From the IMG/VR virus record IMGVR_UViG_3300012940_000057, positions 1 through 36,753 of that record: a stretch of DNA of 36,753 nucleotides; one strand, given 5' to 3'. Source of the stretch: a virus (lineage: Duplodnaviria; Caudoviricetes). Below are positions 1-36,753 of this stretch, piece by piece. Position 1 is the stretch's first letter. Every line of letters starts with the position of its first letter. The notes under the pieces are model-generated. The model searched no databases. It had not been told where the DNA came from and saw nothing but the letters and a program-made list of their open reading frames with translations. A program made the translations under genes and the position numbers.

Positions 1-1539
1 AATATTATTGTTGTTTTTGAAGGAAGTCGTTTGTTTCGTGATACTGATGAAAGTACACCAAGTTATACGTTCTTTGAAGAAAACGATATATTTGTAATTA
101 GTGTTAGTGATAATAAATTAAATACATTTATTGGAGGAAGTGACAAAACTCTAAGAAAAGTAAAAGAAGTTCTTGATGAAGCAGAAAGTGATACGAAAAG
201 TGCAAGGATGACTGCTTCAAAAGATCTAGGAAGAGAAGATGGCAGGTTTACTGGTGGACAATTACCATATGGTTTTACATGGGATAAAGTAAACAAAAAA
301 ATAATTGAAATTGAAGATCAAATAGAAGTTTACAAAATGATTTTTCATAAATATTTATATGAAGATAAAGGTGCTGTTGTAATTGCAAGAGAATTAAATG
401 AAATGCAAATTCCTTTTGTTGATAATCATCATGGGAAAAGAATTTCAAAATGGAATGATCAGAATGTCAGAAATCTTTTAATTAATCCTATCCTAACTGG
501 TCGGATTCAATATAAAAAATATATAGAAATTTTTGATGAAGAAAAAGGAAGGATTATTAAAAAAAGAAGAGATATTTTAGATGAACAATACATTAAAAAA
601 CATAAAGATTTAAAAGAACATATTTCATATGAAATGTGGAGAAAAGTTGTTGAAAAATTAGCATCAAGAAATAACAAAAAAATAAAAAGAAGCTTTTCAC
701 CTAGAACGTATATTCTTACCGGCTATGTGAAATGTCCTCATTGTTCCGAGATTATGAAAGGTCAAAACAAAGGAGGAAAAGACAAAAATGGTGAACCTAG
801 AATTTACTATATTTGTTCAAACAATTTATGTACTGGTTATCCTAAATCTTTTCCTAAAAATTTACTTGAAAAAGAAGTTATTCGTCAAATAAAAGAATAT
901 CTTTATCTTGATGAAAATGATATTGAAAACATAAAAAAAGAAATACAAACATTCATTGAAAGTGAATCAGTCCAAACAATAGAAGCTGGTAATATTGAAA
1001 AGGAAATTTCGAATATTCAGAAGAGTTTGGATAGCTTAGAAAACCAAATGGATGAATCTGTAAAAAATGGTACTCCAATGAATTTAACAACATATTTAGA
1101 ACTAAAAGAAAAATATACCAATATGATTGCAGAAAAACAAAAAGAATTATTTTCCTTAAATAATCAAAACAAAAATCGGGAAAATGCGAAAAATAATTTC
1201 GATCAAGCATTGGAAGCGATTGAATCATTATACAATTTTTGTGATAATTATACAGAAGAGAATCAACCTTTGTATAGAAAAATTATCCAACTTTTAGTTA
1301 AAGAAGTAGTAAAAAAAGATGGGAGAATTACTGTAGTATTTAATGAAGAATTAAATGAAGATGGTATTATTGGATTAGAAGAATTTATGAATGATGAACT
1401 TTTTGAATCGTTCAAAGAAATATCGGCAACTATCGAAAATTTTGGTACACATACAACACCCATACATGGGGTTATGATGTATACACCAGTGGTCTACCAA
1501 CATGTTTTTTACATCTTAAATAACCTTGTCAAAATATAA
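1..1539 (+). CDS. Large serine recombinase/integrase, 5'-truncated by the window edge
   Basis: Frame is open from base 1 (NIIVVFEGSRLFRD, the S-R-L-x-R motif). Recombinase domain G-G-x-x-PYG...L.NP.LTG, zinc ribbon LTGYVKCPHC...YYIC...C, then a coiled coil. Confidence 0.9.
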   Translation, partial: NIIVVFEGSRLFRDTDESTPSYTFFEENDIFVISVSDNKLNTFIGGSDKTLRKVKEVLDEAESDTKSARMTASKDLGREDGRFTGGQLPYGFTWDKVNKKIIEIEDQIEVYKMIFHKYLYEDKGAVVIARELNEMQIPFVDNHHGKRISKWNDQNVRNLLINPILTGRIQYKKYIEIFDEEKGRIIKKRRDILDEQYIKKHKDLKEHISYEMWRKVVEKLASRNNKKIKRSFSPRTYILTGYVKCPHCSEIMKGQNKGGKDKNGEPRIYYICSNNLCTGYPKSFPKNLLEKEVIRQIKEYLYLDENDIENIKKEIQTFIESESVQTIEAGNIEKEISNIQKSLDSLENQMDESVKNGTPMNLTTYLELKEKYTNMIAEKQKELFSLNNQNKNRENAKNNFDQALEAIESLYNFCDNYTEENQPLYRKIIQLLVKEVVKKDGRITVVFNEELNEDGIIGLEEFMNDELFESFKEISATIENFGTHTTPIHGVMMYTPVVYQHVFYILNNLVKI

Positions 1540-1547
1540 TAAATTTC

Positions 1548-1577
1548 AAATAGGCTTGATTTTAAGCCTATTTTTTT
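1548..1577 (+). terminator. Intrinsic terminator after recombinase 1
   Basis: Stem AAATAGGCTT/AAGCCTATTT followed by a T run. Confidence 0.8.
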
Positions 1578-1612
1578 ATATTCTTTATTTAGTGGTATCA
1601 TACTATGTATGG

Positions 1613-1642
1613 TTGCCGAATCGCTCATACAATGTTTATAAT
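1613..1642 (+). promoter_or_regulatory. Putative sigma-A promoter for recombinase 2
   Basis: TTGCCG-18 bp-TATAAT upstream of RBS AAAGGAG. Confidence 0.45.
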
Positions 1643-1694
1643 TTACTTTTATTGGCAATATTGTAAAATACATCATGAAAAGGAGTAAATAAAT

Positions 1695-2564
1695 ATGTTA
1701 AATGTAGTAATTGTCGTAAACAAAAATTCTTTTAATGAATCTTCTCTAAATAATAATGAAAACAATATTGTTTTTCAATTAATGAAAAGTGCTATACAAA
1801 ATAATTACAATGTCGTAGCATCAATTATTCCAAATAAAAAACTTGCTGTTAATGAAATAATTCCGTATATTTATGCAAATACCCAAGAAAAGTTTGACGG
1901 TCTTTATTTTGTAAATAAATCAAATATTGCTTCTACTAATGATGATGTTAGTCGTTTTGTTTTTTTAGCTGATAATATGAACATACAAATTATTACAGAA
2001 AAAGAAGGAAATTTGAGTGAGGAATTTAATTCAAACAAGAAAGCAATACTTGAAAAACAAGCTGAAAAAAGAGCATCAACTTCTTTTGAAACAAAAATTA
2101 AAATAAACAATCAAGGTTTTTATACAGGTGGGAAAACACCTTTCGGTTACAATGTTACTCTTGAAGGTCGATTTGAAATAAATGAAGATGAAGCAATTAT
2201 TATTAAAGAAATATTTGAACTATACAAAAGAGGATTAAGAGCAGTTAATATTTCACGCTACATTGGTGATATTTATAAACTTAAATATAAAGGTGATAAC
2301 AGCTATTGGAAATCAGATAGAATTTTTGGATACTTGTCTAACCCTATCTATAATGGCTATCCTACTACAAATAGAACCACTAAAAATGAAAAAGGCAATA
2401 CAGTTAATTTACCTAGATGTGAATGGAAAATTTCGCCTGTGGCTTTTGAGGAATATAAAATTATTGATGACGAAACATTCAAAGCAGTACAAGAAAGATT
2501 ATGGAAAGAAGATAAGGATAGACCATTAGACTACCGTTTAGAATGGGAAGAAAAAATTAGTTAA
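1695..2564 (+). CDS. Serine-recombinase-family protein with degenerate catalytic domain and no zinc ribbon
   Basis: GFYTGGKTPFGY...EAIIIKEIFELY...LSNPIYNG...IIDDETFKAVQ recombinase domain. The N-terminus lacks YxRxS and SRLxR. RBS AAAGGAG. Confidence 0.8.
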   Translation: MLNVVIVVNKNSFNESSLNNNENNIVFQLMKSAIQNNYNVVASIIPNKKLAVNEIIPYIYANTQEKFDGLYFVNKSNIASTNDDVSRFVFLADNMNIQIITEKEGNLSEEFNSNKKAILEKQAEKRASTSFETKIKINNQGFYTGGKTPFGYNVTLEGRFEINEDEAIIIKEIFELYKRGLRAVNISRYIGDIYKLKYKGDNSYWKSDRIFGYLSNPIYNGYPTTNRTTKNEKGNTVNLPRCEWKISPVAFEEYKIIDDETFKAVQERLWKEDKDRPLDYRLEWEEKIS

Positions 2565-2592
2565 ATTTTTATTTAATCATATTCGATAAGTT

Positions 2593-2831
2593 GTGAGTTG
2601 TTCCTGCTGTGGCTATCAAAATAAAGACGTTAAAAATCTTGGATTACGTGAATGGGAGTGTCCGAGGTGCCATGCCCATCATGACCGAGATATTAACGCA
2701 AGTTTAAACATAAAAAATGAAGCTATAAGACTTCTAACCGTAGGGGACTACGGGGATAGCCTAATCAATAACTAGCCGATAGGCTGGTGTTCTTAGGAAT
2801 CCACTATGGCTTTAGCCTAGTGGTAGTTCAA
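2593..2831 (+). mobile_element. tnpB: IS200/IS605-family remnant: tnpB 3' fragment plus right end
   Basis: CSCCG...[23 protein letters not shown] (zinc finger + RuvC-III), then hairpin GAATCCACTATGGCTTTAGCCTAGTGG and terminal TTCAA. Confidence 0.85.
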
Positions 2832-3034
2832 TTAATTTTGACATATCTAATATTGCAAAGACATTAATTAAACTATCTGAATTATACGATTGTTCTTTGG
2901 AAAAAACGTGGAAAGAGCATATGCATCCGACAATAACCGAACAAATATCTTTTGAAAAAGTCTATGATTATATACTTGAAAATGTTGCATTAGGTCTTTT
3001 AAATGATATTGAAAATGAAGAAAAGAGATCTTAA
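2831..3034 (+). pseudogene. Startless 3' gene remnant (67 codons) abutting the IS right end
   Basis: Open frame INFDISNIAKTLIKLSELYDCSLEKTWKEHMHPTITEQISFEKVYDYILENVALGLLNDIENEEKRS* begins at the IS end and is followed by a terminator. Confidence 0.5.
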
Positions 3035-3035
3035 T

Positions 3036-3071
3036 AAAAAAGGGGTAAGCTATAAGCTATTCCCCTTTTTT
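3036..3071. terminator. Bidirectional terminator between convergent units
   Basis: AAAAAAGGGG..AGC/GCT..CCCCTTTTTT hairpin with A and T tails. Confidence 0.7.
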
Positions 3072-3635
3072 CTTTGTATACTTTTGACAAACTTTATTTT
3101 CAATTTCTTCTCTTATAATCCCTTCGACACTATCGGTTAAAATAGAACATCTATTCTCACGATAATGTCTACATGATTGACAACGATTTAAAAATAGTTC
3201 ATATTCCGAATTTTCATCAAAGATACCTAACCAATCACAAATTGAATAAGTACATTCAATTCTAGGATTGTCATAGTCATAATACACTCTCTGAATCCTT
3301 GTCAGCACCTTTGAATCATTATGGTATACTACACCCTGTAAACTGTCGTTTAACAGCTTTAGAATGTTATCCGAGTCTCTATTCTTACGATTAAAATAAA
3401 CATCTATGTCTTGATATATATAGTGATTTTTTGTTATCTCTAAATTCCAGCTTTGATTTCTCATTTGAGATAACGCACTCACACGTATTTCCTTTTTATT
3501 TTTTCTGCCAGCTTCGGACAATATCTTTCTTCCGGTAGGCATATTTCTTCTATATTTTTTACTGTAAGCGTATTGTAATTGATATAAAGCATTAACAGAA
3601 ATGGGAAGAGGTAAGACAAGATGTAGCTTGCTCAT
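3057..3635 (-). CDS. rusA: RusA-family Holliday junction resolvase with C-terminal Cys cluster
   Basis: LPLPISVNALY and RDSDNILKLLNDSLQGVVYHNDSKV motifs. Confidence 0.85.
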   Translation of the reverse strand: MSKLHLVLPLPISVNALYQLQYAYSKKYRRNMPTGRKILSEAGRKNKKEIRVSALSQMRNQSWNLEITKNHYIYQDIDVYFNRKNRDSDNILKLLNDSLQGVVYHNDSKVLTRIQRVYYDYDNPRIECTYSICDWLGIFDENSEYELFLNRCQSCRHYRENRCSILTDSVEGIIREEIENKVCQKYTKKKGE

Positions 3636-3653
3636 TCAATCTTCTCCATTTCT

Positions 3654-3677
3654 TAAACAATATTTGGTTATTTGTTT
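3654..3677 (-). promoter_or_regulatory. Operator-like repeat, copy 1
   Basis: TAAACAATATTTGGTTATTTGTTT, 24/24 identical to 27133-27156. Confidence 0.7.
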
Positions 3678-3864
3678 AGTCGAAAGAAATATTTACCAAA
3701 AAGTCATCATCAGGATTTTCAGATTCTAAATAATCTGCTAACATTTCTTCCACTTCGCTAACTGGTCTAACTTTGCCTTGATAATAAAGTTCTCCTTGAT
3801 CTCTACAACCAGTTAAACAGATTAAAAATAATGCTGATAATCCTGTAATTATTAGTTTTCTCAT
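3676..3864 (-). CDS. Small lipoprotein
   Basis: Signal peptide MRKLIITGLSALFLICLTGC ending in a lipobox. Confidence 0.7.
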   Translation of the reverse strand: MRKLIITGLSALFLICLTGCRDQGELYYQGKVRPVSEVEEMLADYLESENPDDDFLVNISFD

Positions 3865-3868
3865 GTCC

Positions 3869-6800
3869 TCACCCCTTTCTTTCTTTGGTTGCTTTTTTAA
3901 GCTTCATTTCATTTTTCCATTTACTAAATGATTTCAATTTACTTACAATGAATTGCTCTCCACTTTTCTTTGCAAGCATGATAATGTTTTGTCCAGTTTG
4001 AATTAAATCTTGATGCTTTGAATACACATCATTGAAAGCTATTCCTTCATGAATTGCACCATTTGGTAGTAACAAATCAAAGTAAGCATACACTGTACCA
4101 TTCTTTGATTTCTTTCTATCCACTGAACTAATTGTACCTCCTAACAGCATTTTTTCAGCACCGTCAGGATATTCATTAAATTCTTTGAAATAATTTTTGT
4201 AATCGTCAAATGGATTTCCATTAAGGAACATACTTAATGTTTCAAACTCAAACATGTCAGGATCTTGCATATACTTTTCTTTGAATGTTTTAAGGCTTTT
4301 AGCTACTTTTATATCCTGCTCTTTGTCGAATTTCTGTTTTTTAAATTCATTGTACTTAGACAAACATGCTTCTTTGTTTTTAAATTCATCATCAGTTTTA
4401 ATCAAGCCATATTTGTACATTACCTTCTTAGTCGGTAATGTTTTTACAGGCTTGTATTCTTTGCGTTCTGCTGTTAATTCAGCATATTGTAAAAGTAATT
4501 GTTCCTTATGCTTTTTATTATTACCAAATGCCCCACTTTTAATTAAGGAAATTATTGTTGTTGTATTTAATTTACAACGATTGTAAAAGTCAAGGAAGGA
4601 TCTGAATTTCCCCTTCTTTCTTTCCTCTAAAATTATGTCAACTGCTTGCTCTCCTACTCCTTTAAGACTCATGAATCCAAATACAATTTCATTTTCTTTA
4701 TTTCCAATAATATATCCTTTTTCGGATCTATTAATGGATGGATTAACCACTTTTAAACCCATTCTTTTCGCTTCTGCAATGAATTTACTGGTGTCCTCAT
4801 ATATCCCTATGGCATTAATTAAAAGTGCTGTCATAAACTCTCTAGGGTAGTAATACTTTAAATATGCTGTGACATAGCTTAAAAGTGCATATGCAACTGC
4901 GTGTGACCGATTAAAAGAATAAGTTGATTGTGCTTCAATTAATTCCCACAGTTTGTTTATCTGTTCATCTTTCCACTTTCTTTTCTTTAATCCTTTTTTA
5001 AATTTCTTTTTTAAGCTTTGCATTACGTCAAGTTTCTTTTTGCCAATTGCTCTTCTTGCATTATCTCTTTCTTCTGCCGGAAAACCAGCTAATTTAAAAC
5101 ATGACAAAGCTTGCTCTTGATAAAGCATGATTCCTCTAGTCTTTTCAAATATTGGTTTTAGATCAGGATGTATATATTTTATATCCTCTGGATGATGTTT
5201 GTTATGAATAAACAGCTTATCCATACCCATTGATAGTAATGCAGGTCTGTTTAAGGCATTAATAGAAATAATATCCTCAATATGGTTCGGTTCAAGTTTT
5301 TTCAACAAATTCTGTGCAACATAAGATTCCATTTGAAATATTCCAACGGTATTTCCTTTGCCATAAATTTCTCTAAAAACATTTTGATCATTTAAATTTA
5401 GCTTATCAATATCAATGTCATTCCATGTCAAACCAGCAAATTTTAATGTATTATCAATAATATCCAATGTCGCAAGTCCGAGTAGATCAAGCTTAATCAA
5501 GCCTAAATCTTCACTCATATTATTCATTTCCACTTGCAACATTGGCTTGCCTTCTTTGGAAAGCATTAAAGGACATATATCTATAATTGGATGATCTGAT
5601 ATAGAAATAGCAGATGCATGTGTACCTAAACTCTTTGGTTTATTTTCCAATGCCCTAGTATATTCAAACAGTAAAGGAAACTTTTGTTCAAAACGTCTTA
5701 ATTCTCCACTCTCGTTTAACGCTTCATCAATATTCAAGCCATCAGGAATAAGCTTTGCTATCTTATCCCTTGTCTTATACGGAATGTCATATATTCTTTC
5801 TTCATTAAAGACTTTCCCCAAGTCTCTAATTGCTACTTTACTTGACAAGCTATTAAAAGTTGCAACGTGGGCAACTTTATCATGGTCAAATAAATCTTCG
5901 GTAATTACAATTGCTTCTCCCCTACGATATTTTGAAATATCTGTATCAACGTCAGGGGGAACAATTCTGCCTAAATTAGCGAATCGTGAAAAATCTAAAT
6001 CCCATTTAATCGAATCAATGTCTGTAACATAGAGAAGATAAAAGCAAATAGATCCGGCACAACTGCCCCTTGCATACCCTTTCGGTATCCCCTTTTCTTT
6101 CATCTTTCTAAGTAATTGATAATTCATAATATAATAATCAATGTATCCAAGCTTTTCCAAAACAGGCTTTTCTTCATTTATTCGATCACGATAGATTTTT
6201 TGAATTTCTACCGGTAATTTATCTATTCCTCTACTCTTCCATCCTTCTTCAAGTAGATATTCAAAATACTCCATATCTGTTTTAAAGCCTTTAGGAAGTC
6301 GTGTCTTAGGCATTTTACTTATCCCTAACTCTATCTCAACATTACACATATCAGCAATTCTACCAGTGTTTATTACAGCCTGATCTATATCTTCTTCACT
6401 TATTTGCTTTCTTAAAATTCCATACATTGTTTCCATGTCTTGCTGATAACAATCCTGATATGTAGTATCAACTTCCCTGTCCTGTGCAATCTTGATGAAT
6501 TTCCTATGTATGTCCATAGTCTTTTCATCACCAGCTAACATATGACTATCAAAGGTTATAATTGTTTTTGTATTCGTTTCTTTAGCAAGCTTTAGTATCC
6601 GTTGATTACCTATCATCTGATCATAAGTATCATGTGATTGAAGTTCGATATAAAAATCATCACCGAAAATATCTTTGTATATCTGAATTTCTTCTCTTGC
6701 CTTTTCCCATTGTGGTTCAAATTCGCTTTTGTATTCGCAGTTTAGATCATGCACATTGTTATTTTTAGCACAACAAGGACAAAAACCTTCTACCAATAAT

Positions 6801-7237
6801 CTCATGATCCGGCTTGCTAAACAGGAAGATGTACATATAATCCCTTCTGAATACTTAGCAAGTAATTTTCGATCAATTCTAGGCTTTTGATAAAAACCAT
6901 CAATATAACCTGTTGAAACTATCTTGTAAAGGTTTCTCAATCCAATATTATTTTTTGCTAATAAAAGTAGATGATACCTTTTTGCATCCGGCTCTTTGTA
7001 ATATAAATCATCTGTTTCATATACCTCACAGCCTATAATTCCTTTTATATCTTGCTTCTTACACTCTTTATAAAAATCAACATAAGCTGACATAGTACCA
7101 TGATCCGTTATAGCGACTCCACGAAAATTTAATTCCTTTGCTTGCTGTACTAATTGCTTTACCGTCAATGTGCTATCAAGTAAACTTCCCTTTTCGGTGT
7201 GATTATGCAAACTAGACATTTCATTTGCAGAAAGCAT
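3869..7237 (-). CDS. dnaE: DNA polymerase III alpha subunit (phage DnaE, SPbeta YorL-like)
   Basis: PHP motifs LHNHT, AITDHG, GCEVY, TFDSH; RGSCAGS; PDVDTD; KLDLLGL; YSFNRSHA; C-terminal OB fold. Confidence 0.97.
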   Translation of the reverse strand: MLSANEMSSLHNHTEKGSLLDSTLTVKQLVQQAKELNFRGVAITDHGTMSAYVDFYKECKKQDIKGIIGCEVYETDDLYYKEPDAKRYHLLLLAKNNIGLRNLYKIVSTGYIDGFYQKPRIDRKLLAKYSEGIICTSSCLASRIMRLLVEGFCPCCAKNNNVHDLNCEYKSEFEPQWEKAREEIQIYKDIFGDDFYIELQSHDTYDQMIGNQRILKLAKETNTKTIITFDSHMLAGDEKTMDIHRKFIKIAQDREVDTTYQDCYQQDMETMYGILRKQISEEDIDQAVINTGRIADMCNVEIELGISKMPKTRLPKGFKTDMEYFEYLLEEGWKSRGIDKLPVEIQKIYRDRINEEKPVLEKLGYIDYYIMNYQLLRKMKEKGIPKGYARGSCAGSICFYLLYVTDIDSIKWDLDFSRFANLGRIVPPDVDTDISKYRRGEAIVITEDLFDHDKVAHVATFNSLSSKVAIRDLGKVFNEERIYDIPYKTRDKIAKLIPDGLNIDEALNESGELRRFEQKFPLLFEYTRALENKPKSLGTHASAISISDHPIIDICPLMLSKEGKPMLQVEMNNMSEDLGLIKLDLLGLATLDIIDNTLKFAGLTWNDIDIDKLNLNDQNVFREIYGKGNTVGIFQMESYVAQNLLKKLEPNHIEDIISINALNRPALLSMGMDKLFIHNKHHPEDIKYIHPDLKPIFEKTRGIMLYQEQALSCFKLAGFPAEERDNARRAIGKKKLDVMQSLKKKFKKGLKKRKWKDEQINKLWELIEAQSTYSFNRSHAVAYALLSYVTAYLKYYYPREFMTALLINAIGIYEDTSKFIAEAKRMGLKVVNPSINRSEKGYIIGNKENEIVFGFMSLKGVGEQAVDIILEERKKGKFRSFLDFYNRCKLNTTTIISLIKSGAFGNNKKHKEQLLLQYAELTAERKEYKPVKTLPTKKVMYKYGLIKTDDEFKNKEACLSKYNEFKKQKFDKEQDIKVAKSLKTFKEKYMQDPDMFEFETLSMFLNGNPFDDYKNYFKEFNEYPDGAEKMLLGGTISSVDRKKSKNGTVYAYFDLLLPNGAIHEGIAFNDVYSKHQDLIQTGQNIIMLAKKSGEQFIVSKLKSFSKWKNEMKLKKATKERKG

Positions 7238-7288
7238 ATGATAACCTCCTTTGCAAATAACTTTCCCTTGTGGAGAAAATTAAATGCA

Positions 7289-7318
7289 AAAAAAGTGTTA
7301 GCAATGCTAACACTTTTT
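7289..7318 (-). terminator. Hairpin terminator upstream of dnaE
   Basis: AAAAAGTGTTAGCA-A-TGCTAACACTTTTT inverted repeat. Confidence 0.7.
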
Positions 7319-7329
7319 GTCATCACATT

Positions 7330-7706
7330 TTAATTATTGGAATAATAATCTTCTTTGTATTTCCATTTATAACCGCCAGCAGTTAATAATTTTCCCTTAC
7401 ATGCTGAACCAATACTAGAACCACTTATATTTAATTCAATACTAGCACTTTTTCTTTTCTACATCATATAATTGCATCATATGTTTGATTAGGAACTTCT
7501 TTCCCACAAATATCACATATTTTAGTCACTTTTACATTACTTCGTTCAGTTACATCTTCAATCTTTACTAATATTTTAGTACCTCTTTTTACAGCTAATC
7601 TTCCTTTATTATCTTTTCTTTTAGGAAATATATAGCCTTTACTTTCATAATATGGTCTTATTTGTGGATGAAAAGGTATCCATACTTCTTTTTCTTTTAT
7701 TGCCAT
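7330..7706 (-). pseudogene. Decayed homing-endonuclease-like gene (N-terminal CxxC region + C-terminal NUMOD1-like HTH)
   Basis: 80-aa ORF ending CDICGK...II-TGA. A shifted frame then reads SASIELNISGSSIGSACKGKLLTAGGYKWKY (NUMOD1-like). No nuclease domain lies between them. Confidence 0.65.
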
Positions 7707-7746
7707 TTTCTCACTCCTTGTAAATATTTTAAATTTTCTGTCACTA

Positions 7747-7790
7747 ATTGTAGCATCAAATCAAATTTATGTTAAGCATTATTTAGTTAT
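7747..7790 (-). promoter_or_regulatory. Sigma-A-like promoter with operator-like repeat abutting -35
   Basis: TTAACA(7775-7770)-17 bp-TACAAT(7752-7747) with extended TG. Motif variant TAAGCATTATTTAGTTAT at 7773-7790. Confidence 0.6.
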
Positions 7791-7827
7791 CAAATATTTT
7801 CAAATAAATGGAAAATAGACGTACAAA

Positions 7828-7851
7828 AAGACTAATCAAATGATTAGTCTT
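7828..7851 (-). terminator. Intrinsic terminator
   Basis: AAGACTAATCA/TGATTAGTCTT stem with a T tail on the - strand. Confidence 0.7.
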
Positions 7852-8080
7852 AATCGTATAAATCAATAATATTTTGGAATCTACATTCAACCATTGAATT
7901 GTAAAGCAAAATTGTTGTTACTACATATTTATTGTTTCCATCAAGTTTGCAAGGAAAAAATAAGTTTCCATTTTTGATGTATCTAAATAATTTAGTTTCT
8001 AATAATAATTCTCCTTGTTGTAGCAATTCTAAGCATTTTTCGCTTGCATTTTCCCAACTTATATTTGCACGTTGACACAA
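7850..8080 (-). CDS. Hypothetical protein, possibly RelE/DUF4258-like; start uncertain
   Basis: Frame stays open upstream through YIVSTHARKRLCQR. The C-terminus has VVTTI. Confidence 0.55.
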   Translation of the reverse strand: MCQRANISWENASEKCLELLQQGELLLETKLFRYIKNGNLFFPCKLDGNNKYVVTTILLYNSMVECRFQNIIDLYD

Positions 8081-8126
8081 TCTTTTCCTAGCGTGAGTAG
8101 AAACTATATATATACGCTTACCCTTG

Positions 8127-9230
8127 TTAAAGATACTCTCCTATCTTGTTGGACATTTGTTGCATAAATAATAGTCCTATATCGGCTTTAAAATCACTTT
8201 GAGTAGCAATAATCGCTCTAGTAGTATTAAATAACCCATGTTCTTCAATGATCTTAGCTAATGCTAATTTAGCTGGTTTTGATAATGCTCCTAATTCTTC
8301 TTGTAAATAAGAAGTCATTTGTATTATATCTTTATCATATTTCTTTAATAAATCTTCCTGATTCTTAGATAGTTCTTCTAAAGCAAAAATCTCTTCTATC
8401 TCACTTTGTTCTTCTTTATCTTCCTTGACAGATACAGCAGTAGTTTCCACAATTCTTTGTAGTAACTTATCTTTCAAAGATCCAAATTTTTCTCCGATTG
8501 TATTAACTGGTGGATTAGAAGGAATTTTAATAACTTCGTCAGTAGTTTCTGTACTTACTTCTTTTTTGCTTAAATGTAAATGCTTACTAGATACATTAAT
8601 TTTTTTAATATCTACATAACAAATTTTGACCTTATGCAAGACTTGACCAACTTCTAGATAATCTTTTACATCATTAATATAACCGTCTACTATCTCCGAG
8701 ATATGTAATAAAGCATTAAAACCTTTACCATCTAATATTTCTACAAAAGCACCATAACTTTGTATATTGGCAACTTTAACATCTACTAATTGATTTAATT
8801 TATAATAATCTTTGGGAGATGTAAAAATTTTATCTACTGGTTTTTCCGCAAATTTTTGTATATCTTCATCTACAGAATTAATTTTAAGCAAAGGATTCTT
8901 TGGTTCTTTTTCTTTTGTAATGGGAACTGCTTCTTTTATTTCTAGTTTAATACTATCTAAAGAAACAACTTTGTTTTCCTTTTTATCTTCATTTTCAGCA
9001 CTTTTTTTTACTAATACAGATACTCTATTTGGTTTAGCATTTACTTTGACTTCTTTGTAATATCTATTTTTTAAAGTTCCAAAAGGAACATTGTATTTCT
9101 CACTCAATTTTTCTAAAAAGGGCTTCAATTCTCCACGTTCAAAACCATCATTTTCCTCTTTCATAATTAACTCATTTACTGCAATATCAACTTCTTCTTT
9201 AGATAACCTTTCTTTTGTAATATTTGACAT
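8127..9230 (-). CDS. S1 RNA-binding domain protein with N-terminal HTH-like region
   Basis: S1 signature VKVANIQSYGAFVEI...ALLHISEIVDGYINDVKDYLEVGQ. RBS AGGAGG. Confidence 0.85.
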   Translation of the reverse strand: MSNITKERLSKEEVDIAVNELIMKEENDGFERGELKPFLEKLSEKYNVPFGTLKNRYYKEVKVNAKPNRVSVLVKKSAENEDKKENKVVSLDSIKLEIKEAVPITKEKEPKNPLLKINSVDEDIQKFAEKPVDKIFTSPKDYYKLNQLVDVKVANIQSYGAFVEILDGKGFNALLHISEIVDGYINDVKDYLEVGQVLHKVKICYVDIKKINVSSKHLHLSKKEVSTETTDEVIKIPSNPPVNTIGEKFGSLKDKLLQRIVETTAVSVKEDKEEQSEIEEIFALEELSKNQEDLLKKYDKDIIQMTSYLQEELGALSKPAKLALAKIIEEHGLFNTTRAIIATQSDFKADIGLLFMQQMSNKIGEYL

Positions 9231-9361
9231 AATAATTTCCTCCTATTTCCAGTTAATATACATTATAAACAATTTCCTAAATATCTATTCATTTCCTTCT
9301 TTTTTTCATCTAAAAATTTCGACAAATTTTTTATATTTAAAAAATGTTAAAAAATAGAAAA

Positions 9362-9382
9362 AAGCAAGCTAAAAGCTTGCTT
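9362..9382 (-). terminator. Intrinsic terminator after the TK-like gene
   Basis: AAGCAAGCT/AGCTTGCTT stem with a T tail on the - strand. Confidence 0.65.
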
Positions 9383-9413
9383 CCATTATATCAAATTTTT
9401 CTTTGAAAATTCT

Positions 9414-10064
9414 TTATATTATAGTGGATAGTTCAACTTTTTGTCTTTTAAAATATGCCATTTGATCTTTATAACAAGTTCTACATACAGGTTTATATTC
9501 TATATCCTTATCTTTATCATCCAAGTGACCATAATTATCATAAACATCTAATTCATTACCTTCAAAATTTGGCAAACCGTTCTCATATCTTAGATTAAAC
9601 AAAGCTTTTTTATTGCAATGTTCATTTGAGCAAACAGTTTTCATTTCCTCAATTTTATCAGACCATCTTAATAAAGCTTCTGCCCCTGTAAATCCACCAA
9701 AATTATTTTTAAAATTGGTTTTTAAACCATAACAGATAACTGGAATTTCTAATTTATCTACAATTTCCGTAAGTTCATACACCTGTAATTCTGTAAGATA
9801 ATGTGCATCATCTACTAAAACACAATAGATATGCTGTTTTGTTTTTAAGATATGAGGAATTATGTCTATGTCGGAGGGTTTTAAAATTAAGTCAGCTTTT
9901 CTTTTGATTCCGGTACGACTCTCTACATAATCGCCATTGGATACACTAGGCTTAATTAAGAAAATAGACTTATCTTGATAACATTCATAATTATGAGCGA
10001 CAGCTAAACAATTCAAAGATTTACTACTTGACATAACCCCATATCGGAAATATAATTTTGCCAT
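9414..10064 (-). CDS. tdk: Thymidine kinase (TK1-type) homolog with altered DEAQF motif
   Basis: MAKLYFRYG.M.S.KS, VESRTG, PVICYGLKTNF, KTVC, YKPVCRTCY. Confidence 0.85.
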   Translation of the reverse strand: MAKLYFRYGVMSSSKSLNCLAVAHNYECYQDKSIFLIKPSVSNGDYVESRTGIKRKADLILKPSDIDIIPHILKTKQHIYCVLVDDAHYLTELQVYELTEIVDKLEIPVICYGLKTNFKNNFGGFTGAEALLRWSDKIEEMKTVCSNEHCNKKALFNLRYENGLPNFEGNELDVYDNYGHLDDKDKDIEYKPVCRTCYKDQMAYFKRQKVELSTII

Positions 10065-10093
10065 TTTGACAAAACCTCCAACAAGTTATTTTT

Positions 10094-10394
10094 AAAAAGT
10101 ATGAAATATTTAATACATTTTGTTTAAAAAGTGTTGAGATTTTTAAACAATTTATCTTAAAAAAGTATGATATTTTGTTTAAATATTTATGATCATACTT
10201 TTTGTTGCAATTTTGTTTAAATATTTAAGACAAATTGCATCACTTTTTATGAGTTCATACTTTTGTATGAAATTTTGCATAAATATTTCACACCCTTAAA
10301 TCTTTATGTTTAATCCCTTTTAATTATTCCTGATTAGAATTATTTTTTTAAAATAAAACAAAAAATAAAAAGTATGAAAAAATTCATACCTTTT
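10094..10394. repeat. AT-rich array of direct and inverted repeats
   Basis: AAAAAGTATGA at 10094, 10160, 10367 with inverted copies at 10193, 10255, 10383. ATTTTGTTTAAATATTTA exact at 10172 and 10210, variants at 10117 and 10272. Confidence 0.8.
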
Positions 10395-10403
10395 ATTGTT
10401 ATA

Positions 10404-11129
10404 TTATAAAGTTTTTGGTTTTAACCATTCTTTATAAATAATTTTCGCCCATGATTCAAATGATTCCGCATGTTGTTCTAATTCATTTTCATTAATCCAA
10501 ATTCCTGTTAATTCTTCTTCTTTAGAATCAATCTCTTTGGACAATACTTCAATCTCAAATATGACACCTAAATGATCAAGATCGACTCCTGTATTGGATT
10601 TTAACAGTCCTTTTAGTTTAATGGATTTAATCAGATTGTCCGTAATTCCGGCTTCTTCTTCCAGCTCTCTTTTCAATCCATTCAGTAAAGTTTTTTCAAG
10701 ACTTGACTCAACTGCTTCATATGAATCAACATGTCCACCTAATAAGCCCTTTTTATTTTCTAATCGGATTTCTCCTACTCCACTTCCTCTTAAAATAAAG
10801 AAGTAATCATTTTCAAATCTAACTATACAATATGGGATTGGATGACGTTGTGTAGGATTATATTCCAATAAACTTCTTCTATCCTTGTAAAAAGGAATAG
10901 AAGGTAATTTATCTGTTATTGTTAATCCGTCAGGAACATTATTTAAATCAGCACTTCTAAAATAAATAATCTCTTCCTTTGTAGACGGTTTAATCTGTTC
11001 CAGCCGGACAGCTTTGACTTTATTCCATGTATTCCATTCCTCAGAATTAACTTCATAAGTATCTCGTTTACTTACAATTTCATCAATCGAATGTTTACTT
11101 GACCACTGAATTTTTTCTTCATACTTCAT
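10404..11129 (-). CDS. Nudix hydrolase (YmaB/COG4112-like)
   Basis: QRHPIPYCIV, GEIRL, GGHVD...GLKRELEEEAGI Nudix box, HLGVIF, FESWAKI. Confidence 0.85.
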   Translation of the reverse strand: MKYEEKIQWSSKHSIDEIVSKRDTYEVNSEEWNTWNKVKAVRLEQIKPSTKEEIIYFRSADLNNVPDGLTITDKLPSIPFYKDRRSLLEYNPTQRHPIPYCIVRFENDYFFILRGSGVGEIRLENKKGLLGGHVDSYEAVESSLEKTLLNGLKRELEEEAGITDNLIKSIKLKGLLKSNTGVDLDHLGVIFEIEVLSKEIDSKEEELTGIWINENELEQHAESFESWAKIIYKEWLKPKTL

Positions 11130-11141
11130 AACAACTTCCCC

Positions 11142-11678
11142 CTATTGCTCTATTTCTTTGAATCGTGGAAGTATTTCCCCATCTACATCTACCAAAGAGA
11201 AAAATCTTTCATACGGTTGAGCAAACGTTTCATCACCATTTGAATAAATCATGAATACATCATCTTTGTAATCATGAAAATATAATTCATTTAATTGATA
11301 AATTTTAATATTAACATCATCTTCCGTATGTTTGACCGTAATATATTTATCATAATCTTTTATTATTTTTACTGGAATAGATACTCCTTTTGCAGTATAA
11401 ATATTTTGCTTATAATGAAGATATTTTTTTCCTTTTAATAAGGATTCTAATTTTAACACAGTATCCATTTTATTTGTTTCCTGTGTCAAATTAACTTTGT
11501 CATATAAATTTTGTATGGATTCATTAGACTTAAATGAATTTAAAATAAATTCCATAATGATTCTTGCTTTGTACTTATTATCTTTATTTAATTGTAAGAC
11601 TTGATGGTAGATTTTTTCTGCCATTGAATTATTTTCTCTAGTGAAATAATCTCTATTTCTAAATAACCATTCAAACAT
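11142..11678 (-). CDS. Hypothetical protein with DUF1653-like C-terminal domain
   Basis: GKKYLHYKQNIY...KHTE...MIY...FAQPYERFFS.V......PRF. Confidence 0.65.
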   Translation of the reverse strand: MFEWLFRNRDYFTRENNSMAEKIYHQVLQLNKDNKYKARIIMEFILNSFKSNESIQNLYDKVNLTQETNKMDTVLKLESLLKGKKYLHYKQNIYTAKGVSIPVKIIKDYDKYITVKHTEDDVNIKIYQLNELYFHDYKDDVFMIYSNGDETFAQPYERFFSLVDVDGEILPRFKEIEQ

Positions 11679-11690
11679 TTTTTATCACCT

Positions 11691-12152
11691 TTACAATTCT
11701 TCAAGTAATCGGTTTATTAAAATTTCAATTGTCAGTTTTGGTAATTTGGAGATTTTATTGAATAAATAATCAGCATCTTTCATGCATTTCTCATTCAACT
11801 TTTCGGCAGTTAATAATTTGCTTTTTTCTTCTACTTTAACAGTCTCGACCTTGTAAGGTTTTGCTTTTGTAAGGATTCTTTTTCGTTCAATTTGATAATC
11901 GGTTTTGTTTGGACTTCGAGACTTTGAAGGTTTTTCCACATCAGAAAATTCATTGACAATAATTTTTTCAATATCTTCATCCGTCACATCTAACATTTTT
12001 AACATCTTTTTAAATGCTGATATTTGTGGATGTTTTATTTTGCCAGTTTCAATTTGTGATACCCAAGTATTATTCATTCCTAGCATGTTTGATAAATCTT
12101 TTGAAGAAATACCTTTCCTGATTCTTAGATCTCTTACAAGTTTGTCAATCAT
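11691..12152 (-). CDS. XRE-family HTH transcriptional regulator
   Basis: LRIRKGISSKDLSNMLGMNNTWVSQIETGKIKHP. Confidence 0.85.
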   Translation of the reverse strand: MIDKLVRDLRIRKGISSKDLSNMLGMNNTWVSQIETGKIKHPQISAFKKMLKMLDVTDEDIEKIIVNEFSDVEKPSKSRSPNKTDYQIERKRILTKAKPYKVETVKVEEKSKLLTAEKLNEKCMKDADYLFNKISKLPKLTIEILINRLLEEL

Positions 12153-12168
12153 AAAGTTTCCTCCATAA

Positions 12169-12339
12169 TTAACTCCAAGTAATTTGTTCTAACTCATATT
12201 GAAGGCAAGCCAAACAAATCAAATCTTCATTCCTGTATACAGAAACATTGTTAAGAATGGTATCATTCCACAGAATATACTTAGGCTTTGGAACTAAAAT
12301 CACATGATCATTTGATTCACCGCAGTAATCACAATTCAT
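12169..12339 (-). CDS. Small zinc-finger-like protein (56 aa, not in ORF track)
   Basis: MNCDYCGESNDHV...LICLACLQYELEQITWS. RBS GAAAGGGG. Fills the gap between neighbours. Confidence 0.65.
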   Translation of the reverse strand: MNCDYCGESNDHVILVPKPKYILWNDTILNNVSVYRNEDLICLACLQYELEQITWS

Positions 12340-12396
12340 AATTAAATCCCCTTTCGTTCGGATAATTATATATTGAACAAAAGAGGATTGACTTAT

Positions 12397-12855
12397 TCAC
12401 AAATTGTATTTAATTTTTGTTTTTTCTAACCCTTCATTCGCTAACTGATCTGCTAAATCATTCAATTCAATTCCCGAATGAGCCTTGACTTTAAAAAATG
12501 TTATATTCTCTTGCTGTTCCACCAACTCAATTAATTCTTTCCACAAGTCAACATTTTTTACTCTACCCTTCGTTGTTTTCCAGTTGTTCAGCAACCAATT
12601 TCGATACCAGCCTTTATTAAAACAATTGACAATATATAGACTGTCACTATATATTTCAACAGGAATATGAGTAGTAGTAATACATTTTAAAGCTTCAATA
12701 CAAGCTTTTAATTCCATTCGATTATTGCTTGTATCTCTTTCTCCCCCACAAATTTCTTTCTTATGATCTTTATATATTAAGACAGCACCCCATCCACCCA
12801 CTTGATTCTTATGGATATGACAAGCACCGTCTGTATAAATAATTATTTTTGTCAT
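12397..12855 (-). CDS. rnhA: Ribonuclease HI
   Basis: IYTDGAC, GGWG, TSNNRMELKA, YSDS.Y, VKNVDLW, KVKAHSG...N..AD.LA. Confidence 0.95.
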   Translation of the reverse strand: MTKIIIYTDGACHIHKNQVGGWGAVLIYKDHKKEICGGERDTSNNRMELKACIEALKCITTTHIPVEIYSDSLYIVNCFNKGWYRNWLLNNWKTTKGRVKNVDLWKELIELVEQQENITFFKVKAHSGIELNDLADQLANEGLEKTKIKYNL

Positions 12856-12865
12856 TCTCCACCTC

Positions 12866-12940
12866 TAAGGAAAAATAAAAAGCAAAAAAGAAAGGCACTT
12901 TCCGCAACCTTTCTTTTTTGTTTGTTCATCTTATTTCCTA
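12866..12940 (-). terminator. Long terminator-like hairpin immediately 5' of the rnhA RBS
   Basis: CAAAAAAGAAAGG(12883-12895)/CCTTTCTTTTTTG(12908-12920), extendable by 12866-12878/12931-12940. Confidence 0.75.
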
Positions 12941-13330
12941 AAGACAAAGGGAGAGTGATCTCAGTGTTAAAGCTAGTTTTACGTTAGTAGCCATTTTTGA
13001 ACTAGAAGCATAAATTTTTTGTGAAAAGCACTCAAAGTTGTATAAAATATTTTTTTTGGCTAACACTAATAAATAGGACTTATTTTGTCTTGACAGCATA
13101 ATTATCATCTATTGAGGGAGAAATCTTTATGCCAAACAACAACACTAGTTCAAAACACATTAGTCGGATTCTTAGGCATTAACATAGCAAGTCAACCATT
13201 AATAATGAAATATACAGCACATACCTTTATATAACAACACAGGAAGAACAATATTCATTATTAGTGTAGAAAAAAATATTTATCAACTTTGAGTAAGCTT
13301 TTCTTACAATCTGTCTGTTAACTGATTGTA
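12866..13330 (-). ncRNA. Candidate large structured non-coding RNA or leader (unknown family; strand inferred from context)
   Basis: Several 7-11 bp perfect long-range complements in two interleaved stems, flanked by hairpins. No ORF of 60 aa or more is contained in it. Confidence 0.55.
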
Positions 13331-13358
13331 ATATTACTATTTACATCTTTGAAAGGTT

Positions 13359-13640
13359 TTATTCAATCTTTTTATAAATTTCTGCAATTCCTTGATGAAT
13401 GACAAATATCTTGCCATCTTTCACATAAATTATTTTCCCAAAATAATTTGTCAAGTTGATATGTAGAGGGTTTTTCAAAATATAAATCCCCCTATATACA
13501 ATATCGTCTATGTTTAAATGATTATTGTTTATCGGATACAATTTGAAAATTTGTTGTCTTGATAAATATTTATTGATTGTAACAAGACATTCAAAAGAAC
13601 AATCATTTATTTTGTTGGTAACATAAGCGTGAATTAACAT
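13359..13640 (-). CDS. Hypothetical protein
   Basis: 93-aa ORF with RBS AAGGAG, co-oriented with neighbours. Confidence 0.6.
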   Translation of the reverse strand: MLIHAYVTNKINDCSFECLVTINKYLSRQQIFKLYPINNNHLNIDDIVYRGIYILKNPLHINLTNYFGKIIYVKDGKIFVIHQGIAEIYKKIE

Positions 13641-13649
13641 ATTAACTCC

Positions 13650-14342
13650 TTATTTATTTACTTCTTCTTCTTCGGAAACAAAGAAATTAAATCCGGTTGC
13701 TTGAATACAATTAAGTAAATAGCAATAATCCTCTTCCGTCATTTCTTTTCCGTTAAACCAACAAAAATCAATGTTGTTAATGTCATTTTTCTTTATACCA
13801 AAAACTGCTAAATCAAACACTTGTTCTACAGGATTTAAGTTAATTCCTGTAATGGTAATATAAAAATTAATGTATTCTTTATTTTCATATTGCTGTGCAA
13901 TTAATCCTACAGTTCTTACTGATTGATTGTCCAATTCAATACTAATCTCAGGGAAAGCAATTCCTTCTGTACTCTGATTAATTTCGGTGAAGTAAGATCG
14001 AATAATATCATCTCCACCAAAATAATTATTTTTATTAAATTTCCCATCAATAAATAAAGGAATAGGCTCTTTTTCATACTTTTCTTTTTCAGATAACTTC
14101 ATGTGATAATTTTTTAAACGATTCACACGCAGTTTTTCTAAAACAGCAGGAGTAAATACAGAATATTCGTCTACACGTTTTAACCATGTTAACCATTCAT
14201 CATCAGTAATGTATGATATGGGTTTTACATTTCCTTCTAAAGCCATAAGACGGTCAAGCAATGCTCCGAATTGTAAATGATTATGCTTTGACCAATATGC
14301 TTTAATTTCGTCAAGTAATTCTTTATTTTTCTCAGTTACCAT
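13650..14342 (-). CDS. Hypothetical protein (start moved to MVTEKNK)
   Basis: RBS AAAGGAGG precedes the ATG at 14342. The longer ORF-track start runs through a terminator. Confidence 0.7.
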   Translation of the reverse strand: MVTEKNKELLDEIKAYWSKHNHLQFGALLDRLMALEGNVKPISYITDDEWLTWLKRVDEYSVFTPAVLEKLRVNRLKNYHMKLSEKEKYEKEPIPLFIDGKFNKNNYFGGDDIIRSYFTEINQSTEGIAFPEISIELDNQSVRTVGLIAQQYENKEYINFYITITGINLNPVEQVFDLAVFGIKKNDINNIDFCWFNGKEMTEEDYCYLLNCIQATGFNFFVSEEEEVNK

Positions 14343-14450
14343 ATCTGAACCTCCTTTGATATTATTGTTTGCAGTTCTAAAATTTTTATCCAAATTTATT
14401 TTGAAAGTACATAATAAAAATAGTATGGGGCATAATATAAAATTAAAAAA

Positions 14451-14477
14451 AAGTGTAGTGAAAAAATCACTACACTT
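14451..14477 (-). terminator. Intrinsic terminator after thyA
   Basis: AAGTGTAGTGA/TCACTACACTT stem with a T tail on the - strand. Confidence 0.8.
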
Positions 14478-14519
14478 CAACGCTTATCGTTCAGCGATAG
14501 CAAAGAGGGATTGGATGGA

Positions 14520-15344
14520 CTACACACTCACTTCACCTTTAATTGATGGATGGGAATCATAATTTGCTAATTGGATGTGATCTAAAGTAAATTCATTAAT
14601 ATCTTTAATATTTGCATCTAATATTAAAGTTGGCAATGGTTTAGGCTTTCTTCCAATTTGTTTCACAATTTGCCGGATATGGTTTTTGTAAATATGTGCA
14701 TCACCAATTGAATGAATAAACTCCCCTACATCCAAATCACAAACATGAGCAATCATATGAGTCAATAAAGAATAACTCGCAATGTTGAAAGGACAACCCA
14801 AGAAAATATCGCACGACCTTTGATATAAGTGACAACTTAATTTTCCATTAACAACATAGAATTGGAACAAAACATGACAAGGAGGAAGATTCATTTTTCC
14901 TGTTTTGTAATCGCCCACGTTCCAAGCACTCACAATAAGCCTTCGAGAATCAGGGTTTTTCTTAATTTCTTCAATAACTTCTTTAATTTGATCAATTTCA
15001 ATGCATTGTAAGTTACCTTCTGAATCTTCGTCATAATACTGCCAGCTTCTCCATTGTTGACCGTAAATTCTACCCAAGTTTCCATTTTCATCTGCCCATT
15101 CATTCCAAATGTCATTATTGTTTTCTAATAAATATTTGGTATTCGTATCACCTCTTAGAAACCACAATAATTCACTTGCAATTAGCCGAAAAGGGATTTT
15201 TTTAGTAGTCATTAATGGAAAACCTTTTTGTAAATCGTACCGCATTTGGTAGCCAAAAATTGAAATTGTTCCAGTACCCGTTCGATCTTGTTTATCTATT
15301 CCATTCCTTAGTGTGTACTTTGCAAAGTCTAGGTATTGCTTCAA
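14520..15344 (-). CDS. thyA: Thymidylate synthase
   Basis: [49 protein letters not shown] start after RBS AAAGGAGG. Confidence 0.97.
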
Positions 15345-15386
15345 ATTTTGACCTCCTTTCATAAGGTTAGTAAAGTATATATTTCG

Positions 15387-15545
15387 TCACTTGTCATTAT
15401 TCCATTTTTTATATTTTATTTTCCCCTCATAAACTCCAAGTAAATAACCATCAAGAAATATTTCTTTTTCTTCAAATGTCAATTCTCTACCGTCTAAAAA
15501 TTCTTCATATATTTTAAATAGCCTTTGAATTTTTTCTCTATTCAT
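15387..15545 (-). CDS. Small hypothetical protein (52 aa, not in ORF track)
   Basis: MNREKIQRLFKIYEEFLDGRELTFEEKEIFLDGYLLGVYEGK..., start overlaps the upstream stop. Confidence 0.55.
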   Translation of the reverse strand: MNREKIQRLFKIYEEFLDGRELTFEEKEIFLDGYLLGVYEGKIKYKKWNNDK

Positions 15546-15870
15546 TTGTTCTTCCTAACCTTCTTAATTCATTCGCTTTTTCCTCTGAAAGATAAATAAA
15601 TCTTTTGGAAGTCAATTCTTTGACAAGACTTCTCAGTGCAAGATCATCATCTTTTGTTAATGCTTCGGCTTTTTCAAGATCTTCAAGCAAATCATATAAT
15701 TCAACTGCTATTAGTCGGAAATCATTGGAATCAAAATTAACAAAATAATTTTCCTTTGCCATTTCGACTACACTTTCATTACGATCAATGGGAGTACCAA
15801 TTACTTTCGGGGGAATTTTTCTAATTGCTTGTAACAATCTGTCTATATCTTGTCTTTGTAATTCGGACAT
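15538..15870 (-). CDS. Hypothetical protein
   Basis: ORF with RBS GAGGTG before the ATG (MSELQ). Confidence 0.65.
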   Translation of the reverse strand: MSELQRQDIDRLLQAIRKIPPKVIGTPIDRNESVVEMAKENYFVNFDSNDFRLIAVELYDLLEDLEKAEALTKDDDLALRSLVKELTSKRFIYLSEEKANELRRLGRTNE

Positions 15871-15883
15871 TTTGCACACCTCA

Positions 15884-16054
15884 TTATAGATGATCTTTTG
15901 CTACAAAAAGGAAGGATAATGCTTCATCAATTTTTCTATTGGAAAATTCTGAACAATGAATAACCGGAATATCCTTTAAACATATAATTGCATTGTCTAT
16001 ATTCATGATTGCTTTTCTTTTATTTTTTGATTTAATTTGTCTTTTGGTGTACAA
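15884..16054 (-). CDS. Small hypothetical protein (56 aa, not in ORF track)
   Basis: TTG start after RBS AAGGTGA: MYTKRQIKSKNKRKAIMNIDNAIICL... Confidence 0.5.
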   Translation of the reverse strand: MYTKRQIKSKNKRKAIMNIDNAIICLKDIPVIHCSEFSNRKIDEALSFLFVAKDHL

Positions 16055-16072
16055 AAATTATCACCTTCATTT

Positions 16073-16438
16073 TCATGCTGGATAAACCAAAATAGATTGA
16101 GATCCACCAATTGAAATGTTATCATCAATAATAATCATGGTGCTTAAATCTTTAAACACTCTAATTCTGCAAGGAGTTTCTATGACAAGTTCATCATATA
16201 AGGCACTTCTTTTATATACCTTTTCATTGTCAGTATTATAAATATCAAAATTAAAAAATAAAGAATCATAAAAACCTTCATATTCTCCATCTTCATTGAT
16301 AGTATCTTTTTTTGGGTATACATGTATGATGGTTCTGCCATATAGCACTTTAGGAATTTTGTCATCTTCTTGATATGAAGTAAATGTATCTTGAATTAAT
16401 TGAACGGATTCTTCATTTAAAGGAACTTCAATTTTCAT
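16073..16438 (-). CDS. Hypothetical phage protein
   Basis: 121-aa ORF with RBS AGGAGG. Confidence 0.7.
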   Translation of the reverse strand: MKIEVPLNEESVQLIQDTFTSYQEDDKIPKVLYGRTIIHVYPKKDTINEDGEYEGFYDSLFFNFDIYNTDNEKVYKRSALYDELVIETPCRIRVFKDLSTMIIIDDNISIGGSQSILVYPA

Positions 16439-16665
16439 GTTGATCCTCCTGTTAATTACATGTTATTTTTTACCATTTATTTTTTCACAGTCCTGTCATT
16501 CATATTCAATCTTACAATTAGATAAAATGTTGATTTTATTCAGAATTTTACGTCATTTTTTCCGCAGAAATATGCTTAAAAAATTTTGACTATAACCCCA
16601 AACTTCGCCAAAAACCCTACGTCTAGGAAGTTTTTATAGCTTCTTTCAGCTAAAGGAAATTTTTT

Positions 16666-16860
16666 CTAAAAGGTGCATAGGCAATCTTCGCAAACATACC
16701 AAGCATCTAATACTTTTAATGTCTCCATATCCATATAAAAATAAATATCCGGATTCATATTTAATCTATATAAGCCTACCACTTTTACATTTGGATAGCC
16801 TACTTCATAGCCGTTCCAATCTGATTCCCATTTACATTCCAGATTTAACAGAAAATTCAT
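16666..16860 (-). CDS. Hypothetical protein (start MNFLLNL)
   Basis: RBS AAGGAG before the ATG at 16860. Confidence 0.6.
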   Translation of the reverse strand: MNFLLNLECKWESDWNGYEVGYPNVKVVGLYRLNMNPDIYFYMDMETLKVLDAWYVCEDCLCTF

Positions 16861-17005
16861 TTTCAATCTCCTTAAACAATCTTTCAGAAATTTCAACAAC
16901 AGACATATTGTTATAATCATCTAAACCTAAATAATGTTTTCCATTTTCTTCATAAGCAATTACAGTACCATAATAATTAGATAGTCCTAGTGGAATATTT
17001 TTCAT
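16832..17005 (-). CDS. Hypothetical protein (start MKNIPLG), paralog of upstream neighbour
   Basis: RBS AAGGAG. Shares NG..Y.GLD........S...F...E.EF with 17007-17339. Confidence 0.65.
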   Translation of the reverse strand: MKNIPLGLSNYYGTVIAYEENGKHYLGLDDYNNMSVVEISERLFKEIENEFSVKSGM

Positions 17006-17006
17006 A

Positions 17007-17339
17007 TTAATTCTCCTTTGTGTCATTTCCAAATTCTTCTTCAAATGCTTGGAAGAATTTCTTAGAAACAATAATTGCATGAATTTCTTCTGAATTATCT
17101 AACCCGATATAATATTCGCCATTTAATTCAAAACCTATCCATTTATATTCTTGATTCTTTTCAAAAGAGATTTTATAACTTGTCTCAATTTTCTTATTCG
17201 CCATGTCTGATCCTTCTTCAATTTCTTCATTATTATTGTTGTTATCATTATCGTTTCTATAATAACTAGGAATAGAATTTATATTATTGAATGTTTGATT
17301 AGGCAATATTCTTCTTGTCCTCTTTCTTCTTTTAGTCAT
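17007..17339 (-). CDS. Hypothetical protein with basic/low-complexity N-terminus
   Basis: RBS AAGGGTGA. C-terminal domain is paralogous to the downstream gene. Confidence 0.65.
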   Translation of the reverse strand: MTKRRKRTRRILPNQTFNNINSIPSYYRNDNDNNNNNEEIEEGSDMANKKIETSYKISFEKNQEYKWIGFELNGEYYIGLDNSEEIHAIIVSKKFFQAFEEEFGNDTKEN

Positions 17340-17357
17340 ATTGTCACCCTTTCTTTA

Positions 17358-17729
17358 TCAAGAATGAACAATATCATTATTTATATCCTCAATTAATCTT
17401 TGAATTTCATTCAATTCTTCCAATGCTTTTTCTTTTGAGATCCGTTTGTAAGTATAATCAAAAACAATTTCATATATTACATCAATACTTACACAACCAT
17501 GAATATCTAAATAATGTAGATATTTTTCATATAATTCTGTACCTTCCTCTATAAATATTTCTTCATTTGGCATCCCAATATGCTTACTAATAAATTCTAC
17601 AATTGATTGAAGTTCATTATCTAAAAAACCAATTGATCCATCAACTTGTAAAGCACTCATAAGTTTGTATGATTTCTTTTCTAAAGTTTGGTGAAGATCT
17701 AACAAAAATCCTACTAATTTATTATTCAT
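17358..17729 (-). CDS. Hypothetical protein
   Basis: 123-aa ORF with RBS GAAAGGG. Confidence 0.65.
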   Translation of the reverse strand: MNNKLVGFLLDLHQTLEKKSYKLMSALQVDGSIGFLDNELQSIVEFISKHIGMPNEEIFIEEGTELYEKYLHYLDIHGCVSIDVIYEIVFDYTYKRISKEKALEELNEIQRLIEDINNDIVHS

Positions 17730-17746
17730 TTTCTTAACCCTTTCAA

Positions 17747-17778
17747 GTAATGTTAGGGGGTATATCCCCCTAACATTA
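17747..17778. terminator. Strong hairpin (terminator-like)
   Basis: TAATGTTAGGGGG/CCCCCTAACATTA. Confidence 0.65.
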
Positions 17779-17780
17779 TT

Positions 17781-17975
17781 CTAATTATTTCGATTTTTCT
17801 GTGTATTACCACGAATCTCATCCTTGATTTCTTCAAATTCTGCATATAATTCTTGACTTTGTTCTTTTAACATTTTTTGTGTATTGGCTTTTCCCATTGC
17901 TGTAACGAAAATAATAACAACAATCAACATCAATACGTTAAAATTTTCAAATTGATTTAATAACCAATCCTGCAT
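17781..17975 (-). CDS. Small single-TM membrane protein
   Basis: Hydrophobic stretch VLMLIVVIIFVTAM. RBS AAGGAG. Confidence 0.65.
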   Translation of the reverse strand: MQDWLLNQFENFNVLMLIVVIIFVTAMGKANTQKMLKEQSQELYAEFEEIKDEIRGNTQKNRNN

Positions 17976-17987
17976 AGTTATTGCTCC

Positions 17988-18704
17988 TTATTTTCCACTT
18001 GCCCCAAGTTTTGAAGTTTCTCTTTTTGATTTAATATTTTTCAATTCATCATAAGGAATTTCTTGTAAGACAATTTTTGGTACTAAATCAATTGTTCCCT
18101 GTGCAATGGCTTTAGTGGATGGATAATATATCACTCCACCTTTTTCAACAACTTGATCCACTTCTTTTGAAATGACAATCTTTTTATATAAAGAACATAT
18201 ATTAATGAAAATTTCTCCACGATAGCCACTATCAACCACGCCAGATAATACATTCATTCCTAATTTTCCGGTACTTCCTCTTTCATGCTTTAGATTCAGA
18301 TAATAATGTTTTGGTAATGCTGTTGCAATTCCAGTAGGAACTAATGTTGGTTTGCCAACATCCAAAGTAATTTCAGCAATATCATCATCTAAGCAAGCGT
18401 AAAAATCATATCCAGCATCTTCATCACGCTTGCTAGGAACAATTGCATTACTGCTCAGTTTAGAGAAATAAACAGTGTCTTTTAATTCTTTTTTAAATTT
18501 GTCAATATCCCATAAATCAAAAGTTTCTATGGTTTTATAGGCATGTCCTTTTTTAAAGATAGTATGTTCAATTTCGGCTTTGTAAATCTTTTTATCCAAA
18601 TCAATTTCAAGTTTCTTAACATAACCAGCTTTTTTTAATTTTTTTAACCAAACTTTTTCACCGATTCTATAATATCTTTTTTGCTTTTTTTCCATTGTGT
18701 TCAT
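17988..18704 (-). CDS. dut: Trimeric dUTPase with N-terminal extra domain
   Basis: DAGYDF, LVPTG, ERGS, GVVDSGYRGEI, IAQG, R....LGASG. Confidence 0.9.
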   Translation of the reverse strand: MNTMEKKQKRYYRIGEKVWLKKLKKAGYVKKLEIDLDKKIYKAEIEHTIFKKGHAYKTIETFDLWDIDKFKKELKDTVYFSKLSSNAIVPSKRDEDAGYDFYACLDDDIAEITLDVGKPTLVPTGIATALPKHYYLNLKHERGSTGKLGMNVLSGVVDSGYRGEIFINICSLYKKIVISKEVDQVVEKGGVIYYPSTKAIAQGTIDLVPKIVLQEIPYDELKNIKSKRETSKLGASGK

Positions 18705-18717
18705 TCCTCTCTTTTAA

Positions 18718-19791
18718 TTAATCAATTTCTAATTCATCAAAATCAAAATCATCTAGGGTTAAGTTCCCATTATCTTTTGCATAGTTCTGTACTTTTTCTT
18801 CAAAAAAATCTGTCTTAATTTGATTAAATTTTGTAAATTGGTCAATAAATGGTAGTGGATTCTTTTCTACACCTTTGTAAATAGGATTAAAACCAATGGC
18901 TTCTAACCTTGAATTGGCGATATATCGAATGTATTTGTCGATTAAATCAATAGATAAACCCCGAATTTTATCACCAATGGCATATCTCGCCCATTCAATT
19001 TCATGATCCACCCCTTCTTTTACCATTTGCAACAGCTTGTCTTTCATTTCTGTTGTGAAAAGATATGGTTTTTCTTTTTGAAGTTCTAGAAACATGTTTT
19101 TAAATAAAACAACATGGGTTAATTCATCTCGGTTAATAAATCGAATAGAAGTTGCTACACCTGTCATAACATCATATGATCTGACAAGATTGTAAAAGAA
19201 AGCAAAACCACTATAGAAGTACAATCCTTCAAGAATGTAATTTGCCATCATTACCTGCAACATACCTTCTTCTGATTTATTATCTTTAAAGTCTTGGTAA
19301 TAATTAGCAATGTAACTGTTACGTTTTACTAGGTACTTATCTTCAATAGCAATGTCATATAATGCTTTTCTTTTTTCTGCCGGAATGACGGTTTCAATAA
19401 TGTATCCATAACTTTGTGAATGTAATGCTTCTTGATACTGCTGGATACTAATCAATAAATTTATTTCCGGCAAAGTAATGTAATCATTAATGTTTGGCAA
19501 GTTTACCGTTTGAAGTGAATCAAGAAAAACTAAGAAGGATAGAATTTTGTCAAAAGTCTCTCTTACTTCATCCTGCAATAATGGATATTGAATCTTATCT
19601 TGACCTAATGCAACTTCTTCCGGTATCCAAAAATTTCCCATCATTGTTTTGTAAAGCCGGAAAGACCAATTATATTTGTTATCTGACAAAATCATTAAAT
19701 TGTTTGTCTTTCCACCAATGAGCAATCTTTCTTCACTATTGGACACGCTAGGATTAAATATCTTTTTTTCCACAAGCTTTCTTGTCTGCAT
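18718..19791 (-). CDS. nrdB: Class I ribonucleotide reductase beta subunit
   Basis: FWIPEE, FLDSLQ, QEALHSQSY, LEGLYFYSGF, RDELTH, DFFE. Confidence 0.95.
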   Translation of the reverse strand: MQTRKLVEKKIFNPSVSNSEERLLIGGKTNNLMILSDNKYNWSFRLYKTMMGNFWIPEEVALGQDKIQYPLLQDEVRETFDKILSFLVFLDSLQTVNLPNINDYITLPEINLLISIQQYQEALHSQSYGYIIETVIPAEKRKALYDIAIEDKYLVKRNSYIANYYQDFKDNKSEEGMLQVMMANYILEGLYFYSGFAFFYNLVRSYDVMTGVATSIRFINRDELTHVVLFKNMFLELQKEKPYLFTTEMKDKLLQMVKEGVDHEIEWARYAIGDKIRGLSIDLIDKYIRYIANSRLEAIGFNPIYKGVEKNPLPFIDQFTKFNQIKTDFFEEKVQNYAKDNGNLTLDDFDFDELEID

Positions 19792-19862
19792 TATCTTCCC
19801 TCCTTTGTATGATTTTATTTTGTGAAACTTTCAAGGTAATAATCATGGTAATTGATAGTAAA

Positions 19863-20438
19863 TTAAATCACTTTCAAGGAAGTAAATTGTGGATAAAGAT
19901 TTTTTTGCCATACAAAATGACCGTATTCAGTTGCATCTGTTTTTCCATTCTTTGTGAAACTAATTCTCCGATTGTGAACAAAGCAATATTTAGGCATTTG
20001 TTTATCGAAAAATTTTTTCCTTTTTTTACTGGCAAAGAAATTCAATCTTAAAAGCATGATGACAAACCCATGATCTTCTACATCAATTAATGCTTTTTCA
20101 ATAAATTCCATAGCTTGTAAATATGGAGGATTAGATATAATGACAAATGGTTTAAAATGCAATTCAGTTTCTAAATAATTCATTTTAATTTCTGCTCTTG
20201 AATCTTCTCTTATATCCATTGTCTTAATTAAATCTTGATTGACTCCAAATTGAATTAATGCTTCGGGATAACTCATTTTGTTAGTCGCATCACCACCAGC
20301 ACAACAGTCAAGTATAGTTTTATCAAAAGGATAATCTTCATACTTGATAAATTCTGTTAAAAATTCAGTGATCTTTTCAATAGGTGTAATATAATAATCC
20401 GATTTATGTCTCTTATCTCTACTGCTCGTTCTGCTCAT
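19863..20438 (-). CDS. Orphan amino-(N6A/N4C) DNA methyltransferase-like protein
   Basis: DYYITP, ILDCCAGG (motif I), IISNPPY (motif IV), MLLRLNF. Confidence 0.8.
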   Translation of the reverse strand: MSRTSSRDKRHKSDYYITPIEKITEFLTEFIKYEDYPFDKTILDCCAGGDATNKMSYPEALIQFGVNQDLIKTMDIREDSRAEIKMNYLETELHFKPFVIISNPPYLQAMEFIEKALIDVEDHGFVIMLLRLNFFASKKRKKFFDKQMPKYCFVHNRRISFTKNGKTDATEYGHFVWQKNLYPQFTSLKVI

Positions 20439-20454
20439 AAAATCCTCCTTCTCT

Positions 20455-22737
20455 TTAGGAACTGCAAGCTATACACTCTTCTACATCTAAAGACATAGAT
20501 CGGGTGTAATAAATGGTTTTACATCCACTTGACCATGCTTGTAAATACCACTTTAATATTTTTATTCCAAGATTTTCCTCTTGTGGATTGATATACAAAT
20601 TGAAACTTTGTGATTGATCAATATGTCTTTGTCGCACAGCATTTGCTTTGATACTCCATTTTTGATCAATAGCATGTGCTGGCTTGTAATAAAAAATTGT
20701 TTCGGGAGATAAATACGGAGCAATGATAGGAACAACTTGATTTTTCTTTTCATCATAATAAAGAGTAGAAAAAATAGGATCGATAGATTGAGTAGATCCA
20801 CCATACAAACTACTAGATCCATTTGGAGCAATAGCTAACAAGTACGAATTTCTCATACCATATTTCTTCACATTCTCAGCTAGTTCTCTCCACATTTCAG
20901 TAGTAATCTCTTTTCCTTCTCTATTTCCGGTAGTGTAATCTCTTTTACGAAAATACTCTCCACTTTCCCATTCGCTACCTTCTGACATTTCACATTTACC
21001 TTTTTCAATAGCAAGTTCATTAGATGTTTTGATTGCGTAATAATTGATCATTTCAAAAATGTTATCTACAAATTCTAAGTGTTCTTCTGATTCCCATCTA
21101 ATTTTATTTTTGGCTAACATGGCATGATAACCAAATGCCCCTAATCCTAATGATCGATATTTCTTATTAGTATTTTTTGCTTCTTCTACAGGATAAAAAT
21201 TCAAATCAATTACATTGTCCATCATTCGTATTAAGACAGGAACAACCTCTTTGATCTTTTCGTGACTATCAGTATTATTTAAAATCAATGATGATAAGTT
21301 ACAAACAACAAATTCCCCTTGCTGTCTGCTTTCATTGATAAAAGTTTCTCCATTCGCATTGACAATTGTTGTCCTTATTACTTCACCATTTGGGCTAGTG
21401 TTTTGAGCAATTTCATGACACAAGTTAGAACAATAAATGATTCTTCCGTCTTGACTAATAGGATTAAATCTATTGACTGTATCTCTAAAAAATAAAAATG
21501 GATTGCCTGTTTCCGTAGCCGACTTAATAATATGTTGCATAATCTCTAATGCTTTTACTTTTTTCTTTGGTAACTCAGGATGTTCTACACATTCCCAATA
21601 TCGTTTTTCAAATTCCTCTCCCCAATAATCTTCTATCCTATATCCCATATGAGTTTCAATTTCATGAGGACAGAATAGATACCAATCACCTTTTGCTTTT
21701 ACCTGTTCCATAAAGAGATCCGGAATAGAGACTGCCGGAAAAATATCCATTGCCTTTAATCTTTCATCCCCATTGGTAGTTTTCAAAGCAAGGAAGGTGA
21801 AAATATCTCTATGCCATACATCTAAAGTGACAGATACAGCACCTTTTCTTGTGCCTAATTGATCACAAGCTAAACTTGTATCATTGAGCAATTTACACCA
21901 ATAAACAATTCCCTTACTTGTATTTTTAAATCCTCGAATATCTGAATTTTCTGCTCTTAATTTTCCAATATATACCCCCATTCCTCCACCGTATTTACTT
22001 ACATTGGCAAAGGAAGTAAGAACATGATAGATAGATTCTAAACTATCTTCCATAGTTCCAATAAAGCAAGATGATAATTGAGAAAATGGTTTTCGTGCAT
22101 TACTCATTGTTGGTGTAGCACATGTTGAAGTTAGAAGTGACAATACATCATAAAACTTTTTCGCCCATTCGACACGCTTTTCTTCTTTTTCTGCCAAAGC
22201 AAGATACATGGCAACTCCCATATATGCTTCTTGTGGAAGTTCCAAAATCTTCTTGTCATGTGACCGAATCAAATATCTTTCAGCTAATGTTTTTACCCCC
22301 ACATAACTTAGTAAATGATCTCTTTCGGGTTTAATGTATCTGCCTAACTCAATAATGTCTTTCTTGTAATAATTCTTTAAAATATCTTCATGATATAATC
22401 CCATCTTTGTAAGATTTTTAATGAGTTTGTAAAAATCACCATAGCCATATCTTCTGTATTCTCTATTGATTCCAGCTTGCTTGATAATGTCATATAGATA
22501 TAATTTGGATGCTACTTTATCCCAATAGGGTTCTTCCAAACTTACTTTATCTACAGCTAGTTGAATGAGACTTTTTTGAACATCTTGTGTGTCCATTTTA
22601 TCTTTTAACTGCAAATGGAGATCTGAAATGAAAGTTTGAATCATTTCTTTATTATTGTCACAGGCAAACTCGATAACTTTCTTGACTTTATCAAAGTCAA
22701 AAGCTTCTAATTTCCCACTTCTTTTTATGACTTGCAT
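20455..22737 (-). CDS. nrdA: Class I ribonucleotide reductase alpha subunit with ATP cone
   Basis: VIKRSG ATP cone, ATPT, QLSSCF, CSNLCHEI, VCNLSS, AIAPNGS, IDQSQS, TIYY, C-terminal CxxC. Confidence 0.96.
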   Translation of the reverse strand: MQVIKRSGKLEAFDFDKVKKVIEFACDNNKEMIQTFISDLHLQLKDKMDTQDVQKSLIQLAVDKVSLEEPYWDKVASKLYLYDIIKQAGINREYRRYGYGDFYKLIKNLTKMGLYHEDILKNYYKKDIIELGRYIKPERDHLLSYVGVKTLAERYLIRSHDKKILELPQEAYMGVAMYLALAEKEEKRVEWAKKFYDVLSLLTSTCATPTMSNARKPFSQLSSCFIGTMEDSLESIYHVLTSFANVSKYGGGMGVYIGKLRAENSDIRGFKNTSKGIVYWCKLLNDTSLACDQLGTRKGAVSVTLDVWHRDIFTFLALKTTNGDERLKAMDIFPAVSIPDLFMEQVKAKGDWYLFCPHEIETHMGYRIEDYWGEEFEKRYWECVEHPELPKKKVKALEIMQHIIKSATETGNPFLFFRDTVNRFNPISQDGRIIYCSNLCHEIAQNTSPNGEVIRTTIVNANGETFINESRQQGEFVVCNLSSLILNNTDSHEKIKEVVPVLIRMMDNVIDLNFYPVEEAKNTNKKYRSLGLGAFGYHAMLAKNKIRWESEEHLEFVDNIFEMINYYAIKTSNELAIEKGKCEMSEGSEWESGEYFRKRDYTTGNREGKEITTEMWRELAENVKKYGMRNSYLLAIAPNGSSSLYGGSTQSIDPIFSTLYYDEKKNQVVPIIAPYLSPETIFYYKPAHAIDQKWSIKANAVRQRHIDQSQSFNLYINPQEENLGIKILKWYLQAWSSGCKTIYYTRSMSLDVEECIACSS

Positions 22738-22753
22738 ATCTCTACTCCTTCCA

Positions 22754-22773
22754 TAAGCAATATTTGGTTATTT
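22754..22773 (-). promoter_or_regulatory. Operator-like repeat copy before nrdA
   Basis: TAAGCAATATTTGGTTATTT, 19/20 match to the 3654 and 27133 copies. Confidence 0.65.
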
Positions 22774-22855
22774 ATAATCTTGATTTTCTATTCTTTGCAT
22801 TTTTAATCCACCAAATTGCTAATATGACAATCAATACTAATCCTAGAAATTTCAT
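22772..22855 (-). CDS. 27-aa membrane peptide (not in ORF track)
   Basis: MKFLGLVLIVILAIWWIKNAKNRKSRL with RBS GAAGGAG. Confidence 0.6.
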   Translation of the reverse strand: MKFLGLVLIVILAIWWIKNAKNRKSRL

Positions 22856-22867
22856 AAATTGACTCCT

Positions 22868-24553
22868 TCAAATATTTAATTTAAAATCTTCCATAAATAC
22901 TTGTTTTGTAATAATTAATTCTTTCTTTCCAAAATGATAAAAACGATTTATATTAAGTGTGCCTACTATATCAGCTTCTACAAAGAAGTTATTTTCGTCA
23001 TTTAACGCATTAAAGAATTGGCTTGCATACTCTTCATCCGTTTTAAATTTCATGACAGCTAAATCATTTTCACAATTTAATTTAAGCGTTTCTTTTACAT
23101 TTTTCCCAAGCATTTCACCGTCTTGAATGATTACATTCTTGATTAAAAATTTAGGTACTGGAACACCCTGACCTGTAATTTTTGAAAATTTTTCCACACC
23201 TTCAATTAGTTCTAATGTAATTTCATCTGCATCTAATTCAAGATCATATTCGATTATTTCCTCGGATTCAGAATTTTCAATTAATTCATCCAATGCTTCT
23301 AAAGCTTCTTCTAATTTTTTCGCTTTTATTCCGACTCCAAAAGCTTTTTCATGACCTTGACAATATAAAAAATCTCCTGTGATTTGACAATATTCTTTTA
23401 ATTTAATTTGTCCTATGCTTCTTGCACTTCCATGATATTCATTTTTTTCTTCATTAAATGTGAGTACAAATGCTGGTTTTTTTAATTTGCTGGTAACTTG
23501 CATACAAATTAATCCTCTAAAATTCGCTTCAATATTATTGTCAATAATCACAGCAACTTTATGAGAATTATTAACTTTGTCCAATACAGCTTCTACAATT
23601 TCCTTCTCTTCTTTTTTTCTCACATCATTCATTTTTTTTAATTCTTTTGCGATCTCTTTTGCTCGTATTTCATCTGATTCAACTAACAACTCTAAAGCCA
23701 ATTCAATCTTGTCAAAACGTGAACAGGCATTTAACAAAGGAGATATTTTATAACCAATGTCTATACTAGAAATTCCATAATAAAAATCAACATTATTGAC
23801 TTTGAGTAATTGTTGTAATCCTTCATTGTGAATAGCTTTTATTCCACGATTGACTAATGAACGATTTTCCTTTTCATTGAGATCCATTAAATCAGCTACT
23901 AATCCAATAGCTACTAAATCTAAATATTCATCAGCATTATCTTGATTTAAATATTCATCTAGCACTTGCAAAACTTTGTAACACATTGCCGATCCACTTA
24001 AAGCCTTATTTGGATAATCACCTAATTGACAATTGACAATTGTTGCATATGGATTTTCCCGATCAATAGCATGATGATCAATTATGACAATATCACAATT
24101 ATATTTTTCACTCACCATCTTACAAGCTTCAACCGAATTGGAACTTGAATCCACAATGATAAGAAGATCGGTAAGCTTATCAAGATAAACAATATTTTTC
24201 TTATCATTCATTTCTTCTAAAATGGTTTCCAATCCATGTCCATAACTTCTTTGAGAATGAACTATTGAAAGATTATCTGTATGTTCCTTCAAATAATTGT
24301 ACATAATAGCACAGGAAACAATGCCATCAGCATCTACATCAGACATGATTTTTATATTTTCATTTTTGTAAAGTGCTTTCAATATTCTTTGTACAGCTTC
24401 ATCAATATTTTCTAGCTGGTAAGGATTATGTTCAAAACTCATTGGAGGTTCTAAAAACTCATTTATATTATCAATCTTTCGTACCTTTTGAAGTTTAGTT
24501 AATATTGAATCATTTTTTTGATATTCATACCCTTCTTTTTTTACCCATAACAT
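22868..24553 (-). CDS. recJ: RecJ-like ssDNA exonuclease (DHH family, SPbeta YorK-like)
   Basis: DVDADG, IIVDS, IIDHH, GLVAD, GSARS, GHEKAFG. Start moved to MLWVKK (RBS AGGTGA). Confidence 0.92.
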   Translation of the reverse strand: MLWVKKEGYEYQKNDSILTKLQKVRKIDNINEFLEPPMSFEHNPYQLENIDEAVQRILKALYKNENIKIMSDVDADGIVSCAIMYNYLKEHTDNLSIVHSQRSYGHGLETILEEMNDKKNIVYLDKLTDLLIIVDSSSNSVEACKMVSEKYNCDIVIIDHHAIDRENPYATIVNCQLGDYPNKALSGSAMCYKVLQVLDEYLNQDNADEYLDLVAIGLVADLMDLNEKENRSLVNRGIKAIHNEGLQQLLKVNNVDFYYGISSIDIGYKISPLLNACSRFDKIELALELLVESDEIRAKEIAKELKKMNDVRKKEEKEIVEAVLDKVNNSHKVAVIIDNNIEANFRGLICMQVTSKLKKPAFVLTFNEEKNEYHGSARSIGQIKLKEYCQITGDFLYCQGHEKAFGVGIKAKKLEEALEALDELIENSESEEIIEYDLELDADEITLELIEGVEKFSKITGQGVPVPKFLIKNVIIQDGEMLGKNVKETLKLNCENDLAVMKFKTDEEYASQFFNALNDENNFFVEADIVGTLNINRFYHFGKKELIITKQVFMEDFKLNI

Positions 24554-24566
24554 TTTATCACCTATT

Positions 24567-25007
24567 TCAAACAGCTTGTAAACTATGCCATAATGCTTTT
24601 TCATTGTAAAATTTATCACTTACTTCTTGACCAAACCAATCAGCAGGTTTAAATTCTTTCATGTCTTTTTCGGTTGCAAAGTCAATTGAGATAACTGGAA
24701 GGATTTGATAATTCGGTTTAATATAAATGTCAAGAAAACATATATAATTGTCGTACAAAAAAACAACTCGATTCTTCTCAACAAAAAATCTTTTGTTCGT
24801 CTTTTGTAAAAAATCAGATTCGCTAATTTGTTCCCCATTTTTGAAGAAACATACATCAAACTGTTGCTTTCTATTATTGGATTCTCTTTCAACCATTTCA
24901 TATTTATCCTCTCCTAAATAACAATACTTGATAAAAGATCCATTAATGGCTTCCATTTTATCTAAATCAAAAGTTAAAGGATGAAATTTCCTTGTGAATG
25001 TTTCCAT
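24567..25007 (-). CDS. CYTH-like protein with degenerate metal-binding motifs
   Basis: RKF, VEKNR, LDIY, F.P.DWFGQEVS....YN..L tail typical of small CYTH proteins. Confidence 0.7.
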   Translation of the reverse strand: METFTRKFHPLTFDLDKMEAINGSFIKYCYLGEDKYEMVERESNNRKQQFDVCFFKNGEQISESDFLQKTNKRFFVEKNRVVFLYDNYICFLDIYIKPNYQILPVISIDFATEKDMKEFKPADWFGQEVSDKFYNEKALWHSLQAV

Positions 25008-25010
25008 TTA

Positions 25011-25418
25011 TCACAACTCCTCTGGATAAATTTCAATGGTATATCTATCCTTGAAAACCTCAATAATATAATGGTAATTATCAGCATCATCATAAATTCT
25101 TAATACGACAATTTTTGTATCACCAGCTTGTGCTGTTGCATATGTTTCTGAGTTATCTGATTCAAGGAGGATTATACACTCAGCAATCCAATCATTGATC
25201 TTTTCATTAGAAATGCTTTTTTCGCCTTTATATTCCTCAAAATCATCCGGAAATAATGGCAACTCTAATGTGTAATCATAATATTCATAATCCTGTTCAC
25301 TCATATCATCACTATAAGTAAAATAAATTTCTTTTGATTCTATGACTCGCTTTTCTTCTTTCTTATTATTTTTATTATTTTGGTCTTTATTACGCTTTTG
25401 GGGTTTATTAAAATCCAT
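25011..25418 (-). CDS. Hypothetical acidic protein
   Basis: 135-aa ORF with RBS GAGGTGA. Confidence 0.7.
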   Translation of the reverse strand: MDFNKPQKRNKDQNNKNNKKEEKRVIESKEIYFTYSDDMSEQDYEYYDYTLELPLFPDDFEEYKGEKSISNEKINDWIAECIILLESDNSETYATAQAGDTKIVVLRIYDDADNYHYIIEVFKDRYTIEIYPEEL

Positions 25419-25485
25419 AAGTCACCTCAAAAATCTGATTGTTATAAAAAAAGAATCCCCTCTCCCTTAGAGATTCTTTTATTTT

Positions 25486-26001
25486 CTATCTCACTTTAAA
25501 AGCGACAATTGCATCATCTTGTAAGACATTAAATTGGTAAGCTTCAATACTTTCCTTACCTTTATACAAATGATCCGTTACATCTGCAAAGGCTACTTCG
25601 GAAGGTTCATTAATACCTAATCCCATGCCATTTTCTAATCTTTCTCTCATATTTACATCTGTTTTTATTTCTTCTTTATCAGCTTGCGGTAATGCATTAT
25701 CATCTTTTTTCAAGTCTGTATTTTCATTTGTCTTTTTATCTTCATAAGGCATTTCAATATTTTGATCGAATTTATCTTCTGCCTTATCTAATTCATCTTC
25801 TACTTTATCAACTGGATTTTCTTCTGAAATAACACCCTCTTTTAACTCATAGCGATCATCTAAGCCATCTATATTACTTTGCATTTGATCAAAACGTTCA
25901 TCATGTCTGTTCAAATGCAATTGAATACTATTTCTATCAACGGTTAGATACCCTAACCAAATGAGTAGAATGACACCAGCGATAATTAAAATAGTTCTCA
26001 A
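25486..26001 (-). CDS. Membrane-anchored or secreted hypothetical protein
   Basis: N-terminal hydrophobic helix ILIIAGVILLIWLGYL, then an acidic coiled region. Confidence 0.7.
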   Translation of the reverse strand: MRTILIIAGVILLIWLGYLTVDRNSIQLHLNRHDERFDQMQSNIDGLDDRYELKEGVISEENPVDKVEDELDKAEDKFDQNIEMPYEDKKTNENTDLKKDDNALPQADKEEIKTDVNMRERLENGMGLGINEPSEVAFADVTDHLYKGKESIEAYQFNVLQDDAIVAFKVR

Positions 26002-27120
26002 TTACTTTTTTACTCCTTTCAACTTTTGTGAATTGTAGCAATTTAATTTGTATTTATGTTTTTTTATCAGATATTCCCATGTCTCTTTGCCCCGATCAAT
26101 TGGTGAATCTTTTTCATTTAATAAATCTTCTTTATCAAGTATCGTGTAACAAATGCCACCACGTATAAGTTTTGCTTGTTTCTTGATAAATGAAAGATCC
26201 ATGTCTTTGTCAAAGCAAAAGATAATTGGTACTTTTAACTGAATTAATAAGTAGGCTTGTACGTTGCTCATTTCATTTCCTTCAATAGATACCGCATTTT
26301 TAAATCCATATTGATATGCCAGCATACAACTTTTTGCGGATTCAAAAACATATACTTCTTGTTTCTCCTGTATATATGGCAATGCCCTATGAAGGTTGTA
26401 AAGAAGTATGGATTTATCACAAGGAATGAGATATAAATATTTCTTCTGTTCTGCTACATCTTTATTTTTCCCGACATACCGACCTTTAATTCCTACTATT
26501 TCTTTTCCATCATTATCATAAATTGGATAAATCACTCTTTGAGTGTCCATACAAAAACCAATTTCAAATTCTCTTTGAGTTTGGCAATTTATTCCACTTT
26601 TAATAAATTCATAATGCGGTTTCATAATATATCGTGTAAAGATACTTCTATCTATTGGTCTGTTTTTCCGATTGAGATTGTCCTCAAAAAGATCTCTTGT
26701 CTTGTTGCTGGAAAGATAAGGCTTTAACCAACTATTCCATTCTTGTTTTTTTGGTATAGATTTAAATCCGGTCACAAAGTCCATATATTCATTCCAGCCA
26801 AATAAATTACAGATCCATGCTTTTATTTCATAAAGGTTCTCTTTAACATCTTCAAATTCTTGACAATCAAAAAGGATGTAACCAATGATTGAAAATATAT
26901 CTCCTTGTATCCCTCTATTGCGAATATGGGAAGTCAAACTTTCATTGTTCTTCACCTGTACTGCTCGCTTGTTATTGCTTTGAAATTCAATTGGTAATTG
27001 TGCTGTAAATAATTGTCCATTTTGTTCCTCATTTATATTCAAACATTCCAACGCTTCAAGAATGTCTATTATCAATTCTTCATCATAAATTCTATTTTTT
27101 ATTTCTCTTAAATCACTCAT
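26002..27120 (-). CDS. DNA primase (TOPRIM, SPbeta YorJ-like)
   Basis: RVIYPIYD..G..IVGIKGR, LYNLHRA, VYVFESAKS, FCFDKD, SPIDRG. Confidence 0.85.
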   Translation of the reverse strand: MSDLREIKNRIYDEELIIDILEALECLNINEEQNGQLFTAQLPIEFQSNNKRAVQVKNNESLTSHIRNRGIQGDIFSIIGYILFDCQEFEDVKENLYEIKAWICNLFGWNEYMDFVTGFKSIPKKQEWNSWLKPYLSSNKTRDLFEDNLNRKNRPIDRSIFTRYIMKPHYEFIKSGINCQTQREFEIGFCMDTQRVIYPIYDNDGKEIVGIKGRYVGKNKDVAEQKKYLYLIPCDKSILLYNLHRALPYIQEKQEVYVFESAKSCMLAYQYGFKNAVSIEGNEMSNVQAYLLIQLKVPIIFCFDKDMDLSFIKKQAKLIRGGICYTILDKEDLLNEKDSPIDRGKETWEYLIKKHKYKLNCYNSQKLKGVKK

Positions 27121-27132
27121 AGAAAACACCTA

Positions 27133-27156
27133 TAAACAATATTTGGTTATTTGTTT
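27133..27156 (-). promoter_or_regulatory. Operator-like repeat copy before primase
   Basis: 24/24 identical to 3654-3677. Confidence 0.7.
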
Positions 27157-28658
27157 CATTGCATATCATTTACAACCGTTGTCCAGCCTATTTCTTTCCA
27201 TGAGTTTGTATTCAAGTCTACCGATAAAACAAGGATTGGAAGGTTAGAGGAAGTATTTGTTAATCCTCTTCTATTCTTTGAAACGAACATTAAATAATAA
27301 TTTTTCATTGGATTAATTTTAACTCGTTTTTTCTCAAAGCTTTCAATTTCTAATTTATTATCACCAGTTTTTTCACTTTCATGCATTGGTCTTAAATGGC
27401 AACAAAGATCCACAGTATTTTTTATTTTTTTTGCATCACCAATAACCGTATAATCTAAAAATTTGGCATTGATATATGAATCAGCATTTTGCACAGTACA
27501 GAAAATTCCCATATCTAAATTATCTTTTCTCGACAACTTGTATATCATCTCAAAGTCATCTACAAATTGCACCCATCTTTCACGATTTCCTCTATTTTCA
27601 GACGGTTTACATGTATCAATTACAGCAAAATCATATCCTTTTCTTTTATAAAAACGTAAGGTTTGTTCAACAGCTTGCATAGTATAATGTTCAATTGGAA
27701 TAAATTTAATTAACTCTTCATCTTCAACATTCTCTTTAATCCATTCCAAAGCCCGATCAATTCGTGCCTTATCCTTTTCAATAAATTTTCCACTATCTAA
27801 TGACCTCCTATTAAAGACTTTGTTGTATTTTTCCATAAATTCTTCATGCAAAGGATTTCCCATAATCGTAACTAATAACAATTTTTGATAAGCTTCTATA
27901 TCCATTTCATTCGCAATAATCACTAGCTTTTGTTTCTGTTTAATAAATGTCATAATTATGGAATAAACGACAAAGCTTGATTTTCCCATGCCGGAAAAAG
28001 CAGACAACAAATAGACTACCCCTTTTACCCACCCATTCATAATTTGTGTGAAATGATTTAATCCGTAAAATGGAAGTCCTACATTATTGTCATCATCTAA
28101 TTTTGTTATCAGCTTATCTATATTACTCAACAGATTATATTCTTTAATTTGAGAATCACTGACATTCATTTGAAGTTTGGCTAATTTATCTGTCCAATAA
28201 TTATCAATTTCTTGCCTTGTCATTTCTTTATAATTGTATTTTGGAGTCTTTTCAAGAACTTGATCACCAAATAATTCTCTCAGTCCACGCAGTAATGCAT
28301 ACTTTTTAACCTCTTGAAAATAAAGTTCTATATTTTCTTCCAGTCCTTTTGTTACACTCATTAATTCATTTATGGTTTCATATCCACCATATTTTTTATA
28401 CTTCTTTTGGCAATTAGTATCCTTTACTATTTTCGCTACAGTGATTTCATCAAAGACTTGAATACCTCTTTTAAACATATGTCTACCAAGTCCATGATAA
28501 AATTTCCAAATTTCATTTCCGATATGATCAATGTGTAATTTTTCTACACCGTAAGTTGCATATAAGCTAGGCATCCCCCACATTGTACCAACTAATAATG
28601 ATTCAGAAATATATACATCATCATATAAAACATCATCAGATATTTTGATTTCTTCCAA
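27156..28658 (-). CDS. DnaB-like replicative helicase (SPbeta YorI-like)
   Basis: Walker A AFSGMGKS, IANEM, VIDT, TVQ, KNRRG. Adjacent to the primase. Confidence 0.85.
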   Translation of the reverse strand: MEEIKISDDVLYDDVYISESLLVGTMWGMPSLYATYGVEKLHIDHIGNEIWKFYHGLGRHMFKRGIQVFDEITVAKIVKDTNCQKKYKKYGGYETINELMSVTKGLEENIELYFQEVKKYALLRGLRELFGDQVLEKTPKYNYKEMTRQEIDNYWTDKLAKLQMNVSDSQIKEYNLLSNIDKLITKLDDDNNVGLPFYGLNHFTQIMNGWVKGVVYLLSAFSGMGKSSFVVYSIIMTFIKQKQKLVIIANEMDIEAYQKLLLVTIMGNPLHEEFMEKYNKVFNRRSLDSGKFIEKDKARIDRALEWIKENVEDEELIKFIPIEHYTMQAVEQTLRFYKRKGYDFAVIDTCKPSENRGNRERWVQFVDDFEMIYKLSRKDNLDMGIFCTVQNADSYINAKFLDYTVIGDAKKIKNTVDLCCHLRPMHESEKTGDNKLEIESFEKKRVKINPMKNYYLMFVSKNRRGLTNTSSNLPILVLSVDLNTNSWKEIGWTTVVNDMQ

Positions 28659-28679
28659 TGACTTTCCCCTCCTTGTGTG

Positions 28680-29213
28680 CTATGATTTGGGGAATTTTTT
28701 CAATGGTTCTACTTCATAGTCGCTGTAACTATGATCAGGATTGACATATAAATTTTCTTTTATTTTCTGCTTTTTAATTTCTTTAAAAGCATCATTGATT
28801 TTCGATTCTATGATTTTAAATCCATACATTAATTCGGAAATGCTGGATTTGAATGTTTTATTTCCCTTTGCCCATTGAATCTTTTTCCTGCTCATTTCAT
28901 AGGCTTTTTTGATTATATGATAAGGTACTCCTTTCTTAAATTTTTTAATCTCTTTTCCATGAAGCGTAATAGTACCATTCCTCAAATTTTGAAGATGAAC
29001 AAAAAAGGCTTTCGGTACATCAATTATTTTGTGCATCTCTTTGATCACGTTATATAATTCATCTAACTCTTTTACTTCATTATTTTTAAATTCCCAACAT
29101 TCGTGATGATAATACATTGGTCTTTTCTTTTCCGTTCCTGCCCAATGGATATGCATTTCCGATTTCGGAGATTTCTTTTTACAATGTCTACAGATAACAT
29201 TTCGATTACTCAA
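28680..29213 (-). CDS. Zn-binding replication protein, putative helicase loader (YorH-like)
   Basis: N-terminal CRHC...HHEC. Located directly upstream of the helicase. Confidence 0.6.
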   Translation of the reverse strand: MSNRNVICRHCKKKSPKSEMHIHWAGTEKKRPMYYHHECWEFKNNEVKELDELYNVIKEMHKIIDVPKAFFVHLQNLRNGTITLHGKEIKKFKKGVPYHIIKKAYEMSRKKIQWAKGNKTFKSSISELMYGFKIIESKINDAFKEIKKQKIKENLYVNPDHSYSDYEVEPLKKFPKS

Positions 29214-29749
29214 AATGCTCTCTCCTTCAACGAAAACAATATCCTTTCTGCATTTTCATTAGAGTCTATTGATTGCAATGTCATATCTGCTTCTAAGTCA
29301 AAGTTTTTAAAATCTTCTCTATCTGATTTGATTCTTCTAAATATTTCATCAATATCATCCTGTCTTGTTAACATTCTCATGATTCTTTCACGTTCATTTA
29401 CTTTGATATAATAGGATCTAACATATTCTTTTCCGATTTTCTTAATCAATTCTCGGTATCCTTGTGGTGTTAGTACCAGCGTGTAATGTCTCTTTTTGTA
29501 GTCAATATCTTTTAAAGATATTCCATAAAACCATTCATTTTCTTCAATGTAATAATATTCAACAAAAAAACCTTCTTTTAATTTATGCCTAAATTCATCA
29601 TTAGATATAAAATGGTAATGTTTCCCATTCTTTTCGTAAAATCTTTTTGGTCTAGTTGTATAAGTTTTCAATGACGGAATATAAAAATCCAAATATTTTT
29701 GTATGGTAGATTTTCCACTTCCACTTTCACCTAAAATGCAATGTAACAT
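29210..29749 (-). CDS. gmk: Guanylate kinase-like NMP kinase
   Basis: GESGSGKST, YTTRPKR, NGKHYHFIS, WFYG, RMLTRQD. Confidence 0.88.
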   Translation of the reverse strand: MLHCILGESGSGKSTIQKYLDFYIPSLKTYTTRPKRFYEKNGKHYHFISNDEFRHKLKEGFFVEYYYIEENEWFYGISLKDIDYKKRHYTLVLTPQGYRELIKKIGKEYVRSYYIKVNERERIMRMLTRQDDIDEIFRRIKSDREDFKNFDLEADMTLQSIDSNENAERILFSLKERAF

Positions 29750-29797
29750 TGAATTTACCCCCAATATAAAAAATTTGGAGAAACGAGAATAGAAAAA

Positions 29798-30847
29798 CTA
29801 TTCTCGCTCATTTACACTCTTAACTAATTCAATAGCTTTTTCTAATTCATCATCATTGTATTTTTTGTAATTCACTGATCCAAAAGTTTCCTTAAATAGT
29901 TTCTTTACTTCTGTCTGTACTTCTGAACTCATTTCTTTGATTTTATTTCCAATCTCTTCTACTAAATTAAGTGTGGTATTTTTTTTAGTTTCTGATTCAA
30001 TAAATTCTTTTGCTTCAATTTCTTTTTCTCTTGCCTGTTCTTCTTTTGCTTTCTGTACTGCTTGTACATCATGATCGTAGACATTTAATACTGCTTCTGA
30101 AAATACATCTAGAAATGCCTTTGCATTATAAGAAATAGTATCCGGCACATTTTGGAAACGACTTCCGGCTTCAATGTCACTATCACTTCTTAGATAAATG
30201 ACACGATTATCTTTCAATTCGTCACCCTCCTTGACTTTCTCTATGGAGATGTATATAATAAAGTCACACATATTGATGATGCTATTTCTTACTCTAGTTG
30301 GCAGACTTAGAGTAGTTTTATCAAATTGAGTACCATCACGACTTGTAAATTGTTTGGTTGTATCATGTGTGATCATAAAAATTCCGTATCCTGCTCCAAT
30401 GATGCTATTTAAAAACTTAGACATTAATGTGTCTACCGTTGCGTATCCTTGCCCCCAAGCTATATCTGCAATTGTTTGTATTTTAGAATCTTTTTTCGCA
30501 AGCCTTTCTTTTTTTACCACATAATCCGCACAATATTCATAGAGATAATCCAGCGTATCTATTCCGATCCATTCATATGACAGTTCGTCTTTATTTTCAA
30601 TTAATTGTCTTTTTAATTCTTCAACATCTTTCCATGATGTAATATCAACAGCGTGAATATTCGGTAACGCTTTGTAGCCTTTTTCTGTAGCAATTAATAG
30701 TGCCTTGCTTAAATCTCCATCAAAATGCTCTTTTGCTAATTCGTAAAAGAGTGTAGTTTTTCCTGATTTCCCCACTCCATAACAAAGTATTACATAATCA
30801 GATAAATTAGCTTTTGGTTTATTCGGTTGTAAATTCAATAAATCCAA
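29798..30847 (-). CDS. AAA-family ATPase (Sak4/YorG-like recombination protein)
   Basis: GVGKSGKTT, ATEKG, IGIDT, WGQGY, MITH, AGSRF. Confidence 0.8.
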   Translation of the reverse strand: MDLLNLQPNKPKANLSDYVILCYGVGKSGKTTLFYELAKEHFDGDLSKALLIATEKGYKALPNIHAVDITSWKDVEELKRQLIENKDELSYEWIGIDTLDYLYEYCADYVVKKERLAKKDSKIQTIADIAWGQGYATVDTLMSKFLNSIIGAGYGIFMITHDTTKQFTSRDGTQFDKTTLSLPTRVRNSIINMCDFIIYISIEKVKEGDELKDNRVIYLRSDSDIEAGSRFQNVPDTISYNAKAFLDVFSEAVLNVYDHDVQAVQKAKEEQAREKEIEAKEFIESETKKNTTLNLVEEIGNKIKEMSSEVQTEVKKLFKETFGSVNYKKYNDDELEKAIELVKSVNERE

Positions 30848-30900
30848 TATAATCTCTCCTTTATCTAAGTTGAATCGATCTAGTTGTAAAATAAGTAAGA

Positions 30901-31917
30901 TTATTCAGAAAATTGAAAATCGTCATCTTCCTCAAAATCATCATCATCTTCAAATTCATCATCTTCTTCATTTGGATCTTCACCATAATTTTCTTCTTCT
31001 TCTGTAAATAAATCTGCTTCTGTATACTTTTGCGGTTCATAGGAATCTTTATCAACATTCACGATCTGTAATTCATTGATATATTCCTTGATGTAATGAT
31101 CTTCCATTCCTTCCGGTGTTTCTCCACCCCAATCGTCATCTTCTTCAACTTCTATTTTTTCTTCCTTCTCAATAGTTTCACTGATAATCCAACCTTTTAC
31201 ATTGATCCAATCCCCAAATTTCAAGTTCTTCTTCAATGTTTTTGCAAACTTTTTCAATCGTTCTGAATCAACGACAAATACTGCATCTGCTAAATCGCCT
31301 TTATACTTAATAATTTTGGCATGAATGAATAATTTACCATCCTCTTCCATTAATTCGTTTACAACAATATCTTGTTTGAAAAAAGCATGAGGAACAAAAT
31401 CTTCATCATTAAAATCAATTTCATTTTCTTCTTTTCTGATAGAAGTGATCCGGAAAGAAGTTTTATTAATCCATTCTCCATGCTGGTTCTCAAATTCAGA
31501 AAAATCTGTTTGCCCTTTAACAAAAACCGTATCACCGTCATTAAAATTTTCTCGAATATAATCAATGGCATCATATTCAATTAAGACTTTCCGATCATTT
31601 TTCTTACCACTAGCATTGATATTTACACCCATTAATTGATACCCTTTTAAATTCACTTTGTTACGATTTTCAAATGATACCCTTTTACTTTGTTTGGCTT
31701 TTGAATTATAAAAAATTACATCCCTTTCCATACCGAACATTTCAACTTTCACTCTATTGGTTGGTGAAGTTTGAATAAAAAATGATAAGGATTTGTAATC
31801 TTTATCTGTAGATGTTACACCCTCCCGAACAGCATAATCACTTTTTAATCCTTCGATCTTTCCTCTTAATGTAAAAGAGCCTTTTGTTTCTTTTAATTTT
31901 TTTACTTCTACCGTCAA
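30901..31917 (-). CDS. SSB-like OB-fold protein with acidic tail (YorF-like)
   Basis: Very acidic, Phe-containing C-terminus. Located before the AAA/helicase/primase cluster. TTG start after RBS GAAAGGTGG. Confidence 0.6.
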   Translation of the reverse strand: MTVEVKKLKETKGSFTLRGKIEGLKSDYAVREGVTSTDKDYKSLSFFIQTSPTNRVKVEMFGMERDVIFYNSKAKQSKRVSFENRNKVNLKGYQLMGVNINASGKKNDRKVLIEYDAIDYIRENFNDGDTVFVKGQTDFSEFENQHGEWINKTSFRITSIRKEENEIDFNDEDFVPHAFFKQDIVVNELMEEDGKLFIHAKIIKYKGDLADAVFVVDSERLKKFAKTLKKNLKFGDWINVKGWIISETIEKEEKIEVEEDDDWGGETPEGMEDHYIKEYINELQIVNVDKDSYEPQKYTEADLFTEEEENYGEDPNEEDDEFEDDDDFEEDDDFQFSE

Positions 31918-31991
31918 TGGAATTACCACCTTTCATTTTTTCAACAACACAATTAGTATTTGTAATATTCTGATTTCTTATGTCTTGGAAA

Positions 31992-32489
31992 TTATGGTAA
32001 TTGTGACAAACTCTTGCCAGCCAAAATTGAATTGATCAATTTATTTTTTTGATGAAAATCAAAGACTTGTTTAAGCGTAAATTTCTTTTCAAACAATGGA
32101 TACATCATACTTCTTTCTACTGTACGAGAATGAGGATAAAGAAATAATTTTTCAATTGCCCTCCTTTCATATCTTTCAAAATCCTTTTGGAATTGTTCAA
32201 AAGAATAATTTCGATTTTTCATCTTGTAGGATCTAAATTCTGCAATTGCCATCATGCAATTTGAATATTGATATAAATACTCTTCAATAAATTTGATAAG
32301 ATCCTCATTCGATTCAATCATAATAGCTAAGTATTTTTTTGCATAAGAAGGTAAACAAGCAGTATCTTGTAGTAAATCAATCATTAACTGTTTCCTCCTT
32401 CCTTTGTAAAAATATCTTGTGTAAATTTCCTCAATTAATTCCCAAATGAATTGTTTAAATATTGGAAAATAAGTTTCAAATTTTGACAA
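31992..32489 (-). CDS. Hypothetical protein (start uncertain)
   Basis: 165-aa ORF co-oriented with neighbours. The TTG lies in a terminator tail. Confidence 0.5.
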   Translation of the reverse strand: MSKFETYFPIFKQFIWELIEEIYTRYFYKGRRKQLMIDLLQDTACLPSYAKKYLAIMIESNEDLIKFIEEYLYQYSNCMMAIAEFRSYKMKNRNYSFEQFQKDFERYERRAIEKLFLYPHSRTVERSMMYPLFEKKFTLKQVFDFHQKNKLINSILAGKSLSQLP

Positions 32490-32494
32490 AAAAA

Positions 32495-32522
32495 AATAGA
32501 CAACCTTTCCGGCTGTCTATTT
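32495..32522 (-). terminator. Intrinsic terminator after the repressor gene
   Basis: AAATAGACA/TGTCTATTT stem with a long T tail on the - strand. Confidence 0.75.
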
Positions 32523-32557
32523 ATACAAATATAAATTTTTATTTCAATACTAAATCT

Positions 32558-33553
32558 TTATTTTTTTTTTACATGTGGATAATACTTAAAAATATTTTCC
32601 TCATTTAAATAATCTCTCATAGTCCAATGTTCTCTGACTCCAAAATGTTTACAGATCATTCTGATTTGAGCAATTTCAATTTTTCCATATTCTTCATAAA
32701 GCTTACTTGCCATATATAGCTGTCCACTTTTAACAATATTTTTTATCGTAATTTTATGTTTAACAGGTTCTACTTCTTGGAATTTCTGTATATTTTTTAA
32801 ACGATTATAAATTGTATATTTTGTAGCTTTATCAGTATAAACAGTACGTGTCTTACTATTTTTCAAAATATAATTGGTATCTGTAATTAATTCTGTAAAT
32901 GGTTTAATCCTGGGATTTACTTCCATTTCTCCATTACGTTTATCATAATGTTCTTCTTTGTTTGCCTTTTTACAGTATTCAAATACTTTTTCATCATTCA
33001 AAAAGATAGTCCTTCTTGTATTTGTTTCACTATCATACAAGTTCATACTCATAGTATTTTCATCAATATCTTCTAACTTTAAATTGCAAAGTTCGCTACC
33101 TTCTTTTCCTTGAACTCCATGAAAAAGCAGTTCTAAAATAACCCCATCTTGATAATTTTGAAAATAAAAATGAGTAAAATATCTTAATTCTTTAATGGTC
33201 AAAAATTGATCTTCATGAGATTTTACATATTTTAAAAAGTAATGTTGTTGTGCTGGAAACGGATGCTCTTTGATTATTCCTTCTTCAACAGCCCATGCAA
33301 TATATTGAATGACCATTCTTCCATAGTTCCGAGCAGAAATTGGAGTTGACGGTGTAGTTTTTTCAAAAAATTCATCTAATTGATTTTTATTAAAAAGATA
33401 TAAATCTTTATTCAGCTCTCCCTCCATTTCAAAAGTATTTCTAAATATTCGCATAAATGCCCTTTGAGTATTAATATTTGTATACTTATTAAGAAATTTC
33501 ATCTTATCTTTGATATTATATACATTTGTAAAATCTAATTGGTTATCCACCAT
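32558..33553 (-). CDS. Tyrosine-recombinase-fold protein, SPbeta YopR/MrpR-like repressor
   Basis: K.KFL.KY, E..L.KDLY.F, NYQD.VI.ELLF.G..G...SEL.NL...DI, T.KNI..SG.L.MA pattern and size recalled from YopR. Lacks the R and HxxR catalytic motifs. Confidence 0.75.
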   Translation of the reverse strand: MVDNQLDFTNVYNIKDKMKFLNKYTNINTQRAFMRIFRNTFEMEGELNKDLYLFNKNQLDEFFEKTTPSTPISARNYGRMVIQYIAWAVEEGIIKEHPFPAQQHYFLKYVKSHEDQFLTIKELRYFTHFYFQNYQDGVILELLFHGVQGKEGSELCNLKLEDIDENTMSMNLYDSETNTRRTIFLNDEKVFEYCKKANKEEHYDKRNGEMEVNPRIKPFTELITDTNYILKNSKTRTVYTDKATKYTIYNRLKNIQKFQEVEPVKHKITIKNIVKSGQLYMASKLYEEYGKIEIAQIRMICKHFGVREHWTMRDYLNEENIFKYYPHVKKK

Positions 33554-33585
33554 ATTCTTCACCTTTTCCGTTGTTTGTTATTTAT

Positions 33586-33632
33586 ATTATACTTTAATAA
33601 CTATTTAATGTAAAGCATATTTTGTTATTTGT
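33586..33632 (-). promoter_or_regulatory. Sigma-A promoter of the repressor gene with operator-like repeat at -35
   Basis: TTTACA(33614-33609)-17 bp-TATAAT(33591-33586). Motif variant AAGCATATTTTGTTATTTGT at 33613-33632. Confidence 0.7.
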
Positions 33633-33689
33633 AGAAGGTAATTAAAGCAAAAATAGCCAATCTTCAAAGATTGACTACTAGCATTTTGT

Positions 33690-33917
33690 TTAATTATGTT
33701 TATTTTGTTGTATTTTGGTATAAATTTTATCAATAAATTCATCCATATCTCCAAATTCAAAATCAATCTCAAACAATTTTGGCTCTTTTAACATTGGAGA
33801 TTTAACAACACAATACCAATGATATTTATCTGATAAAGAATAATAAATATCGAAATTACTTTTGGAATATAATATTGGATCTGCATGTTCTAAAAATTCT
33901 TCTACTGTTATATCCAT
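33690..33917 (-). CDS. Hypothetical protein (start MDITVEE)
   Basis: RBS AAGGTGG before the ATG at 33917. Confidence 0.6.
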   Translation of the reverse strand: MDITVEEFLEHADPILYSKSNFDIYYSLSDKYHWYCVVKSPMLKEPKLFEIDFEFGDMDEFIDKIYTKIQQNKHN

Positions 33918-33939
33918 TAAAAAAACCACCTTAATGATG

Positions 33940-34359
33940 TCATAATAATGATACAATTCCTAGTATGCCCGATCCCATTCCTAATATGCTAAGAATTACT
34001 ATATATATCCCCATCCGTCTGAATTGTCTAAATTTTAAAACATTGAAAATATTCCAGCCATTTATTAAAATTGCACCAATATTACAAATGATCAAATATA
34101 TGTTTGCAAAAGGTATTAATTCCGGATAAAAGACAACAGATAAGCCAGTTAATATCATTGATCCTAAAAATACAAACATGGTAATAAAAACAATTTTCAA
34201 TCTTCTTTTATGTATTTCATATGCCTTGATTTCCGTTTCAAGCATTTTATTGATCATTTCTATATGTATGTCAAAATTTGATATGCCTTCTAATTGTTTT
34301 TTTATAATTATGTCTGTAATGTCAATGACAGTATTATTTGAATCTTCTTTTTCATTCAA
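33940..34359 (-). CDS. Membrane protein with about 3 TM helices
   Basis: Three hydrophobic segments in the C-terminal half. RBS AAGGGTGG. Confidence 0.7.
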   Translation of the reverse strand: MNEKEDSNNTVIDITDIIIKKQLEGISNFDIHIEMINKMLETEIKAYEIHKRRLKIVFITMFVFLGSMILTGLSVVFYPELIPFANIYLIICNIGAILINGWNIFNVLKFRQFRRMGIYIVILSILGMGSGILGIVSLL

Positions 34360-34443
34360 GGATTATCCACCCTTTCTTCATCAAGTGTAAATTCAATTCT
34401 TTTCATCTTTTTGAAATTCCACCGAAAATGATATGTAGATTCT
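34356..34443 (-). CDS. Exon 2 of intron-split hypothetical gene
   Basis: Joins exon 1 in frame: GT|A GAA TCT gives VESTYHFRWNFKKMKRIEFTLDEERVDNP*. The stop overlaps the next start. Confidence 0.75.
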
Positions 34444-34987
34444 ATAGTGATAGGTAGGTTTCATCTTCACCATTATGTGTTAAGACTACTCCCTTTCCCC
34501 CACTCCACACCGTACGTGCGACTTTCACCGCATACGGCGTTCCCTATTTCCTAGTATAAGTAATACTTAGGTGCTTCCTATAAGCCTGTTGGTTTATATT
34601 GTCATTGTTCAATATAAGGTTTTTCATAGGATGTATTATTACTCAACCTCACCAACGTCACTCTATGTGACTAAACAATCATCCCAGATTGTCAATCGGA
34701 TTATAGACTCGTACATTCGGAAGTTCGTCAGTGGTTTTAAACCACATTCTCACCATATATTACTACCACCCACTTACTCTAACTTCTTGTTCTTATTCCA
34801 ATTGGTTTCAGTGACTTTATCCTGCTCTATACTACATCTTAATGGTTTAATTTGTAGCATAAGGAAGTATCAGTGTAGAAGTTTCAAGGTAACATGACAC
34901 CTATCATTCCTTCTATCGGAAATACAGTTTTCTAATAAGCAATCCCAAAGAATATTTCTATTCTAATTTCATGCTAACGCTTCGCAC
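34444..34987 (-). mobile_element. Group II intron, ORF-less, 544 nt, apparently internally deleted
   Basis: 5' GTGCG at 34987. Domain V ACGCCGTATGCGGTGAAAGTCGCACGTACGGTGT (34540-34507). Domain VI ends CCTATCACTAT at 34444. EBS1 ACATCC (34634-34629) is complementary to exon end GGATGT. Confidence 0.92.
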
Positions 34988-35496
34988 ACATCCCATCCAT
35001 ATAAATTTCTCAATCGTTTTTGTTTCCAATTTTCTTCTAATTCTTCCCCATAATAAGGATCACCAAAAAAACCACCCCCATGCCTTGTAACTTTTTGACC
35101 ATATGATGTTAGATGTACTGCATCATAATCCTGTGACATTTTTTCAAAATCAATACCTTCTTTTTCTAAATCAGGAAAATCTTCAAATAGATTATACCCA
35201 TATTTATCAAACAAAACGTGCATGTCTTTTAAAGAATCAATAATATAAATTTTTAAATCATCTTTCGGTTCTAATAAACAACCTCTCCATTTTCCATTAA
35301 GATACGAATAAAGATTTGTTTGCTTGCAGAATTGAATCCATTCACTACCTAATTCTTCCCCTAACCATGTTGAAGTCCATAGTCCTCCTGTACCTTTAAT
35401 ACCGGTTCTATAATTTTTTACAGGCTGAATTAAATCCTTATGCAAGGGCAGATGATAATCTTCACTTACCCATAATTGAGTTGATAATTTAAACAT
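34988..35496 (-). CDS. Exon 1 of intron-split hypothetical phage protein (198 aa if spliced)
   Basis: KGTGGLWTS...SEW...IDFEKM...YDAVHLT...LYGWD. Unspliced, it ends 7 codons into the intron at 34969. Confidence 0.8.
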
Positions 35497-36025
35497 TATT
35501 CGATTCCTCTTTCTTACGTTTATTACGATATTCTATATTGTAGTGAAAGTTACATAAACCTTTTGCATAGTGAAGTCCAATACAACCCTCAACTGAACAA
35601 AGTTTTGAGTTTTGATTTTTGAAAAGATTTAAATTTCTGTATCTATATTGCTGGTAATGCTTATTGCATAATTTTCTAGCTACAGCTTGATTTTCGCAAC
35701 CTTCTTCACTACATATAATAATTTCTTTATTTGGATTAGATTTCCTTCCTTTTTTTGTCTTTTTAATTGTAGTTTCTTCCTGTACGACTTTCCATAAATC
35801 TTCAACACTCACCCCAAAAAATTCAGCAATTTTGATTGCAACAGGCAAGGAAGGAAGGATAACATTATTTTTAATTTGTTTAACAGTACCCCATGATACT
35901 TCTGCTACTTCTCCAATTTGTTCCAATATTTCTTGTATAGTTATTTCCTCATTAGTTTTTAAAAATACATCCCTTTGATATTTTTTTATTGCTTCATCTA
36001 AATAGGATATGGTTATTAATGTCAT
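35489..36025 (-). CDS. XRE-like HTH protein with two C-terminal Cys/His zinc motifs
   Basis: PSLPVAIKIAEFFGVSVEDLW; CSEEGC...LCNKHY and CSVEGC...LCNFHY. Confidence 0.75.
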   Translation of the reverse strand: MTLITISYLDEAIKKYQRDVFLKTNEEITIQEILEQIGEVAEVSWGTVKQIKNNVILPSLPVAIKIAEFFGVSVEDLWKVVQEETTIKKTKKGRKSNPNKEIIICSEEGCENQAVARKLCNKHYQQYRYRNLNLFKNQNSKLCSVEGCIGLHYAKGLCNFHYNIEYRNKRKKEESNNV

Positions 36026-36029
36026 TATC

Positions 36030-36524
36030 TCACTCCCAATAATTTATATCACTAATTTGATTATCAAATTCAAGTAAGTAATTATCAATATCTTTTTTAA
36101 TCTTTAATAAAGTATTTGCTTCATCAATAAGATAATATTCATAATCTCGAATAAGATTGACTGTATTAATTAATTCATTCAGTTCAACATTTTCCAGCTT
36201 TTCCATTTCATCAAATTTTTGTTGAGTTATTTCTAAATTATTAATTATATCTATTAAAGATTCTGTATGATTTGTATTTATAAATTCAATAAAATCATTT
36301 GTACAATGGACAATTATATTATTTAATAAATGATTACATATGATTTGTTGCACACCATATGATAATTCTTTTTGTTTTAAAACTAATCGAGAATTAAAGA
36401 TCCATTTCTCCATTTTAATATTGTCCGGAATAGAGGAAAACGGAAAAGAATAAGTATAAATAAAAGAGCCATCTTTTGTAATAAACTGATTAATAATTTG
36501 TATTGCTTCTTCCCTAGTTAAAAT
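36030..36524 (-). CDS. Hypothetical protein, probable ATT start (ORF-track ATG at 36413)
   Basis: Strong RBS GAAAGGAGG followed by in-frame ATT codons and an open frame to 36413. Confidence 0.55.
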   Translation of the reverse strand: MLTREEAIQIINQFITKDGSFIYTYSFPFSSIPDNIKMEKWIFNSRLVLKQKELSYGVQQIICNHLLNNIIVHCTNDFIEFINTNHTESLIDIINNLEITQQKFDEMEKLENVELNELINTVNLIRDYEYYLIDEANTLLKIKKDIDNYLLEFDNQISDINYWE

Positions 36525-36553
36525 AATAATTCCTCCTTTCCCTATACTAAAAT

Positions 36554-36606
36554 AAGTATAGCATATAAATAAGTTATTTTAAATAACTTTATTACATGCT
36601 ATACTT
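36554..36606. repeat. 53-bp imperfect dyad
   Basis: AAGTATAGCAT/ATGCTATACTT and AAGTTATTT/AAATAACTT share a centre at 36580. Confidence 0.8.
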
Positions 36607-36611
36607 TGCTG

Positions 36612-36752
36612 TTACAAGCGAAATGCAATTTCTTTATTGATTAATTTTTGAGGATCTAATAATACTTCCTCTTCTTTTCTGTGTCTTAGGTAATCATATA
36701 TATCATTAACATGTATTTGAGCCTTTAAAACAACACCTTTTGAATTAAATCG
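36612..36752 (-). CDS. 3' end of a gene running in from outside the window
   Basis: Open frame RFNSKGVVLKAQIHVNDIYDYLRHRKEEEVLLDPQKLINKEIAFRL*. Confidence 0.6.
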   Translation of the reverse strand, partial: RFNSKGVVLKAQIHVNDIYDYLRHRKEEEVLLDPQKLINKEIAFRL

Positions 36753-36753
36753 T

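What the first reader, a model, noticed from the sequence alone, without database searches (positions are those of the whole stretch)
12866..13330. Candidate novel large structured RNA with two interleaved long helices directly upstream of RNase H
Seen in ~460 bp of non-coding DNA. Stem A pairs 13023-13072 with 13258-13303 (GAAAAGC/GCTTTTC, ACTCAAAGTTG/CAACTTTGAGT, AAATATTTTTTT/AAAAAAATATTT, ACACTAATAA/TTATTAGTGT). Stem B pairs 12965-13014 with 13126-13184 (TGTTAA/TTAACA, TTTTGAACTAG/CTAGTTCAAAA, GCATAAA/TTTATGC). The arms alternate A-B-A'-B', giving either a giant pseudoknot or two alternative folds. Further pairings: AAGACAAA(12941)/TTTGTCTT(13084), TAATAATGAA(13200)/TTCATTATTA(13254, competing with stem A), a hairpin at 13304-13330, and a long terminator ending at the rnhA RBS. 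The - strand carries two CTCCCT anti-SD-like motifs. I do not recognise the family. Inference: a phage ncRNA or conformational attenuator controlling read-through into rnhA, or an RNA/ssDNA element working with RNase H (for example primer or R-loop control). This is the best candidate in the window for an undescribed system.
Basis: partly seen in the sequence, partly recalled or inferred. Interest (0 to 1): 0.8.

Follow-up and report, generated by a model that had tools for sequence, protein, structure and literature searches.

The report
Long-range RNA switch before phage rnhA
A group of uncultured SPbeta-like phages keeps a roughly 490-base non-coding stretch with one long conserved stem and a terminator-like hairpin just before its RNase H gene, and this is likely an undescribed RNA on/off switch whose first bases are predicted to pair with the terminator 450 bases away and would let transcription continue.

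Summary
The stretch 12856-13358 is a real, conserved structured element on the minus strand of an SPbeta/Sundance-like phage. Two homologs (L081, L082) lie at the same place, between a clade-specific 93-aa gene and rnhA. Stem A is confirmed: 42-52 bp in all three, with own arms pairing better than swapped arms. A 5' hairpin, a terminator hairpin and pairings that cover the rnhA ribosome-binding site are also kept. Stem B exists in the window but is not conserved, so the giant pseudoknot is not supported. New here: the bases directly behind the upstream stop codon are complementary to the terminator's 5' arm (8 bp window, 16 bp L081, only 6 bp L082). Best reading (about 0.5): a mid-operon attenuator with a long-range antiterminator that works like the zipper-type attenuator of plasmid pLS20 but fails that family's geometry and context tests. 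Main rival (about 0.25): a stand-alone phage ncRNA. No Rfam match. Only three homologs and no expression data. The scan noted a zipper-like leader in another phage (e1-2911397), not this element.

The parts
13359..13640 (-). 93-aa clade-specific ORF; its stop codon abuts the element in all three phages
   Evidence: no Pfam or PHROG family; AlphaFold model unreliable, pLDDT 57
13351..13358 (-). Candidate antiterminator: first 8 nt after the stop codon, complementary to the terminator 5' arm (12906-12913)
   Evidence: window 8 bp, L081 16 bp, L082 6 bp (weak)
13304..13331 (-). 5' hairpin P1, conserved; G-U pairs favour the minus strand
13258..13303 (-). Stem A, 5' arm
13073..13257 (-). Variable interior (158-185 nt, 30-41% identity), predicted hairpins differ between phages; holds a conserved GUUGU...CAU...CUCC module at about 13114-13143
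13023..13072 (-). Stem A, 3' arm
13004..13010 (-). Conserved YGCUUCU motif; pairs with the rnhA Shine-Dalgarno in the consensus fold
   Evidence: columns 389-395 with 549-555; 6 of 7 pairs kept in all three, no two-sided change
12987..12994 (-). Invariant AUGGCUAC motif, no conserved partner found
12951..12962 (-). Small invariant 4-bp hairpin with variable tetraloop, including the second CUCC motif
12937..12949 (-). Second candidate anti-SD strand; extends the terminator hairpin down over the rnhA ribosome-binding site
   Evidence: (10, 2 and 8 of 300 shuffles)
12870..12920 (-). Intrinsic-terminator-like hairpin (12883-12920) with U-tract, A-tract in front (bidirectional shape)
   Evidence: flagged on both strands in L081 and L082; not flagged by the scan's rule in the window
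12397..12866 (-). rnhA (RNase HI, 152 aa, 12397-12855) with its Shine-Dalgarno at 12860-12866

Best explanation
The element is a conserved structured stretch between two genes of a phage operon that likely acts, as RNA, as a transcription attenuator with an added block on translation of rnhA. Shown: the long stem A, hairpin P1, the terminator-shaped hairpin and the pairings over the rnhA ribosome-binding site are kept in three diverged phages on the sense strand. Inferred: RNA polymerase arriving from the 93-aa gene makes the antiterminator first. Stem A then folds about 280 nt away, which brings the two ends close. If the bases behind the stop codon capture the terminator's 5' arm before the 3' arm emerges, polymerase reads into rnhA and up to four further genes (next terminator-like hairpin near 10365). 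Otherwise it stops, or the refolded RNA hides the ribosome-binding site. The trigger is unknown. The likeliest is masking of the antiterminator, by a ribosome at the adjoining stop codon or by a phage protein that binds the invariant unpaired motifs.
For: Same position and architecture in 3 of 3 clade members; nhmmer E 4e-28 and 2e-14. Stem A own arms -40.8, -34.3, -54.1 kcal/mol versus swapped arms -18.9 to -30.8, and 0 of 300 shuffles each. Sense strand folds better by 10.0, 13.6 and 23.8 kcal/mol. No room for a promoter between terminator and rnhA start (about 15 nt), and no conserved sigma-70-type match inside the element, so rnhA likely depends on read-through. Antiterminator duplex: L081 -21.3 kcal/mol, 0 of 1470 background tiles as good; window -10.7, 26 of 1470; shuffles 1 and 0 of 300. 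In RNA cut at the terminator loop, the forced antiterminator costs 0.0 kcal/mol in the window and in L081. Masking the first 13 nt lowers its pairing from 0.86 to 0.25 and 0.10. In L082 a G-to-A change in the terminator arm is matched by a changed 5' segment that still pairs over 6 bp. The architecture resembles a tested attenuator (PMC13401043).
Against: L082's antiterminator is weak: -6.1 kcal/mol, 272 of 1470 tiles as good, 32 of 300 shuffles, and 13.0 kcal/mol above the terminator fold (11.8 for an alternative through P1). The window's antiterminator is 7.2 kcal/mol above the terminator fold at equilibrium. Shuffling stem A's 5' arm does not lower the equilibrium antiterminator pairing (0.85 and 0.86, 12 shuffles each), so a role for stem A would have to be kinetic. 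With the first 13 nt masked, the terminator arm still pairs with something else (0.58 and 0.85). Window and L081 share the 8-bp core by descent, so they are not independent. Segments were picked after looking. A 490-nt element with invariant unpaired motifs is more than an attenuator needs. Element identity (47-59%) is no higher than two other intergenic stretches (61%, 54%). B. subtilis polymerase outpaces ribosomes (review PMC7858274, passage), which weakens ribosome control.
Confidence: 0.5

Rival explanations
1. The element is a stand-alone phage non-coding RNA of about 430-470 nt. It ends at the terminator, is cut from the 3' end of the upstream message or made from an unrecognised phage promoter, and acts in trans as a protein scaffold or sponge, or as an anti-translation RNA through its two CUCC modules. 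rnhA is then served by leaky read-through.
For: Size, closed ends and invariant motifs with no conserved cis partner. Both CUCC motifs are conserved and each lies 8-10 nt downstream of a CAU or CAC, so each module is the reverse complement of a ribosome-binding site plus start codon in all three phages (read). The terminator fold wins at equilibrium in 2 of 3. Large phage RNAs of unknown function exist (PMC12286853, passages).
Against: The interior is the least conserved part (30-41%) and folds differently in each phage, unlike an ornate structural RNA. No conserved promoter match. No convincing trans target in the 36.7 kb held. The 16-bp end pairing in L081 competes with the terminator that would make the 3' end.
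Confidence: 0.25
2. Stem A is a processing or stability signal (an RNase III-type double-stranded site) and the terminator is an ordinary leaky one that steps expression down. The 5' complementarity is incidental.
For: Stem A is the best-supported feature and is kept as a helix, not as a sequence. The antiterminator is poor in L082. That RNase III cuts long stems in Bacillus phage mRNAs is recalled, not from a call.
Against: Does not explain the 16-bp perfect duplex in L081 (0 of 1470 tiles), which runs beyond what the terminator's own 3' arm matches, nor the invariant motifs of the 3' domain.
Confidence: 0.13
3. The element is a primer or R-loop RNA, or a retron-like decoy, that works with the RNase H encoded next to it.
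For: Fixed adjacency to rnhA in 3 of 3 clade members. A long stem closing hairpins looks like the outer repeat of retron RNAs (recalled). In the window the interior module pairs best with rnhA coding sequence (rank 1 of 3621 tiles).
Against: That duplex is not repeated in L081 or L082 (best tile near there ranks 15th of 491 and 15th of 235). No reverse transcriptase among the neighbouring proteins scanned (not all ORFs were scanned). No GC-skew change at the site. rnhA of Perkons, E3 and vB_BcoS-136 has only 33, 33 and 1 nt upstream.
Confidence: 0.06
4. The element acts as DNA: a MITE-like insert with terminal inverted repeats, a cruciform or an origin.
For: The end complementarity can be read as terminal inverted repeats (8-16 bp). 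In the window stem A has no G-U pair and is equally stable on both strands.
Against: Single copy in the contig; syntenic in phages whose flanking genes are 65-74% identical; homologs use G-U pairs that favour one strand (stem A 3 vs 1 and 5 vs 2; P1 -13.5 vs -5.0 and -7.3 vs -3.2).
Confidence: 0.04

Closest known systems
Zipper-type attenuator cATT of plasmid pLS20 (PMC13401043; read: abstract, introduction, start of methods, result sections 25-27, discussion; supplements not opened)
   Same: Upstream hairpin region, long imperfect stem, then an intrinsic terminator right before a Shine-Dalgarno; an upstream segment complementary to the terminator's 5' arm; Bacillales mobile element; conserved sequence suggesting an unknown trans factor.
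   Different: Lies mid-operon in a phage, not in a conjugation leader before conAn1. The long stem encloses 158-185 nt, whereas about 90 nt separate SL-2 and terminator in pLS20. The antiterminator does not extend the long stem directly: P1 on one side and a domain of about 110 nt on the other intervene. It starts at the first base after a stop codon. Adds anti-SD pairings. No sequence likeness found (blastn of plasmids).
Large phage ncRNAs ROOL and GOLLD (PMC12286853; passages only)
   Same: Several hundred nt, phage-encoded, no protein partner known.
   Different: No Rfam hit; no tRNA in the window or loci; simple long stem with a variable interior rather than a conserved multi-pseudoknot core.
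Antisense-controlled attenuators of Gram-positive plasmids (pCF10 as mentioned in the discussion of PMC13401043; others recalled)
   Same: Long leader with alternative terminator and antiterminator folds; bidirectional-looking terminator.
   Different: No antisense promoter match conserved in all three: one near 13019-13048 in the window has a counterpart in L082 but none in L081.

Membership tests
Zipper-type attenuator (cATT) | [quoted passage not shown] | tested here: met
   Hairpin plus U-tract in 3 of 3; by sequence only
Zipper-type attenuator (cATT) | Long imperfect stem between antiterminator segment and terminator | tested here: met
   42-52 bp in 3 of 3
Zipper-type attenuator (cATT) | 3' strand of a weak upstream stem-loop is complementary to the terminator 5' stem and loop | tested here: inconclusive
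   The complementary segment lies upstream of P1 in window and L081; in L082 it is weak or involves P1's 5' strand
Zipper-type attenuator (cATT) | Antiterminator helix directly extends the long stem | tested here: not met
   About 47 nt including P1 and about 110 nt intervene; equilibrium pairing does not depend on stem A
Zipper-type attenuator (cATT) | In the 5' leader of a conjugation operon, upstream of conAn1 | tested here: not met
   Between a 93-aa ORF and rnhA in a phage replication region
Zipper-type attenuator (cATT) | Terminator and antiterminator folds of similar energy | tested here: inconclusive
   Difference 0.0 (L081), 7.2 (window), 11.8-13.0 (L082) kcal/mol
Zipper-type attenuator (cATT) | Attenuation shown by reporter or in vitro transcription | not testable with these tools
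   Needs bench work
Rfam families (ROOL, GOLLD, OLE, riboswitches, T-box, 6S, SRP, RNase P, tmRNA) | Covariance-model score at or above the gathering threshold | tested here: not met
   None at the element in window, L081 or L082; weak hits are far below threshold and mostly on the terminator; ARAGORN 0 genes
Retron ncRNA | Adjacent reverse transcriptase gene | tested here: not met
   Neighbours scanned are not RTs; the contig is about 23% of the genome
Type I toxin-antitoxin locus | Conserved small hydrophobic ORF on one strand | tested here: not met
   Plus-strand micro-ORFs are 7, 7, 7 aa and 17, 6, 40 aa, not hydrophobic and not conserved (short ones read by eye)
MITE | Several copies in the genome | tested here: not met
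   One copy in the 36.7 kb held
MITE | Target-site duplication | not tested
   No empty site available for comparison

The most novel reading that the evidence does not exclude
A new kind of dual-use phage RNA: a 490-nt element whose antiterminator starts at the upstream stop codon and reaches a terminator 450 nt away, so that translation of a small phage gene (or its protein) decides between making RNase H and releasing a large stable RNA that carries two anti-initiation modules (CAU-N8-10-CUCC) able to silence ribosome-binding sites in trans.
Probability: 0.15. Interest if true: 0.8.

Novelty: new variant of a known kind. Interest (0 to 1): 0.52.

Why it matters
It is a conserved phage RNA structure with no Rfam family and no description in the searches run (the one hit for zipper-type attenuators concerns plasmids). 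If the switch is real, it extends long-stem attenuation from plasmid leaders to the middle of a phage operon, with a reach of 450 nt. It would also give a clean test of whether a ribosome at a stop codon can control termination in Bacillales, where polymerase runs ahead of ribosomes. Its known range is narrow (one uncultured clade), which limits the weight.

Tried and rejected
Stem B and the giant pseudoknot: not conserved. Pairing of the interior module with rnhA coding sequence: window only. Kissing of the first CUCC with the terminator loop (125, 237, 14 of 300) or with the rnhA SD (21, 110, 88 of 300): not supported. Alternative helices at the inner end of stem A: mixed (60, 0, 16 and 2, 76, 36 of 300). 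Trans targets in the contig: nothing convincing. Expression: no RNA holder listed. Runs X7, X8, X9, X13 gave no cover of the element. More homologs: blastn of phages and plasmids gave only short chance pieces. DNA patterns in viral contigs found 0, 0, 0 and 2 stretches; the 2 did not score with the covariance model. The genome pattern found 12 stretches, none scoring. Protein scans of viral contigs for the 93-aa and S1-domain proteins found no relative. The metagenome scan read 36 of 64 parts. The 93-aa profile was not found in 401 Bacilli genomes; primase hits there and in 61 more were 36% identical. A model of the 3' half, built from three sequences, found nothing in Perkons, E3, vB_BcoS-136, Sundance, KKP_3916, Goe12, three prophage-bearing genomes (two with candidates only partly scored) and five IMG/VR records. 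The 93-aa and 230-aa proteins gave no family, solved relative or atlas lead (weak DUF1040 hit below cut-off), so a protein partner is unproven. The CASP16 paper (PMC12191101, passages) was irrelevant.

Full report
Context. The window is a whole 36,753-nt virus record, about 23% complete. Its minus strand carries a replication and nucleotide-metabolism region. The primase is nearest to Brevibacillus phage Sundance (46%), Alicyclobacillus phage KKP_3916 (42%) and SPbeta-like Goe phages (41%). The finding fills the gap 12856-13358 between a 93-aa ORF and rnhA. A terminator-like hairpin follows thyA at 14450-14478 and the next one below the element lies near 10365. The unit therefore reads: 230-276-aa ORF, 93-aa ORF, element, rnhA, 56-aa CxxC ORF, HTH gene, DUF1653 gene, Nudix gene.

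Observation. All listed helices exist. Stem A scores 62, against at most 32 in 100 shuffles and 36 in 89 other contig windows. The stem B core scores 22, within the range of second-best helices in shuffles (mean 18.4, maximum 26). Folding z-scores are -4.25 (minus) and -3.97 (plus). Rfam has no match at the element. Contigs from four studies carry identical pieces of it.

Homologs. A clade of 17 RNase H proteins at 65-74% identity exists. An alignment of them fetched 160 rnhA loci. nhmmer found the element in 2 of 160, L081 and L082, which are the only two loci above 60% protein identity. Both have the order 93-aa gene, element, rnhA. Equal contig lengths suggest the 93-aa gene and rnhA share two more contigs (inferred, DNA not seen). 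L081 and L082 fold with z = -3.75 and -5.70. Flanking genes are 65-74% identical at DNA level, the element 47-59% and its interior 30-41%; two other intergenic stretches are 61% and 54%. So it is the structure, not the overall sequence, that is conserved. Three cultured relatives have no such region before rnhA, and wider searches found no further copy (see Tried and rejected).

What is conserved. Stem A has 43, 42 and 52 bp. In a swap test each 5' arm pairs best with its own 3' arm (-40.8, -34.3, -54.1 versus -18.9 to -30.8 kcal/mol), with 0 of 300 shuffles reaching any of them. The consensus fold has 86 pairs, 11 with a two-sided change, but its covariation term is about zero (+0.7) because the sequence alignment is out of register in L082; three sequences cannot give a formal covariation test. 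P1 and the terminator are kept (0-1 of 300). The sense strand of rnhA folds better in all three, and G-U pairs in P1 and stem A of the homologs point the same way. The rnhA ribosome-binding site is covered in all three, either by the strand just before the terminator (10, 2, 8 of 300) or by the conserved YGCUUCU motif. Stem B is not kept (187 and 35 of 300 in the homologs).

The antiterminator. The first bases after the 93-aa stop codon are complementary to the terminator's 5' arm: 8 bp in the window, 16 bp in L081 and 6 bp in L082. Against 1470 background tiles these rank 26, 0 and 272. The L081 duplex runs past what the terminator's own 3' arm matches, so it is not a plain duplication of that arm. 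In RNA that ends at the terminator loop, the arm pairs with the 5' segment with probability 0.66-0.71 (window), about 0.9 (L081) and 0.01-0.35 (L082), depending on where the RNA is taken to start. Once the 3' arm is present the terminator wins by 7.2 (window), 0.0 (L081) and 11.8-13.0 (L082) kcal/mol. Masking 13 nt behind the stop codon removes most of the pairing in the window and L081, although the arm then finds other partners in part. Shuffling stem A does not change the equilibrium value. The switch is thus well supported in one phage, moderately in the window and weakly in the third.

Mechanism. Most likely (0.5) this is a cis attenuator with a translational lock: capture of the terminator arm during transcription gives read-through into rnhA; otherwise transcription stops or the ribosome-binding site is hidden. 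In the forced antiterminator fold the Shine-Dalgarno is freed in the window but not in L081 or L082, so relief of the translational block is not shown. The trigger is a guess. A ribosome at the adjoining stop codon fits the geometry, but B. subtilis polymerase outruns ribosomes (PMC7858274, passage). A phage protein on the invariant motifs is the other option. The main rival (0.25) is a stand-alone RNA: the element is larger than an attenuator needs, and its two CUCC modules are each the reverse complement of a ribosome-binding site plus start codon. The two readings can both hold.

Comparison. The closest tested system is the zipper-type attenuator of pLS20 (PMC13401043; abstract, introduction, sections 25-28 read). 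The element shares its three-part plan but fails two defining features: direct extension of the long stem, and position in a conjugation leader. It works like one; it is not a member. That paper's supplements were not opened and could list related leaders. ROOL, GOLLD, retron, type I toxin-antitoxin and MITE readings fail their tests (membership table). Literature searches returned no description of this element (listings and abstract starts only).

Verdict. A real, undescribed, clade-restricted structured RNA element. Novelty: new variant of a known kind. Interest 0.52.

Noticed in passing
window about 34438-34987 (-): Group II intron without an ORF (Rfam D1-D4 and domain V hits). It appears to interrupt the gene starting at 35496; by eye the frame resumes after about 34437 and ends near 34357. 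No maturase seen in the window.
   Followed up: partly
window 31-1539 and 1695-2564 (+): Two serine-recombinase-family genes in tandem, convergent with the replication operon, plus a tyrosine-recombinase-like gene at 32558-33562.
   Followed up: no
window 8127-9230 (-): 367-aa protein with a weak N-terminal helix-turn-helix hit and a central S1 RNA-binding domain, 63% identical in L081; a candidate RNA-binding regulator.
   Followed up: partly
window 12169-12339 (-): 56-aa ORF with two CxxC motifs right after rnhA, below the ORF-list cut-off; similar ORFs in L081 and L082; no Pfam hit. A perfect -10 hexamer lies in front of it (read), so it may have its own promoter.
   Followed up: partly
window 12961-12965 and 13114-13131 (+); L081 and L082 equivalents: On the plus strand both CUCC motifs read as strong ribosome-binding sites followed by a start codon; the first gives a 7-codon micro-ORF in all three phages. 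No plus-strand promoter was found to express them.
   Followed up: partly
terminator loops, window 12896-12905; L081, L082: All three terminator loops contain GGA, the loop motif bound by CsrA-type proteins (recalled).
   Followed up: no
L081 835-870: A 25-nt insertion after stem A creates a local 9-bp hairpin with the conserved YGCUUC motif, which would compete with its pairing to the Shine-Dalgarno.
   Followed up: no
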